DNA of 64,000 nucleotides, from assembly GCA_963841435.1 (NCBI GenBank), contig CAWJCS010000002.1, positions 672,001 to 736,000 on the forward strand. The letters run 5' to 3'. The stretch comes from an uncultured delta proteobacterium (GTDB taxonomy: Bacteria > Myxococcota_A > Polyangia > Polyangiales > Polyangiaceae). A model generated the notes under the pieces. That model worked only from the letters and a program-made list of their open reading frames with translations. It did not search any database and was not told the DNA's origin. The first letter of the stretch is position 1; the number at the start of each line of letters is the position of its first letter. The position numbers were made by a program, and so were the translations under genes. Below, piece by piece: positions 1-64,000 of this stretch.

Positions 1-32
1 ACCCAGCGCGAGCGATAGCCGCAGAGCTGAGC

Positions 33-1199
33 TCATGGCTCGGGGGGGGCGTCGAGCCCGAGCGACCGAAAAACGTCCTGGAGAGCGTCGGCCTGCTCGC
101 GGAGCGCGTCGGCGAGGGCCTGGACTCGCTCGCGCCCCTCGGGGTTGTCGAAGCGGATCTCGCGATCGAAGGGCGGCACGATGGCGTTCGCCCGCGCGAG
201 GCTCTCGTCGATGAGCGCGCCGAGGCGGTCGGCGAGCGCGGGGTCACGCGCGGCGACGAGGTCGCGGATGCCGGTTCCGCTCGCGACCTGACCGCCCGGG
301 CTCGTGTACCTGCCGTGGTACACGTTCCAGACGCCCTGCACGTCCTGGATCATGTCGCGGTGCGTGTTGTCGCTGAAGCAGGAGTGCTCGTCTTCCTGGT
401 TTCCCGAGTCGAGTGCCGTCTGCACGCGCTCGCCCCCGGTTTCGAAGCCGGAAAGCACGATCATGCCCGTCAGGACGCGGCGCAGCGCTTCCTTCGGCGC
501 CACGCTCTCGAGCTCGACGCGATAGTCGGCGGCGGGGGCCCAGGCAGCGACGAGACCCGCGAGGTTTTCGACGAGCAGCTCGGAAACCGTCGCCAGGTAG
601 AGCGCCCGTCGATCCTGGTGTTCGGCGGTGCGCGAGCCCTCGAGCGCGTAGTCGGTGGCGGGGCGGTCGCCTGGGCCGTCCTCGTCGTGATCCTGGCCCC
701 ACAGCAAAAACTCGACGGCATGGTAGCCCGTCGCGATGTTCTCTTCGCCGCCCTTTTCGTTGAGCGCCGACAGCGACTCGGCGCTGATCGTCACCCGTGG
801 ATCGTTGACGATGCCGGCGTCGTCGTCGCCCTCGACGTAGTCGATGTACGACTCGTCGAGCGGCCAGGCGTTCATGAGCCCCTCCGGGTCGTCGATCGGG
901 CCGTCGTAGAAGCGGTAGACCTCGGTCTGCAGGTACGGCTCGCGCGCGTCCTTCCAAGCTTTTCTCGCCGCGTTCAGGCGCGCTTCGTTCGGCGACCGAA
1001 GAAACTCCGCGATGGTCTCTTTTAGCAGCGTCGCCCCGTCGAGCGAGTCCGCGTAGCTCGCTTCGACGATGCGGGCATAGTTGGAAATCGCGGCCGCGGT
1101 GGCCTTCGCTTCCGTCGCTGCCGCGTCGTTTCCGTCGCCGCATCCGGCGGCCGCCGGCAGCGCCATGGCGAGAAAGAGTGCGCCGAGTGGACGTTTCAA
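33..1199 (-). CDS. Imelysin-family (IrpA-like) iron-regulated lipoprotein
   Basis: Lipobox AAGC; imelysin motif TGYHAVEFLLWGQD (GxHxxE); EDEHSCFSDNT motif; last visible gene of a Fur-boxed operon. Confidence 0.9.
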   Translation of the reverse strand: MKRPLGALFLAMALPAAAGCGDGNDAAATEAKATAAAISNYARIVEASYADSLDGATLLKETIAEFLRSPNEARLNAARKAWKDAREPYLQTEVYRFYDGPIDDPEGLMNAWPLDESYIDYVEGDDDAGIVNDPRVTISAESLSALNEKGGEENIATGYHAVEFLLWGQDHDEDGPGDRPATDYALEGSRTAEHQDRRALYLATVSELLVENLAGLVAAWAPAADYRVELESVAPKEALRRVLTGMIVLSGFETGGERVQTALDSGNQEDEHSCFSDNTHRDMIQDVQGVWNVYHGRYTSPGGQVASGTGIRDLVAARDPALADRLGALIDESLARANAIVPPFDREIRFDNPEGRERVQALADALREQADALQDVFRSLGLDAPPEP

Positions 1200-1215
1200 G
1201 GGTGCCTCCGGTGCG

Positions 1216-1545
1216 CTAGAGCGCTTGGTTTTGCCCCTCGGAGGCCGCCATCAGGTAGCGCACGACGAGCTCCTCCTCGCGCTCGTCGAGGCCTGCGGGC
1301 TTTGCCATCTCGCGCACGAGCCCCGGCCATCTTTCGGCGCGGAACGCCGACGGCTCGAAGGGCCGATGGCAGCGCCCGCAGTGCGAGAGCAGGATGTGCC
1401 GCCCCGCTTCGAGTGACTCGCGCGAGGAGCCGGGGAAGCGCGCTGCCGCGATCCTGACGTCGTTCGCGGTGACGGGGTGGAACGGCCCCGCGCACGCGCC
1501 CACGACGAGCGCTCCGACGAAGAGCCAGCCGAGCGCGCGCGTCAC
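1216..1545 (-). CDS. Small monoheme cytochrome c lipoprotein
   Basis: CGRCH heme motif, candidate distal Met (WPGLVREM), lipobox VGAC; GTG start at 1545 overlaps upstream TGA (GTGA coupling). Confidence 0.8.
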   Translation of the reverse strand: MTRALGWLFVGALVVGACAGPFHPVTANDVRIAAARFPGSSRESLEAGRHILLSHCGRCHRPFEPSAFRAERWPGLVREMAKPAGLDEREEELVVRYLMAASEGQNQAL

Positions 1546-2378
1546 AGCCCGATTCCCACGATGGCGCGAAACCAGAATTTCCCCCATGGATCGCCCGCCA
1601 CCGCCGCCTTGCCGAAGTCGTCGAGCCGCGCGTACGCGCCGAGCGACAGGAAGTACTCGCCCGTCTGCAAGAGCAGCGTGGGTCCGAGATAGTGGTGCGC
1701 GCCCTCCTCCTCGCCAGCTTCTTCGCTTTCGAAGTTGCCGTGCACCCAGTACTCGATGCCGGGTGACACGCGCGGCGAGGCCTCGAAGCTCGCACCGAGC
1801 GTGGGGTTATACAGGTATTCCCAGCGTTTCTCGGCGAGCTTGTACTCCTGCTCGACCCAGAGGTTCGTGACGACCGTCACGGGGCCGAGCTGCTTGCTCA
1901 GAAGCACTTTCTCCTCGAGCTCGATCTCGTCGTAGAGCTCGGCGACCTCGACGTAGGCTCCCACGTTGACGGGCCACTCGCCGGCATCGGCGAAGCGGTA
2001 GCGCAAGCGCTGCTTGATGCCGTCGAGCGTCAGCCCGGGCTCGTCGGCGCTCGCCGCCTGCTGGTACGCGAAGTACCACCCGAGCTCCAGCGAATCGGTG
2101 ATGCCGAGCTCGATCTCCGATTGCATCTCGAAGCGCAGGGTCGGAACGCTCTCGGTGCCGCCCGCAAGCTCGCGCTCGGCGCGCGACGGAACAACGTCGA
2201 CGTACTGCTCGAGCTCGAGGTGCCCCGCGGGGAGCGTGACGTGCGGGTACGAAAACGGCAGCGGGTGAGGCGTCGCTCGGGCGACGCCGCTCGAGGCGAG
2301 CCCAAAAGCGCCCCCGAAGGCGGCCGCGAGCGCGTGGCGGCGCGTGGCAAAGAAAAGACGGGCGAAGCGGTCGAGCAC
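1542..2378 (-). CDS. Putative outer-membrane beta-barrel protein
   Basis: Signal peptide ending ARA; alternating amphipathic strands, aromatic-rich; C-terminal WFRAIVGIGL; GTG start chosen just downstream of the Fur box. Confidence 0.7.
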   Translation of the reverse strand: MLDRFARLFFATRRHALAAAFGGAFGLASSGVARATPHPLPFSYPHVTLPAGHLELEQYVDVVPSRAERELAGGTESVPTLRFEMQSEIELGITDSLELGWYFAYQQAASADEPGLTLDGIKQRLRYRFADAGEWPVNVGAYVEVAELYDEIELEEKVLLSKQLGPVTVVTNLWVEQEYKLAEKRWEYLYNPTLGASFEASPRVSPGIEYWVHGNFESEEAGEEEGAHHYLGPTLLLQTGEYFLSLGAYARLDDFGKAAVAGDPWGKFWFRAIVGIGL

Positions 2379-2389
2379 GATGGCTAAAC

Positions 2390-2417
2390 GATAATGAAAG
2401 TGATTTGCAATTTCAAC
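2390..2417. promoter_or_regulatory. Fur box (overlapping pair)
   Basis: GATAATGAAAGTGATTTGC (2390-2408) matches 14/19 of GATAATGATAATCATTATC; a second overlapping 13/19 match; AT-rich island directly upstream of the imelysin operon. Confidence 0.8.
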
Positions 2418-2540
2418 AAGAGTTTGGTGAAAGGCACCGTGACCAATGAAAACGGGCACTTGTGAGCGAGCCAGGCGTCTCCTGCGACGCTCGGCGGACA
2501 CCGGCGTGATCGTCCCGGTCGGGCTCTGCATGGAGCGGTC

Positions 2541-3911
2541 ATGGCAAACGCCCGCTTCGCACCCGCCCTCTGCACCCGCGCCGCGGCGGCGCTCGCGCTT
2601 GTCGGCCTTTCGTGCAGCGCGGGAGCGCCCGCCACCGGGTCCGACTCGCAGTCGGGCGGCAACGGCGGCTCGTCGCTCGTGACGACGGGAGGGAGCGGCG
2701 GCACGGGCAACGTTGCCGGCCTACCAGGCTCGGGCGGCAGCGCCGGAACCGGGCTAGGCAGCGGCGGCTCGATCGTCACCGCTGGCACCGGCGGCGTCTC
2801 GGGCAGCGCCGGCGACGCCACCGAGGCATGCGAGACGGCTCAGGCCGACGCCACGCTCGTGCGCGAGCCGGTTAACATCATCGTCGTACTCGACAACTCG
2901 GGGAGTATGGCCGAGGAAATGGGGGCCGCCGAGGCGAACATCAACGTCAACTTCGCTTCGATTCTCGACCAGGAAAAGGCCGACTATCGCGTGATCCTGC
3001 TCTCCCGCCACCGCAAGGGCGAGCGCAGCGGCACGGGCGAAAGCGAGGCCAACACCTCGATCTGCGTCACCGAGCCGCTGAGCGGGCTCGCCTCCTGCCC
3101 TGCCGATGATCCGGTGTTTTCGGAGCGCTTCTTTCAGTGGGGAGGCAAAATCGAAAGCTACGACGCGCTCAATTGGATGATCGACGCGTACGATCAGCCT
3201 CCCGACAATTCACGCGCCAAGGCCCTCGCGCCGAACGGCTATCACGAGTGGCTGCGTCCCGGAGCGAAGAAGGTCATCCTCGTGATGACCGACGACGACG
3301 AGTCGAACGACGACAGCGACACTCCGCTCACGGTCGCCGACTTCCTGTCTGGGTTGACCGCCAAGGACCCCGCCGCCTTCGGCACTCCCGACGCGCCGAG
3401 CTTCGTGTTCCACAGCATCGTGGGCGTCGAGGAAAAGGCAGACCCAACGGCCGCGTACGAGCCCACGGAGCCGCTCGTCACCGAGAAATGCACGGGCAAC
3501 GGCGCCGCCATCGAGGCGACGGGTGAGACGTACCAAGAGCTCGGCATCCTCACGGGCGGGCTGCGCTTCCCGCTGTGCCAGTTCCCCGGCTACGACGCGG
3601 TGTTCCGCGCCATTGCGGAAAACGTCATCGTCCAGAGCAACGTCGCTTGCGAGTTCGACATTCCGCCGCCTCCCGCGGGCACGATGCTCGACCTCGATAA
3701 GGTTGCCGTGCGGCAGACGTCGCAGACCGGAGCCGAGTCGCAGTTCTTGCAGGCGCCGACCCCGGCGGACTGCCAGGCGGACGCTTTCTACATCGATCGC
3801 ACGGCGAACCAGGTCCACCTCTGCCCCGAGGCCTGCGAGTCCGTGCGCGCCGAACCGCTCGCGAAGGTCGAGGTGCTGTTCACCTGCATGAGCACGCTGA
3901 TCGTGAAGTAG
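2541..3911 (+). CDS. vWA-domain lipoprotein with Gly-rich linker and Cys-rich C-terminus
   Basis: Lipobox GLSC, GGxGG linker, MIDAS motif VLDNSGS, VMTDD, paired Cys at C-terminus. Confidence 0.85.
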   Translation: MANARFAPALCTRAAAALALVGLSCSAGAPATGSDSQSGGNGGSSLVTTGGSGGTGNVAGLPGSGGSAGTGLGSGGSIVTAGTGGVSGSAGDATEACETAQADATLVREPVNIIVVLDNSGSMAEEMGAAEANINVNFASILDQEKADYRVILLSRHRKGERSGTGESEANTSICVTEPLSGLASCPADDPVFSERFFQWGGKIESYDALNWMIDAYDQPPDNSRAKALAPNGYHEWLRPGAKKVILVMTDDDESNDDSDTPLTVADFLSGLTAKDPAAFGTPDAPSFVFHSIVGVEEKADPTAAYEPTEPLVTEKCTGNGAAIEATGETYQELGILTGGLRFPLCQFPGYDAVFRAIAENVIVQSNVACEFDIPPPPAGTMLDLDKVAVRQTSQTGAESQFLQAPTPADCQADAFYIDRTANQVHLCPEACESVRAEPLAKVEVLFTCMSTLIVK

Positions 3912-4052
3912 CGGCGGGTGGCCGCACCGCAGCTCGACGCTTTTCGCAGGATTTTACGATGATTATCGGCGAGTTGGCCACGCGCCCGCGCGCGCCCGCC
4001 GGGGAAAAGGCTAGCCGGACGGGGGGCCACGTGAAAAACAGATGAACCGGGC

Positions 4053-5882
4053 ATGTGCGGCATCGTCGGGTACGTCGGTCCTCGGGTGGCAGCGCCCGTC
4101 CTGCTCGAGGGGCTGAAGCGGCTCGAGTACCGGGGCTACGACTCGGCCGGCCTCGCCATTCACACGGCCAGGGGTGTCGAGGTCGCGCGCAGCGTCGGCA
4201 AGCTCGACAACCTCTCGCGCGCTCTCGGCGGCAGGAAGCTCGACGGCACGGTGGGCGTTGCTCACACGCGCTGGGCGACGCACGGCCAGCCGAGCGAATC
4301 GAACACGCATCCACACGTCAGCGGTGACGTCGCCGTGGTGCACAACGGCATCATCGAGAATCACGTCGCCTTGCGGCGCGAGCTCGAGGCCGAAGGCGTC
4401 CACATCGCGAGCGACACCGATACCGAGATCGTCGCGCACCTCGTGCGGCGCGAGCTCGATGCCGGACGACTGCTCTTCGATGCGGTGCGGGCCGCGCTTT
4501 CGCAGGTGCACGGCGCGTACGCGCTCGCCGTGCTGTCGGCGCGGCAACCGGATCGCATCATCGTGGCCAAGAGCGGCTCGCCGCTCGTCGTGGGCCTCGG
4601 GGACGGCGAGACGCTGTGCGCGAGCGACATGCCGGCGCTGCTCGCCCACACGCGCGACGTGCTGTTCCTCGAGGACGGCGAGCTCGCCGAGCTCACGACG
4701 GCGGGCGCGCGCGTCGAGACGCTCACCGGTACGCCCGTCACGCGCCCGACGCGCCGCGTCGACTGGAGCCCCGCGGAGGTCGAGAGGGCTGGATACCGCC
4801 ACTTCATGCTCAAGGAGATCTTCGAGCAGCCGCGGGCCGTCGAGGACACCCTGCGCGGTCGGGTTCGCGTCGCTGCCGGCGACATCGAGGACGCCGAGAT
4901 GGGTCTCGATCCACGTGCGCTGCGCGGCATCGAGCGCGTGTGCTTCGTCGGGTGCGGCACGAGCTACCATGCGTCGATCGCGGGGCGCTACTGGGTCGAG
5001 GAAATCGCGCGCCTGCCCGCGCAGGTGGAGCTCGCGAGCGAGGTCAGGAGCCGCTCGCCCGTGTTTTCGGAGCGCGATCTCGTGGTCGCCGTGAGCCAAT
5101 CGGGCGAAACGGCGGACACGCTGGCCGCCGTACAGCTGGCGCGCGACGCGGGGGCGTGCGTGCTCGCGATCGCGAACGTCGCCGGCGGTGCGATCCCGCT
5201 CGCGGCAGACGGCACGCTCTACACGCGAGCCGGACCGGAGGTGAGCCTCCCCTCGACCAAGTCATTTACCGCGGAGCTTGCAGCGCTGCTCTTGCTCTCA
5301 CTCTACCTTGCCAACCGGCGCGGCGTGCTCGACGAACGGGGCAGGGGCGAGGCGCTTCGGGCCCTGCTCGGCGTGCCCGCGGCGATGCGTCGCACGCTCG
5401 AGCGCTCCGACGAGGTCTTCGAGGTCGCGCGCCGCTTCCAGCACGCACGAAACGTGCTGTTCCTCGGGCGCGGCTACGGCTATCCCATCGCGCTCGAAGG
5501 CGCGCTCAAGCTCAAGGAGGTGAGCTACGTGCACGCCGAGGGCTACGCGGCCGCCGAGCTGCGGCATGGCCCGATGGCGCTCATCGACGACCAGACGCCC
5601 GTCGTGATGGTGATACCGCGTGATCGGCACTACGAAAGGACGCTGGCCAACCTGCAGGACGTGCGCGCGCGCGGTGCTCACGTGATTGCCGTCGCGAGCG
5701 ACGGCGACGAGATCGTGGCGTCCCTCGCGGAGCACGTCGTCAAGATCCCCGAGGTGCCGGAGCTCGTGCAGCCCCTGCTCGCCGCGATCCCGCTTCAGCT
5801 CCTTGCCTACTACGTCGCCGACATCAGGGGCACGGACATCGACCGCCCAAGGAACCTCTCCAAGGTGGTCGGTGCCTTGTGA
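4053..5882 (+). CDS. glmS: Glutamine--fructose-6-phosphate transaminase (divergent)
   Basis: MCGI N-terminal nucleophile, HTRWATHG, HNGIIEN, SQSGETADT, EGALKLKE, PRNLxK; 609 aa. Confidence 0.93.
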   Translation: MCGIVGYVGPRVAAPVLLEGLKRLEYRGYDSAGLAIHTARGVEVARSVGKLDNLSRALGGRKLDGTVGVAHTRWATHGQPSESNTHPHVSGDVAVVHNGIIENHVALRRELEAEGVHIASDTDTEIVAHLVRRELDAGRLLFDAVRAALSQVHGAYALAVLSARQPDRIIVAKSGSPLVVGLGDGETLCASDMPALLAHTRDVLFLEDGELAELTTAGARVETLTGTPVTRPTRRVDWSPAEVERAGYRHFMLKEIFEQPRAVEDTLRGRVRVAAGDIEDAEMGLDPRALRGIERVCFVGCGTSYHASIAGRYWVEEIARLPAQVELASEVRSRSPVFSERDLVVAVSQSGETADTLAAVQLARDAGACVLAIANVAGGAIPLAADGTLYTRAGPEVSLPSTKSFTAELAALLLLSLYLANRRGVLDERGRGEALRALLGVPAAMRRTLERSDEVFEVARRFQHARNVLFLGRGYGYPIALEGALKLKEVSYVHAEGYAAAELRHGPMALIDDQTPVVMVIPRDRHYERTLANLQDVRARGAHVIAVASDGDEIVASLAEHVVKIPEVPELVQPLLAAIPLQLLAYYVADIRGTDIDRPRNLSKVVGAL

Positions 5883-5892
5883 TGGCGTCGCG

Positions 5893-6645
5893 GTGAAGCG
5901 CTTCGTCGCGTGCCTGCTCGCGATCGCCTGCGAAAGAGCGGCGATGCCAGCGCCTGCTTCGCCCGCCGAGCCGCCGCCGGTCGCTCCGAACGAGCCCTTG
6001 GCGCCCGTCGTGCCCCCCGCCGCCCCGAGCGGGCCGGTGCTCGTTCGGGCCCGGCCGGCCTGCGAGCTCGAGCTCTCGACGGCGGCCGTGCGTCGAGCCA
6101 ACGGGTACGAGGTCGTCGCGCGCGTGCACAACCCGAGCGCCCGCGCCGTCGGCTTCGAGGCGGAGGATCGCTGTCCGAGCGGTCCGGTCGTCTTCCGCGG
6201 GCTTCCCGACGGTTACGATTACTACGGTACCTGCGCGATGGGCGCCTGCGCCGGGCCGCGACCGAGGCTCAAGCTCGTGGTCGCGCCCGGCGCGACGCTC
6301 ACGCTCGCTTCGATCAACGTCGATCCCGAGGGCAGCGCGTGCAACCGCGAGCTGCCGCTCGGGCGTTATCCGGTGAGCTTCGCGCTCGAGATCGACGGCA
6401 CGGCGTGCGAGGGCGGTGGCGCGATCGTGGAGCGGCTCGGACGGAGCGAGCCCCCACCCGTGCCGCTACCGGTCCCGAGCGCGCCGCCCGCAGGGCCGAA
6501 CCACGAGCGACCGGCACCAAAGCGTGGCAAGTGCCCGCCCATGCCCGCCTGCGGCATCGCGTGCCCTCCGGGCTCGAGCATGGCGCACGACGCACAAGGT
6601 TGTTCCCTCTGTGCGTGCGAAGACCCGCCAGGTGTCCTTCGCTGA
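5893..6645 (+). CDS. Cys-rich putative lipoprotein with antistasin-like C-terminal module
   Basis: GTG start, short signal with LAIAC, Pro-rich linkers, C-terminal CPPMPACGIACPPG...DAQGCSLCAC. Confidence 0.65.
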   Translation: MKRFVACLLAIACERAAMPAPASPAEPPPVAPNEPLAPVVPPAAPSGPVLVRARPACELELSTAAVRRANGYEVVARVHNPSARAVGFEAEDRCPSGPVVFRGLPDGYDYYGTCAMGACAGPRPRLKLVVAPGATLTLASINVDPEGSACNRELPLGRYPVSFALEIDGTACEGGGAIVERLGRSEPPPVPLPVPSAPPAGPNHERPAPKRGKCPPMPACGIACPPGSSMAHDAQGCSLCACEDPPGVLR

Positions 6646-6711
6646 GCTCCGCCGCAGGCGCAGCGCGCACGCAGCGCGGGGCGGGTCAGTCCCAAGGCAC
6701 GTTCGAGCGTC

Positions 6712-7491
6712 TCAGCGGCCCTGAAAACGCGGCTTTCGTTTTTCCGCGAACGCTCGCAGCGCCTCGCGGCGGTCCTCGCTCGAAAGGCACGCCTCGTAGG
6801 CGGCCGTCTCGGCGGCGAGCCCCGCCTCGAGCGGCAGCGTCTGCGCGGCCCGGAGCGCGACGAGGGCTGCGCGCGTTGCGAGGGGCGCCCCGTCGAGCAC
6901 GGGAGTGAGCCAGGCGAGCGCGTCGTCAACGACGTTCGCGCCGGCCGGGGTCACGCGATTGACGATGCCGAGCGCGAGCGCCTCGGCAGCGCCGAGCCGG
7001 GTGCCGAGGAGCACCAGCTCGAGCGCCTTGGCGTGGCCGACGAGGCGAGGGAGCCGCTGCGTGCCGCCCGCCGCGGGAATGATGCCGAGCGAGGTTTCGG
7101 GCAGACCCATGATGGCATGCTCGGCGGCCACGCGGAGGTCGCAGGCGAGCGCGAGCTCGAGCCCGCCCGCGAGCGCGGCGCCGTTGAGCGCGGCGACCAC
7201 GGGGAACGGCGAAGCCGAGAGCCAGCCGAGCTCGGTCCGGTAGAGGGCGAGCATGGCGCGCACCTCGTCCTCGCTCATGCCCTCGCGCTCCTTGAGATCC
7301 GCGCCGGCGCAGAAGGCCTTGTCTCCCGCGCCCGTGAGCACCGCCGCGCGCACGGAGGGGTCGCTCGAGAGCTCGCGGCCCACGCGTCCGAGCTCGCGGA
7401 TCGCCGCGCGATCGAAGGCATTGCGGCGCTCGGGCCGATTCAGCGTGACGATGGCGGCGCTATCGCGGCGGGCGAGCGTCACGGAGGCCAT
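6712..7491 (-). CDS. Enoyl-CoA hydratase/isomerase (crotonase family)
   Basis: AFCAGADLKE, GGLELALACD, PETSLGIIPAAGGTQRL, AFAEKRKPRF. Confidence 0.93.
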   Translation of the reverse strand: MASVTLARRDSAAIVTLNRPERRNAFDRAAIRELGRVGRELSSDPSVRAAVLTGAGDKAFCAGADLKEREGMSEDEVRAMLALYRTELGWLSASPFPVVAALNGAALAGGLELALACDLRVAAEHAIMGLPETSLGIIPAAGGTQRLPRLVGHAKALELVLLGTRLGAAEALALGIVNRVTPAGANVVDDALAWLTPVLDGAPLATRAALVALRAAQTLPLEAGLAAETAAYEACLSSEDRREALRAFAEKRKPRFQGR

Positions 7492-7534
7492 GTCCCTCCA
7501 TCATAGCGCTCGAGCGGCCGCGCGCGTGGCCCCG

Positions 7535-10117
7535 TCAGCGAACCCGCTTGCGGGGGCGCCGCTTTTCCCTTGGGACCTTTTCGGGCTCGGGTCGGGCGGG
7601 CCGCGCTTCGGCGATCGCCACGCGGCCCTTGAGCTCGGCGAGCTCGCCGCGCAGCACCTCGAGCTCGTCGCTCAGGCGCTTGTGGTCCGCGCGGCTCCCT
7701 TCGCCGAGATCGCGCAGGACCTCGCGAATGCGCCGTGCCACGCGCCCGTCGAGCTCGTGTTCGAGCGCCGTGCGCAGCGCTCCGCGCGCGCGAGGGTCGC
7801 CAACCGAGCGCAACGCGTTGACGACCGCCACGCGAAAGTGTGGGTCCGCATCCTCGAGCAGGGCCTCGAGGTGCCGCCGGGTCGCGCGTGTGTCGGACAG
7901 CGCTGCGAGCGCCGCGACCGCGGCTCGCCGCCCGCGCGTCGGCACCCCGTAGCGCGTGCGCTCGAGCACGACCGGCACGGCGTCCTCGTCCCGCAGACCC
8001 GAAAGGCCGTCGAGCGCCCCGGCGCGCTGGCAGTCCGCCCACGACCGCTTGTCGACGAGCGTGCGGAGCGTGCGGAGCGCTCCCGGCTGCCGCGCGCGGC
8101 CGAGCGCGCGCGCCGCCTCGGCGGCGACGAGGTAGCTCGGATCCCGTCGCGCGAGCGCCGCGAGCGCCCGGGCGGCCTTCGGGCGCTGGAAGCGGCCGAG
8201 CGCCGCCGCCACGGCACGGCGCACCTTCGGGTGCTTTTCGCGCGTCGACTCGCCGAGGGCCGTGAAGGCGGCATCCGTGCGCATCTTCCCGAGCGCACGC
8301 GCCGCCTCGGCTCGCACCATCCAGGCCTCTTTCGCCGAGCCCAGAGCGCGCGCGAGCGCCGCCACGGTTGCGGGATCGTCACGCCGGCCGAGCGCTTCGG
8401 CCGAAAGCCAGCGGGCGCGCGCCGTGGGCCCGTCGGCGAGCTGGCGGCGCAAGAGATCGGCGGGCATGTCGAGCGTCACGTCGCCCACGAGGCGAAAATC
8501 CGGATCGACGATGACGAGCTCCGGCCGTGCCGACAAGGCCACCGTCAGCGTCGCGTGCGCTTCGCTCACGGTCCTCGCGTGGCGTTCGAGCTGGCCGTCG
8601 CGCGTCTTCACGAGCACCTCGAGCGGGAGCTCGAAGATCGGAACGTCCGTGCCCTTCTGCTTCTGCTTCAGCTCGACGCTGAGCAGTCCGTTTTCCCACG
8701 AAACCTTGAGCTTGAGCTCGGGGTGGCCGGGCCGAAACACCCACTGATCGAAGAACCGCTCGAGCGACTCGCCGCTCACCTCCTCGAGCGCGCGCATCAG
8801 ATCGTTGGTCTCGACGATGCCGTGCGCGTGACGCTCGAGGTAGAGCTTGAGCCCGCGAAAGAACGTGTCGTCGCCGAGCGAGCGCCTGAGCAGGTGCAGC
8901 ACGAGGCCGCCCTTTTGATAGAGATGGCGGTCGAAGAGGTCGATGGGCGCCTGGTAGTCCCGGCACACGATGGCGCGCTGATAGTGCCCTCCTGCTTCGG
9001 CGAGATACGCGTCGAGGTCGCTCGCGACGTTGTAGTCGTACTCGTCGCGACCGAGCCTTGCCTCGATCTCGACGTGCTCGAAGTACGTCGCAAAGCCCTC
9101 GTTGAGCCAGCCGTGCGACCAGTCACGGCACGTGACGTAGTCGCCGAACCACTGGTGCGCGAGCTCGTGCGCGACGAGGTCGTGCGAGGAAACGTCGAGC
9201 GCCGCCCGCCGGTCGAGCAGCACGTGCTCGTAGAGCGTGGTCGCGGTCGTGTTCTCCATGCCGCCGAAGATGAAGTCGCTCACCACGACCTGCGAGTAGC
9301 GGCTGAACGGGTAGGGGACGCCGAGCCGCTCGGAGAACAGCTCGATCATGCGCGGCGTGTCCCCGAGGCTGCGCGCCGCGTCAGCGCGCCGCCCGGGCGG
9401 TACGTAGTAGCAGACGGGCACCTTGCGCCCGCCGGGCAGCGCCGCGGGCCGGTCCTCGATCACGGCGAACTCACCGGCGACGAGCGTGACGAGGTACGAG
9501 GGATGCGGCCGGTCGAGCACGAAGTGGTACGTCGCGGAGCGCTTCGATTTTTCGATCGGCTTCGGCTCGCCGTTCGAGAGTGCCGTCCACCCCGCGGGGA
9601 CGACCACCCGGAGCTCGCTCGTCATCTTGACGTGCGGCTTGTCGAGGCAAGGAAACCAGTAGCGCGCGTCCTCGTCCTGGCATTGCGACCAGACCTGATG
9701 GGGCCGGTCCTTCACCTTGGCGTCGGGGGCCAAAAAATAGAGGCCGCGGCGCGGCGTCACGCGGTAGCGCACGCGGACCTTCCCGCGCAAAAGCTTGCCA
9801 AGACCGTGGATCGTCAGCCGATCACCGTCGTAATCGTGCTCGGCGGGCCGGAACGTGTCGCGCCGCGCGACCTCCACCGCGAGGAGCTCGAAGCCGACGG
9901 CGTCCAGCACCAGGCTGTCGGCGCTCGGCGAAAGGCGCTCGATGTCGAGCGTTGCGGTGCCGTCGGCGCTCTTTTTTGGCACGTCGAGCACGAGATCCAG
10001 GAACAGATGACGCACCGTGAACGGCCGCGAGCGCTCGTACTGCCTTCTGGTGCCCGCGAGGACGAAGGGCGCGCCGAGGCTCGAGCACGCACACGCGGCG
10101 TGGAGGCGAGAGGGCAT
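7535..10117 (-). CDS. M1-family aminopeptidase with C-terminal HEAT-like repeats and coiled coil
   Basis: GGMEN, HELAHQWFGD...WLNEGFA (HExxH-x18-E), YQKG; repeated AARALG helices; start 10117 or 10126. Confidence 0.9.
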   Translation of the reverse strand: MPSRLHAACACSSLGAPFVLAGTRRQYERSRPFTVRHLFLDLVLDVPKKSADGTATLDIERLSPSADSLVLDAVGFELLAVEVARRDTFRPAEHDYDGDRLTIHGLGKLLRGKVRVRYRVTPRRGLYFLAPDAKVKDRPHQVWSQCQDEDARYWFPCLDKPHVKMTSELRVVVPAGWTALSNGEPKPIEKSKRSATYHFVLDRPHPSYLVTLVAGEFAVIEDRPAALPGGRKVPVCYYVPPGRRADAARSLGDTPRMIELFSERLGVPYPFSRYSQVVVSDFIFGGMENTTATTLYEHVLLDRRAALDVSSHDLVAHELAHQWFGDYVTCRDWSHGWLNEGFATYFEHVEIEARLGRDEYDYNVASDLDAYLAEAGGHYQRAIVCRDYQAPIDLFDRHLYQKGGLVLHLLRRSLGDDTFFRGLKLYLERHAHGIVETNDLMRALEEVSGESLERFFDQWVFRPGHPELKLKVSWENGLLSVELKQKQKGTDVPIFELPLEVLVKTRDGQLERHARTVSEAHATLTVALSARPELVIVDPDFRLVGDVTLDMPADLLRRQLADGPTARARWLSAEALGRRDDPATVAALARALGSAKEAWMVRAEAARALGKMRTDAAFTALGESTREKHPKVRRAVAAALGRFQRPKAARALAALARRDPSYLVAAEAARALGRARQPGALRTLRTLVDKRSWADCQRAGALDGLSGLRDEDAVPVVLERTRYGVPTRGRRAAVAALAALSDTRATRRHLEALLEDADPHFRVAVVNALRSVGDPRARGALRTALEHELDGRVARRIREVLRDLGEGSRADHKRLSDELEVLRGELAELKGRVAIAEARPARPEPEKVPREKRRPRKRVR

Positions 10118-10204
10118 CGTCGCCATCAGTACCACCGACGGCCGCGCCTTCCGCCGGGATTTTCGGTTGCCGTCTCCCCGGCCCCGCGACAGGCTCGGGA
10201 CGCG

Positions 10205-12364
10205 GTGTCGATCACCCTCTCCGGCGAGGTCGAGCGGGTCACCTACGAAAACGAGGAGACCGGCTTCCGCGTGATCCGGGTCGGCTCGCTCGAGGGTCAG
10301 GGCGCGCGCCCGGGCGGCGTACCCGTCGTCGGGACCTTCCAGGCCGTGGGTCCGGGCACGCGCGTGCGCATCACGGGCGAGTTCACGCTCGATCCACGCC
10401 ACGGCGAGCAGTTCCGCGTCGAGGCGCTGGTTCCGCTCTCGCCGAGCACGCTCGAAGGGCTCGCGCGGTATCTCGGCTCGGGGCTCATCGGCGGCGTGGG
10501 CCCGGCGTTCGCGAAACGCATCGTCGACGCCTTCGGCATGGATAGCCTCGACGTGCTCGACCGAAAGCCCGAGCGGCTGCGCGAGGTGTCGGGCATCGGT
10601 GCGAGCCGCGCGGATCGGATTGCCAAGACGTGGGCCGCTCAGCGGGCCATGAGCGGCGTGATGGTGCTCCTGCAGACGCACGGCGCGTCGGCGCAGCTCG
10701 CGAGCCGCATCGTGAGGCACTACGGCGACCGCGCCGCCGACGTCGTCGAGCGCTCGCCCTATCGGCTGGCCCTCGAAGTGCGAGGTATCGGTTTCAAGAC
10801 GGCCGACCGCCTGGCCCGCTCGCTCGGGATCGCGGGCGATCACCCCGAGCGTGTGCAGGCAGGCCTTTTACACGTGCTCGACGCCGTGACGCTCGAGGGC
10901 CACACCTACGCCGAGCGCACGGGGCTCGTGGCAAGAACCGCCGACATGCTCGAGGTGGACGAAGCGCACGTCGAGGCCGCGCTCGACGTGGTGTGGGCGT
11001 CGGGTCGAGTGGTGAGGGAGGGGGAGCGCGTGCTGCCCGCCCACCTCTTCCGTGCCGAGGTCGAGCTCGGCCGTGCCCTTCGGCGCCTCGGGTCGGCCTC
11101 CGCAGCGCGGCTGCCGGGGGTCGATGCCGCCATCGCCGAGTTCGAGCGTGCTGCGAAGATCGAGCTCGCGGCGGAGCAGCGCCACGCCGTCGACGCGGCG
11201 GCGAGCGGCCTCGTCAGCGTCGTCACGGGCGGCCCCGGCGTCGGCAAGACTACGATCGTCAGGGCGATCGTCGATCTGTTCGCGCGCGCGAAGCTCGACG
11301 TGCGGCTCGCCGCGCCGACGGGGCGTGCCGCCAAGCGGCTCGCGCAGGCGACGGGCAGGGAAGCGACGACGCTGCACCGCCTGCTCGAGTTCGAGCCCCG
11401 TGCCATGCGCTTCCAGCGCGACGCCGACCGCCCGCTCGCCGTCGACGCCGTGATCGTCGACGAGGCGTCGATGCTCGACGTGCCGCTCGCGGCCGCGCTG
11501 CTCCAGGCGTTGCCGCCGCGCGCGCGGCTCGTCGTCGTGGGCGACGTCGATCAGCTGCCGTCGGTGGGTCCAGGCGCGTTCTTGCGCGATCTCATCGCGA
11601 GCCGCGTCGCGCGGACCACGCGCCTCGGCGAGATCTTCCGCCAGGCGAGCGAGAGCCGCATCGTCGTGAACGCGCACCGCATCCTTTCCGGCGAGCTGCC
11701 CGAGAGCGCGCCACGCGACGATCCGCGCGCCGACTTCTTCGTCGTGACGCGCTCGGACCCCGACGAGGCCGCCGCCACGGTGCTCGAGCTCGTGCTCGAG
11801 CGCATCCCACGGCGCTTCGGCTTGCGTGGCGCCGACGTCCAGGTGCTCACGCCCATGCACCGCGGTCCGGCTGGCACGATCGCGCTGAACCAGGCGCTGC
11901 AGGAGAAGCTCAACCCGCTCGGCCAGCCGATCGCCGCCGGGGGTATGCGCCTGCGCGTGGGCGACCGCGTGATGCAGACGCGAAACGACCACCAGCGGGA
12001 GGTGTATAATGGGGATCTGGGGGTCGTGAGCGGCCTCGACCCCGAAACGGGCAACGTGCGCGTGCTGTTCGACCAGCGCGAGGTCGAGCTCGAGCCCGCC
12101 GATCTCGATGCGCTCACGCTTTCCTACGCGACGAGCATCCACAAGAGCCAGGGCAGCGAGTACCCCGCCGTGGTCGTGCCACTTCTCACGACGCACTTCG
12201 TGATGCTGTCGAAGAATCTCGTTTACACGGCGGTGACACGCGCCCGAAAGCTGTGCGTGCTCGTCGCGCATCCGCGCGCGCTCAAGATCGCGCTCTCCGA
12301 AGTGCGTCGCGAGGAGCGCATGACGCTGCTCGTCGAGCGGATCCAGAACGCGCTCGACGCGTAA
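10205..12364 (+). CDS. recD2: RecD2-like ATP-dependent DNA helicase
   Basis: N-terminal GEVERVTYENEETGF, HhH motifs GIG, Walker A GGPGVGKT, DEASM, GDVDQLPSVG, SIHKSQGSE, YTAVTRA; real start GTG 10205 within the 1703-aa ORF. Confidence 0.92.
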   Translation: MSITLSGEVERVTYENEETGFRVIRVGSLEGQGARPGGVPVVGTFQAVGPGTRVRITGEFTLDPRHGEQFRVEALVPLSPSTLEGLARYLGSGLIGGVGPAFAKRIVDAFGMDSLDVLDRKPERLREVSGIGASRADRIAKTWAAQRAMSGVMVLLQTHGASAQLASRIVRHYGDRAADVVERSPYRLALEVRGIGFKTADRLARSLGIAGDHPERVQAGLLHVLDAVTLEGHTYAERTGLVARTADMLEVDEAHVEAALDVVWASGRVVREGERVLPAHLFRAEVELGRALRRLGSASAARLPGVDAAIAEFERAAKIELAAEQRHAVDAAASGLVSVVTGGPGVGKTTIVRAIVDLFARAKLDVRLAAPTGRAAKRLAQATGREATTLHRLLEFEPRAMRFQRDADRPLAVDAVIVDEASMLDVPLAAALLQALPPRARLVVVGDVDQLPSVGPGAFLRDLIASRVARTTRLGEIFRQASESRIVVNAHRILSGELPESAPRDDPRADFFVVTRSDPDEAAATVLELVLERIPRRFGLRGADVQVLTPMHRGPAGTIALNQALQEKLNPLGQPIAAGGMRLRVGDRVMQTRNDHQREVYNGDLGVVSGLDPETGNVRVLFDQREVELEPADLDALTLSYATSIHKSQGSEYPAVVVPLLTTHFVMLSKNLVYTAVTRARKLCVLVAHPRALKIALSEVRREERMTLLVERIQNALDA

Positions 12365-12399
12365 GACGCGACCGATAGGCTCCGGGTAAGACCTCCGGC

Positions 12400-13518
12400 C
12401 TACCGCCGCCGCGGCGCCTTCGCGATCGAGGTCTCCTCGCCGCCTTCCTGGACCTTCAGCGTCGCCTTGGGGTCGATGCCCGAGAGCAGCTCGACGTCGA
12501 GACCGTCGGACAACCCGAGCTTCACCTCGCGGCGCTCGAACTGTTGGGGCGTCGTTTCGACCTCCACGTACGCCTTGCCTTGCTCGAACTTCACCAGGCT
12601 TTCCGAGATCGACACGACGTGATCGCGCCGCTCGAGGATGATGTCGGCGTTGGCGCTGTAGTTCGCGCGGACGAACACGCCGGGTTCGAGCTTGAGCTTG
12701 GCGCGCACCTCGAACTGGATGGTGCCGTCCTTGGGAACGCCCTTGGGGGCGATGTATTCGAGCGTGCCCTCGAACTTGCGGTCACCGAGCGCACCCACGG
12801 TGATCGAGGCGGGCATGCCTTCTTTCACCTTGCCGACCTCCGACTCGTCGACCGTTCCCGAGAAGATGAGGTCGCTCATGTCGGCGACCGAGGCGATGGT
12901 GGTCCCCTCGTTGAAGTTGTTGGCCTCGATGACGCTCCCACCCTCCTTGACGGGCACCTCGAGCACCATGCCCTCGACGGTGGAGTAAACGACGTTCGAG
13001 ACCGCCCCCGAGCGCTTCGAGGCACCGACCTTGACGAGCTGGAGATTGTTCTCCGCGGTGTCGAGCTCCTGACGCTTGAGCTCGGCATTGAGCCGCTGCT
13101 GGTTGTACTCCGTCTCGGACACCAGGCCCTGGGCGTGGAGCTTCTCGTAGCGAGTGAGCTCCTGACGCGCATTCTCTTCGCTGATCTGCGCGGCCTTGAG
13201 GCGCGACTCGGCGTTGTTGAGGCTCACGACGTCGGGAATGATGCGGATCTTGGCGATCAGCGCGCCCTGCTTGACGTAGTCGCCTGGCAGCACCTGGATC
13301 TTCTCGAGCACCCCGGAGACGCGCGGTTTGATCGTGACCTCGCGGCGAGGAATGATGGACCCGGGCGCGACGGCCTTCTTCACGATGTCCATCACGCGCG
13401 GCTTCTGCGTCTTGAACGTGAGCGGGCGCGCCTGCGACTTTTCGTACAGGAAAAGCAGGGTCCAGGCGAAGGCTGCCAGGATCCCGATGGTGATGACGAA
13501 GGGGATGAACCGCTTCAC
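12400..13518 (-). CDS. Efflux periplasmic adaptor (MacA/HlyD-like membrane fusion protein)
   Basis: N-terminal TM, lipoyl-like IKPRVSGVLEKI, alpha-hairpin, VDESEVGKVKEG, VKLGLSDG. Confidence 0.88.
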   Translation of the reverse strand: MKRFIPFVITIGILAAFAWTLLFLYEKSQARPLTFKTQKPRVMDIVKKAVAPGSIIPRREVTIKPRVSGVLEKIQVLPGDYVKQGALIAKIRIIPDVVSLNNAESRLKAAQISEENARQELTRYEKLHAQGLVSETEYNQQRLNAELKRQELDTAENNLQLVKVGASKRSGAVSNVVYSTVEGMVLEVPVKEGGSVIEANNFNEGTTIASVADMSDLIFSGTVDESEVGKVKEGMPASITVGALGDRKFEGTLEYIAPKGVPKDGTIQFEVRAKLKLEPGVFVRANYSANADIILERRDHVVSISESLVKFEQGKAYVEVETTPQQFERREVKLGLSDGLDVELLSGIDPKATLKVQEGGEETSIAKAPRRR

Positions 13519-13675
13519 GAAATACCAGCCGGAATGTTGCCCAGGGGGCCCGCTAGGGCAAGGAAAAGACCATCTTTGCGCGCTTCGCTAAGCGGCGTCG
13601 GGCTCGCATGCCGGTGGAATTCCGGGCGAGACGCGCGCGAGTGTGCACGAGGCTCGTTCTGCCGGGTGCGCGGCG

Positions 13676-14935
13676 TCATTCGGCGCGCAGCGCCTCCACG
13701 GGTGCGACGCGCGACGCGAAGCGTGCAGGCACGATGCTCGCGATGGCACCCGCGACGGCGAGCACGACGATCGCGAGCAGGGCGGCCTTGAAATCGACCT
13801 CGGGCTTGCTGACGGGCGCCTGGTCAATCGTGTCGAGGAAGCGCGAGATCCCCTCGAGCGCCGCGACGCCGGCCACGAGCCCGAGGTAGCCCGCGAGGGA
13901 GGTGAGCGCCATGGCTTCCTGCACGATCAAGCGGACGATCGAGGCGGGCGTCGCGCCGAGCGCCTTGCGCACGCCGATCTCACGCGTGCGCTCCTTGACG
14001 CTGATGAGCAGGATGTTGCTGACGCCGAGCGCTCCGGCGAGGAGCGTGAGCGTGCCCACGAACCACACGAAGCCGCGGATGCCGCGAAACAGCGCCTGGA
14101 TCTTGTCGAACTGCTCGGCGGCGTCGAACGAGCCGATGGCCTGGTCGTCGAAGGGGCTCACGCGATGCCGCTCGCCGAGCACGGCGCGCACCGCTTTCTC
14201 GACCTCGCCCGACGACGCCCCTGGGCCGACGCCGAGCGTGAACCAGCCGACGCGATTGGGCTGGTTGAACGCCTGCTGAAAGGTCGAAAATGGCAAGAAC
14301 ACGCTGTTGTCGATGCGGTCGCCGTCCTCGCCCCCTTTTTGCGAGCGCAGCTCACCGACGACCCTGAGGTGCACGCCGTTCACCTCGATCCACTTGCCGA
14401 GCGGATTTTCGTCCTCGAACAGCACGACGCGCGCCTGGCGCCCGATCACGCACACCTTGCGGGCTTCCTTCACGTCGGGATCGTTCAGGAAGCGGCCTCG
14501 CTCGAGCAGCAGCGGCTCGATGCGGATGTAGGCCGGCATGTCACCGAGCACGTTCACGGCGCCTGTGCGCCCCTGGTAGACGACGCGAGCGCTGTCGCGC
14601 CACCCGCCGAGCCGCAGCCGTGCCGACACGTACTCGACGCCCGGCACCGCGGCGACGCGTGCGATGTCGTCGTTCTCGAACCGCACGTAGCGGCCCGGCT
14701 GAAGCCCGCGGTACGGGATCCCCGTCCGCTGCCCCCAGACGTAGACCGCGTGCGGCGCGAGATCGGCGAGGTTCTTGCGCGCGCCGTTCTCGAGGCCCTG
14801 TCCGAGGCCCAGCATGAGGATCAGCATGAATACCCCCCAGAACACGCCGGACGCCGTGAGCAGCGCGCGCAGGCGATTCTTGCGCAACGTCGCCCAGATC
14901 TCCTGCCAGGTGTCGAGGTCGAACAGGCCGCCCAT
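13676..14935 (-). CDS. MacB/FtsX-type ABC transporter permease
   Basis: NRLRALLTASGVFWG, GVSNILLISVKERTREIGVRKALGA, PVEALRAE; ATG at 14935. Confidence 0.9.
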   Translation of the reverse strand: MGGLFDLDTWQEIWATLRKNRLRALLTASGVFWGVFMLILMLGLGQGLENGARKNLADLAPHAVYVWGQRTGIPYRGLQPGRYVRFENDDIARVAAVPGVEYVSARLRLGGWRDSARVVYQGRTGAVNVLGDMPAYIRIEPLLLERGRFLNDPDVKEARKVCVIGRQARVVLFEDENPLGKWIEVNGVHLRVVGELRSQKGGEDGDRIDNSVFLPFSTFQQAFNQPNRVGWFTLGVGPGASSGEVEKAVRAVLGERHRVSPFDDQAIGSFDAAEQFDKIQALFRGIRGFVWFVGTLTLLAGALGVSNILLISVKERTREIGVRKALGATPASIVRLIVQEAMALTSLAGYLGLVAGVAALEGISRFLDTIDQAPVSKPEVDFKAALLAIVVLAVAGAIASIVPARFASRVAPVEALRAE

Positions 14936-14961
14936 GGTCGTAAGGTCGCGGGCTTTGCCCG

Positions 14962-16248
14962 CTACTCCTCCCTCAGCGCGGTGATGGGGTTCACGTGGGC
15001 AGCGCGGAGCGCGGGGAAGAGCCCCGCGAGCACGCCCGCGACGACGACGAGCCCCGTGAGCTCGAGCGCCGTCCCGATGTCGACGGAGGGGTTCCGGACG
15101 AACGGTACGTTCGTGAGCCGCTCGGACGCCAGCTCCACGAGCCCGACGCCGCCGACCAGCCCCGCGTAGCCCGCGGTGGCCGTGATGAGCAGCGATTCGA
15201 ACAGCACCATCCACACGAGCGCAAGCGGCGTGGCCCCGAGCGCCTTGCGGATGCCGATCTCCCGGGTTCGCTCGGCCACGCTGATGAGCATGATGTTGGA
15301 GACGCTGACCATGCCGGCGAGCAGCGTCCCCAGGCTCACGAACCAGACGAATCCGTTCACCCAGGTGAAGACCTGGGAGACCTTCTGGAAGCGCTCGAGA
15401 TTGTTCTGCGTGCGCAGGGCGCGCTTGTCGTCCATCGAAACCTGGTGCCGCGCGGCCAGCAGCCGGTGCACCTCGAGCTCGATGGCCTTGCTCTGGTCGA
15501 CGCTGGCGTCCCCGACCGTGAACATCAGCGTGTGGATGCGGCCCGGATCGTTGTAGACGAGTTGGGCCGTCGTGATCGGGACGTAGATCTTGCGAAGCTC
15601 GTTCTCGCCGCCCTGGTCCTGAAAGACGCCCACGACGAGGTACGCGAGCCCGCGGATCTCGATGGTGTGGCCGATCGGGTCCTCGTTGCGGAACAGCGCC
15701 GTGCGCACCAGCTCCCCGATCACGGCCACCTTGCGCCGCTCCGAGACGTCGCGTTCGTTGATGTAGCGCCCCTCGGTCATCTCGGTCTTCTCGAGGTAAC
15801 GCTGGTCGGGGTGCGAGCCGAGCACCTCGAAGGCCGAGTGCCGCTCCTTGTAGCGGACGCTGAATTCCCCCCACAGGTAGAAGCGCCCCGTGAGGTTTTC
15901 GATGCTGGGCATGCGCCGGATGGCGTCGTAGTCGGCGTTCATGAAGCGGATATCGCGCCCCGGGCCGCGCCCGGCGTACGGCTGCGACGTGAGGCCGCTC
16001 CAGATCCAGATCGAGTTCAGCGCGTCGTCGCGAAATTCCCAGGTGACGCCGTTCTCGAGGCCGCGGCCGGCTCCGAGCAGCACGACGAGCATGAAGGTGC
16101 CCCACGCCACCGAGAGGCTCGTGAGCAGCGTGCGCAGCTTGTTGCGTCTCAGCGTCGCGAAGAGCTCGTCGAAGGAGTCGAAGCCGATGCGACTCGCGAA
16201 GCGCGAAAACAGGCTCGGCGCGCCTGGCTCTTCCGGGCTAGCCCGCAT
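14962..16248 (-). CDS. MacB/FtsX-type ABC transporter permease
   Basis: NKLRTLLT, VSNIMLISVAERTREIGIRKALGA, PITALREE. Confidence 0.9.
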   Translation of the reverse strand: MRASPEEPGAPSLFSRFASRIGFDSFDELFATLRRNKLRTLLTSLSVAWGTFMLVVLLGAGRGLENGVTWEFRDDALNSIWIWSGLTSQPYAGRGPGRDIRFMNADYDAIRRMPSIENLTGRFYLWGEFSVRYKERHSAFEVLGSHPDQRYLEKTEMTEGRYINERDVSERRKVAVIGELVRTALFRNEDPIGHTIEIRGLAYLVVGVFQDQGGENELRKIYVPITTAQLVYNDPGRIHTLMFTVGDASVDQSKAIELEVHRLLAARHQVSMDDKRALRTQNNLERFQKVSQVFTWVNGFVWFVSLGTLLAGMVSVSNIMLISVAERTREIGIRKALGATPLALVWMVLFESLLITATAGYAGLVGGVGLVELASERLTNVPFVRNPSVDIGTALELTGLVVVAGVLAGLFPALRAAHVNPITALREE

Positions 16249-16927
16249 GGCTCGCCGCTTCTTCGGGTGGCGCGACCCTGCCGTCCTTGATGCGGATCAC
16301 GCGCTGCGTCCGCGCGGCGATGTCCGGCTCGTGCGTCACGATCACCATCGTGATGCCCTCGCGGTTGAGCTGCTGGAGCAGATCCATGAGCTCGTAGGAC
16401 GTCTGGGTGTCGAGGGCCCCGGTCGGTTCGTCGGCTAGCACGAGCTTGGGCTTGGTCACGAGAGCGCGCGCGATGGCGACGCGCTGGCGTTCGCCGCCCG
16501 AGAGCTGGCTGGGCAGGTGCTCCGCGCGCTTTTCGAGCCCGACGCGCTCGAGGTACTCGTAAGCGATCTTGTTCCGCGCCCGGCGCGAGACGCCCTGGTA
16601 GTAGAGCGGTAACGCGACGTTCTCGAGCGCGGTTTTGAAGCCGAGCAGGTTGAACGCCTGGAACACGAAGCCGATGAAGCGGTTCCGGTATTCCGCGGCG
16701 AGCCGTTCCGGAAGCGCGCGGACCAGCCGGTCGCCTAGCCAGTATTCGCCCGAGTCGTAGTCGTCGAGGATGCCGAGCACGTTCAGCAACGTGCTCTTGC
16801 CCGAGCCCGAGGAGCCCATGATGCTCGCGAGCTCGCCCTGTTCGATCGTGAGCTCCACGTCCTTGAGAACGTGCAGCGTCCGATCGCCTTCGCCGTAGCT
16901 CTTGTTCAGGCGGTGGAGCCGAATCAT
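16238..16927 (-). CDS. ABC transporter ATP-binding protein (MacB/LolD-like)
   Basis: [31 protein letters not shown]. Confidence 0.93.
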
Positions 16928-16994
16928 GGGAGAGCGGGTTGGGAGCCTTGCACCCAAATCGCCCCCGGTCACGTTTCGGCGCGGGCAGGCCCGC

Positions 16995-17933
16995 TTACTG
17001 AACCAGCATCACGTCGTCGAGCGTGAGATCGACGGCATACGGGTCGGTCCCGTCCGCCCAGTCGAATTCCCACTGCAACCCGACGACGGCGCTCTGGTCC
17101 ACGGAATCCGACGGCGACCCGCCCGTGAGGTCACTGAATGAAACGGTCATGACGGCCGGCGAGGCGGGCACGTCGATCATCGTGGCGCCCGGCGCGCAGG
17201 TGCCGGAGGTCGCGTCGCAAGCGCCGCGGCCCGGTAGGCACATGTCCGGCTCGGAGTTCTCCGAGGTCGCGACGGAGAACTTCAACGTGCCCGTGCTGCC
17301 GACGCTGCCGCCGATCTTGAAGGAAATGCCCGAGTACCCTGACATGTCGACGAGGCACTGCCCGAACCAGATGCCGAACCCCGAGTACGTGCCGACCGTG
17401 CCGGTCACGTGCATCGAGCCGCCGGTGTCGTCGCGCGTCACCACCGTCGCGGGCGCCGGATCGGTGGAGCAAGCGTCGGGCTCGGCGGGGTAGGCGAAGC
17501 CGCCGGAGAAGTAGCCCGTCCACCATTCGGTCGTGAGGGTATCCATGTCGTCGAGGACGCCGAAGATGCCGCCCATCGGCGAGTCGTCGGGGAAGTAGAG
17601 ATGGTCGAAGTCGTCGAGCACGTCGGTCGGGGGCGTGTTCGTCGTGCAGGCGGTCACCGTGCACGCGGCACAGTCGCCGCCGGTGCCGGCGTCGCCCCCG
17701 GTGCCCGCCGCGCTGCCGCCGGTGCCGGCGCTACCGCCAGTGCCGGCCCCGGAGCCGCCGCTGCCGCCGAGCGCTCCCGCGCCCGCGGAGCCCCCCGTCG
17801 TGCCGCCGGTGCCGGCGCCACCCGTCTCGTCTGGCGTTCCAGAGCCACCGCCGCAAGCCGAGAGCAGCGTGCCGCTGACCAAGAGACCAAGACCAATCGA
17901 GTGTGACCAGACAGAGGGGAGACGACCGAGCAT
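16995..17933 (-). CDS. Lipoprotein, Gly-rich linker plus putative carbohydrate-binding beta-sandwich
   Basis: Lipobox LSAC; GGTGG linker; DMSGYSGISFKI...LQWEF...LDDV pattern resembles a CBM/CIA30-like fold. Confidence 0.65.
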   Translation of the reverse strand: MLGRLPSVWSHSIGLGLLVSGTLLSACGGGSGTPDETGGAGTGGTTGGSAGAGALGGSGGSGAGTGGSAGTGGSAAGTGGDAGTGGDCAACTVTACTTNTPPTDVLDDFDHLYFPDDSPMGGIFGVLDDMDTLTTEWWTGYFSGGFAYPAEPDACSTDPAPATVVTRDDTGGSMHVTGTVGTYSGFGIWFGQCLVDMSGYSGISFKIGGSVGSTGTLKFSVATSENSEPDMCLPGRGACDATSGTCAPGATMIDVPASPAVMTVSFSDLTGGSPSDSVDQSAVVGLQWEFDWADGTDPYAVDLTLDDVMLVQ

Positions 17934-18097
17934 GGAAGAACCTCCGACAGAAACGAGTAAGTGGAGCAGAAAAGCAATCGATCGGGCCGGGACGAGGGTT
18001 TTTCAGGCCCCGGGCGCTCGCCCAAGGAACCTACGAGATAGGCCACGGGGTGTCCAGGCGACCTCTCCAAGACGCCAAATCGGAGCCCCACCAAGCT

Positions 18098-19642
18098 CTA
18101 GTTGATGCGAAAGCTCTTCGAAACGGTGACGGGGTTGCCCGAGAACGCGGGGATGCGCGCGCGGCGGAAGACTCCCGCCACGCAGCCACCGACGGACGTG
18201 CCCGCGAAGGGCGGCGTCGACACGTTGGCCGTCGTGACCCTGCCGCTCGAGGCGAACGTCACCGTCGCTTTGCCCGTGCCCGTGGGGCCGCCCGACTTCG
18301 CGCAGCTTGACGCGTTGGCTGCCGCCTGAGTGAGCGCGACCTGGGCTGCCGACACGCTGAACGGGCCGCTTCCCGAGACCGGCATCGTCTTCGTGTCCTC
18401 TTCCTTGGTCAACTTCTTGGAGCTGGAGCTGGAGCTCGAGCTCGAGCCGCTGCTCGAGCTGGAGCTGCCCGAACCCGAGCTGGCGCTGGAGCCACTGCCG
18501 GTGTTGGCGGCCACCTTCGCCGGCTCGGGCGCGGCCGAGGCCGAAGCTCGAGCTGCGGCAGCCGCCGCCTCCGCCTTCTTCCTGGCTTCCTCGGCCTTCT
18601 TCCGTTCCTCTTCGGCCTTCTTCTTCGCGTCCGCCGCCTCCTGCTCCGCCGCGGCGAGGGCCGAGGCCGCTGCCCTCGCGCTCGCCTCTGCCTCGGGCGA
18701 ATCGCCGCCGCTCTTGCCGATCAGGAGACCGAGGAGCAACAGGATCAGCGCGCCGGCCGCGCCCGCGCCATAGAGGACCATCTTGTTGATCGGCTTTCCC
18801 GCGACGGCCACCGCCTCCACGCGCGGTGGTGGCGGGTCGGGGGGCGCGGGCGCCGTGAGCAGCGCCTGGTTGGCGTTGAGCGAAAAGAGGGGGTTGGCAC
18901 CGCCGAGCTCCGCCGGACCCATCGCAAACGGATCGCCGCTGGGCGCGGGCGGGCGCTGCTGCGGCTCGGGCCTCTTTCCCGGCGCCTGTCCCGTGAGCCC
19001 ACCCTTCAGCGAGTCGAGCGAGAAGAGCACGGAGTTCTCGTTGCGCGCTCCGGTCATCTTGCCGTCGTCGTAGGCACTGGTTCCAGCGGCCGGCAGGTGC
19101 GGAGCGCTCGTCGCGACCTCGTCCTCGTCGTTGCTCTGGGCATCGAAGAGGTCCACGGCTCCGCCCCCCGTGCGTCCCCCGGCCAGCTTGGCCGGCATCG
19201 GCGCCGTCACGACGGTGGGGCCGAATGGGGTCCCCGCGGGCACGCCGGCGGCCGGCAGCACCACCTTGAGCTCCTCGCATTCGCCGATGGCGACCCAGTC
19301 GGCCATGCCGTCCTTCCAGACGTAGGCGTCGTGCGTCACGACCCCGCTCTGCCAGCCCGCGACAATCTCTTGCGTCGTCATGGTGCGCTGGTCGGTCTCG
19401 CTCAGGTTGACGGACCACGCGATCTCGGGCGCGCCACCGGCGGTGGGCGGCGCAGCGGCAGGGTCCGCGGCGGGAGCGGCCGCCTGTGCGGCCGCGGCTT
19501 CGGCGGCCGCCGCCTCTTGTGCTTGGCCGTCCACCACGATGGGCGTCCCGCAGCTCTTGCAGCGGATCTTGACCTTCCGCCCCCGGACCTTCTCGTCCGA
19601 GATGGTGTACTTGGCGCCGCAGGCTTGGCAGCTGACTTTCAT
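18098..19642 (-). CDS. Zinc-ribbon (MJ0042-type) + GYF_2 + TM + TonB-C-like protein (GltJ/AgmX-like)
   Basis: MKVSCQACGAKY...IRCKSC; YVWKDGMADW; ARNENSVLFSL; TM helix; coiled/Ser linker; C-terminal C...GRV...CV...F. Confidence 0.8.
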   Translation of the reverse strand: MKVSCQACGAKYTISDEKVRGRKVKIRCKSCGTPIVVDGQAQEAAAAEAAAAQAAAPAADPAAAPPTAGGAPEIAWSVNLSETDQRTMTTQEIVAGWQSGVVTHDAYVWKDGMADWVAIGECEELKVVLPAAGVPAGTPFGPTVVTAPMPAKLAGGRTGGGAVDLFDAQSNDEDEVATSAPHLPAAGTSAYDDGKMTGARNENSVLFSLDSLKGGLTGQAPGKRPEPQQRPPAPSGDPFAMGPAELGGANPLFSLNANQALLTAPAPPDPPPPRVEAVAVAGKPINKMVLYGAGAAGALILLLLGLLIGKSGGDSPEAEASARAAASALAAAEQEAADAKKKAEEERKKAEEARKKAEAAAAAARASASAAPEPAKVAANTGSGSSASSGSGSSSSSSGSSSSSSSSSKKLTKEEDTKTMPVSGSGPFSVSAAQVALTQAAANASSCAKSGGPTGTGKATVTFASSGRVTTANVSTPPFAGTSVGGCVAGVFRRARIPAFSGNPVTVSKSFRIN

Positions 19643-19774
19643 CGGGAGTTACCTAGGGTTCCGGTGATCTCTTGCACCGGCCGGGATGCTAAACTTACAA
19701 AAATTCGCGCCTCCCGGGAAGCATTGGGCATTTTTACGCAAAAGCGGCGGCTTCGTCTCGAGCCCAGGGGGCGG

Positions 19775-21256
19775 CTAGTTCACCGGTACCAGAGCGGCGC
19801 CGCATTGGCCGCAAAATTGGCTCTCGCCCACGTACTGGGCGCCACAGACGGGACAAATCTTACGGGTCTCCTTGGGGACGGCCATGGTGCGGCTCGCAAA
19901 GACGGAAGGCGGCACGAGGGGCTCGTCGTGCTTCGGGCAAATGTTGACGCCCGGGTCAAAGCCCTGGCCGCACACCGGGCATACCGCGCCCGTGGGGATG
20001 GGGCCGCGCGTCGGCTCGAGCGGCACGAGCCGGTTGCCGTCAACGGCGCAAAACTGTGCGTCGGGTGGGTACTCGTCGCGGCACGTGGGGCAGACCATGG
20101 GCGCGCGGGGTGCCGCCGGCGACGCCTGCCGGCGGCTCGACGGTGCCCCTGTCTTCTCGGCGCGCCGATTGCGCCGCGCGAGCACGAAGCCAAGCAAGCC
20201 GAGCAAGAGCGCGGCGCCTCCCACGACGCCGACGAACAAAGTGCGACGGTGCCCTGACTCGTCTTCGATGACGGTCGAGCGCGCGCCGACCAATCCGCTT
20301 TCGAGACGCAGAACGGCAGCGTCCGCCGAAGCACCCGTCTCGTCGAAGCCACCGCCGGCCAGCAACGCGGAGAACCGCTCCTTCGAGACGATGTCGAGCG
20401 CCGCGCTCACGGAGCGGCCGCCCACGGTCGCGACGAGCCTCGCATCGCCCTCGGGTGCGTCGTCCGCGACGTGCACGGCACCGCCCGAAAGCGTCACGCC
20501 CTCGACGTCCCCCTCCAGGCGGAAGCTCGGGCTCACCGAGAGCGAGCATCCCTTCGCATCGAGGACGGCGGCCTGGAAGGCGAACGATTGCCCCGGCTGA
20601 ATCAGCTTTCGGGAAGGACGAAGCTCGATTCTCGCCGCGGGGCCGACGCTCGCGCAGGAGGACTCGCGCGAAGGCTTCGCGGTCGCAGCGCCGCGCCCGG
20701 GGCTGCTCGCGGCCGGCGTCGCGCTCGTGCCGCCGGCCGGCGCCGCCCTCACGGGTTGGAAGTAGCGTGTGCGGCGGACGCTCGCCGTGCAGTTCTGACC
20801 TTGGATCACGAACTGGTACTGCCCCGTCTCGTCGAACGTCACGAGCGTGTCGGTCGCCGTCACGGTCGTGACGAGCCGCGCCTGTCGCGCGTCGCCGGTG
20901 GGGCTCCTGCAGCTCGTCTGCCAGCGACGGGTGCTCGCGCTGTGACCGGTGCGGCTGAGACCGGGAAACTGCTCCCAGCATTCGGTGGTGCGGTACGTTC
21001 GCCCGACGCCACTAATGACGAGCTCCTTGCCGTTCTCCGCGATCGTCGCGATGCCGCCGGGCTCGCCGCCGCCGTTCGGCCTCGGGCCGCACGCCGGACC
21101 CCAATCGCCGATGTTCCAGCTCGCCGTCATGGCCGTCGCCGTCCAGCGGCCGGCGAGCGAAGCTGTGTCGGCGTGAGCCAACGGCGCACCGAGGAGCACG
21201 AGCGTGAACCACGAGAGTCCCACCCGCGGAACGATTCTTGATTGCCGAAGCTCCAT
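19775..21256 (-). CDS. Exported membrane protein with Ig-like domain and three C-terminal zinc ribbons
   Basis: Signal AHA, Ig-like segment, TM + RRNRR, then CPTC..CAVD, CPVC..CPKH, CPVC..CGQC. Confidence 0.7.
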   Translation of the reverse strand: MELRQSRIVPRVGLSWFTLVLLGAPLAHADTASLAGRWTATAMTASWNIGDWGPACGPRPNGGGEPGGIATIAENGKELVISGVGRTYRTTECWEQFPGLSRTGHSASTRRWQTSCRSPTGDARQARLVTTVTATDTLVTFDETGQYQFVIQGQNCTASVRRTRYFQPVRAAPAGGTSATPAASSPGRGAATAKPSRESSCASVGPAARIELRPSRKLIQPGQSFAFQAAVLDAKGCSLSVSPSFRLEGDVEGVTLSGGAVHVADDAPEGDARLVATVGGRSVSAALDIVSKERFSALLAGGGFDETGASADAAVLRLESGLVGARSTVIEDESGHRRTLFVGVVGGAALLLGLLGFVLARRNRRAEKTGAPSSRRQASPAAPRAPMVCPTCRDEYPPDAQFCAVDGNRLVPLEPTRGPIPTGAVCPVCGQGFDPGVNICPKHDEPLVPPSVFASRTMAVPKETRKICPVCGAQYVGESQFCGQCGAALVPVN

Positions 21257-21334
21257 CCTGAGGCCCGAGAACCATCTCCCGTCTGGCGCCGAGGATCTTA
21301 GCCAAAAGCGGCGTCGGCCCGCGAGATTCCCGCG

Positions 21335-21364
21335 TTGACACTCGAAATTCACGGGTGCTAGCTT
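21335..21364 (+). promoter_or_regulatory. Sigma70-type promoter for the OmpA/TSP3 gene
   Basis: TTGACA (21335-21340), 18 bp spacer ending TGn, TAGCTT (21359-21364), 42 bp before ATG 21407. Confidence 0.6.
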
Positions 21365-21406
21365 GCGAACGCCTTCGCCCGAAGGCCTGAAAATCGACCG
21401 GTCGCG

Positions 21407-23464
21407 ATGCTGCCCCGCCCCTGCTTGCCGCGTACCCACGCCCTCACACGTGCTGCTGTGGCCCTTTTCGGGCTCCTGGCGGTCTGCCGGCCGGCGGCCG
21501 CCCAAATCACCGACTCGGGCCGCCGCGTCCCGGCGAGCAACGGCGATGGCATGGACACGCACCTGTTCCGTCCCGCCGTCGATTCCAAGGGCTTCTTCTC
21601 GGTCAACGGCTCGGACATCCTCGGTCACCAGAACATCAGCTTCGGGTTGGTCCTCGACTACGGGCACAACATCATGCGCACGCGCTCCGATCGCGTGCCC
21701 ATCGATCCGAGCTCCGTGCCCGCGGGCGGCGAGTGCCAGGACCAGACCTGTGAGTTCGTGCCCGGCGAGGATGGCTCGGGCGTCCCGGCGCTGATTCAAA
21801 ACTCGTTCCAAGGCACGTTCGGTTTCAACTACGGCCTGTTCAACCGTGCGGTCGTTGGCCTCACGGTGCCGGTGGTGCTCATCTCGGGCGACCCGGCCTA
21901 TCAGATCGGGCCGAACGGCGGCCTCTACAATTCGGCAGTCCTCGACGCTCAGGCCCTCAGCACCATCGCACTCCACGGAAAATTGCGCCTCACGCGCGTC
22001 GATCGCGGGCCGGGCCTCGCGCTCATCGTGCAGGCCGGCATCCCGATCGGCGCGACGCCGCGCGGCCTGGGTGCCGATCCGGGGCTCTGGTACTGGCCGC
22101 GGGCCGTGTTGGAGCAACGGCTCGGTGACACGAACTGGTTCAAGGTGGGCGTGAACGTCGGCTACCGCGGCCACACCGGCAAGAATCCACGCTTCGAGCA
22201 GGACTTCGGCAACCGCGACCAGCTCAAGGAAGGCAACTTCGAGTACGGCAACCTCGCGACGCTCGGGCTCGGCCTGTCGATCCGAGCGCTCGACGCGCTC
22301 GACATCGTTGCCGAAACGTACGGCACCTACCAGATGGACGGCGCCTCGGACGCGGGGCAGAAGATGAGCCAGGAGATCATCGGCGGTATCAAGCTGTTCA
22401 TCGAGAAGAACAGCTACCTGATGATGGGCGGCGGCAGCCGCGCGTTCAGCACGGGCTTCGAGGCCGCCGACGTGCGCCTCGTGCTCGGCTTCGTCTTCGA
22501 GCCGTCGATCGGCGATCGCGATGGCGACGGTTACAAGGACGACGTCGACCAGTGCCCCGACGAGCCCGAAGATTTCGACGGCTTCAAGGACGAGGACGGC
22601 TGCCCCGATCCCGACAACGACGACGACGGAATCCTCGACATCAACGACCGCTGCCCGAACATCCCCGAGGATCGCGACGGCGATCAGGACGAGGACGGCT
22701 GCCCCGAGGGCAAGAAGGACGGCGACCGCGACGGTGACGGCATCCTCGACTCGAGGGACAAGTGCCCCGACGACCCCGAGGACAAGGACGGCTTCGAGGA
22801 CGCCGACGGCTGCCCCGATCTCGACAACGACAAGGATGGCATCCCCGACGCCTCCGACCAGTGCCCTAACGACCCCGAGGACTTCGATAAGTTCGAGGAC
22901 AAGGACGGCTGCCCCGAGCCGGACAACGACCACGACCAGATCCCCGACGCCAAGGACAAGTGCCCGCTCGAGCCCGAGACCTACAACGGGTTCCAGGACC
23001 AGGACGGTTGCCCCGACAAGGGCAAGGTCATCATCGAGGGCAACGAAATCGTGATCCTCGAGAAGGTGCAGTTCGAGACGAACAGCGCGAAGATCCTGCC
23101 CCAGTCAACCGAAATCCTCGACGCCGTCGCGGCGACGCTCAAGGGCCACCCGGAGTTCCTCGTGGTGGAGGTAGCTGGACACGCCGACGAGCGCGCGAGC
23201 GACGACTACAACCTCCGACTCACCAAGGCGCGCGCGGCCTCCGTCGTGGAGGCGCTGCGCTTGCGTGGCATCACCTCCTCGCGGCTCGTGTCGCAAGGGT
23301 ACGGCGAGTATTGCCCGGCCGACAACGCTTCCAACCCAGAAGCGTGGGAGCGGAACCGCCGCGTCGAGTTCAAAGTCGTGAAGACCGAGGACGGCGTGAC
23401 GGACGCCAAGCGGGGCTGCCCCATCGCGACCGATCACGGCGTCGTGCCGCCCCCCGTGAAGTAG
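21407..23464 (+). CDS. OmpA-family protein with beta-barrel and thrombospondin type-3 repeats
   Basis: Signal peptide; repeated DxDxDGxxDxxDxCP; OmpA domain VQFETNSA..GHAD..YNLRLTKARA..GYGE..NRRVEF. Confidence 0.92.
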   Translation: MLPRPCLPRTHALTRAAVALFGLLAVCRPAAAQITDSGRRVPASNGDGMDTHLFRPAVDSKGFFSVNGSDILGHQNISFGLVLDYGHNIMRTRSDRVPIDPSSVPAGGECQDQTCEFVPGEDGSGVPALIQNSFQGTFGFNYGLFNRAVVGLTVPVVLISGDPAYQIGPNGGLYNSAVLDAQALSTIALHGKLRLTRVDRGPGLALIVQAGIPIGATPRGLGADPGLWYWPRAVLEQRLGDTNWFKVGVNVGYRGHTGKNPRFEQDFGNRDQLKEGNFEYGNLATLGLGLSIRALDALDIVAETYGTYQMDGASDAGQKMSQEIIGGIKLFIEKNSYLMMGGGSRAFSTGFEAADVRLVLGFVFEPSIGDRDGDGYKDDVDQCPDEPEDFDGFKDEDGCPDPDNDDDGILDINDRCPNIPEDRDGDQDEDGCPEGKKDGDRDGDGILDSRDKCPDDPEDKDGFEDADGCPDLDNDKDGIPDASDQCPNDPEDFDKFEDKDGCPEPDNDHDQIPDAKDKCPLEPETYNGFQDQDGCPDKGKVIIEGNEIVILEKVQFETNSAKILPQSTEILDAVAATLKGHPEFLVVEVAGHADERASDDYNLRLTKARAASVVEALRLRGITSSRLVSQGYGEYCPADNASNPEAWERNRRVEFKVVKTEDGVTDAKRGCPIATDHGVVPPPVK
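22513..23020 (+). repeat. Coding TSP3-type Ca-binding repeats
   Basis: Recurring gacggctgcccc / gacaacgac units encoding DGCPDxDNDxDG. Confidence 0.85.
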
Positions 23465-23468
23465 CGCG

Positions 23469-25157
23469 TCAGGGTCGCCGTTTTAGGCGGTCGATGCCGA
23501 GCAGCGAGCCGAAAAACTCCGCGAGGTCCTCGAACAGCATGCCGTCGAGGCTCGTCACGGAGAGCAGGGCGACGCCACGCGGCTCGGCGCCGAGCACCAC
23601 CGGCAGCATGACGAGCGCGCGCCCGCTGCGCTCGAAGAGCGGATGGCAGGGCAGGCTGCGCGGCTCGACGTTCTCGCTTCCGGCGCGGCGACCACCCGGC
23701 CCGTAGCCGAACAGCACGCGCGCCGTCGTGTCACCTGGTTCGAGCTCGGCGAGCAGTCCGGCCTCGATGCCGGCGGGCGAAAGCTCCTCGGCGGCAACGT
23801 CGCCGAGCGCTTCGGGGTTCACGAAGAGCGCTGTCGTCGCGCGCCGCTCGAAGCGCAGGAAGCGCCGCGCGGCGACCTGCGCACGCAGCGCTTCCGACTG
23901 CGACGTGAAGCTCGTCGCGGCGACGCGCGCGGCGTGCAGCGCCTCCTCCAGCCGCGCGCGAGCCGTCAGGTCCGCGACGACGCAGGGCAGGGCCTGCAGG
24001 CGTAGCGCCGAGATCACCTCCTGGGCCACGCTGGCGTCGGCGTGTGCGCGCTCCACCTTGCGCAAGATCTGTCCGAGCTGCTTTTGCAGCCCGCCGGGCT
24101 CCCCGCGACGAAGCTCGGCGATGAGCGCATCGAGCAGCCGACCTTCCCAGCCGGTGCCCGCGGCTCCGAACGTGCCCTTGGCGGCGCGCACCATCTCGGC
24201 GAGGATGATCTGGCGCCGCTGCACGAACGATGTTTCGACGCCGCCGGTGGCGGTCGCGCTCGCCTGGGACGCGAGGCCCACGCGCTTCTCGACGCACCCG
24301 CAGGAGGAGCGGACGACGAGCTCGGTGGGAAGCCTCCCGGTCCCAGGCTGCTCGCCGCGCGCGACCGCGAGCAGTCGCTGCACGCCTTCGCGTCCGAGCT
24401 CGTGTCCGGGCTGGTGCGCCGTCGTGAGGGGTGGATGGGAGCTCTTGGCGGAATCCACGTCGTCGAAGCCGGCGACCGCGATCTCGTCGGGCACGGAGAT
24501 GCCTCGCCGGTCGAGCTCGTCGATCACGCCGAGCGCCATGTAGTCGTTGGCGGCCACGACGGCCTGCACGGCACCGACGGGCACGCGGCGCTCGTCGAGG
24601 AGCGTGCGCAGAGCCGCGCTGCCGCTTGCGCGCGTGTAGTCGCCGTCGAGCTCGAGCCGCGCGTCTGGAACGACGGACGCTCCGGCGAGCGCCGCGCGGT
24701 AGGCGTCGAGCCGCTCCTCGGCCTCCTGGCTGGCGCGCGGCCCACACACGAACGCGATGCGCTCGAGGTGATGCGCGCTCACGAGATGCTCCACGACCTC
24801 GCGCATGCCGCCCGCATTCTCGACGGTGACGCTCGGGCGCCCCGGTACGTCCATCCCGAGGCAGGTCACGGGCAGCGGGTCGAAGCGCCCGAGCCACGCT
24901 GCCATACGCTCCGTTCCGAGCGCGGTTGCGACCGCGCCGCACAGCGCCACGACGCCGGAGACGTTCTCGGGCCCCACCAGGTCGAACACGAAGTTTCGCG
25001 CGCGCCGCCGCGGGTCGGTGTCGTTCAACGCGCCGCCCGCGACGCAGAGCACCGTTGCATCGACCGTTCGCGCGCCCGCGATGGTGCCGCTCAAGACGTC
25101 AACTTCGTGCTCGTCGTCGAGCGACTCGGTCAATAAGCCAATGAGCGTACCCTTCAC
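23469..25157 (-). CDS. LacI-type sugar-binding-domain protein lacking an HTH
   Basis: VENAGGM..HL..RIAFVCGP..AANDYMALG..VPDEIAVAGFDD..PPLTT..LVVRSSCGC; GTG start overlaps tyrS stop (GTGA). Confidence 0.8.
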   Translation of the reverse strand: MKGTLIGLLTESLDDEHEVDVLSGTIAGARTVDATVLCVAGGALNDTDPRRRARNFVFDLVGPENVSGVVALCGAVATALGTERMAAWLGRFDPLPVTCLGMDVPGRPSVTVENAGGMREVVEHLVSAHHLERIAFVCGPRASQEAEERLDAYRAALAGASVVPDARLELDGDYTRASGSAALRTLLDERRVPVGAVQAVVAANDYMALGVIDELDRRGISVPDEIAVAGFDDVDSAKSSHPPLTTAHQPGHELGREGVQRLLAVARGEQPGTGRLPTELVVRSSCGCVEKRVGLASQASATATGGVETSFVQRRQIILAEMVRAAKGTFGAAGTGWEGRLLDALIAELRRGEPGGLQKQLGQILRKVERAHADASVAQEVISALRLQALPCVVADLTARARLEEALHAARVAATSFTSQSEALRAQVAARRFLRFERRATTALFVNPEALGDVAAEELSPAGIEAGLLAELEPGDTTARVLFGYGPGGRRAGSENVEPRSLPCHPLFERSGRALVMLPVVLGAEPRGVALLSVTSLDGMLFEDLAEFFGSLLGIDRLKRRP

Positions 25158-26428
25158 GAGAACCTGAGCACGTGCCAGAGCTTCTTCCCGCGACGGACCA
25201 ACAGCAGGCGGCCGAACATGAGGTCGTCGCTTTTGACCACGATCTCGAGCGTTGCACGATCTCCATTCACGAGCACGGCGCCCTGCTCGAGCAGCTCTCG
25301 CGCTTCGCGCTTGCTCTTGGCGACGCCGCCTTCCACGAGGAGCTCGAGCAGCGGAGCGCCCTCGCCTTCGACGCGCGCCCGCGGCATGCCGGCGCTCGGC
25401 GCGCTCTCGAACACCTCGGCGAGCACTTGTTCGCCCAGGGCGCGCACGTTGCCCGAGAACAGAGCCTCCGTTGCGGCCTCCGCGCGCGCGAGGCCCTCGG
25501 CCCCGTGCACGAGCTCGGTGACGTGACGGGCGAGCTCGCGCTGAGCCAGCCGCTTCGCGGGATCCCCCGTGTGCGCGGCGAGGACCTGCCTGAGCTCGTC
25601 GAGCGGTTTCAAGTCGTAGACGAAGAGGAAGCGCCCGACATCGGCGTCGGCCGTGTTGAGCCAGAACTGGTAAAAGGCGTAGGGCGACGTCCGTTCCGGG
25701 CTGAGCCAGATCGCTCCCGACTCCGTCTTGCCGAACTTGCCGCCGTCCGCTTTCGTGACGAGCGGCGCCGTGAGACCGTGTGCCTGGGCGCGCTCCGTGC
25801 GGCGGACGAGATCGATACCCGCCACGATGTTGCCCCACTGATCCGAGCCCGCGACCTCGAGCGTGACGCCGTGTGCGCGGTAAAGGTGCAGGAAATCGTA
25901 GGCCTGGAGCAGCATGTAGCTAAATTCGGTGTAGCTGATGCCTTGCTCGCGATTTTCGAGTCGCTCTCGCACGCTGTCCTTCTGGATCATCATGTTGACC
26001 GAGAAGTGCTTGCCGATGTCGCGTAGCACCTCGATGAACGACAGCTCGCACAGCCAGTCGGCGTTGTTCACGTAACGGACGGGGTTCTCTCCGCCCCCAT
26101 CGAGCAGGCGGTCGAAAATACGCCGCTGGCTCGCGACGTTCGCCTCGACGGCAGCGCGGTCGCGCAGGGTACGTTCGGCATCCTTGCCCGATGGATCGCC
26201 GATGAGCCCGGTGCCGCCGCCGAGCAGCACGACGGGCCGGTGCCCCGCGAGCTGAAAGCGCCTGAGGAGCAGGATCGGGACGAGATTACCGACGGTGAGG
26301 GAGTCGGCTGTCGGATCGAAACCCGCGTACAGCGAGCGACTGCCGCTTTCGAGGTGGCTCCTGAGCTCGGCGGCATCGGTCGTCTGATGGAGCAGGCCGC
26401 GCTCGTCGAGGTCGTTCAAGATGTCCAT
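25154..26428 (-). CDS. tyrS: Tyrosine--tRNA ligase
   Basis: GFDPTADSL, GDPSG, YMLLQAYDF, GSDQWGNI, KFGKT, S4 domain RRGKK. Confidence 0.96.
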   Translation of the reverse strand: MDILNDLDERGLLHQTTDAAELRSHLESGSRSLYAGFDPTADSLTVGNLVPILLLRRFQLAGHRPVVLLGGGTGLIGDPSGKDAERTLRDRAAVEANVASQRRIFDRLLDGGGENPVRYVNNADWLCELSFIEVLRDIGKHFSVNMMIQKDSVRERLENREQGISYTEFSYMLLQAYDFLHLYRAHGVTLEVAGSDQWGNIVAGIDLVRRTERAQAHGLTAPLVTKADGGKFGKTESGAIWLSPERTSPYAFYQFWLNTADADVGRFLFVYDLKPLDELRQVLAAHTGDPAKRLAQRELARHVTELVHGAEGLARAEAATEALFSGNVRALGEQVLAEVFESAPSAGMPRARVEGEGAPLLELLVEGGVAKSKREARELLEQGAVLVNGDRATLEIVVKSDDLMFGRLLLVRRGKKLWHVLRFS

Positions 26429-26459
26429 GCGGGCGCCCAGATTAGATCATTATCCCGGC

Positions 26460-28167
26460 TCATCCGCCGTTCGGCATCGATCGCACGCCGTTCGTGGGCG
26501 TTGGCGCGCCGTTCGGGGGTGCGACGGCCGGTGCCGAACGCGCGTCCTCCGGCGCCTGCGGCGCGCCGCTTGCGCCCTTTTGGGCGCCATTCGGTGCGGG
26601 CGGTCCGGCGGTCGGCGACAGCCAGCGAAGCGGACCTGCGAGCACGTGCTCGGCGCTCGGGCCGCCGCCGTCGGCGACGAGCACGTCACCCGAGGGAGTG
26701 AGCGCGAGCGGCCGTTGCTTGAGCTCGTTCAGCACCGCGGGGCGCTCGAGGTCGACCACGAACGAGCCCACCACGGCGCTCGAATCCGGCGACGATCGGC
26801 GCGTCGCCGCCCCCCGCGTCGTCGAGCAGCACGCGCTCCGCACCTCGCTCGGCGTCGAAGACCACGAGCGCCCGACCGCGCAGCAGGTAGGCCCTCGTGC
26901 CGAGCGTCGCGAGCACCCGATCGCCCGGCTTCGTGGCCAGCGTGCGGCGCCGTTCGAGATCGACGAGCACGGTGTCAGGGCCCGGGTAAAGTGGAACGAG
27001 ACGAGCGGGTGGCTCGGGCCAGCGATCCAGCGCGAGCGGCTGCAGCTCGAGCCCGAGCGGCAGGCGATAGGCGGGCCCGACCAGCTCGACCTTGGCGCGA
27101 AAGGACACCTTGCCGCTGCAGGCCATGAGGAGCAGCTGCCGGTCCGGATCGGCGGCGAGCACGCGCCCGGAGCAATCCGCGCTCGAGAGCGGTATGCGAC
27201 GCTCCCCGCGATGCAGCACGAGCGCGCCGTCCCGGGAGCGCAGGATCCGATCGGTTCCGAACGGGAGCGCGAGGTCTTGCGACGGTGGCCCGTGCTGGCC
27301 GTCGCGCCCGACGACCACGCTGCTCGGTCGGTCGCCCGTTTCACTCGCGACCCGGAAATGAGGGATGGGCCCCTGGCAGCGCAGGCGCGGCTCTTTGGCG
27401 AGCGCCACGGGAAAATCGATACGTCCGTTGCCGCTCGTGTCCTCGCTCATGACGAACGCCACGAGCGCGTCGCCGCGGCCGTCCCAGGCGAGCCGCCAGA
27501 CCTCGCCGCCTAGGCTCGGGACCGGCGTTTCCCGTCCCGTCGCGAGCTCTCTCAGCACGAGGCCTGGCGACGCACCTCGTCGCACGTAGGCGAGCAGCTC
27601 TCCGCGCGGGTCGAACGCGAGGGCGCGGTGCTGGCGGTAGTCGAGCACGTCGTCCCGGGTGTCGAGCCCGAGCTCGCCGAGGTCAACCGGCGCACCGCCC
27701 GACGTGTCGAGCAGCCGCACGTGCCCTGCCTGCCGGACGACGAGGTAGCGCCCCTTGGGGTCGAAGCCGAACAGATCGTCGATGGGCTCGGCGGGCGCCG
27801 CGCCGACGAACAGCTCCGGAACGAGCGCGTCGCCGCCGAGTCGCCCGTCGCCGGCGACGGTCACCTCGAGCTTGCCGTCGTGATTGGTGTCGGCGCGCGC
27901 GACGCACGCCGCGATCCACCGCCCGGTGCGGCCGACCTCGAGCAGCGTGAGGGGGACGGGGTCGCCGAGCACCGCGAGCGCTCCGGGCGGCTCGGCCGCC
28001 GTGGGCGGCTCAGGTGTCGCTTTCGGCCGGGGCGCGGGGGGCTGCGCCGCGTGACTCGCGGCGGGGGGCGCGGGCCGGGGGGGGGCCACCGCCGCGCGGG
28101 GCCGGGGTGCGCTCGCGCAGCCGGCCGCGAGCACGAGCATCAGCGAGCTTGCACGAAAGAGGGCCAC
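26460..28167 (-). pseudogene. Beta-propeller-like lipoprotein interrupted by a +1 frameshift near 26784
   Basis: Lipobox AAGC; DTNHDG and DTSGNG Ca-loop motifs; protein-like sequence switches from ORF 26686-28314 (..PIVAG) to ORF 26460-27344 (SSAVVGSFVVDL..PLAL..GDVLVA) at GGATTCGAGC. Confidence 0.65.
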
Positions 28168-28229
28168 GATCGAAAGGACAGTAGGCTCGGATGGAGCATT
28201 CCAAAAAGTTCTGCTACGAGGTCTCGCCG

Positions 28230-28703
28230 ATGAGGTTCGGGCACGCTCGAAAGCTGGCGCTCCTCGGTGCGCTTTTCGGCTCGGTCGCCTGCGGCAGCAA
28301 GGGCAACGTGGCACTGATCGGCCGCATCGACAAGCCGAGCCTCGCGGTCAACCGGTCGGCGGTCGGCGCCGACGTGACGGGCGGCTTCGATCTCGTGCTC
28401 GAGCTCGGTGAGCTCGCGAGCGACGCCACGAGCGTATCGCTCGGCGCCTTCTCGATCGAGCGCTCCGGCTCTGAGCTCCTCTCGCCCCTCTCGCTCGCGG
28501 GCACGACCTTTCCCGTGCTCGTCGGCGTCGGCGAGACGAAGACGATTCACCTCACGCTGTCGCAGACGCCGGACCTCGACGTTGCCGACAAGCTGTGCGA
28601 GGCCGACGTTTCGTTTCGCGGCTCGGTGACGGACACGCTCGTCGAGAACCGACCGACGACGCTTCTGAGCAGCGCGTTCACGCCGAGCTGCCCGGCGCCC
28701 TAG
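28230..28703 (+). CDS. Hypothetical lipoprotein
   Basis: MRFGHARK + hydrophobic + SVAC lipobox; beta-rich domain. Confidence 0.7.
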   Translation: MRFGHARKLALLGALFGSVACGSKGNVALIGRIDKPSLAVNRSAVGADVTGGFDLVLELGELASDATSVSLGAFSIERSGSELLSPLSLAGTTFPVLVGVGETKTIHLTLSQTPDLDVADKLCEADVSFRGSVTDTLVENRPTTLLSSAFTPSCPAP

Positions 28704-28715
28704 CCTCGCGGCTCG

Positions 28716-30188
28716 TCAGAGACCAAGCGCTGCGATCGGGCCGCTGCACTTCGTGAGCAGCGCCTCGACTTCGCTCGCAGGGTCGAGCGTGTACTGGTAA
28801 AAGTCACTCGGATCGAAGAACGAGTACGTCGTGCCCGACGATTCGCGCTGGCCGGTCGTGCTCCGGTAGACGTTACCCGTCGCGACGAGCGTTCCCGTGT
28901 CGTAGTAGTGCGGGTCCTTGACCTGATCGAAGACACTGTTCTCGAGCACCATGTTGGTGCCTCCGCGCGCGTAGTTGCCGTAGGAAGCGATGCGAAGCAG
29001 CCAGTTATTGTAGAGGTGCGCGCGGAGCACGTTGTCGGTGCTCGGGTTTCGCTGGTTCAGGTCCCGAAAGACATTGTGGTGGATCGTCATCTGGGCCGTC
29101 ACGTTGTCGGTCCAGCCGATGCCGAATGCCTTGTTGTGGTCGCTGAGGACGTTCCACGAAACGGTGAGGTAGGTCGTGTCCTTGCGGCTGTCGATGATGC
29201 CGTCGCCGATGTGATGGAAGTGGCAGTGGTCGATCCAGACGTGGTGCGCCGTGTCCATCTGCACGCCATCGAAGTCCTGGGTCTTGCCCTCCCAGTCACC
29301 GTCCACGTAGGTGCCGCCGATCGTGAGGTTCCGGATGATGACGTTGTGGACTCCGTCGGCGAGGAAGAAGCCGCCCTGGACGATCTCACCCGCCGTGCCG
29401 ACACCGAGGATGGTCTTGTTCGACGCGACGCGGATCTCCGTGCCTTTCGGCGAGATCATCACGGGCCCCTGCACGCGGATCGTGTAGGGCTCCGTCGCCG
29501 TCGCGTAGCGATCGAGATCGGCTTGGTTGCTCACGGTCACGGTCTGGCCGTCGCGCCCGCCGTACGTGCCGTTCTGGCCGTCGGCGTTCAGCGTCGCGAA
29601 GCCTTCGAGCGTCAGCGGGCAGCCGCTCGCGCCACTCATGCCCGCCGTTCCCGCCGTTCCGCTCGCCCCAGCTCCGCTGCCGGCGGCCCCGCCCGCTCCC
29701 GACGCCCCGCTCGCGCCGCCGGCGCCCGCACTGCCGGCCGCCCCGCTCGCTGCGACGGCCCCGCTTGCTCCCGCTTCGGCGCCGCCGGCTCCACTGGCCC
29801 CGCCCGCGCCGCCGACCCCGCCGGCTCCACTGGCCCCGCCCGCGCCGCCGACCCCGCCTTCGCCGCTCGTTGCGCCGGCTCCGGCGCTGCCCGCGCTTCC
29901 CCCGGTCGCGGGCATGGCACCGCTCGCGCCAGCGCTCCCGGAGCTTCCCGCCGCGCCGGCGCCGCCTCCCGTCGCCGGTGCGCCGCCGGGGCTCGCGCCG
30001 CCGAGACCGCCCCGTCCCGCCGTTGCGTTGCCCGCCGACCCGCCGAGCGCGGTCCCGCCCGAGCTCGGCGTGCCACCGGTTCCGGCGCCGTCCGAGCGCG
30101 AGGATTCGGTGTCCGCGGAGCAGGCGACGGCCACGCCGAGGCCGCAGAGCGAGATTGCGAGCGCGCAGAATCTTGTTGAATCGTTCAT
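28716..30188 (-). CDS. Pectate lyase (PL1) lipoprotein
   Basis: Lipobox AVAC, long Gly/Ala linker, GFA..TYGG, SNKTILG, NVIIRNL, VWIDH, QRNP, HLYNN. Confidence 0.9.
   Translation of the reverse strand: MNDSTRFCALAISLCGLGVAVACSADTESSRSDGAGTGGTPSSGGTALGGSAGNATAGRGGLGGASPGGAPATGGGAGAAGSSGSAGASGAMPATGGSAGSAGAGATSGEGGVGGAGGASGAGGVGGAGGASGAGGAEAGASGAVAASGAAGSAGAGGASGASGAGGAAGSGAGASGTAGTAGMSGASGCPLTLEGFATLNADGQNGTYGGRDGQTVTVSNQADLDRYATATEPYTIRVQGPVMISPKGTEIRVASNKTILGVGTAGEIVQGGFFLADGVHNVIIRNLTIGGTYVDGDWEGKTQDFDGVQMDTAHHVWIDHCHFHHIGDGIIDSRKDTTYLTVSWNVLSDHNKAFGIGWTDNVTAQMTIHHNVFRDLNQRNPSTDNVLRAHLYNNWLLRIASYGNYARGGTNMVLENSVFDQVKDPHYYDTGTLVATGNVYRSTTGQRESSGTTYSFFDPSDFYQYTLDPASEVEALLTKCSGPIAALGL
29782..29858. 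repeat. Exact 36-bp tandem duplication in the linker
   Basis: ccgccggctccactggccccgcccgcgccgccgacc x2 plus partial; encodes GGVGGAGGASGA on the minus strand. Confidence 0.9.
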
Positions 30189-30195
30189 GGGTTCC

Positions 30196-33036
30196 TCAAC
30201 AGCCGCTCACGAAGAAGACGGCCTCCTTGCTCATCCTGGTTCCGGCACCGTCGCGAACGCCGAGCGAGACCGAGCCGAAGCCACAGCCCGAGGGCGTGAA
30301 CGTCGCCGTCTGCCCCGATACGTTCACGGTGCCTCCGACGGCCCCGGTTGCGGAGTAAGTCGGGCTGCTGACGAAGCCTGCAAACAGCTTTTTCAGATCG
30401 ATGGTGACCGGGGTGCCCATCGTCGCGAGAAAATGGGGCTTGGACAGCCAGTCGAGGTATTCGTCCAGGTTCGTGAAGCCGTCCCCGTCCGGATCGGCGT
30501 TCGCGTCTGAAAAATCGGACGCGGGCGAGGCCGGATTCGTGCCCTTCGCCGTCTCCCAGAAGTCGGGCAGCCCGTCGCCGTCGGTGTCGAAGCCCGCCTC
30601 GCGATTGGTCGTCGGGTAGCTCTCGTAGCCTCCCACGTCCTTTTCGTTGTCGGGTAGCCCCGGTTTTCCGGACACGCTGCCCTTGTAGGTCGTCGTGCCG
30701 TTCAGCGTTTCGTTCACGATGCGCACGTCGTGATCGTCGAAGACGGGCTCGGTACAGCCCACGTCGGAAAGCACCGACTTGAAGGCGTTTCCCGCGGTTT
30801 CGAGCGCGGCGTACGAGGGGAAGAAGGAGCTCGAGACCCACGGGCTGTAGCCTTGCGGCGTTCCCGCGTACGTCCGGCCCGTCAACTGACTATTTTCGTC
30901 GAAGTAGCCCGGCATGACGTTGCCGGAGAAGAAGTATTGTTGGGTGCCGGGGAAGTTGTCGTACTGGGCGTTGAGCGCCACGAAGATCGAAGTGGCGGCG
31001 CCAGGGCGGTAGTAGTTGTTGACGAAGTTGACTTCGTGCGCCCCGCCGTCCGTCGAACGGCCGCCCCAGTTGTAAACGACGTTGTCGAAGATATCGAGGC
31101 GCCCCGAGTAGTCCCCGTTGCCGTCGAGCCCGCCCGCGAGGCTCCAATTGCGCCCTTCGCAATGCGCGAGCAGATTGTGGTGGAACGAGCCGGTATCGCC
31201 GCTGATGCTCGCGGCGTAGCCGTGCGCGGTTCCTGCTGGGTAGTTCTGGTGGCCAGCGATGTTCAGTGCCTCGGAGATGAGCGTCCGCTGGAGCGTGATG
31301 TTGTGGGCGTTTCTCGAGCTGAACGCTTCGTCGATCGTCCAACTGATCGAGCAGTGATCGATGATGGCGTGATCGCTGCCCGCCATGCCCATCCCATCGA
31401 ACGTGGGGCCGCCGCCGAGGCGCACGCGAAGGTGGCGGATGACCGAATCCACCGAGCCGCTCGTCCCGAACGGAGCGCTGCGAATGACGATCCCCTTGCC
31501 GGGCGCCGTTTGGCCCGCGACGGTCACGTACTTGCTCGACAGCGTCAGGCGCGAGCCGAGCGCGATGATCCCGCCCACGTCGAAGACGACGGTGCGCGGA
31601 CCGATGTCGTGCTCGATCGCTTCGCGTAGGCTGCCCGGCCCCGAGTCGTCGAGGTTCGTCACGTGGACGACCGCGCCCCCGCGCCCTCCACGAGCAAAGC
31701 GCCCGTAGCCCTCGGCACCCGGGAACGCGAGCTGTCGCGGACGGAAGTACCAGACGTTCCCCTTGGTCACGACGCCGCCGCCGCCGACCTCGTCGATTCG
31801 CCAGAAGTACGTCTTCATGCTGTAGAGCCCGGAAGCCGGAAAGCTCGTCGTGCTCTGGTTCCCCCGGAAAGCGGAGGACCCGTGGTCGGCGAAGAACACG
31901 GTCGGAAGGTCCTCGCCGAAGAAGACGTCGTGCGAAACGGCGTCCTTCGCGGCGGTAAAGCTCAAAACGAGGTTCCCGTCGTCGGCGTCAACGTGCTCGT
32001 TGCCGTCCTGGGGCATGGGCTTTTTGGCTTGAAAGGCCGCGTTCGGCGTGTCGACCTCGAACCCGTTGATCATCAGGTTCTCGTTCGAGGCTCCCGACAT
32101 GAGCTGGGCGGCAAAGAGCACCTCGACGGGCTGACCCTCCATGGCGTCGAAGGTGAGATAGGAGCTCGTGGCGTCCGCCGTCGCGAGCGCGCGCACGCTC
32201 GGGACGAGCCCGGTCGTCACGGAAACACCGTTCACCGAGATGTTGACGGGTGCGAAGGTGTTGCTGTCGGGGCTCTGCGTGACGTTGTGATACGTGAGCA
32301 GCGTGTGGGAACCGGCGGACAGTCCGCTGATCGTGAGCTTTATCGCCGCACCCGGGTCGCCACCATCGACCGTGAGCCCGTCCCCCACGAGGCGGGCGTA
32401 GCTCGGTGCTTGGATCCCGGCCTTGTACCAGTCCCCTTTGAGCGCGCTCCCGCTGCCCACCGTCTCGAAGGTGAACGCGATGCCTTCGAACGAGGCGCTG
32501 ATCGACGGCGCTTGTTCTGGAACCCAGCTCGCGTAGGCCGGGTCCGTGACCTCCTGGGTGGGCCGCCCCGCAACGTCGAGATCGATTTTGATGGAGGGAG
32601 GCACCGGAGGTAGGGGCGGCGCCCCAGCCACGCCCGCGCTCCCGGACGCGCCTGCCGCCGGCGCGGCTCCGCTGCCTCCTTCTGCCGCGAGGCCGCCTGT
32701 GCCTGCGCCGACGCCGCCGGCCGCGGGTCCCGCACCGCCTGCCGCTCCGGCCCCCGCGCCGCCGCCCCCCGTCGTCCCACCCTGATTCGCCCCGAAAGCT
32801 CCGGCCCCACGGGCGGGGGACGTCCCGCTCGTGCCTCCCGTCGCCGTTCCGCCGTCGGCGGGCGCGCCGGTCGAGCCGCCCAGCCCCCCGCTGGACGAGA
32901 CGCCGGGGGACGTTTGCGAGCCGCAACCGAGGAGCATCGCGCCGGCCGCCAGCAGAGCGGCCCCCTTGGGAGGGAGCGATCGGCCCGAGGGCGACATCAC
33001 CCCAAGGGTTGCCGACCCCCGCCTCGCGCCGTTCAT
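30196..33036 (-). CDS. Pectate lyase (PL1, AFPGAEG-type) multidomain lipoprotein
   Basis: Lipobox LLGC; AFPGAEGYG..GGRGG..VTNLDDSGPGSLR; IIDHCSISW; DTDGDGLPDFWE; YLDWL; start may be 32997. Confidence 0.9.
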   Translation of the reverse strand: MNGARRGSATLGVMSPSGRSLPPKGAALLAAGAMLLGCGSQTSPGVSSSGGLGGSTGAPADGGTATGGTSGTSPARGAGAFGANQGGTTGGGGAGAGAAGGAGPAAGGVGAGTGGLAAEGGSGAAPAAGASGSAGVAGAPPLPPVPPSIKIDLDVAGRPTQEVTDPAYASWVPEQAPSISASFEGIAFTFETVGSGSALKGDWYKAGIQAPSYARLVGDGLTVDGGDPGAAIKLTISGLSAGSHTLLTYHNVTQSPDSNTFAPVNISVNGVSVTTGLVPSVRALATADATSSYLTFDAMEGQPVEVLFAAQLMSGASNENLMINGFEVDTPNAAFQAKKPMPQDGNEHVDADDGNLVLSFTAAKDAVSHDVFFGEDLPTVFFADHGSSAFRGNQSTTSFPASGLYSMKTYFWRIDEVGGGGVVTKGNVWYFRPRQLAFPGAEGYGRFARGGRGGAVVHVTNLDDSGPGSLREAIEHDIGPRTVVFDVGGIIALGSRLTLSSKYVTVAGQTAPGKGIVIRSAPFGTSGSVDSVIRHLRVRLGGGPTFDGMGMAGSDHAIIDHCSISWTIDEAFSSRNAHNITLQRTLISEALNIAGHQNYPAGTAHGYAASISGDTGSFHHNLLAHCEGRNWSLAGGLDGNGDYSGRLDIFDNVVYNWGGRSTDGGAHEVNFVNNYYRPGAATSIFVALNAQYDNFPGTQQYFFSGNVMPGYFDENSQLTGRTYAGTPQGYSPWVSSSFFPSYAALETAGNAFKSVLSDVGCTEPVFDDHDVRIVNETLNGTTTYKGSVSGKPGLPDNEKDVGGYESYPTTNREAGFDTDGDGLPDFWETAKGTNPASPASDFSDANADPDGDGFTNLDEYLDWLSKPHFLATMGTPVTIDLKKLFAGFVSSPTYSATGAVGGTVNVSGQTATFTPSGCGFGSVSLGVRDGAGTRMSKEAVFFVSGC

Positions 33037-33079
33037 TTCTTTTTGGCGCTTCGGGCTGCGGCAGGCTTCAAACGCCTCG

Positions 33080-33973
33080 TCAGCGAGGAACGCGTGGCCT
33101 GCGCACTGGCGGCGTCGCGGGCGAGGGCGAGCGCGACGGTGGCGGCGTGTCCGATCGAGGCGGAGGCGAGCTCTCGGCCTCGAGCCTCGCGTCCGGAACG
33201 CGCGTGCTCACGGGCGTGGAGGTGCGGCGGCCGGCGGCGTCGCTGGGGGCGCGGGGTTGCTGGGCGAGCCGGCCCGGGGCGAGAATTCGCGCGACCTCGT
33301 CGCTCAACGTGGCGGTCACGCGAGCGCCACTCGAGCGGCGCGAGACGGGCGGCGGGTCGGGCGCTGGCGGGACCGACGAGGCACGGCGAAAATGCGCGTC
33401 GATGCGCGCGCGGTCCGCGAACGTCTGGTTTTCGACCCGGAGCGGCTCGGCGTGCGACTCGCGCGCGAAGCGCTCGGCAGCGTGGATCGCCGCCGCGGCG
33501 AACAGGCCGAGCAGCCGCGTGGCGCGTGGACGCCCCGGCACACCGACCGTCAGCGTGAGCCCGCTCGGCGTCCGAGCGAGCTCGAACGTGATCTCGACGT
33601 CGACGAACGGGTGCTCGAGCGGGCCGCGCAGCCGCGCCACGGTGCCGTAGAGGTCGCCCACGCGCACGACGGCGGCCGCTTGCACGAGCTGGCGCGCGAG
33701 CATCTCGCAGGCGACGCGCTCGAGCACCTTGCCGCTACCGTCTCCGAGCGCCTGGTCGAACGCGACCAAGGCCTCCTCGCCCTCGTCGAGCGGAATTGAA
33801 TCGAGGGCCGCCGTGGCGCGCAGCCGGTCGAGCGACAGGTGCGGCCTCACCCGGCTCGGGACGCGCTCTGGCAGCGCGCTCACCTCGGCGGCACCGAGCT
33901 CCCGCTCGGCCGCCTCGAGCAGGTTCCGAAGGAACCACGCTCTGAGCTTCGCTGTGCCTGGGCTCCCCGTCAC
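33080..33973 (-). CDS. Hypothetical protein (possible V4R/HNOX-like N-domain, Pro/Ser/Arg tail)
   Basis: Protein-like 3' part of ORF 33080-35311 from GTG 33973; follows the trans-sulfuration gene. Confidence 0.55.
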   Translation of the reverse strand: MTGSPGTAKLRAWFLRNLLEAAERELGAAEVSALPERVPSRVRPHLSLDRLRATAALDSIPLDEGEEALVAFDQALGDGSGKVLERVACEMLARQLVQAAAVVRVGDLYGTVARLRGPLEHPFVDVEITFELARTPSGLTLTVGVPGRPRATRLLGLFAAAAIHAAERFARESHAEPLRVENQTFADRARIDAHFRRASSVPPAPDPPPVSRRSSGARVTATLSDEVARILAPGRLAQQPRAPSDAAGRRTSTPVSTRVPDARLEAESSPPPRSDTPPPSRSPSPATPPVRRPRVPR

Positions 33974-34059
33974 GGGGATGAAGCTAGAGCCCTTGTCGCC
34001 CGTTTTCAATGAAAGGCCGGGACGACGGGGTTCCCGGCCTTCCGGGCGCGGGCATCGGT

Positions 34060-35256
34060 CTAGCTTGCGTCGAGTGCCGCCAGCAGGTCGCCGAGGACAT
34101 CCGAGGTTTCCTCCACGCCCACCGATAGTCGGATGAGACCGGGGTCGATGCCGAGCCGAACGAGCTCTTCCTGTCCGAGCTCGAAGTAGCTCATGATCGC
34201 GGGCTGCTCGATCAGGGTTTCCACGCCGCCGAGTGACGGAGCGATCCGCGCCAGCCGACTCCTGTCGACGACCCGCGACGCTGCGGCGCGGCCACCCTTC
34301 ACGACGAAGCTCACCACGCCGCCGCCGCCCGCCATCTGGGCGCGTGCCACGGCGAACGACGGATGGCTCTCGAGCAGGGGGTAGTAGACGCGCTCGACGG
34401 CGGGATGACCCTCGAGCGCGCGCGCCACGGCCAGCGCCGTTGCGTTCTGGCGCTCGACGCGCAGCGCCAGCGTCTTGATGCCACGGATGCAGAGGAAGGC
34501 GGCATGCGGATCGAGCACGCTGCCGAGCACGCCGCGCGTCTCGCGCAGGAGCGACACGAGGTGGCTCGGCCCCACGGCGACGCCACCGAGTACGTCGTTG
34601 TGGCCCGACAGATATTTGGTCGCGCTGTGCACGACCAGGTCCACGCCGTGGTCGAGGGGGCGGCAGTTGACGGGCGTCGCGAAGGTGGAGTCGACGAGCG
34701 TCTTGATGCGGCCGCGCTGCTTCACGATCCCGACGAGCCGCGCGAAATCGACACAGTAGAGCAGCGGGTTCGTCGGCGACTCGCTCAGAACGAGGCGCGT
34801 GTTGTCCTTGAGTGCCGCCTCGAATGCGCCGAGGTCGCCCGGCGGCACCACGCTGTGCTCCACGCCGAAACGCGTCAAGACGACGGTCACGAGCTGGCGC
34901 GTGCGCCGGTAGCAGTCGTTGAACAAGACCACGTGCTCGCCCGACTTCACGAGCGAGAGTAGGGCCGTCGTGACGGCGCCCATGCCGCTCGAGAACGCCA
35001 CGCCGTCCTCGGCGCCTTCGAGCGCCGCCACGCGTCGCTCGAGCTCGCGAACCGTCGGGTTGCCGTAACGGCCGTATTCCTCGCGCTCGGGATCGGGATC
35101 TTCGCCGCGCATGTAGCGCTCGAGCACCCCGGTGTTCTCGAAGGTGTAGGTCGCCGTCTGCGCGACACTCGGCGCGAGGGTGTGATGGGGGCGCTCGCCG
35201 GAGAGCCCGCCGTGGACGGCGTCGGTCGACGTTGCTCGCTTGCGCTCGTCGCTCAT
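34060..35256 (-). CDS. Cystathionine gamma-synthase/lyase family PLP enzyme
   Basis: YGRYGNPT, FSSGMGA, ESPTNP, DSTFATP, HSATKYLSGHND, SLGGVETL, RLSVGVE; ATGA-coupled to proS. Confidence 0.92.
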   Translation of the reverse strand: MSDERKRATSTDAVHGGLSGERPHHTLAPSVAQTATYTFENTGVLERYMRGEDPDPEREEYGRYGNPTVRELERRVAALEGAEDGVAFSSGMGAVTTALLSLVKSGEHVVLFNDCYRRTRQLVTVVLTRFGVEHSVVPPGDLGAFEAALKDNTRLVLSESPTNPLLYCVDFARLVGIVKQRGRIKTLVDSTFATPVNCRPLDHGVDLVVHSATKYLSGHNDVLGGVAVGPSHLVSLLRETRGVLGSVLDPHAAFLCIRGIKTLALRVERQNATALAVARALEGHPAVERVYYPLLESHPSFAVARAQMAGGGGVVSFVVKGGRAAASRVVDRSRLARIAPSLGGVETLIEQPAIMSYFELGQEELVRLGIDPGLIRLSVGVEETSDVLGDLLAALDAS

Positions 35257-36980
35257 GGTGCTCCCTTTGCGAGGGCCGCCTCGACGCGCGCAGCAAGCAC
35301 TCCCACGGCATCGCCGAGCGGCACGAGCTCGGCCTTCTTGGGGTCGGGCTCGCTGCGCGGCTTGAGCTCGAGCGCGCCGTTCTTCAGCCCCTTTTCGCCA
35401 ATCGTCACGCGCAGTGGGATGCCGATCAGGTCGGCGTCCTTGAACTTCACGCCGGGGCGCTCGTCACGGTCGTCGACCAGCACTTCGATTCCCGCGCGCT
35501 CGAGGCCGGCCTCGAGCGCGAGCGTCGCGTCGCTGACGCCCTGGCTCTCACCGAGCGGGACGACGTGGACTTGGTAGGGGGCGAGCGTCATCGGCCAGCG
35601 GATGCCGTTGTCGTCGTGGTGCTGCTCGACCACGGTGGCCACGAGCCGGGACACGCCGATGCCGTAGCAGCCCATCACGATGGTCTGCTCCTTGCCCGCG
35701 AGGTCGAGGTAGCTCGCGCCCATCGCCTGGGTGTAGCGCGTGCCGAGCAGAAAGATGTGGCCGGCCTCGATGCCGCGATAGAGCTGGAGCGCCGCGCCGC
35801 AGCTCGGGCATGCGTCGCCTGCGACGACGCTGCGGATCTCGGCCGTGGACCCCTCGAAGTCTCGTCCGTAAACGACGTGCTTGAGGTGAAGGTCGGTCTC
35901 GTTGGCCCCGGTGACGGCGTCGGCGACGGCTGCTGCATCACGGTCGATCAGCACTTTGCCGCGGAAGCCCAGCGGCCCGGCGAACCCCACGGCCGCGCCG
36001 GTCGCCTTCCTGACGTCGTCGGCCGACGCGAGGAACACCTCGCCGACGCCGAGCGCGCGCGCGAGCTTGATCTCGTTCACCTCGTGGTCGCCGCGCACGA
36101 CGGCGAGCACGAGGTCGCCTCCCGCGACGTAGACGAGGCTCTTCAAGAAGCGCGCTGGGCTCGTGCCGAGCAGCTTCGACACGTCCTCGATGGTGCCGGC
36201 GCCGGGCGTCGGCACGCGCTCGACGGCCGGCACGTCGCCCCGAGCGGCGTCGGCGGGCGGCGCCTTGGCCGTCGCCACCTCGAGGTTCGCGGCGTAGTCG
36301 CACGACCCGCACGCGGCGAGCTGATCCTCGCCGCTCTGCACGAGCACCTGGAACTCGGCGCTCGCGGAGCCGCCCATGCTGCCCGAATCGGCGCCCACCA
36401 TGCGGTAAGCGAGCCGCATGCGGTCGAAGATACGCGAGTACGCAACGCGCATGCTCTCGTAGCCGAGTCGCGCGTCCGCCTCGTCGACGTGGAACGAGTA
36501 GGCGTCCTTCATGATGAACTCGCGCCCGCGCAAAAGGCCGCTTCGCGGGCGTGGCTCGTCCCGGAACTTCGTCTGGATCTGGTAGAGGTTCTTCGGAAGG
36601 TCGCGGTAGCTCTTGATCTCGCGTCGCGCCAGATCGGTGATGATCTCCTCGTGGGTCGGTCCGAGGTGATAGTCACCGCGCTTCCGGTCTTTGAGACGAA
36701 AGAGCGTGTCGCCGAACACGTCCCAGCGGCCGCTCTCCTGGAAGTACTCGGCCGGCAAGAGCGCGGGCAGGAGCACTTCCTCCGCGCCGGCTCGGTTCAT
36801 CTCCTCACGAACGACGCCTTCGATTTTTCTGAGCACGCGCACGCCGAGCGGCAGAAAACTGTAGATGCCGGCACCCACGCGCCGGATGCAGCCGGCGCGC
36901 GAGAGCAGCACGTGGCTCTTGCTCGTCGCATCGGCGGGAGCTTCTTTGAGAGTGGGGAGGAGCGAGCGGCGGTAGCGCAT
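35253..36980 (-). CDS. proS: Proline--tRNA ligase (with editing insertion domain)
   Basis: SHVLLSRAG, LGPTHEE, KFRDEPRPRSGLLRGREFIMKDAY, MGCYGIGVSR, GVKFKDADLIG. Confidence 0.96.
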   Translation of the reverse strand: MRYRRSLLPTLKEAPADATSKSHVLLSRAGCIRRVGAGIYSFLPLGVRVLRKIEGVVREEMNRAGAEEVLLPALLPAEYFQESGRWDVFGDTLFRLKDRKRGDYHLGPTHEEIITDLARREIKSYRDLPKNLYQIQTKFRDEPRPRSGLLRGREFIMKDAYSFHVDEADARLGYESMRVAYSRIFDRMRLAYRMVGADSGSMGGSASAEFQVLVQSGEDQLAACGSCDYAANLEVATAKAPPADAARGDVPAVERVPTPGAGTIEDVSKLLGTSPARFLKSLVYVAGGDLVLAVVRGDHEVNEIKLARALGVGEVFLASADDVRKATGAAVGFAGPLGFRGKVLIDRDAAAVADAVTGANETDLHLKHVVYGRDFEGSTAEIRSVVAGDACPSCGAALQLYRGIEAGHIFLLGTRYTQAMGASYLDLAGKEQTIVMGCYGIGVSRLVATVVEQHHDDNGIRWPMTLAPYQVHVVPLGESQGVSDATLALEAGLERAGIEVLVDDRDERPGVKFKDADLIGIPLRVTIGEKGLKNGALELKPRSEPDPKKAELVPLGDAVGVLAARVEAALAKGAP

Positions 36981-37138
36981 GGGGGCTTTCGGGCCGGCAA
37001 ACCTAGCAAAACGCCCGGACTCCGGACGGGCCGGCTCGCATTCCCCTGTTATGCCGCCTCGGAGTCCTCCTGGGCTGGTCGCGAGCTGCCTCACTAATAT
37101 TCCATAATAATTACGAAAACTTGTTCGTCAAATCGCCT

Positions 37139-37163
37139 ATTTCCTACTGGCCACACCGGAAAT
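37139..37163. promoter_or_regulatory. 25-bp imperfect palindrome, candidate Rrf2-family (IscR/CymR-like) operator
   Basis: ATTTCC-N13-GGAAAT after an AT-rich tract, 59 bp upstream of the sulfite reductase gene. Confidence 0.55.
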
Positions 37164-37222
37164 GTCGGGTACATCTTGCCCACCGGCTCGGCTAGCGTGC
37201 CGGGCCACTAAGAGCAGACGCC

Positions 37223-39478
<2,256 letters not shown>

Positions 39479-39492
39479 CGAACGATTGAGCC

Positions 39493-40059
39493 ATGCAATC
39501 CAAACGCATCAACGTCAAAGTGTATCTCGACGGCGAGCTGCCGAGCGACCGCCTCATCCCAGTGTTTCACCGCTGGATCCGCGAGAAGGTGCTCGACGAG
39601 CTCGCCATCAACGTCGCCGACTACGGCCACGTCCACCAGGGTCCGGGCGTCGTCTTGATCGGCCATGCCTTCGACTACTTCTTCGAGGAAAGCGAAGGGC
39701 GACCGGGCCTCACGTATGCGCGTAAGCGCGACGCGCCGCCGCCCGACGAGCGTTTGCTCGACGCCGTCCGGCGAGCGCTCTCGGGCGCGCGACGGCTCGA
39801 GCAGGATCCGGCGCTTCCGGGCGTCCGCTTCCGCGCCGACGAGCTGCTCGTGAGGCTTCCCGATCGGCTGAACGCGCCGCGCGATGCCGCCGGGCTCGAG
39901 GCCCTGAAAGCCGAGCTTTCGCCGATCGTCGCCCGGATCTCGAACCCCGGTGGCGCGAGCATCGAGCAGGCCGGTACGCCGCGCGACCCGCTGTCGGCCC
40001 GCGTGACGATCCGCTCCGGGCCGAGCTCGGTCGCCGATCTGCTCGCGCGGCTCGGCTGA
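39493..40059 (+). CDS. Hypothetical protein co-transcribed with the reductase
   Basis: 14 bp after reductase stop; IPVFHRWI...VADYGHVHQGPGVVLIGH. Confidence 0.75.
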   Translation: MQSKRINVKVYLDGELPSDRLIPVFHRWIREKVLDELAINVADYGHVHQGPGVVLIGHAFDYFFEESEGRPGLTYARKRDAPPPDERLLDAVRRALSGARRLEQDPALPGVRFRADELLVRLPDRLNAPRDAAGLEALKAELSPIVARISNPGGASIEQAGTPRDPLSARVTIRSGPSSVADLLARLG

Positions 40060-40071
40060 GCGGCCGCGCCG

Positions 40072-40677
40072 TCAGGCTTCCGGCGCCGGCGCGGCGAGCG
40101 CGCGCGCCACGAGCTTTTGGGCACGGGGCTCGAGCGGCAGGCTGAGCGCGGCGCTCCGCCCTCGCTCGCTCATCTTGCGCCAGGTCTTCTGCAGGATGGC
40201 GGTTGCCTTGTCCTGGTCGGGGTATTTCTCGAGGAAGGCGCCGATCTCGAACTCGAGGAACACGAGACAGAGCGCATCCTCCATGGTCTGCGCGTCCGGG
40301 TTCAGCGTGAGGTGCTGCTTTCTCACGATGCGCTCGACCGCCTCGAGGGTGTCGTCGTCGTAGCCGGCATCACGCAGCACGGCGCGCGCACGCTCCGCGT
40401 GGAATTTGCCGAGCGAGGTGCGCCAGCTCAAATAGCCGATGCGACCCTCGGGAAAGTCGCTGCGCGGTATCTTCCAGCGCTCGAGGTGCTGGCAATGGGC
40501 GGCGAGCCGGAGGGGCTCGCTGGCCTCCGGGTCCAGGCGTTCGACCCAGCGCGCGAGCCGCTCGGCCTGCAGCAGCAAGCGCGGCCGCTCGACCCCACGG
40601 TCGAACTCTCGCACGGGGTCCTCGGCATTGAGGGCGTCGAAGGCACGGATGGCGCGCTCGAAACGCTGATCGCTCAT
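40072..40677 (-). CDS. DUF4202-family protein
   Basis: LAAHCQHLERW.IPR..FP.GR.GY..WR; QTMEDALCLVFL; KTWRKMS. Confidence 0.85.
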   Translation of the reverse strand: MSDQRFERAIRAFDALNAEDPVREFDRGVERPRLLLQAERLARWVERLDPEASEPLRLAAHCQHLERWKIPRSDFPEGRIGYLSWRTSLGKFHAERARAVLRDAGYDDDTLEAVERIVRKQHLTLNPDAQTMEDALCLVFLEFEIGAFLEKYPDQDKATAILQKTWRKMSERGRSAALSLPLEPRAQKLVARALAAPAPEA

Positions 40678-40808
40678 TTTGGGCCTCGGACCGGGACGAC
40701 TTAGAATGCTTCGAACGCTAGCACCCCTGCGCGCGCCGTCGGCGGGGGGTCGCCGACCCGCGGGGCTCGCGAAGGATCCAGGCCAATGGTGCTAGCCTCT
40801 TTTCCCGG

Positions 40809-41792
40809 ATGAAGCAGCGCGAGCTCGGCACGACGGGTTTTCGAGTTTCCGAGATCGGCTTCGGAGCGTGGGCCATCGGCGGAACCTGGGGCAATGTGCG
40901 CGACGAGGACTCGCTCGCGGCGCTCCACCGTGCGCTCGACGCCGGCGTGACGTTCTTCGACACGGCCGACGTGTACGGCGACGGGCGGAGCGAGCGCCTG
41001 CTCGGCAAGCTTCGCCGTGAGCGGAAAGAGCCGTTCGTGATCGCCACGAAGGCCGGTCGTCGCATCGCGAAGCACGACGCCGATGCCTACACGAAACAGA
41101 ACCTCACGGCGTGGGTGGACGCGAGCCTCGAGAACATCGGGGTGGACGCGATCGATCTCCTGCAGCTGCACGCCCCACCGAACGAGGTCTACTACCGGCC
41201 CGAGGTCTTCGGTGTGCTCGACGACCTCGTCAAGGACGGGAAGATTCGCTTCTACGGCGTGAGCGTGGAACGTGTGGAGGAGGGTCTCAAGGCGCTCGAA
41301 TACCCCGGCGTGCAGTCGGTGCAGATCGTCTTCAACCTGTTCCGCCAGCGACCGGCCAAGCTCTTCTTCCCCGAAGCGCTGCACAAGAAAGTGGGCATCA
41401 TCGTGCGGATTCCGCTGTCGTCCGGCATGCTGACCGGCAAAATGACTCGCGGCACGACCTTCGAAAAGGACGACCATCGCGCGTTCAACCGTCACGGCGC
41501 GGCGTTCGACCGGGGCGAAACGTTCTCGGGTGTCGACTACGAGCTCGGCCTCTCGGTCGTGGAGGACCTCCGGAGCCTTCTTCCCCCTGGTTTTTCGCTC
41601 GTCAACCTCGCGCTTCGCTACGTTCTCGACTTCGACGCCGTGAGCACCGTGATCCCCGGGGCGAAGAGCCCGGAGCAGGTGACCGCGAACGTGCGCGCTG
41701 CCTCGCTCCCGCCGCTCGGCGCGGATCTGCACGGGCGGTTGCGGCGGCTTTACGACGCACGGCTCGCGCCGCACGTGCACCAGCGCTGGTAG
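40809..41792 (+). CDS. Aldo/keto reductase
   Basis: GFGAWAIGG, FDTADVYGDGRSE, IATK, DLLQLH, GKIR..GVS, IPGAKS. Confidence 0.93.
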   Translation: MKQRELGTTGFRVSEIGFGAWAIGGTWGNVRDEDSLAALHRALDAGVTFFDTADVYGDGRSERLLGKLRRERKEPFVIATKAGRRIAKHDADAYTKQNLTAWVDASLENIGVDAIDLLQLHAPPNEVYYRPEVFGVLDDLVKDGKIRFYGVSVERVEEGLKALEYPGVQSVQIVFNLFRQRPAKLFFPEALHKKVGIIVRIPLSSGMLTGKMTRGTTFEKDDHRAFNRHGAAFDRGETFSGVDYELGLSVVEDLRSLLPPGFSLVNLALRYVLDFDAVSTVIPGAKSPEQVTANVRAASLPPLGADLHGRLRRLYDARLAPHVHQRW

Positions 41793-41794
41793 GG

Positions 41795-42832
41795 ATGGCG
41801 CTTCGAGCTCGTGGCGGCGCGTCACTTGCCGGCTGCGCGAGCGCGGCCCTGCTCGTGTGCCTTGCGTCCGTCGCCCGGGCCGAAACCGAGGCGATCCGCG
41901 TCGAGTATCACGGTGTCACGGGGTGTCCGAGCGAGGCCGCGTTTCTCGAGCAGGTCTTTCGGCGCACGTCGAGCGCGCGGCTCGTGCCCGAGTCGCAGTC
42001 GGCGCGAACCTTCGTGGTGTCGATCGACCGAGACGCCACCGGCCTCGTCGGCAGTCTCGTCATTCGCGAGACGAACGGGACGACGCTCGCGCGAACCGTG
42101 CGGGGAGCCGCGTGCGAGGACGTCGCGGGTGTGCTCGCCCTCGCCACGGCCCTCGCCATCGATCCGAATGCTGCGCTAGCGCCGGCCGAAACCCTCGCTG
42201 CGGCCGAGCCGTCGGGCTCCGCGCCCGAGCCCACCCCCGAGCCCGGGCCCACCGACGAGGCTCCCCCCGAGCGCTTCGGCAAGACGCCCGTGCCTTCGGA
42301 GTCGTCGAACGGGCCGACGTGGAGCGGGGCGCTCGGTCCTTCCCTTGCGGCGCTCGTGGCGCCTCATTGGTCGGTCGGTGGAACGCTTTCGTTTCGGGCC
42401 ATGCGGGGCCAGCACTCGCCGCTCGCCTCCTATGGCGTCAACCTCACGGTCGTGAAGGCGCTCGAGTCCGGCGACGGCTCGCCGAGCGCCTCGTATGCCT
42501 TCTTCTGGGCACGTCCCGACGCCTGCCTCCCGGGGCTCACGCTCGAGCAAAGGCTGGCACTCATGCCCTGCGTGGGTCTCGAGGTCGGCGCCGTGAATGC
42601 GCGCGGCTCGAACATCGCCATCGGCGAGTCACGCACGCGCTTCTGGGCGACGGCCGATTGGATCGCTCGTTTGCGCGTGGCTCCGGGCGACGCATGGTTC
42701 GTCGAGATCGACGCGGCGCTCGTGCTGCCAATCACCCGCTATTCGTTCGTATTTCGCGATCCCGACACGCCGATCCACACCGTGCCCGCGCTCGCCAGCG
42801 TGCTCGGCGCGCGCCTCGGGCTCGTGCTCTGA
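41795..42832 (+). CDS. Exported protein, N-terminal Cys domain + probable beta-barrel
   Basis: Signal ARA; GCPSEAAF...GAACEDV...LALAIDP; Pro linker; beta-strand C-terminus GARLGLVL. Confidence 0.75.
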   Translation: MALRARGGASLAGCASAALLVCLASVARAETEAIRVEYHGVTGCPSEAAFLEQVFRRTSSARLVPESQSARTFVVSIDRDATGLVGSLVIRETNGTTLARTVRGAACEDVAGVLALATALAIDPNAALAPAETLAAAEPSGSAPEPTPEPGPTDEAPPERFGKTPVPSESSNGPTWSGALGPSLAALVAPHWSVGGTLSFRAMRGQHSPLASYGVNLTVVKALESGDGSPSASYAFFWARPDACLPGLTLEQRLALMPCVGLEVGAVNARGSNIAIGESRTRFWATADWIARLRVAPGDAWFVEIDAALVLPITRYSFVFRDPDTPIHTVPALASVLGARLGLVL

Positions 42833-42836
42833 GCCG

Positions 42837-43895
42837 TCAGAGTCCGACTTCGTGCCTCACGCCACCTGGCAGGTTGGTAAAGCGCGAGGTGGGGCAATGG
42901 GGCGGCGAATCGAAGCGGTTGTTGTGGTCCGTGGGCAGCACGACGCCGCCGTTCGCGGTCGGCGTCGCGAGGAAGCCGGAGGCCGGCTCGGCGTCGGCGC
43001 ACGTCGTGAGCTCGCGGTAGCCGACGCGGGTGGTCCATTCCGTGCTGAGTGACGAGAGTTGCCCCCAATCCTTCGGCACCAGCATGCGACCGTACATGAG
43101 CTCGATTCCCGTCGTGGTGTCGAGGATCCAGGCACCAATCCAGATGTCGCCGGTCACGTCAACCGACTCGCGTCCAGCGCGAAGTCGGTAGGTGTGACAC
43201 GGAGCGAGCGTATAGCGGGCGTGGATCGTGAGCCAGTCGAGGCCGCGCGCCGTGTTCGGAGCGATGCGGGCGTCGGGGTAAGCGATCTCGCCGAGCTCGG
43301 CGCGGATGGGTGGCCCCGCGATCCAGAAGACGATCATGTTCGTGATCTCGTAGGGCCCGTCGGGCGGATCGGCGCTGTAGCCGCCGTTCACCTGGATCCC
43401 CGTGAAGCCACCGCCGCTCGCGACGAAGCCGAACTGATGGGCCCACATGTACCCGTCGGTGAGGTTGTCGCGCTCGACCTCCACCTGCCACTCGAGCATG
43501 TCCATGGGGCCGGGCCAGAACCAGTCGGTGTACGTGTTGGTCATGGCGATGTCGGTGCCCGCCGGATTGGTGGGGCCCGGGGGGTCGGTCGGCAGGCAGC
43601 TCAGCGGCTCGGCGCCGGCCTCGCCTCCGGTGCCGCCGGAAGGTTGCCCCCCGGTGCCGCTCGAGCCGCTCGAGCCGCTCGAGCCGCTCGTCCCCGCGGT
43701 ACCGCTGCTGCCTCCCGAGCCGCTCGAGCCTCCTGGGCCGCTCGCCGCGCCGCTCGAGCCCGCGGTCCCTGCGTTTTCGGGGCGTCCGAACGAGCCGAGC
43801 GGGACTTCATCGGTGCAGCTCCACCCCCCGAGCGCCCCACCAAGGAGCAGCGCGAGCGCGGCTTTCCTGCTCGTGTCGGCGCGGGTCGGCGACAC
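42837..43895 (-). CDS. Lipoprotein with Gly/Ser linker and DUF3472-like beta domain
   Basis: Lipobox-like GWSC; GYMWAHQFGF..GGFTGIQ; 4 bp after the anti-sigma gene. Confidence 0.65.
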   Translation of the reverse strand: MSPTRADTSRKAALALLLGGALGGWSCTDEVPLGSFGRPENAGTAGSSGAASGPGGSSGSGGSSGTAGTSGSSGSSGSSGTGGQPSGGTGGEAGAEPLSCLPTDPPGPTNPAGTDIAMTNTYTDWFWPGPMDMLEWQVEVERDNLTDGYMWAHQFGFVASGGGFTGIQVNGGYSADPPDGPYEITNMIVFWIAGPPIRAELGEIAYPDARIAPNTARGLDWLTIHARYTLAPCHTYRLRAGRESVDVTGDIWIGAWILDTTTGIELMYGRMLVPKDWGQLSSLSTEWTTRVGYRELTTCADAEPASGFLATPTANGGVVLPTDHNNRFDSPPHCPTSRFTNLPGGVRHEVGL

Positions 43896-43899
43896 GACC

Positions 43900-44709
43900 T
43901 CAGGGCCCCGTTGTGGGCTCGGCTTCTCCCATCAACGAGCGCACGCGCTTCGCGTACGGGCCGTTCGGATGGCGGGCCACGAACTTTTGCCCCAGTCGCA
44001 GCGCTGCGGGGCAATCGCCGCTCTTCAGGAGCGCGTCAACCCTGAGCACGGTCGCTTCCATCGTGAGGCGACCGCGCGGGAAGCGTCGCGAGTACTCGTC
44101 GAGCTTCGCGAGCGCCTGGGTCTCGTTTCCTCGGGCGAGCGCGCCGCGGGCCGCGTCGAGCGTCGCGAGCTCGAGCGATAGGGTGTCGGTCGCGCGCTCG
44201 GCGGGTGCGCGCGCGGGCTCGGCGGGGTTTTGGAGCCGATCGGTTTGCTCCGCCGCGGGCTCCGGGGCCGGTGGGGTCTCAACCGCGCGATCCTGCGGCG
44301 CTGGCCGCGGCGCCGGCGAAGCCTGGGCGGGACCGGGCGGCGACGGGGCCGGCGGTGGTGAGGGCGTATGGAGCGTCGTGCCCGCGTAGATGGCGAGCGC
44401 GCCACCGATGGCCGCGACCGTGACGCGCAGGGCCACGCCCGTGCCGAGCCAGCCGAGCTTCGTGGCGGCCGCCGCTGCTGTCGCCTTGGCGCCCGAGGCC
44501 GCGGCGGTGCCGGAGGCGACTGTCGTGCTCGCTGCGTGAGCGCCGGCGCCCGAGGCCACGGTGCCTGCGGTGAGGAGCCCGGCGACTCCGAGCCCTGCCG
44601 CGATTTCGCGTCGGCTGCTCGCGCTCGGCGCGTCGTTTCGCCCGGCGCGCAGCAAGCGCGACTCGAGCTCGTCGGCGCCGCCGTCGAGCAAGCGCTGCGG
44701 ATCATTCAT
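43900..44709 (-). CDS. Putative anti-sigma factor (TM, Pro linker, C-terminal TPR-like helices)
   Basis: ATGA overlap with sigma stop; DPQRLL..LLRAG; TM; LDAARGAL..LDEYSRRFPRG..EATVLRVDAL. Confidence 0.75.
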   Translation of the reverse strand: MNDPQRLLDGGADELESRLLRAGRNDAPSASSRREIAAGLGVAGLLTAGTVASGAGAHAASTTVASGTAAASGAKATAAAAATKLGWLGTGVALRVTVAAIGGALAIYAGTTLHTPSPPPAPSPPGPAQASPAPRPAPQDRAVETPPAPEPAAEQTDRLQNPAEPARAPAERATDTLSLELATLDAARGALARGNETQALAKLDEYSRRFPRGRLTMEATVLRVDALLKSGDCPAALRLGQKFVARHPNGPYAKRVRSLMGEAEPTTGP

Positions 44710-45350
44710 GGTTTGCCTCTTGCGGAGCCGTCCAGGCCCAAGGCCTGAACCCCCTGGTGGAAAACCTCCCGCGAGCGCCGGAGCCTCGTCGCGACCGTGC
44801 CGCGCGGGAGCAAAAGCGCGCGAGCGATCTCGTCGACGCTGAGCTCCTCGAGCTCGAACAATGCGAACACGGTGCGAAGCTCGAGCGGCATCGAGTCGAG
44901 CACTCGGTCGAGGAGCTCGCGCGCCTCCAGCCGCTGCGTGAGCTCCTCGGGGTCGGGGCTCGGGCCGCGGGGCGTCAACGACAGATTCTTCTCCGCCACT
45001 TCCTTGCGCTGGAGAGCGCGGCGCGCGTGGGATGCGACCCGCGCCGCCACGCCGATCAGAAACGCTCGCTCGCTCCCGGTCCGGATCCGATCGAGCTTCT
45101 GATTCGCGATCAAGAAGACCTGCTGGGTGGCGTCGTCGACGTCCGCGGTCGGAACCCCGAAGCGACGCAGCGAGCGCCACACGAAGTCGAGGTGATCGGT
45201 GACCAGGCTCCCGAGTGTCGCCGTGCTGACCCCCGCGTCACTCTCGGACGGCGCCGGAGCGAGCTCGGGCCCTGACGGCTGCGAGGAGGGCGCGCGCTCC
45301 GGGTCCTCGGACGTGGGGACGTCCTGTCTTTGGGTAGCCGAGAGGGCCAT
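44706..45350 (-). CDS. ECF RNA polymerase sigma factor
   Basis: Region 2 FVWRSLRRFG..DVDDATQQVF; region 4 EIARALLLPRGTVATRLRR. Confidence 0.9.
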   Translation of the reverse strand: MALSATQRQDVPTSEDPERAPSSQPSGPELAPAPSESDAGVSTATLGSLVTDHLDFVWRSLRRFGVPTADVDDATQQVFLIANQKLDRIRTGSERAFLIGVAARVASHARRALQRKEVAEKNLSLTPRGPSPDPEELTQRLEARELLDRVLDSMPLELRTVFALFELEELSVDEIARALLLPRGTVATRLRRSREVFHQGVQALGLDGSARGKP

Positions 45351-45496
45351 TTTTTGCCGAGCGGGCGAGCGCGCCTGCGTTACCGGTATGCCCAGAAAAC
45401 TATCACTATTTTTGTGGGCGGCGAGCGCGCGCCCGAGGCCCCCGGCGTTGCTCGGGGACCTCGGCTCCAGTCTGGCGGTCAGATTGTGCTCGAGCT

Positions 45497-46510
45497 TCAG
45501 CGCGCAATCGGGGGGCTCGCGAAGCGCCCGGGGAAGGGATCGGCCGCTTCGCGGCGGCTGATCTCGCGATCCGTCCAGGGTCGAGTCGCGCCCCGCTCGG
45601 CAAAGAAGGCCACGCCGATGACGCCCACGTTGCGCGCGCCACCTTTTCCAGCAGCGTACGAGCCGCGCACGCTTCCAAAGCGGAAGGCCGCCACCTGGTC
45701 CATGCTCTGCCTGAAGCCGTCGATCTCCACCGTCGCGAAAGGCTGCACGAGATAGCCGCGTTTCGACAGCGTGCCGGCCTTGCCGTCGATGACGTCGAGG
45801 CCGTCCACCGTGACGACCGCCTCGAAACGGCTCGACGAGTGGTTCTCGATTTCGATCATGTAGCGTTGGCCCATCTCACCCTGCACGAGGGTGCGACCGT
45901 TGCCCACGAAGGTCGGTAGCGAGGAGCCGCTGCCGTCCGTCACGCGCACGGTCAGCATGCCGTTGTCGATGGGCGGACGATCCGCGCGAAAGCTCGCGAA
46001 GCTGGCGTTGCTCAGCATCGCGCCGATGCCCGTCGCATCGTTGTAGTGGATGCTCGCGACGGAGAACGGGCCACCGCTCGCGCGCTCGAAGGGCGCGTTC
46101 GACACGTGGCTCGTCATCGACTCGCCCCAGGTCGTACCGAGCCCGGGGCGCTCGGGCTCGATGTCGAGCGGGCGGCTCGACTTCTTCGGCTCGAGGCTCG
46201 CTCGCGACCTCGGGCTCGGAGCGTCGGCTGACGTGCCCGACCCCGCGGAAGCTTCCGCCGAGGCCGGCGGAGCCGCGGGGGCCTGCTCCGGCAGCGCCTC
46301 GTCGTCGTTCCCCGGCTCGCTCTCGCCGCGGGCAATCCCGCCCTCGCTCGCGGGCTCCGCCGGAAACGGTGAAGGCTCGGCAGTCGTTGCTCCGTGCACC
46401 GGGGTCGCGCCTCCCGGAAGCCCCGTGTTGGGCGCCGGCTTTTCAGCCGCAGCGCAACCAAAGGCGAGGATGCCCGCCGTCAAAATCGAAAAGCTCGTGT
46501 TCGTTCTCAT
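45497..46510 (-). CDS. Lipoprotein of unknown function
   Basis: GGAGG RBS; lipobox AFGC; GQRY.I..N..EAVVTVDGLDVIDG..RGY..IDGFRQS..VAAFRF..NVGVIGVAFF. Confidence 0.8.
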   Translation of the reverse strand: MRTNTSFSILTAGILAFGCAAAEKPAPNTGLPGGATPVHGATTAEPSPFPAEPASEGGIARGESEPGNDDEALPEQAPAAPPASAEASAGSGTSADAPSPRSRASLEPKKSSRPLDIEPERPGLGTTWGESMTSHVSNAPFERASGGPFSVASIHYNDATGIGAMLSNASFASFRADRPPIDNGMLTVRVTDGSGSSLPTFVGNGRTLVQGEMGQRYMIEIENHSSSRFEAVVTVDGLDVIDGKAGTLSKRGYLVQPFATVEIDGFRQSMDQVAAFRFGSVRGSYAAGKGGARNVGVIGVAFFAERGATRPWTDREISRREAADPFPGRFASPPIAR

Positions 46511-46537
46511 GACCGTTTCCTCCAGCGTCAGCCAGGA

Positions 46538-46565
46538 AAACGGGGTCCCCCCCGGAACGCTTACA
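46538..46565 (-). promoter_or_regulatory. ECF-type promoter candidate with G7 run in spacer
   Basis: Minus strand TGTAAG-N17-CGTT upstream of ATG 46510. Confidence 0.4.
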
Positions 46566-46579
46566 GGCGTCGCCGCTTT

Positions 46580-48199
46580 TCAGGGGGGCGATGTAGGGTG
46601 CCCGTCGCCCTCGAAGTCCACCTGCCCGCTGAGCCGGGGGCTCCCCACGTAGACGCGAAAGCGCACCTCGGGCGAGAGCGGGAGCTGCCGGCGCAAGAGC
46701 ACGCGCTCGACGCGGCCGTCGGACGGATCGATCTCGCTGAGGGCTTCGCTCACGAGATCGGGGATCCGCTCGAGCGCGACGGCGCGGAGCGGAAACAGGT
46801 TTTCCTCGAGGCGACCCGCGCCCCGGAGCTCGGCGGACGTGGGCTCGGAAATGCCCTGGGCGTCGATGGCGTACTCGAGCACGTGCCCGACGGCGCTCGG
46901 GTCCTCGATCTGGAGCGTCGCTCGGTGCGGCCGCATGTCGAGCGACAGCGCGCGCGCATTCGGCCCCAGCGTGGCGCGCACGGCCCCCACCCAGTGATCC
47001 ACGGCACTCCGCTCGAACAGCGTCGGTCCGCTCGGTGCGGCGTCCGCAATGGCGTCGCTGCGGCGGGCTCGGGCGCCGGCACCCTGCTCGCAGCCCGCGA
47101 GCGTCCCCAGAGTGACGAGCAGGCCGAGCGCGAGCCCCGCGCCCGCGATGCGCTCGAAGAAGCGGGCCAAGATGGCGCGGCCCTCCGCGAGCTTCGGGAT
47201 CTCCGTCCACTCGTTCTTCTGGTGGGCCTGGGCATTGGTGCCGGGACCGAAGTTGACGGCGGGGACCCCGAGCGCCGAAAAGCGGGCCACGTCGGTCCAC
47301 GCTTGCTTCGGCTCGACGGCCACGACACCGCTCTCGGCGAGCGCCTGGACGAGGGGGTTATCCCGATGGGGTGGGGCCGACGGGGATTCGTCGACGTAGC
47401 GGATCGGCGCGTCGCCCTCGACGAGTGCTTCGATCCGGGCACGCGCGGCTCCGAGCGACGTTTGCGGTCCGAAGCGGTGGTTCAGGTTGAGCTCGAAGCG
47501 ATCCGGGATCACGTTCTTGGCGCGACCGCCCGAGGCCAGGGTAGCGCTCACGACGCTTTTCCACTCGAGCCCGTCGACGATTTCGCTGACGGGCTGGAGC
47601 GCACCGAGTCGCGCGAGGAGCCCCGCCGCGCGGTGGATGGCGTTGTCGCCCTGCCACGGGCGGGCGCTGTGCGCCGTACGACCCTGGAAGCTCACGGTGG
47701 CGTGCAACGAGCCCCCGCAGCCGAGCTGTAGCCGGTTGTCGCTCGGCTCGAGCATCACGGCGAGCGACGCCTTCCGGAGCTCGGGCTCCGCCTCGAGCAC
47801 GGGGCCGAGCTCGTTCTCGATGAACGGCCCCTCTTCGCGCGCGTAAAAGACGAGCGTCACGTCGACCTTCGGTCGTTCCACCGATTCGGCAAGATCGAGC
47901 ATGAGGCAAAGCCCGCTCTTCATGTCCGCCGAGCCGGCGCCGTACAGGCGGTCGCCCTCGACGCGGGGCGGGGCGTCGTGCTCGGTGCGGACCACGTCGA
48001 GGTGGCCCGAAAGGACGACGTGGGGCCCACCCGTTCCGCGCACGAGCGGAACGACGAGCGAATCACCGTGACGGCGGATGGCGGACGAAAGCGGCACGCT
48101 CCCGAGCCGCGCGACCACGGCGTCGGCGAGCGCCCGCTCCTCGCCGATGGGTGAGGGGATCCGGCAGAGCCAGAGCAGCGTCTCGACCAGGTCGCTCAT
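46580..48199 (-). CDS. dapE: Succinyl-diaminopimelate desuccinylase with in-frame C-terminal lipoprotein-like extension
   Basis: GHLDVV, GSADMKSG, REEG, LEP, HSARPW.G.NAI, WTDVARF, GPG..AH..NE; follows dapD; ~190 extra residues. Confidence 0.88.
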   Translation of the reverse strand: MSDLVETLLWLCRIPSPIGEERALADAVVARLGSVPLSSAIRRHGDSLVVPLVRGTGGPHVVLSGHLDVVRTEHDAPPRVEGDRLYGAGSADMKSGLCLMLDLAESVERPKVDVTLVFYAREEGPFIENELGPVLEAEPELRKASLAVMLEPSDNRLQLGCGGSLHATVSFQGRTAHSARPWQGDNAIHRAAGLLARLGALQPVSEIVDGLEWKSVVSATLASGGRAKNVIPDRFELNLNHRFGPQTSLGAARARIEALVEGDAPIRYVDESPSAPPHRDNPLVQALAESGVVAVEPKQAWTDVARFSALGVPAVNFGPGTNAQAHQKNEWTEIPKLAEGRAILARFFERIAGAGLALGLLVTLGTLAGCEQGAGARARRSDAIADAAPSGPTLFERSAVDHWVGAVRATLGPNARALSLDMRPHRATLQIEDPSAVGHVLEYAIDAQGISEPTSAELRGAGRLEENLFPLRAVALERIPDLVSEALSEIDPSDGRVERVLLRRQLPLSPEVRFRVYVGSPRLSGQVDFEGDGHPTSPP

Positions 48200-48218
48200 G
48201 AGCACTTCCGGCGTCCGC

Positions 48219-49043
48219 TCAGACGGCCACGCCGAAATCTCGCAGCGCTGCGTTGAGGCTCGTCTTCTTGTCGGTGCTTTCGCTGCGTCGCCCGATGATC
48301 AGGGCGCAGGGAACCTGGTACTCGCCCGCCGGAAAGCGCTTGGGGCGGGTTCCCGGGATGACGACGCTCCGCGACGGCACGCGACCGCGAAGCTCCACGG
48401 GCGCGCTACCGGTCACGTCGAGGATGACGGTCGACGCCGTGAGCGCCACGCCTGCCCCGATCACCGCCTCGCGCTCGACGAGCACGCCTTCGACGATGAT
48501 GGCGCGCGAGCCGATGAAACAGCCGTCCTCCACGACGACCGGCTGCGCGCCGGGGGGCTCGAGCACGCCGCCGATTCCCACCCCGCCCGAAAGGTGGCAA
48601 TCGCGGCCGATCTGCGCGCAGGAGCCCACCGTGGCCCAGGTGTCTACCATCGTGCCCGCGCCGACGTACGCGCCGATGTTGACGTAGCCCGGCATGATGA
48701 TCGCGCCTCGTTCGACGAAGGCGCCGTAGCGTACCGTCCCAGGCGGCACGACGCGCACTCCCGCCTCCTCGAGCCCCTGTTTGAGCGGGATCTTGTCGTA
48801 GAACTCGAACGGAGCGAGGACGTGTCGCTGCATGGGCCGCAGGCCAAAGTAGAGCAGAATCGCCTGCTTGACCCACGCGTGCGTCACCCAGCGCCCGGGC
48901 GCTTCCTGCGTCGCCACGCGTAGCGAGCCGCGATCGAGCCGCGCGATGACCTCTTCGACGGCGTCCTTCACCTTGGGGTCGGACAGGCGCGCGCGATCGG
49001 CGAAAGCCTGCTTCACCAGCGCTTCGAGCTCGGGGTCGGTCAT
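48219..49043 (-). CDS. dapD: Tetrahydrodipicolinate N-succinyltransferase
   Basis: WVKQAILLYF, DKIPLK, VNIGAYVG.GTMVDTWATVGSCAQIG, GGVLEP, KTSLN. Confidence 0.95.
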   Translation of the reverse strand: MTDPELEALVKQAFADRARLSDPKVKDAVEEVIARLDRGSLRVATQEAPGRWVTHAWVKQAILLYFGLRPMQRHVLAPFEFYDKIPLKQGLEEAGVRVVPPGTVRYGAFVERGAIIMPGYVNIGAYVGAGTMVDTWATVGSCAQIGRDCHLSGGVGIGGVLEPPGAQPVVVEDGCFIGSRAIIVEGVLVEREAVIGAGVALTASTVILDVTGSAPVELRGRVPSRSVVIPGTRPKRFPAGEYQVPCALIIGRRSESTDKKTSLNAALRDFGVAV

Positions 49044-49122
49044 GGGGCGTCGAGTTTTCTTCAGCGACGGACCCCCTGCAACCACGCCGGGACCGAAGCG
49101 GGGGTTCCGGCCGGAAACGCCG

Positions 49123-49950
49123 TCAGCGGGGCAGCGGGATGGTGACGAGCGCCGTGCTCGGCCGCATGTCGAGGCCAAACCCGCCGAGGCGCGCCGCCGC
49201 CTCCACGGCCGCGCGGCAGGGCGCGATCACGCCGTAGGCCCAGAAGGCAACCTCGATGGCGTTCTTCGACGCTTGCGCGCCGATCTCCACCTCGATCCAC
49301 TCGGGTGCGGGTCGCACCACGATGGTCGGCATGGAATCCGAGCCGGACAGCTCGGCCAGCACCCCCACGAGCTGGGCCAGCGAGCGCGGCTTGAGCGGCA
49401 CTTCGGGCACGGGTTGGACGACGGCGAGCCAGGCGCGCAGCTGCTGCCGCGGGCGTTTCCCGCTGGGCGCGGCAGGCAAGCGCTGCCTCAGCACCTCGGA
49501 CGCGCGCAACGGCACGAGCGGCTCGCCCTTCGCGGTCTCGACGAGCTCGAGCAGCGACTGCGCGGCGTCGAGCTCGCTCGACAGGCGCCCGAGCAGACGG
49601 TCGAGGTCGAGGCGACCGGGCGTCCGCAGTGGGCCCGCCGCGATCTCGCCGAGCTCGCGCTCGAGCTCTGCGATACGCGAGAGAAAATGCTCCTCGAGCT
49701 CGTCGGCAACGGGACTGTCGCCCACGCTCGGGCGCAGCGCCCCGATGAGCTCGCGTACGGCCGTGCGCATGGGGCCGACCGAGGCAAGCACGTCGGGCAG
49801 CACGGGCTCGATGGATTTCGAGCCTACCTTCGCGGATCCGGCGAGCTGCGCGAGGTTACCGAGCGCGCCAAGGGCGTCGCGCAGCGTGCCACGTGCAGTG
49901 TCGAAGCCGTCGGCGACCGCAGGTCTCGAGGACGGCGGGGAGCGATCCAT
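49123..49950 (-). CDS. Hypothetical protein (possible degenerate histidine-kinase-like fold)
   Basis: Helical N-half, alpha/beta C-half ending AARLGG..ALVTIPLP; no H or G boxes. Confidence 0.55.
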   Translation of the reverse strand: MDRSPPSSRPAVADGFDTARGTLRDALGALGNLAQLAGSAKVGSKSIEPVLPDVLASVGPMRTAVRELIGALRPSVGDSPVADELEEHFLSRIAELERELGEIAAGPLRTPGRLDLDRLLGRLSSELDAAQSLLELVETAKGEPLVPLRASEVLRQRLPAAPSGKRPRQQLRAWLAVVQPVPEVPLKPRSLAQLVGVLAELSGSDSMPTIVVRPAPEWIEVEIGAQASKNAIEVAFWAYGVIAPCRAAVEAAARLGGFGLDMRPSTALVTIPLPR

Positions 49951-49995
49951 GGTCGTTTCAGCGCCCCTGTGGGGCCACGAAAGCTCAACGCTCCG

Positions 49996-50415
49996 TCAGA
50001 CCAGATCCATCCCGGGAAAGAAGTATAAGCACTCCGCCCGACCATTTTCCTGCGAGTCGGAGCCGTGCACCGCGTTTTCGCCCACGTTCGAGCCGTAGAG
50101 CTTGCGCACGGTGCCTGCCGCCGCCTTCGCGGGGTCGGTCGCGCCGATCACGGTGCGCAGCGTCTGCACGGCATCGTCACGGTCGAGCGCGAGCAGCACG
50201 ACGGGGCCGCGGCTCATGAAGGTGCAGAGCTCGTCGAAGAAAGGCCTCTCCCGATGCACGGCGTAGAAGCCCTCGGCCTGCGCCCTGGTGAGGCGCGCCT
50301 GGCGCATCGCGCGCACTTGGAAGCCCTCCTCGAGAAGGCGCTGAAGAATGTGGCCCTGCGTGCGCTTTTCGACCGCGTCGGGCTTGATGATGCAGAGGGT
50401 TCGCTCGGTGGCCAT
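49996..50415 (-). CDS. ndk: Nucleoside diphosphate kinase
   Basis: ERTLCIIKPDAV, FYAVHRERPFF, GATDP, NAVHGSDS. Confidence 0.97.
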   Translation of the reverse strand: MATERTLCIIKPDAVEKRTQGHILQRLLEEGFQVRAMRQARLTRAQAEGFYAVHRERPFFDELCTFMSRGPVVLLALDRDDAVQTLRTVIGATDPAKAAAGTVRKLYGSNVGENAVHGSDSQENGRAECLYFFPGMDLV

Positions 50416-50581
50416 CGGATCCAAGAAAAAGGGGTGCAGGGCAGTCCTGGGACCACAACGGGGCCCCTGGGAGGGCCCCTCATAGCAAGCCCACAGGGTG
50501 ACGCAAAGCCTTTTGCAGCGTGCGTCAGCGCCAGCGCGCTCGCCCCGAGCCGCGCCCGACCAGAACTGCTCGATGGCGGCG

Positions 50582-51475
50582 TCAGAGCATGGACTTCAGC
50601 GTGACGGCCATTTCCGCCGGGGAAGGGGCCATGCGAACGCCCGCCGCTTCGAGCGCCGCGATCTTGTCCTTGGCCGTCCCCTTGCCGCCGCTGATGATGG
50701 CCCCGGCGTGGCCCATGCGCTTGCCGGGCGGTGCGGTGGCCCCGGCGATGAAGCCCGCGACGGGCTTTTTCATGTCACTCTTGATGAACGACGCGGCGCG
50801 TTCCTCGGCGTTGCCCCCGATCTCTCCGATCATCATCACGCCTTCCGTCTGCGGGTCGTCGTTGAATAGTTTCAGGACGTTGACGAAGTCCATGCCGCCC
50901 ACCGGGTCTCCACCGATCCCCACGCAGGTGGACTGGCCGAGGCCGAGCGCCGTGATCTGTCCCACCGCCTCGTAGGTGAGCGTCCCGGAGCGCGAGACCA
51001 CGCCGAGTCGCCCGGTACGGTGAATGTGGCCGGGCATGATGCCGAGCTTGCAAGCTCCCGGCGTGATGACACCCGGGCAGTTCGGCCCCACGAGGCGCAC
51101 GGGGCGCCCCTCGAGCGCCCGACGCACACGGATCATGTCGGTGACGGGGATGCCCTCCGTGATGCAAATGACGAGCTCGCAGCCGGCATCCGCGGCCTCG
51201 AGGATCGCCTCGGCGGCACCGAGAGCCGGCACGAAGATGCAGGAGGTGTTGGCTCCGAACTTCTCCACCGCCTCGGCCACCGTGTCGAGCACGGGGACGC
51301 CCACCTTCTTGCCGTCCGGCCCTTCCGCCTCGAACGTCTCGCCCCCGCGAAAGGGGGTGCAGCCGGCGACGACCGTCGTCCCGTACGCAATGCATTGACG
51401 CGCGTGGAACGACCCCGCCGAGCCCGTGATGCCCTGAAAGACGGCGCGCGTGTCCTTGTTCACCAAAATCGCCAT
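50582..51475 (-). CDS. sucD: Succinyl-CoA synthetase alpha subunit
   Basis: [39 protein letters not shown]. Confidence 0.97.
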
Positions 51476-51566
51476 GTCGTGTCTCTTTCCCTGCTGCCGC
51501 GAACTAGCGCTTCTCGAGGCCGCTTTGCTTCTCGCTCGTTCCTTCGTCTGCGAAGGTCACGGGGCG

Positions 51567-52766
51567 CTAGGCCGCGGCCACGGCGGCGACGATCTTCTTC
51601 GCCCCGTCTCCCATGCCGTCGGCCGACTCGATGCGGAGGCCGCTGCTCGCGAGGATCTTCTTGCCCTGCTCGACGTTCGTGCCCTCGAGCCGAACGACGA
51701 GCGGCACCTTGAGCCCGAGCTCGCGCGTTGCCGCGACGACGCCTTCGGCGATCACGTCGCAGCGCATGATGCCGCCGAAGATGTTGACGAAGATCCCCTT
51801 CACCTTGGGGCTCGAGAGGATCATGCTGAAGGCCTTGGTGACCTGCTCCTTGGTGGCGCCGCCGCCCACGTCGAGGAAGTTCGCCGGGGTGCCGCCGTGG
51901 TGCTTGATGATGTCCATCGTGGCCATCGCGAGGCCCGCGCCGTTGACGAGGCAGCCGATGTCGCCGTCGAGCGACACGTAGGAGAGCCCCGCCTCCTTGG
52001 CCTCGAGCTCCACCGGATCCTCTTCGTCGGGATCCATCAGCTCCGCCCATTCCTTGTGGCGGCCGCTCGCGTTGTCGTCGAAGTTGAGCTTCGCGTCGAG
52101 CGCGAGAACGTGGCCGTCCTTGGTCACGACGAGCGGATTGATCTCGCAGAGCGAGCAGTCTTCTTTGTCGAACAGTGTCGCGAGCTTCGTGACGATCTTC
52201 ACGAACTCGCCGACCGTCGCCTTCGCGTCGGGCACTCCCGCGTGGACGCCGAGCCCGAACGCGAGCTTGCGCGCTTGATACGCGCCGAGCCCCACGGTCG
52301 GGTCGACATGCTCGTTGAGGATCTTCTCGGGTGTCTCCGCGGCGACCTTCTCGATCTCGACGCCGCCCTCCGTGGACGCCATGATGGCGATGCGGCGCTT
52401 CTCGCGGTCCACCACCATGCCGAGGTAGAGCTCGCGCGCGATGTCGAGGCCCTGCTCGACGTAGAGCCTTCTCACCTTCTGGCCCTCGGGGCCCGTCTGG
52501 TGTGTCACGAGCTGCATGCCGAGCAGCTTCTTCGCGACCTCGCCGGCTTCTTTGGCGCCACCCTTCACGACCTTCACGCCGCCGCCCTTGCCGCGACCGC
52601 CGGCGTGGATCTGCGCCTTGACGACGACGACGCTCGAGCCCGTCTCCGAGATGAGCTTCTCGGCCACCTTCGTGGCCTCGTCGGCCGTCAGCGCCGGGTA
52701 ACCCTTGGGGATGGGAATCCCGTAGCGAGCGAAGATTTGCTTGCCTTGATACTCGTGGATCTTCAT
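51567..52766 (-). CDS. sucC: Succinyl-CoA synthetase beta subunit
   Basis: [45 protein letters not shown]. Confidence 0.97.
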
Positions 52767-52882
52767 GCCGAGGCCTCGCGGAGGGACCTCTCATAATCCA
52801 CCTTTCGGACGCTGGCGAGGGGGCGGGGGTGGTTCTTGCCGCGACCTAGCTCTGGAGGGGGTGGCGGCGGCCCCGCCGGGGG

Positions 52883-55297
52883 CTAGTCCCCAAGCGGCGC
52901 AAAAAGGTCTTCCACGTCGTCTGCGGACAGCGTGCGCGGCGCGCCGCACCCTCCGAGCAGGGCGCGCGCGAGCTCCGACTTTTGCTGCTGCAGCCTCAGC
53001 ATGCGCTCCTCCACGCTGCCCGCCACGATCAAATTGTGCACGAACACCGGCCGCGTCTGGCCGATACGGTGCGCTCGGTCCGTCGCCTGCGCCTGCGAGG
53101 CCGCGTTCCACCAGGGGTCGTAGTGGATCACGGTGTCGGCGCTCGTCAGGTTGAGACCCGTGCCGCCGGCCTTCAGGCTGATCAAGAAAACGTCGACCTC
53201 GCGTCCCTCGAAGCGATCCACGACGCGCTGCCGATCGCCCGTCGAGCCGGTCAGCTCCACGAAGCGAAGATCCCGCTCTTCGAGGCCCGCGGCGATGAGT
53301 GACAGCATGCGAGTGAACTGCGAGAAAACCAGCACGCGTCTTCCCTGGGCGAGCTCGCCGCCCAGAAGCTCGAAGAACAGCTCGAGCTTCGCCGACCGGC
53401 GCACGTTGCGCGCCGACGGCACGTTCACGAGCCGCGGATCGCAGCACACCTGGCGGAGCTTCATCAGTGCGTCGAGGATCGCGATGGTCGAGCCCGTGAC
53501 GCCCTTCTTGCGGATCGCACGGCGCACGTCGCCGTGCGCCGCGACGCGGATGCTTTCGTACAGGTCGCGCTGGGCGTCGTCGAGCTCGACGGGCCGCACG
53601 ATCTCGGTCTTCGGAGGCAGCTCCGTGACCACGGTTTCCTTCATACGCCTGAGAATGAAGGGGGACACCGCCTGGCGCAGCGCGGCGAGACGCTCGGGGT
53701 TTTGGGCCCGTTCGATGGGGTGGCGAAAGTGCCGCCTGAAGCGCTCGGCGTCGCCGAGGAAGCCTGGCATCAAGAAATCGAACAGCGACCAGAGCTCCTC
53801 GAGGTTGTTTTCGATGGGCGTGCCGCTCAGGCACAGCCGGTGCCGCGCCGAAAGCTCGCGCACGGCGCGGCTCGCCTGGCTGCGCGGGTTCTTCACGGCC
53901 TGGGCTTCATCGAGGACCAGGTGGTGGAACGCGAGCCCGTCGAAGGTCGGAAGGTCGCGAACGAGGAGCGGGTACGTGGTGAGCACGACATCGGCCGAGG
54001 CGATGCCGCTGCGCAGCGCGCTTCGCCTGGGACCGTGCAGGCTCAAGACGCGGAGGCCGGGCGCAAAGCGCGAGAGCTCGCGCTGCCAGTTCGTGATGAG
54101 GCTCGTCGGCGTCACGACGAGGCTCGGCCCCGTCGCACGGCCGCTCTCCTTCTCCTGGACGAGCGCTGCGATCACCTGGATCGTCTTGCCGAGGCCCATG
54201 TCGTCGGCGAGGATGCCGCCCGTATCGTGCCGCGCGAGGCGCCCAATCCACTCGACGCCGGCCGCCTGATACGGTCGGAGGGTCGCCGCAAGACCGCGCG
54301 GCGGCTCCGCGGGCGCAGGCGGTGCGTGCAGCGCGTGCGCGCGCTCGATGGCCGCCGTCATTCCGACCCAGAGCAGGCGTGAGCCGTCGCCGAGGGCCCC
54401 GCCGAGCCGGGCGACGCTCGCGGCGCGGCTGCGTGGGAATTCGAGCGCGCCGTCGGGCAGCGTGTCACCCCGGTAAAGCTCGAGCAAAATCGCGAAGAGT
54501 GCGCGCAGCCGGTCGGGCGGCACGGGCAGGTAGCGGTTCTCGCCCACCGGCACCACGCGAAAGCGCGCCGGCGTCGCGAAGAGCGCCTCGAGGCTCTCGG
54601 CCTCGCCGCGCTCCTCCAGCATCGCGACGAGGGCCGGCAAGAGATTCACGCGCCGGCCTTCGATCTGGATGCCGAGCTCGAGCGAAAACCAGTCGGTCCG
54701 CTCCTGGTCGGGCTCGACGCTCGCGTACCAGGGCGCGTCGCTCTCGACGACCTGGTACGGATAGCTCGGATCCACCTCCACCTGGAAACCGAGCGAGCGG
54801 AGCTGCGGCAGCGCGTAAGCCGTGAACGAGCAATACGAGTGCACGCTCCCGCCGAGCTCGACGATGTAGTCGGCCTCGGAATCGAGCTCGGCGCTCACGT
54901 CGTCGAAGCAGCCGAGCTCGAGCGCACCGAAGCTCTCGAGCAATCGCTGCGCCTCGGCCTCGGCCGCCCGGTTTCGGGCCACCATGCCGACTCCGCCCAG
55001 CTGGGCTACGAAAAAGCGCTCTCGCCGGTCCGCCGCGCGCACGCGCACGCCACCGTAGTCGAAGCAGAGGCTGATGACGGGCACCAGCTCCTCGCGACCC
55101 TGGTCGAAGGGCCCTTCGCCGAGGCTCACCCACAGCCGCTCGGCGAACAGCCGGAGGCACGGGGTGCACGCCGCAGGTTCCGCTTTTCTTGCCGACGATC
55201 CGTCCAAGCTCCCCGAGTAGGAACCAGATATCGCCTTTTTTGTCGAGGAACGTGTGAAGGATACCGAGGGGTACGATTTCGCGATGCGGCGGACCAC
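52883..55297 (-). CDS. SNF2-family (SF2) helicase/ATPase
   Basis: LRPYQ, LADDMGLGKT, DEAQ, SGTPIEN, FSQF, SLKAGGTGLNL, QATDRAHRIGQ; start uncertain (TTG 55207 possible). Confidence 0.92.
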   Translation of the reverse strand: MVRRIAKSYPSVSFTRSSTKKAISGSYSGSLDGSSARKAEPAACTPCLRLFAERLWVSLGEGPFDQGREELVPVISLCFDYGGVRVRAADRRERFFVAQLGGVGMVARNRAAEAEAQRLLESFGALELGCFDDVSAELDSEADYIVELGGSVHSYCSFTAYALPQLRSLGFQVEVDPSYPYQVVESDAPWYASVEPDQERTDWFSLELGIQIEGRRVNLLPALVAMLEERGEAESLEALFATPARFRVVPVGENRYLPVPPDRLRALFAILLELYRGDTLPDGALEFPRSRAASVARLGGALGDGSRLLWVGMTAAIERAHALHAPPAPAEPPRGLAATLRPYQAAGVEWIGRLARHDTGGILADDMGLGKTIQVIAALVQEKESGRATGPSLVVTPTSLITNWQRELSRFAPGLRVLSLHGPRRSALRSGIASADVVLTTYPLLVRDLPTFDGLAFHHLVLDEAQAVKNPRSQASRAVRELSARHRLCLSGTPIENNLEELWSLFDFLMPGFLGDAERFRRHFRHPIERAQNPERLAALRQAVSPFILRRMKETVVTELPPKTEIVRPVELDDAQRDLYESIRVAAHGDVRRAIRKKGVTGSTIAILDALMKLRQVCCDPRLVNVPSARNVRRSAKLELFFELLGGELAQGRRVLVFSQFTRMLSLIAAGLEERDLRFVELTGSTGDRQRVVDRFEGREVDVFLISLKAGGTGLNLTSADTVIHYDPWWNAASQAQATDRAHRIGQTRPVFVHNLIVAGSVEERMLRLQQQKSELARALLGGCGAPRTLSADDVEDLFAPLGD

Positions 55298-55333
55298 AAG
55301 GTATTGGGGTCCGTCCCCGGGCGGGACGCTCAG

Positions 55334-57196
55334 CTACTCTTGCTCGTCGAACCAGGCGTCAGTCGCCAAGATCCGAGTGCTCGTGTGCTGCGGCACGAAC
55401 GCGACGCCGAACGACAATGGCCCCGACGCGACTTTGACGGCTCCGGTCGGCTCCTCGCCGGCCGGCTTCTCCACTTTGAGGCGAACTTCCACCACGCCGC
55501 TCTTGGCCCGAAAGTGGTCGACGGTGACCCCTCCCGCCAGGGTCGCGAGCTTGCCGCGAAAGCTGGTTCCTGGCAGCGGCAGGAACGCCTGAACCCAGGC
55601 GGGAACACCGATGTCCTTGCCGAAGGCCACGAACAGCGGCTCGATGTCCCGAAGGAGCCCGCCGAGCTCGAGGTCCCAGTGTGGCGAATCGCCCTTCACG
55701 TAGCCGCCGCTCACGACCTCGAGGTGCGACCACCAGCCGTAGGTCACGTCCTGGCCTTGGGCGACCATGAGGTCCGAGACATCGAGGCGCGTCTTGTCGA
55801 ACGCGATGCCTTCGCGTGTTTCCGCCAGCACGCCGCGGGCGTCCAGCTTCCCTGCGAAGCGCCGCTTGCCCACGTGGGCCTCGAGCTCGGCCCTCATCTG
55901 GAGCTCCGCGCGCAGATCGGGCTCCGTGAGAGTGCCGCTCACGTGCCCGCCGAGCGTGAGCGTCCCCTCGTCGAGCGCCACGGGGCTGCCTTTCGGCAGG
56001 TAGGCACGAACGACCGCCGCGTCGCCCGAGACGGGAGACAACGTCGCATCGTAAGCGAGACGGGGAGCAGGCTTCGACAGGTCAATGACGGCGCCCGACC
56101 GGATATCGGCCACGAGCTTTCCGCCGGACAAGCGCGCGCCCTCGCCGCTCGGTGAGAGCGAAAGTTCGCTCGTCGTCAGGTGCACGACACCGTGACTCGC
56201 GGAGTCAACCGCGCCCGTCATCACGAGCGATGTGCGAAGCAACGTGTGCGCCGCCTGCGCTTCGAGCTTGAGACTCGAGATCTCGAGCGCCGTACCCGGC
56301 CGTAGAATTCCGCGCTCGAAGCCGAAAGCGAGCTTGAAACGGCCCGCGCCTCCCTCGAGCTTTACGCCCGACGATGCCAGAAAGTAGTTGGCGAACTCGG
56401 CGTTCACGACGTTGGCTCGAACTTCGAGGGAGCCACTGAAAAACGACAAGATGGCCATGCCCTCGGGCTCGACGGGATTGAAATGAGGCGTCGAGCACTC
56501 GGCTCGCCCCGACATAGCGGTGAGCGCGGACTTGCCGGCAACGGCAAGCTCGCCATTTTGGAATTGGACCGCCGCGCCTGGGCCGACGCGCAACTCGAGC
56601 CGGGGTCGAAACAGAAAGGCACCCACGACGTGCGCTTGCCCGCTGTAGCGAGTCTCGTCGATCCAGAGCTCCTTGACCGTGGCGTCGATGTCGCTCACCT
56701 CGAGCGAAGTGTCCGTGTAGTTCTCGCGCGTGGGTGGCGGACTGGGGACGTAGGCGTCCGTGAGAGGTGGTTTGGGGTGGCCCGGGATGTCGGGCAGCGC
56801 TCGCACCTTGGCGGCGTCAACTGCCCAGGGCTGCAACCGGCGGACTCCACGGACCGATGCCCCGGAGCCCCGAAGCCTGGTGATCTCAATCGTGCGCTTG
56901 CTGACTGCGGACCATAGATCGAGGGTCAGCCCCACTTCGTCGATGCTGACCACGAACTGGATGTTCGGATCCTCGCCGACGATCACGAGATGGTGGAAGT
57001 TCAGGCGCGTCGGCCAGGGTGCCCAAGCAAAGCCGTAGCTCATGGCTGCGCTGTCCGTGTTGAGGAAACGCGGCACGACGCGTAGCCAGAGCGCGAGGTT
57101 CGTGATGAGCGGAATCGCAAAGAAGGCGCCGCTCGCGACCACGACCGCGCGCCTCGCCCAGCGCGGCGCGTCGAACCAGCGTTTCCACCCGCGCAT
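55334..57196 (-). CDS. Membrane-anchored beta-rich protein (AsmA-like candidate)
   Basis: N-terminal TM then ~600 aa of alternating beta-strands, no catalytic motifs; start 57196 or 57244. Confidence 0.6.
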   Translation of the reverse strand: MRGWKRWFDAPRWARRAVVVASGAFFAIPLITNLALWLRVVPRFLNTDSAAMSYGFAWAPWPTRLNFHHLVIVGEDPNIQFVVSIDEVGLTLDLWSAVSKRTIEITRLRGSGASVRGVRRLQPWAVDAAKVRALPDIPGHPKPPLTDAYVPSPPPTRENYTDTSLEVSDIDATVKELWIDETRYSGQAHVVGAFLFRPRLELRVGPGAAVQFQNGELAVAGKSALTAMSGRAECSTPHFNPVEPEGMAILSFFSGSLEVRANVVNAEFANYFLASSGVKLEGGAGRFKLAFGFERGILRPGTALEISSLKLEAQAAHTLLRTSLVMTGAVDSASHGVVHLTTSELSLSPSGEGARLSGGKLVADIRSGAVIDLSKPAPRLAYDATLSPVSGDAAVVRAYLPKGSPVALDEGTLTLGGHVSGTLTEPDLRAELQMRAELEAHVGKRRFAGKLDARGVLAETREGIAFDKTRLDVSDLMVAQGQDVTYGWWSHLEVVSGGYVKGDSPHWDLELGGLLRDIEPLFVAFGKDIGVPAWVQAFLPLPGTSFRGKLATLAGGVTVDHFRAKSGVVEVRLKVEKPAGEEPTGAVKVASGPLSFGVAFVPQHTSTRILATDAWFDEQE

Positions 57197-57270
57197 CGCG
57201 AGAAGACGCAGCCATGAGGGAGTCCGTCGGTTGGGCGAATGCAAGCTTTTGGCTCGAGCTTTCGTCCGGT

Positions 57271-57951
57271 CTAGTGATACGTCGCGGAGAGCGCCAACTC
57301 CGGAACGATGAAGAGCGTGTGCTCGGTGCCGTCACGGGCGGCGCGCGCGGCAGCGCCGAATGCGACCCGGCCGATGAATCCCAGGCTCAACTCGTTCGCG
57401 ATGAACCATTCGTAGCCGCTGCCAGTCGCCAGGGCCGCCCCGAACGTTTCGGGCTTGATCGGATTGCCCTTCACGTCGCTTTCGAGCTGCACGACGAGCT
57501 CGACGGCGACCAAACTGTGAAAGCCGAGCTTCGGGTACGGGTACCAGTCGAGGAATGGGCCGACGCGAAGCTGCGTCACTTTGACGCTGTCATCGTCCGG
57601 CGTGACGGTCTTGCCGTTCTCGATGAAGACGGGGTCGATGCGTACCGTCCAGACGGTGCCCCCGAGCACCAGACCGCGCGCCGGCGTTCCGCCGAGCGAG
57701 AGCGCCGCACTCTGCCCCAGGCCGCGGATGCCGGTGCGACGGAGCGCATTCGAGCCGGAAACGTGCGCCCAATAGAAGGCGAGGCCCGGCTCCGAGCGGG
57801 CGAAGAACCCGTCATGAGTCTTTGCCCCCGGGTCGGCTTCGCACGGGGATTCATGCGTCGCTTTGCGGGCCACGGGCGAGCTCGGGTCGGCGGCCGCGAG
57901 TCCCGCGTGAAAGAGAACCGCGGCGACGATCGCGAGGGCGCGGGACGCCAT
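57271..57951 (-). CDS. Small outer-membrane beta-barrel protein
   Basis: Signal peptide; THDGFFAR; GPFLDWYP; GYEWFI; C-terminal SATYH; TGATG coupling to upstream gene. Confidence 0.75.
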   Translation of the reverse strand: MASRALAIVAAVLFHAGLAAADPSSPVARKATHESPCEADPGAKTHDGFFARSEPGLAFYWAHVSGSNALRRTGIRGLGQSAALSLGGTPARGLVLGGTVWTVRIDPVFIENGKTVTPDDDSVKVTQLRVGPFLDWYPYPKLGFHSLVAVELVVQLESDVKGNPIKPETFGAALATGSGYEWFIANELSLGFIGRVAFGAAARAARDGTEHTLFIVPELALSATYH

Positions 57952-58259
57952 CACACGATCAGGATGATGATGATGATGCCGAGGAGAATGATCACGGCCA
58001 CGGTCGCGCTGATGACGATGACATCGCCACCTCTGAAGTTCTTTGCGTTCCGCGACAACGCCTCGCGCATCGCATAGCGCTGGTCCTCCGACGACGCCCC
58101 GGCAGCCCCCGTGCGCGGGATGCGGATGACGCGCACCTGCGGGCTCCCGGTTCCGGCCGCGACGGGCGAGGTGCTCGTCACCCGAACGCTTTCGGCTCCC
58201 GCGGGCGCCGAGAGCGCCAGCACTAGAGCAACCATCAGTGCGAGGCTCGTCCTTTTCAT
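57951..58259 (-). CDS. Exported double-glycine precursor with hydrophobic C-terminal peptide
   Basis: MKRT + hydrophobic + AGA signal; YAMREA..NFRGG|DVIVISATVAVIILLGIIIIILIV; adjacent to C39 peptidase. Confidence 0.75.
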   Translation of the reverse strand: MKRTSLALMVALVLALSAPAGAESVRVTSTSPVAAGTGSPQVRVIRIPRTGAAGASSEDQRYAMREALSRNAKNFRGGDVIVISATVAVIILLGIIIIILIV

Positions 58260-58270
58260 ACTGCAACACG

Positions 58271-58287
58271 AAGCAAGCAACGTGCCG
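58271..58287 (-). promoter_or_regulatory. Sigma54 -24/-12 promoter (near-leaderless transcript)
   Basis: CGGCACG-TTGC-TTGCT vs consensus TGGCACG-N4-TTGCW; GC lies 13 nt before ATG 58259; no SD. Confidence 0.7.
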
Positions 58288-58302
58288 GAGCGCGTGGGGT
58301 GC

Positions 58303-58950
58303 TCACCGTTCGGCGACTCGAGCATCGACCGGCGGCGCGAAGGTCACGATCGTGACGCCTTTACTGCGTTCCCACTCCTCGGAAAACCCCTTCAGATCGT
58401 CCACCTGCCAGCCGCTGCCGGGATCGAGCAAGAGCACGCGCCCTCGTTTCGGCTGGTAACCCACGACGACCTCGTAGTGGGCCAGCGCCTTCTCGGCCTC
58501 GAACGCCTTGCCGAGCCCCACGATGACGGGACGCCCGCGCTCGAGCTCGTGAACGATGTCCGCGATGTTGCCGAAGAAGACGTACGAGTGCAGTCCCCGT
58601 TTGCGGGCATAGCCGACCATGTCGCCGGCGAGCAACCGAGCGTCGGCGCCACCAATCGCCGCCTCGACCGACCCCGGCGTTGCCGGGTGGCCCCAGAAAC
58701 GCAGCACCGCGGCGAGCGCGGCGGCGCCGCAATCAGCGCTTTTTTCCTGCCGGACCAGCGGGAACGCGGGGACCATCAGCCAGCCACCTTCGCGTGCGAC
58801 GACGGCAGGCTGCGCGCTCACGGCGGTGCCGGCGTACGAGGCGCACCCAGTGCTGCCGAAAAGAAGAACAACGGCGAACGCGCCCCGCCTGACGGCGACC
58901 AGCCACGAGGCGCGCTCGGCGCCATCAGATTGATGGGTCTGTCTCGTCAC
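58303..58950 (-). CDS. Stand-alone C39-like cysteine peptidase, lipoprotein
   Basis: PLVRQEKSADCGAAAL (Q-x5-C), AHYEVVVGY (His), LLDP (Asp); lipobox STGC; no ABC domain. Confidence 0.87.
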   Translation of the reverse strand: MTRQTHQSDGAERASWLVAVRRGAFAVVLLFGSTGCASYAGTAVSAQPAVVAREGGWLMVPAFPLVRQEKSADCGAAALAAVLRFWGHPATPGSVEAAIGGADARLLAGDMVGYARKRGLHSYVFFGNIADIVHELERGRPVIVGLGKAFEAEKALAHYEVVVGYQPKRGRVLLLDPGSGWQVDDLKGFSEEWERSKGVTIVTFAPPVDARVAER

Positions 58951-58963
58951 TTTGATGGTCTTT

Positions 58964-59119
58964 TCACACGACGCGACGGCCCATGATGACGCGGACCAAA
59001 ACCGCAACAACCGCCAGGACGAGCAGCAGGTGAATGAGGCCTCCCGACGCGACGTGCAGCCCGAAGCCGAGCATCCACATCGCGACGAGAACGACCGCGA
59101 TAATCCAGAGTAGGTTCAA
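58964..59119 (-). CDS. lmo0937-like small membrane protein
   Basis: LWIIAVVLVAMWMLGF...GGLIHLLLVLAVV..LVRVI.GRR; TTG start with AAGGA SD. Confidence 0.85.
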   Translation of the reverse strand: MNLLWIIAVVLVAMWMLGFGLHVASGGLIHLLLVLAVVAVLVRVIMGRRVV

Positions 59120-59170
59120 ACGAGCGTCCTTGGTTCGGGCCCGATGGTGTCGGGCCGCGAAGGGCGGGTA

Positions 59171-59186
59171 CGCACGATGTGTGCCG
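59171..59186 (-). promoter_or_regulatory. Sigma54-like promoter for the lmo0937-like gene
   Basis: CGGCAC-ACATCG-TGCG, GG-N10-GC. Confidence 0.5.
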
Positions 59187-59222
59187 GGCGGCGGCCCTCG
59201 CGCCCGAGGACGCACGCCGTGC

Positions 59223-59240
59223 TTGGTCCGCATGTTGCTT
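59223..59240 (+). promoter_or_regulatory. Sigma54-like promoter for the PP2C gene
   Basis: TTGGTCCG-CATG-TTGCTT, GG-N10-GC; GAGGAG SD before ATG 59297. Confidence 0.55.
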
Positions 59241-59296
59241 GGGCGTCGGCAGTGGCCCGCAGCGCGGGGCGGGAATGAAGAGCGAGGAGTCCTTCC

Positions 59297-60310
59297 ATGC
59301 TGATCGATGAGGCAAGTGCCAACGGTTCTGTCGCGGCTCAGGGGGCGGCGGCCTGGATCGATGCGGCAGGTCTGACGAACGTCGGACGGGAGCGACCCCG
59401 AAACGAGGACGCCTACCTGATCGCGACCTTGCAGCGGTCCATGGTCGTGCACGATGCGAGCCCAGCCGCCGCACGTGGCTGGTTCGCGGGAAGCTTGGCC
59501 GGCACCTTGCTCGTCGTGGCCGATGGCATGGGTGGACAGGGCGGGGGCGACGTGGCGAGCCGCGTGGCCGTCAATACCGTTGCGGGCTACCTGCTCAACG
59601 TCATGTCGTGGCCGACGGTGGTGCCCGCGGCTTCCGAGGTCCATGACCGCGCGTCGCTCCCTGGTTTGCGCGATCAACTTTCCGCGGCGCTCGTCATGAG
59701 CAGCTCGACCGTCAAGGCGGCCGGGGCTCAGACCGGAATCCCGCAGATGGGCACCACGTTGACGATGGCGTTGGTGTTGTGGCCCGCGCTCTACGTCGCG
59801 CACGTGGGAGACACTCGCTGCTACCTCTTCCGCTCGGGGAAGCTGACACGCCTGACCACCGACCACACGGTGGCGGAAAGGATGACCGCAGCTGCAGCCG
59901 AGCCGATCGAGCCGGAGTCCCAGCTGCACCACATCCTGTGGAACTCGCTGGGTGGCAGCTCCGAGCTTCCCAAGCCCGAAATGGTGAAGCTCGATCTCGA
60001 GCTCGGCGACACCTTGCTATTGTGCTCGGACGGGCTCACCAAACATGTTGGTGAGGAGCAGATCAGCGCCTACCTCCGCTCGGACGAACCGAACCCGGCG
60101 CGCTGCGCGAAGCTCGTGGAGCAGGCCAATGCCGGTGGCGGTTCGGACAACGTGACCGTGCTGATTGCGAGCGCGCGGCCAATGCGCACGCCCCCCGGTC
60201 GCGCTCGCCGGCAACGTCGCGCCCCCGGGCCCGCTCTGAGCGGGAGGGCTCATTCCCGATCGCGTAGGCGACTCCGGCAGCGCGCGGGCTCTCGTCACAG
60301 CCGAACTTGA
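59297..60310 (+). CDS. PP2C-family Ser/Thr protein phosphatase
   Basis: RNED, VADGMGG, MGTT, HVGDTR, LCSDGL, GGSDNVT; Arg-rich tail overlaps convergent gene. Confidence 0.92.
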   Translation: MLIDEASANGSVAAQGAAAWIDAAGLTNVGRERPRNEDAYLIATLQRSMVVHDASPAAARGWFAGSLAGTLLVVADGMGGQGGGDVASRVAVNTVAGYLLNVMSWPTVVPAASEVHDRASLPGLRDQLSAALVMSSSTVKAAGAQTGIPQMGTTLTMALVLWPALYVAHVGDTRCYLFRSGKLTRLTTDHTVAERMTAAAAEPIEPESQLHHILWNSLGGSSELPKPEMVKLDLELGDTLLLCSDGLTKHVGEEQISAYLRSDEPNPARCAKLVEQANAGGGSDNVTVLIASARPMRTPPGRARRQRRAPGPALSGRAHSRSRRRLRQRAGSRHSRT

Positions 60311-61376
60311 GCAACATCAAGAGCGGGAAAGCGAGGATCGCACCCGGCAGGGACCACAGCCAAACCCAAACCGCGAGCCAGACGAAACACCACGAGCGGG
60401 CTCACACGGAGCGTGCGGCCGAGCAAGAGCGGAGTCACGATGTTCCCCACGATCACCGACAGCGCAAGGTAGACGAGCGGCGGTGCGAGGACCGTGCCCG
60501 TCGTTTGGAACGTCACGAACGCCGCCAGTGCGACGAGGCCGATGCCAATGGCGGGACCCAGGTACGGAACGTAGGTCAAGAGCGCCGCGATGCCGCCCCA
60601 GAGCCACGGATTCGGCATGCCCAGCAGAAACAGCGCTCCTGTGAGCGCCATGCCGAGGCCCAGGTTGATCAACGTGACGGTGCGAAGGTACCGGCTCATG
60701 CGCGCGGTCACCTTGTCGAGGACGAGTGCCGCCTGCTGGGATGGGGTCGAAGCGGAAGCGGTTCGGGACAATCGTCCGATCAGGTTGTCGGCCTCCGTCA
60801 GCAGGAAGTACGAAAGAACCATGGTCAGTACGAGCTGGGTCGTGAACGTCGCTGCTCCCCCGACCAGTCCCCTCAGTTGTCCTCGGCCCACCGTCGCGAC
60901 GTGCAAGACCTTGTCCGCGCCGATTTTTTCGGCCGCTTCCGCTGCTGTCTGGAGCAGAGGCGACGCGAGGTTGAGCGGGTAGCTGAGGCTGCGGCTTCGT
61001 GCTTCGAGCCCGTGGAGGGCGTTCGGCAAGCGCCCGGCCCAGGCGGAGGCGGGTGCCGCGAGCTCGAGCGCGCCGAAAGCAAGCGCTCCCAGTGCGGCTC
61101 CGAGAACCAGTGTGCTCCCGACCAGGCGCGGCACGTGGCACCACGCGAGCGCCCTGACCACGGGTCGCAGCAAGAAGTAAAGCATCACTGCGAACGTGAG
61201 CGGAAGAGGATGCTACGCATCGCGTACGAGGTTGCCAGCACGCTGATGCAGAGCAACCCGGGTAGCACCAACGACCGAAACGGTGCCTGCTCGAACGTGA
61301 GCTCCAATCGCCGCGCCAACGACGGTCGCTGGGAGCGCGCGGTGGGAGTTTGGCCAGCGGGTACCTCGGAGCTCAT
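60063..61376 (-). pseudogene. AI-2E family transporter with two frameshifts
   Basis: Motifs YLRTVTLINLGLG, GMPNPWLWG, YVPYLGP, GNIVTPLLLG; N-terminus in ORF 61185-61565, C-terminus (VWLAVWVWLWSLPGAILAFPLL) in frame of ORF 60063-60320; indels near 61202 and 60386. Confidence 0.8.
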
Positions 61377-61416
61377 GGTGCGTCGCTCATTCCCTGGCCG
61401 AGCTGACCACCCCCGG

Positions 61417-61707
61417 TCAGGCGAGTCCCGGAGCCGGGGTCCAGCGCGTTCGCGCCCCACGCATCGCGGTCTGTGCGATTCGACGGAGCAACGGGGCATC
61501 GCAGCCGATCCGCGAGACGACGCGCAACGACCCACCGTCGCGGAAGCTGCCCATCGGCACGTCATCGAGCACGCGGACGGCGTCGTAGCTTCCGTTCGCC
61601 AGCGCGACGATCCGATAGGTCATTCCAGAGACCTGCACCATGCTCACGAAGTCTCCCGTTGCTCGTCGAGCAGGTGGTTGACCGGTTGCCGTTCTATCTG
61701 AGTCCAA
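61417..61707 (-). CDS. Small hypothetical protein
   Basis: VQVSGMTYRIV...YDAVRVLDDVPMGSF; co-oriented with AI-2E gene, downstream of two sigma54-like motifs; start uncertain. Confidence 0.55.
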   Translation of the reverse strand: MDSDRTATGQPPARRATGDFVSMVQVSGMTYRIVALANGSYDAVRVLDDVPMGSFRDGGSLRVVSRIGCDAPLLRRIAQTAMRGARTRWTPAPGLA

Positions 61708-61780
61708 TTCATAGCGTGCTTCATTCGTGGTCGGCCGGCGTGGGCAGCGTGAAGAGCTGCACCGGCTCGCTTAGGCTCTC

Positions 61781-61843
61781 AGCACGTTCCATGCCGCCGA
61801 GGGTTTCGCCGAATATCCCACCCTTCGGCACACGTCATGCCAA
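61781..61843 (-). promoter_or_regulatory. Two tandem sigma54-like -24/-12 motifs
   Basis: TTGGCATG-ACGT-GTGC (61843-61828) and CGGCATG-GAAC-GTGCT (61796-61781). Confidence 0.55.
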
Positions 61844-61953
61844 GGAGGCCATCATCATGAGCGAGTTGGCTACTCCGATTCGACGGGGTGTTCGCGCGGG
61901 GGCGGACGCAGAGCGAGCGCGACCCCGGATTCGCGACCGCGCGGCGGTGGGCC

Positions 61954-63540
61954 CTACTGGGCTCGGTCTTCGGCAGAGCTCGCACAGAGCGACAATGAGG
62001 CTTTGAGCTCGTCGTCGAGCGGGGCGTTGAAGAGCTCGAAGTGTCGGTTGTAGCCCTGATAGCCGATGAGCACACCGAAGACGATGCTGACCACGCCCAG
62101 CGTGGCGAAAAGCGCGCTCGTGAAGCGGGGTGTGTACCGACCGAGCCGGTGAGATCGTAGCGCGAAGCCTCCGAGCAACGCGAGGAGCACGATGCCGAAA
62201 GAGACGTCGTTCAGGTAACGCATCGTCGCCAGGTAGAGCCCGAGCGCGACGACGCCGCTCAGGCTGGCGAGTGCGGCGAAGCAAACGAGGCACCACAGGT
62301 AGGCGCGGGTGCGACGCGCGTCGAGACCGAGCGGTCGCGGCACGAGCAGGAACGCGAACGGCAGGAGCCAGCTCGACGGCACCGCGCGGAGCCAGCCGAT
62401 CACGGGCTCTTCCGCCATGTAGTCGGAGGGAAGCCTGAAGCCGTTCGGGAAGGCGCCAGCGCCCTGGTGCCAGGCCTGGAACACGTAAGGAAACTCACAG
62501 GACGTTTCGAAGCTTCGCAGCGCATACGAGTAGAGGTTCGGCAAGAGGTACCGCGGCGACAGGCGAAAGAGCGGGTAACCCGAGAGCTGCACGCCCGTGC
62601 CGAACTCGAAATAGCTGTCGAAGCGCGCCTTGTTGTAAAGGAGCAGCGACAACCCGACGACGGCGAGCGGCCCGCCGAGCACGAGCACGTTCACGAGCGA
62701 GCGGCGTGCTCGCCCGCCGTTCCAGCCCTCGCAAACGGCCGTCGCTACGACGAAAAGCGCGATGGCCGGGGCGACACTGACGCGCGAGCCCAGCGCGAGC
62801 GACCACGCCACTCCGGCCAAAAACAGCCGAACGCGCCGGGCCCGCGGCGTTCCGGCGTCCCAGACGGCGTCGAATGCCGCGAGCAGCCCGACCAAGAGCC
62901 ACGCCTGCGCCGCCATGATGGCCGCGTGGTACGTGCTGCCGGTCGTGACGGCGTGAAGCGCGGGGTTCGCGAAGGCGAGGACGAGCACCGCGAGGACGAC
63001 CAGCCAGCGGGGCACCGGGCTGAACAGGCGCGTCGCCATTCGTTCCACGATCAGCGCGCCGGCCCAGAACGCGACACACGACGAGACGACGCAAACGTAC
63101 TGATCGCCGAGTAGGTATTCGATGCCCAGGAGCTCTTTGACCAGGGACAGCAGGAGGGCGGGCACGGGCCCCCAGTAAATGTAGTAGCGCCCCGCGTAGT
63201 AGCTCGAGTCGAGGGCCCAGCTGCCGTCGTCGCCGGAAAGCGGATCGGGCAGTGGCCCGGTGGCAATGTAGAGCTTGCCGTGCCGAAAGGCTTCCGCGAG
63301 TAGGTCGTGGTACGCGCCGTAGCTCGGCAGGTCGATATGGCCGGCTCCCGCGAAAACTCGGTAGATCCACCAAACGCACGGAATGAGCACGAAGAGCCAG
63401 AGTCGCGAGCGTTCCCGCGCCAGGCGCGCGGCGAGCACACTTCCGGAGGGCGGCTCGAGTCGAGTGACGACGCCGAGGGCGCGATTGAGCGCGCGGCGCA
63501 AGGCGGATGGCGCGCGCGGGGCGCTTGCGGCGCTCGGCAT
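61954..63540 (-). CDS. Polytopic membrane protein, GT-C-like glycosyltransferase candidate
   Basis: LAEAFRHGKL..DSSYYAGRYYIYWGPVPALLL; LGSR; YNKARFDS.FEFG; TMRY; ~11 hydrophobic segments. Confidence 0.7.
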   Translation of the reverse strand: MPSAASAPRAPSALRRALNRALGVVTRLEPPSGSVLAARLARERSRLWLFVLIPCVWWIYRVFAGAGHIDLPSYGAYHDLLAEAFRHGKLYIATGPLPDPLSGDDGSWALDSSYYAGRYYIYWGPVPALLLSLVKELLGIEYLLGDQYVCVVSSCVAFWAGALIVERMATRLFSPVPRWLVVLAVLVLAFANPALHAVTTGSTYHAAIMAAQAWLLVGLLAAFDAVWDAGTPRARRVRLFLAGVAWSLALGSRVSVAPAIALFVVATAVCEGWNGGRARRSLVNVLVLGGPLAVVGLSLLLYNKARFDSYFEFGTGVQLSGYPLFRLSPRYLLPNLYSYALRSFETSCEFPYVFQAWHQGAGAFPNGFRLPSDYMAEEPVIGWLRAVPSSWLLPFAFLLVPRPLGLDARRTRAYLWCLVCFAALASLSGVVALGLYLATMRYLNDVSFGIVLLALLGGFALRSHRLGRYTPRFTSALFATLGVVSIVFGVLIGYQGYNRHFELFNAPLDDELKASLSLCASSAEDRAQ

Positions 63541-63732
63541 GGACTCCACGCTCGTCGTACCACGGTCTCGCCTGTTCGCGCGTGGTTGCCATTCGCGAAA
63601 TGTGCACGACCAACGAGAAGAAAACGCTCGCGCCGTGCCTGCCCCACGTTCGCTCGCGCTACTACAATGGCTGACTAGACGGTGGAGACCCTCGGGAAAC
63701 AACGGGCGCTTGCGTCACCGGCGTCGCACGCG

Positions 63733-64000
63733 ATGAGGGCGCGCTTGGTCGGGCTTTTTCGCAGGGACAGGACGCGTACTGGGGTGGCGCCGCACGCGGC
63801 GTCGTTGCGTTTCGTCGAGCTCGTTGGGCGCGCGCGACGTGCCAGCGAGCTCGGGGATCTCACGTTGCATCCCTCCGAGCTCTTGGCACACGGCGGCGGT
63901 GCTGCCCTGGCGTGCGATCTTTATCGCCAGTCCATCCATTGGGCACTGCTCGCCCACGGCGAGCTCGCGTCCGAAAACGCCCCCGACCAAGTCGGCGGTT
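63733..64000 (+). CDS. Partial CDS running off the window end (not in ORF track)
   Basis: ATG 63733 opens a stop-free frame MRARLVGLF...ACDLYRQSIHWALLAH...; divergent from the membrane protein gene. Confidence 0.6.
   Translation, partial: MRARLVGLFRRDRTRTGVAPHAASLRFVELVGRARRASELGDLTLHPSELLAHGGGAALACDLYRQSIHWALLAHGELASENAPDQVGG

What the first reader, a model, noticed from the sequence alone, without database searches (positions are those of the whole stretch)
55334..59119. Candidate periplasmic double-glycine peptide-processing system: C39 lipoprotein, Sec precursor, OM barrel and AsmA-like protein
Seen: five co-oriented genes - lmo0937-like membrane peptide, a lipoprotein C39 peptidase with intact Q/C/H/D residues, a 102-aa protein with a Sec signal ending FRGG|DVIVISATVAVIILLGIIIIILIV, a translationally coupled (TGATG) beta-barrel and a TM-anchored beta-rich protein. 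Known: C39 domains cut after Gly-Gly, normally in the cytoplasm as part of ABC exporters; the uncharacterised Pseudomonas PA2778/PA2779 pair has a similar layout. Inference: cleavage here happens outside the cytoplasm, with no ABC exporter or modifying enzymes nearby, releasing either a membrane peptide or a soluble ectodomain that the barrel and AsmA-like protein may traffic.
Basis: partly seen in the sequence, partly recalled or inferred. Interest (0 to 1): 0.85.

Follow-up and report, generated by a model that had tools for sequence, protein, structure and literature searches.

The report
Periplasmic C39 peptidase with tethered substrate
A lipid-anchored cysteine peptidase of the bacteriocin-leader-cutting type sits outside the cytoplasm beside (in relatives, fused to) a small membrane-anchored protein that looks like its own dedicated Gly-Gly substrate, a pairing kept in two bacterial phyla and, as far as my searches show, not described.

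Summary
The five co-oriented genes are real and as described.

- **Pairing:** the tail element lies next to, or is fused to, the peptidase in 25 of 27 related loci (Polyangiaceae and Planctomycetota).
- **Fusion:** 31 of 120 peptidase homologues carry the tail as a C-terminal extension. All 17 of 17 longer proteins that bear the tail are C39 fusions.
- **Motif:** GG in 113 of 120 small proteins, AG in the other 7.
- **Complex model:** ipSAE 0.86, best control 0.00. GG sits at the catalytic Cys74/His158, and Phe(-4) and Ala(-7) lie in the groove.
- **Barrel:** a modelled 8-stranded OmpW/OprG-like fold, present in 12 of 27 loci, so facultative.
- **Peripheral genes:** the AsmA-like (bridge-lipid-transfer fold) protein occurs in 3 of 27 loci and lmo0937 in 1 of 27.
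- **PA2778/PA2779:** family membership is not met.

Most likely the peptidase cuts just outside the inner membrane and leaves a 23-25-residue membrane stub. Cleavage and purpose are untested. Periplasmic C39 enzymes are known (FapD), so this is a new variant with a predicted cognate substrate.

The parts
58303..58950 (-). C39-family cysteine peptidase, predicted lipoprotein (215 aa from GTG 58950; alternative TTG 59010). Lipobox Cys36; catalytic Gln68, Cys74, His158, Asp176.
   Evidence: Pfam PF13529 and PF03412 above cut-off. Invariant residues in 29 of 29 homologues. Profile matches the solved ComA, PCAT1 and LahT150 peptidase domains at E 9e-8 to 4.5e-4. 241 homologues at E<=1e-3.
57951..58259 (-). 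102-aa partner or predicted substrate: Sec signal (residues 1-22), variable linker (23-57), leader-like segment (58-78), GG (77-78), terminal TM helix (79-102), no cytoplasmic residues.
   Evidence: A family of 261 proteins, listed ones all unnamed or 'hypothetical protein' with no Pfam. No NCBIfam family. Adjacent or fused to C39 in 25 of 27 loci.
58026..58088 (-). Conserved leader-like segment E58-G78 (EDQRYAMREALSRNAKNFRGG). The GG codons are 58031-58026, the predicted scissile site being after Gly78.
   Evidence: Motif tally: Y(-17) 112 of 113, A(-7) 111 of 113, Y/F(-4) 110 of 113, GG 113 of 120 plus AG 7 of 120. Modelled contacts: F75 and A72 in the groove, G77 against residue 157, interface including C74.
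57954..58025 (-). C-terminal 24 residues D79-V102: the P' residues DVIVIS plus the TM helix. This is the membrane stub predicted to remain after cleavage.
   Evidence: +1 D in 96 of 113, +4 V in 107 of 113, +5 I in 105 of 113. Length after GG is 23, 24 or 25 residues in 112 of 113.
57271..57951 (-). 226-aa predicted 8-stranded outer-membrane beta-barrel, with its start overlapping the partner's stop (TGATG). A facultative accessory gene.
   Evidence: AlphaFold2 pLDDT 87.5, pTM 0.79, 8 long strands. Foldseek matches OprG, OmpW, OmpA-TM and NspA at E 2e-5 to 2.5e-4, TM about 0.5. Atlas lead OMP_b-brl. Present in 12 of 27 loci.
55334..57244 (-). 636-aa protein with an N-terminal helix anchor and a long beta-groove (bridge-like lipid-transfer, AsmA-like fold). 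Probably not part of the module.
   Evidence: AlphaFold2 pLDDT 90.0. Foldseek top hit LPD-3 9cap_A, E 2.8e-7, prob 1.00, TM 0.22. Atlas TamB/AsmA leads. Pfam DUF748, YdbH-like or LmeA in 4 of 34 homologues and none in the window protein. Adjacent in only 3 of 27 loci.
58964..59119 (-). 51-aa lmo0937/DUF5670 membrane protein. Adjacency is probably incidental.
   Evidence: Seen near the module in only 1 of 27 loci (L001, downstream of the barrel).

Best explanation
This is a self-contained, Sec-exported double-glycine processing pair.

The C39 peptidase is exported and lipid-anchored at Cys36, about 20 residues before its catalytic domain. Its partner is exported through its own signal peptide and stays in the inner membrane by its terminal TM helix. 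About 55 residues remain in the periplasm.

The last 21 periplasmic residues ([DE]xxRYAAREAxSPxAKx[YF][RK][GA]G) act like a bacteriocin double-glycine leader. A helix lays its -4 aromatic and -7 Ala into the peptidase groove and presents Gly-Gly to Cys74/His158. The enzyme then cuts after Gly78, directly at the membrane surface. This severs the periplasmic part from a 23-25-residue membrane stub (DVIVISA...).

In the fused relatives the same reaction would be a self-cleavage that frees the lipoprotein enzyme from its second, C-terminal anchor.

**Shown here (in silico only):** the family and catalytic residues, the export signals, the obligate pairing, the fusion, the motif conservation and the modelled docking.

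**Inferred:** that hydrolysis occurs, and its purpose. My preferred reading is the production of an N-out/C-in oriented membrane micropeptide and/or release of the peptidase from the inner membrane. The OmpW-like barrel would be an optional outer-membrane partner.
For: 1. **Enzyme.** Pfam C39 models are above cut-off. The profile matches genuine double-glycine peptidases ComA, PCAT1 and LahT150. Q68, C74, H158 and D176 are invariant in 29 of 29 homologues.
2. **Location.** G35-C36 is invariant in 29 of 29, and a lipobox-type Cys occurs in 117 of 120. No ABC domain is present, and listed homologues are 157-317 aa.
3. **Pairing.** The tail is next to or fused with C39 in 25 of 27 loci. Three arrangements occur: downstream gene, upstream gene and fusion. 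Three Planctomycetota loci are included.
4. **Fusion.** 31 of 120 C39 homologues carry the tail. On the tree they form one clade (1 change, SH-aLRT 88).
5. **Exclusivity.** 17 of 17 longer proteins with the tail are C39 fusions. There is no second tail-bearing ORF in the 64-kb window.
6. **Motif.** GG in 113 of 120 and AG in 7 of 120. Positions -21 to +8 are conserved, while the linker and signal peptide are not.
7. **Complex model.** ipSAE 0.86, 0.86 and 0.87 against a best of 3 controls of 0.00. That mark was reached by 116 of 157 solved complexes and 2 of 215 mismatched pairs. Runs agree in at least 91% of contacts, and partner pLDDT is at least 77. The interface includes C74-G75 and 153-159. 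G77 touches residue 157. F75(-4) and A72(-7) give the best-defined contacts.
8. **Precedents.** FapD is an active periplasmic C39 (PMC5557850, passages). A C39 toxin domain self-processes after Gly in its own linker (bioRxiv 10.64898/2026.05.07.723447, passages).
Against: - No experiment shows cleavage.
- Solved C39-leader complexes exist (6mpz and 6v9z turned up). The high complex score may therefore be likeness recalled by the model, and my own alignments were used, so the calibration holds only roughly.
- One locus (L008) has R-G-D-D instead of R-G-G-D. The 7 AG variants put Ala at P2, whereas canonical sites vary at P1 (GG/GA/GS; the canonical rule is from PMC5557850 and from recall).
- The conserved stretch (-21 to +8) coincides with the modelled interface. 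It shows binding just as well as cleavage.
- The released periplasmic piece has no conserved cargo. The TM beyond +8 is generic L/I/V, so no product with an obvious function emerges.
- In Planctomycetota the TM is followed by cytoplasmic tails. The 'micropeptide' reading therefore does not generalise.
- If the lipoprotein is sorted to the outer membrane, it could not reach a site at the inner-membrane surface.
Confidence: 0.55

Rival explanations
1. Uncleaved pseudo-substrate anchor or inhibitor. The conserved segment occupies the active-site groove permanently. It tethers the peptidase to the inner membrane and keeps it shut until a signal displaces it. The real substrates lie elsewhere.
For: Conservation from -21 to +8 coincides exactly with the modelled interface. 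The tail occurs only with C39 (17 of 17). No conserved cargo lies on either side of GG. Fusion as a permanent C-terminal anchor is maintained across a diversified clade (31 clusters). The oxidising periplasm can keep a C39 Cys inactive (bioRxiv 10.64898/2026.05.07.723447, passages).
Against: The near-invariant small residues at P2 and P1 (GG or AG in 120 of 120 listed) and their placement at Cys74/His158 are what a scissile site needs. A mere plug would tolerate more variation. All catalytic residues are kept.
Confidence: 0.25
2. One reading: a five-gene pathway in which the barrel and the AsmA-like protein traffic the cleavage product across or into the outer membrane.
For: The barrel's start overlaps the partner's stop (TGATG), and a barrel follows the pair in 12 of 27 loci. 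The barrel model resembles OmpW/OprG; by recall, these carry small hydrophobic molecules. The 636-aa protein has a lipid-bridge fold.
Against: 15 of 27 loci lack the barrel, including two of the three fused loci. The AsmA-like gene is adjacent in 3 of 27 and belongs to a large independent family (1029 representatives). lmo0937 is adjacent in 1 of 27. Genes after the barrel elsewhere are unrelated.
Confidence: 0.12
3. Sortase-like transfer. The thioester formed at Gly78 is resolved by a nucleophile other than water. The periplasmic part (in fusions, the enzyme itself) would then be attached to an envelope component. The GG+TM would act as a C-terminal sorting signal, as in the LPXTG, PEP-CTERM and GlyGly-CTERM systems.
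For: The layout is formally the same as a sorting signal: signal peptide, motif, terminal TM helix. Papain-fold enzymes pass through an acyl-enzyme intermediate (established chemistry).
Against: No cargo proteins were found: every longer tail-bearing protein is the peptidase itself (17 of 17, a search the tool calls weak evidence). There is no basic cluster after the TM in Myxococcota. No GlyGly-CTERM or other sorting-signal model was among the NCBIfam hits.
Confidence: 0.06
4. Chance neighbours: unrelated genes that happen to lie together, with GG being a coincidence.
For: None beyond the shortness and low complexity of the small protein.
Against: 25 of 27 loci, a fusion, three gene orders, two phyla and a conserved motif.
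Confidence: 0.02

Closest known systems
FapD of the Pseudomonas Fap amyloid system (periplasmic C39 peptidase working with the FapF outer-membrane barrel)
   Same: A Sec-exported, catalytically required C39 peptidase that acts in the periplasm and is encoded with an outer-membrane beta-barrel. Its substrate is undefined (PMC5557850, passages read).
   Different: No Fap amyloid subunits are present here. FapF is described there as a trimeric 12-stranded barrel, whereas this one models as 8-stranded. FapD is not described there as a lipoprotein. Here a dedicated partner with a conserved GG site is identifiable. No FapD-type model was among the NCBIfam hits.
C39 peptidase domains of AMS/PCAT ABC exporters (ComA, PCAT1, LahT)
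   Same: The same fold family and catalytic residues. The predicted recognition logic is also the same: a helix with key residues at -4 and -7, then Gly-Gly (the canonical rule is from recall and from PMC5557850).
   Different: Here the enzyme stands alone, has a lipobox and is exported. The 'leader' is not N-terminal: it lies after a Sec signal and linker (or after the enzyme itself) and before a terminal TM helix. No ABC transporter lies within 51.5-64 kb of the window.
PA2778 family cysteine peptidase (NCBIfam NF033920) with its PA2779 neighbour
   Same: It is the best-scoring NCBIfam model for the peptidase (E 6e-14).
   Different: The score is 52.1 bits against a cut-off of 150, and only profile positions 10-147 of 255 are matched. 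No PA2779-type model was hit by any of 18 small proteins at E<=10. I could not obtain a PA2779 sequence, so its layout was not compared. The literature search found no functional study (listing only).
C-terminal sorting signals with dedicated processing enzymes (GlyGly-CTERM/rhombosortase, LPXTG/sortase, PEP-CTERM/exosortase)
   Same: A signal peptide at the N-terminus, a short conserved motif and a terminal TM helix, encoded beside the putative processing enzyme. The description of the known systems is from recall.
   Different: The enzyme class differs (papain-fold C39). There is no basic tail in Myxococcota, no cargo domain, and the signal is found only on the enzyme's own partner or on the enzyme itself.
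C39 toxin domain of StbD (CdiA-like) that self-processes in its linker
   Same: A C39 domain cutting after Gly in a segment tethered to itself. This parallels what the fused homologues would do (bioRxiv 10.64898/2026.05.07.723447, passages read).
   Different: That domain is a delivered antibacterial toxin acting on GyrB/ParE in the cytoplasm. Nothing here suggests a toxin.

Membership tests
Peptidase C39 / C39_2 (Pfam PF03412, PF13529) | Family HMM score above the curated cut-off | tested here: met
   PF13529 44.4 bits (cut-off 24); PF03412 37.1 bits (cut-off 22).
Peptidase C39 / C39_2 (Pfam PF03412, PF13529) | Catalytic Cys and His, with the oxyanion Gln and the orienting Asp | tested here: met
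   Q68, C74, H158 and D176 are invariant in 29 of 29 homologues. Cys and His align with ComA and PCAT1.
Peptidase C39 / C39_2 (Pfam PF03412, PF13529) | Hydrolysis after a Gly-Gly-type site | not testable with these tools
   There is only a model with G77-G78 at the catalytic dyad and GG/AG conservation.
AMS/PCAT-type C39 (classical context) | N-terminal domain of an ABC exporter, cytoplasmic | tested here: not met
   215 aa with a lipobox and no ABC domain. Listed homologues are 157-317 aa.
PA2778 family (NF033920) | HMM score of at least 150 bits | tested here: not met
   52.1 bits, covering profile positions 10-147 of 255.
PA2778 family (NF033920) | Neighbour of the PA2779 family | tested here: inconclusive
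   No PA2779-type model was among the hits of 18 small proteins at E<=10. That such a model is in the library is my recollection, and no PA2779 sequence was available to compare.
Fap system (FapD/FapF) | fap operon partners (amyloid subunits FapB/C/E, chaperone FapA, 12-stranded trimeric FapF) | tested here: not met
   No Fap models were hit by the five proteins. FapA-type models were touched by one small protein each, at E 0.02-0.03, taken as chance. The barrel models as 8-stranded.
Double-glycine leader peptide | Gly-Gly preceded by a helix with conserved residues at -4 and -7 | tested here: met
   Y/F(-4) in 110 of 113; A(-7) in 111 of 113; GG in 113 of 120 and AG in 7 of 120. The -4 and -7 residues give the best-defined contacts.
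Double-glycine leader peptide | Located at the N-terminus of a cytoplasmic precursor, followed by a soluble core peptide | tested here: not met
   It lies after a Sec signal and linker, or after the enzyme itself, and is followed only by a TM helix.
GlyGly-CTERM / rhombosortase | GG motif, TM helix and a basic cluster at the C-terminus; rhombosortase partner | tested here: not met
   Proteins end at the TM with no basic residues. No GlyGly-CTERM model appeared among the NCBIfam hits. The partner is a C39. No search for rhomboid genes was made.
lmo0937 family (NF033488) / DUF5670 | HMM score above cut-off | tested here: met
   48.2 bits (cut-off 30) and PF18919 42.7 bits (cut-off 23.5).
Small 8-stranded outer-membrane barrels (OmpW/OprG, OmpA-TM, OmpX/Ail, NspA) | Signal peptide and an 8-stranded antiparallel barrel | tested here: met
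   AlphaFold2 pLDDT 87.5 with 8 long strands. 26 PDB matches at E<=1e-3; those listed are outer-membrane barrels. This is a model, not a structure.
Small 8-stranded outer-membrane barrels (OmpW/OprG, OmpA-TM, OmpX/Ail, NspA) | Sequence membership (Pfam OMP_b-brl, OmpW and similar) | tested here: not met
   No such Pfam hit at E<=1. There is only an Atlas lead: OMP_b-brl on 11-86% of members of look-alike clusters.
AsmA-like / bridge-like lipid-transfer proteins | N-terminal membrane anchor followed by a long repeating beta-groove | tested here: met
   AlphaFold2 pLDDT 90.0, helices 10-53 followed by about 30 strands. Foldseek LPD-3 E 2.8e-7 and prob 1.00 but TM only 0.22; Vps13 fragment prob 0.82.
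AsmA-like / bridge-like lipid-transfer proteins | Sequence membership (Pfam AsmA, TamB, DUF748, YdbH-like) | tested here: inconclusive
   The window protein has 0 families. Among 34 homologues: DUF748 in 2, YdbH-like in 1, LmeA in 1. Atlas shows a TamB-named cluster at 0.98.

The most novel reading that the evidence does not exclude
A previously unrecognised envelope processing system. An exported C39 'anchor-clipping' peptidase recognises a leader-like signal placed immediately before a terminal TM helix. It would be used either to manufacture a topologically defined 23-25-residue membrane micropeptide, or to release the enzyme or partner from the inner membrane in a controlled way. That would be a fifth kind of C-terminal-signal processing beside sortase, exosortase, rhombosortase and PorU. 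It is conserved from Polyangiaceae to Planctomycetota and would give the first defined substrate for any periplasmic C39 enzyme.
Probability: 0.25. Interest if true: 0.8.

Novelty: new variant of a known kind. Interest (0 to 1): 0.62.

Why it matters
C39 peptidases are textbook cytoplasmic parts of bacteriocin and quorum-peptide exporters. The few exported ones (FapD; by database name also FilB and PA2778) have no defined substrate.

Here the genomes point to the substrate: a partner that is always adjacent, is sometimes fused, and is modelled with its Gly-Gly in the active site. That makes the specificity and role of periplasmic C39 enzymes directly testable with two small genes and two point mutants.

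If cleavage is real, it also defines a new sequence signal ([YF][RK][GA]G plus a terminal TM helix) that could be used to find further substrates. It would also give a compact tool for shedding or releasing membrane-tethered proteins in the periplasm.

Tried and rejected
- failed on a one-base frame slip in my coordinates. I corrected it.
- **Fusion tree:** a first FastTree run with a too-strict fusion regex gave 4 changes. Three fused proteins had been mislabelled. With corrected labels and IQ-TREE the fused forms are one clade, so I do not claim repeated fusion.
- **Lipobox count:** my first lipobox regex undercounted (73 of 120). It was replaced by the count.
- **Downstream genes:** I suspected that the 841-863-aa genes after the barrel in L001, L010 and L012 were AsmA-like. 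Pfam shows PBP1A and LigD.
- **636-aa profile against PDB sequences:** nothing relevant, only one hit at E 0.21.
- **Promoter/terminator scan:** 0 promoter-like sites and 5 terminator-like sites, against 2.8 +/- 2.0 expected, all inside coding sequence. Uninformative.
- **Literature:** searches for PA2778/PA2779, for C39 with lipoprotein, periplasmic and double-glycine, for 'C39 peptidase' with periplasm, 'Sec signal' and substrate, for C39 in myxobacteria and for FapD cleavage turned up no description of this pair. The FapD target appears to be still undefined; for the post-2017 papers I saw listings only.
- No PA2779, FapD or FilB sequence was at hand for direct comparison. No second complex job was available for the barrel with either fragment, or for the fused form.

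Full report
**1. Observation**

The interval 55334-59119 holds five co-oriented genes on the - strand (translations; DNA).

- **lmo0937/DUF5670 gene, 59119..58964 (51 aa):** PF18919 E 5.7e-11. NF033488 scores 48.2 bits against a cut-off of 30.
- **C39 gene, 58950 (GTG)..58303:** an alternative TTG start at 59010 would overlap lmo0937.
- **102-aa gene, 58259..57951.**
- **226-aa gene, 57951..57271:** its ATG shares one base with the preceding TGA, giving TGATG.
- **636-aa gene, 57244..55334.**

Downstream on the same strand lie an SNF2-family helicase and sucC. Upstream and divergent lie a PP2C phosphatase, an AI-2E-family transporter and a 582-aa membrane protein with no Pfam match. No ABC exporter or peptide-modifying enzyme lies within 51.5-64 kb; I did not annotate the rest of the window.

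**2. The peptidase**

It passes both Pfam C39 models (PF13529 44.4 bits, PF03412 37.1 bits). A profile of 29 homologues matches the solved double-glycine peptidase domains of ComA (3k8u, E 8.8e-8), PCAT1 (4ry2, 9.7e-8) and LahT150 (6mpz, 4.5e-4). Gln68, Cys74, His158 and Asp176 are invariant in 29 of 29.

The G35-C36 pair at the end of an N-terminal hydrophobic stretch is equally invariant. A [GAS]C[ASG]xY motif is present in 117 of 120 listed homologues. Two of the three exceptions are 157-aa gene calls that start at an internal Met, including the database's own call for this window's gene. The enzyme is therefore a stand-alone exported lipoprotein, not a domain of an ABC exporter.

Its best NCBIfam model is the PA2778 family. 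The score is only 52.1 bits against a cut-off of 150, over positions 10-147 of a 255-position profile. It is not a member.

**3. The small protein and its link to the peptidase**

The alignment of peptidase homologues gave the key result. The roughly 280-290-aa forms carry, as a C-terminal extension, the same tail that ends the window's 102-aa protein...RYAAREAxSPxAKKYRGGDYIVISASALAVILLVVLIILLV, then the stop. Counted over the 120 listed homologues, 31 are fused in this way (28 plus 3 found). On an IQ-TREE tree of the peptidase domain they form one clade (1 change, SH-aLRT 88). An earlier FastTree count of 4 changes rested on mislabelled rows.

A scan of one genome per species returned 33 loci. 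Of these, 27 (L001-L027) encode a family-level relative. In 25 of the 27 the tail element is fused to, or lies directly beside, the peptidase:

- **Fused:** L001, L005, L006.
- **Separate downstream gene with its own signal peptide:** L002-L004, L007-L015, L020, L021, L027.
- **Upstream gene:** L016-L019, L022, L023, L026 (two tandem copies in L026).

The two misses are L024, where the peptidase is cut by the contig end, and L025, a 2.6-kb contig with a frame-shifted peptidase. L020, L023 and L026 are Planctomycetota. Most of the rest are Polyangiaceae or Polyangiales MAGs.

The small-protein family has 261 members at E<=1e-3. The 120 listed are all unnamed or 'hypothetical protein' and carry no Pfam domain. 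No meaningful NCBIfam hit appeared for any of 18 members at E<=10. When longer proteins were searched for the tail, all 17 of 17 found were C39 fusions. The tool warns that this search is weak evidence of absence. The 64-kb window has no second tail-bearing ORF.

**4. The motif**

Over 120 small proteins the site is GG in 113 and AG in 7. L008 has R-G-D-D. Other positions, each counted out of 113:

| Position | Residue | Count |
|---|---|---|
| -18 | R | 103 |
| -17 | Y | 112 |
| -16 | A | 109 |
| -14 | R | 108 |
| -10 | S | 101 |
| -9 | P | 101 |
| -7 | A | 111 |
| -4 | Y or F | 110 |
| -3 | R or K | 111 |
| +1 | D | 96 |
| +4 | V | 107 |
| +5 | I | 105 |

The signal peptide and the roughly 35-45-residue linker are not conserved. 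In 112 of 113 the protein ends 23-25 residues after GG, with no cytoplasmic residue. The Planctomycetota versions keep RYAxREAxxPxxxxF[KR]GG and a TM helix but add cytoplasmic tails. L020 adds a Gly-rich stretch and CxxCxGxG repeats.

So the constant features are a leader-like helix, two small residues and a following TM helix. The spacing of the conserved -4 and -7 positions before GG matches the rule for double-glycine leaders. The canonical rule is from recall, and 'GG, sometimes GA' is from PMC5557850.

**5. Complex model**

I modelled the peptidase (residues 37-215, with alignment A1) against the partner (residues 52-90, with alignment A2).

- **Score:** ipSAE 0.86, 0.86 and 0.87, against 0.00 for the best of three controls.
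- **Calibration:** that mark was reached by 116 of 157 solved complexes and 2 of 215 mismatched pairs.
- **Consistency:** the runs share at least 91% of contacts, and partner pLDDT is at least 77.
- **Interface:** it contains C74-G75 and residues 153-159 (His158) of the enzyme and residues 58-85 of the partner. The best-defined contacts are F75(-4) and A72(-7). G77 touches residue 157.

The model supports binding but does not show it. Solved C39-leader complexes exist, so the pass may partly reflect likeness. My own alignments were used, so the calibration holds only roughly.

**6. The barrel**

With 13 sequences, AlphaFold2 gives pLDDT 87.5 and pTM 0.79, with eight long strands. Foldseek finds OprG (2x27, E 1.9e-5, TM 0.49), OmpW, the OmpA TM domain, NspA and Ail/OmpX. 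The Atlas points the same way. No Pfam model is hit.

A barrel follows the pair in 12 of 27 loci: L001-L004, L007, L008, L010-L013, L015, L027. It is absent from two of the three fused loci and from all Planctomycetota loci. It is a frequent but dispensable companion.

**7. The 636-aa protein**

AlphaFold2 (34 sequences) gives pLDDT 90.0, with N-terminal helices and then a long run of strands. The only Foldseek hit at E<=1e-3 is the bridge-like lipid-transfer protein LPD-3 (9cap_A, E 2.8e-7, prob 1.00, TM 0.22). A Vps13 fragment appears at prob 0.82. The Atlas shows TamB- and AsmA-labelled look-alike clusters. Four of 34 homologues touch DUF748, YdbH-like or LmeA, and the window protein itself touches none.

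'AsmA-like' is therefore right at the level of fold. However, the gene is adjacent in only 3 of 27 loci (L003, L004, L007). It belongs to a large independent family of 1029 representatives. Genes in that position elsewhere are PBP1A, LigD, FIST, a desaturase and M48 peptidases. lmo0937 is near the pair only in L001.

**8. Mechanism**

Shown by comparison and modelling:
- An exported, catalytically intact C39 lipoprotein.
- An obligate partner or extension whose conserved 29 residues fit the enzyme's groove, with two small residues at the catalytic dyad.
- A TM helix immediately after those residues.

Inferred: the enzyme cuts after Gly78 at the outer face of the inner membrane. That leaves a 24-residue stub (D79-V102) and frees a 56-residue periplasmic piece. 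In fusions it frees the enzyme itself. A C39 domain that self-processes after Gly in its own linker is documented (bioRxiv 10.64898/2026.05.07.723447, passages).

The purpose is open. Because neither the linker nor the deep TM is conserved, the data fit two readings almost equally well: a real scissile site (my choice, 0.55) and a permanently bound pseudo-substrate anchor (0.25). A geometric constraint applies. The enzyme's tether is only about 20 residues, so it must act while in the same membrane as the partner, that is, before any sorting to the outer membrane.

**9. Comparison and novelty**

- **Known:** periplasmic C39 activity. FapD is Sec-exported, needs its Cys, works with the FapF barrel, and had no defined target in 2017 (PMC5557850, passages). 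Later papers I saw as listings only.
- **Different here:** a distinct lipoprotein family, an identifiable dedicated partner, a leader-like signal in front of a terminal TM helix, and a fusion form.

My searches and the Pfam and NCBIfam libraries contain no description of the pair. This does not exclude a description in subscription journals. I rate it a new variant of a known kind.

**10. What stayed unchecked**

- Contexts of the metagenomic homologues (collection closed).
- PA2779, FapD and FilB sequences.
- Any interaction of the barrel with either fragment.
- Supplements of the bioRxiv preprint (closed).
- All biochemistry.

Noticed in passing
window 57271-57951 (-); alignment A3: The barrel family has invariant acidic/polar motifs, PDDDSVK and ESDxKG. 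By the model's strand order they fall on the extracellular loops. There is also an invariant HDGF at the first strand and a single invariant Cys about 10 residues before it. Nearly all members end in T-Y-H. Conserved external loops are unusual for small barrels and hint at a binding or catalytic site.
   Followed up: partly
L020:10624-11157 (+); L023:13-1191 (+); L026:1068-1789 (+): The Planctomycetota versions of the partner keep the RYAxREA...F[KR]GG segment and the TM helix but add cytoplasmic tails. L020 has a Gly-rich stretch with two CxxCxGxG motifs (DnaJ-type zinc-finger-like). L026 has two tandem copies upstream of the peptidase.
   Followed up: partly
L021:9839-10600 (+): The peptidase matches only query residues 20-117, and its reading frame runs on into a complete partner gene with its own Met and signal peptide. 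This is a deletion, a pseudogene or an assembly artefact.
   Followed up: no
window 59297-60310 (+); L022:10561-11382 (-); L011:4057-4815 (-): A PP2C-type phosphatase homologous to the window's lies next to the peptidase in the window (divergent) and in L022 (convergent), and 5 kb away in L011. This may be chance in PP2C-rich genomes.
   Followed up: no
L017:11234-12469, L018:11182-12429, L019:11128-12363 (+): In the three loci where the partner gene precedes the peptidase, an M48 (Ste24/HtpX-type) membrane metallopeptidase follows within about 0.7 kb.
   Followed up: no
window 58303-58776 (-), protein P0006: The public gene call for this window's peptidase is 157 aa, starting at an internal Met (MVPAFPLV...). 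It therefore lacks the conserved lipobox region that 117 of 120 homologues have, and is probably a mis-called start.
   Followed up: yes
window 61954-63702 (-): A 582-aa multi-pass membrane protein has no Pfam match at E<=1e-3.
   Followed up: no
L008:2995-3294 (+): This is the only partner among the loci with R-G-D-D in place of R-G-G-D, a single-base difference. It may be a real variant or a sequencing error.
   Followed up: no
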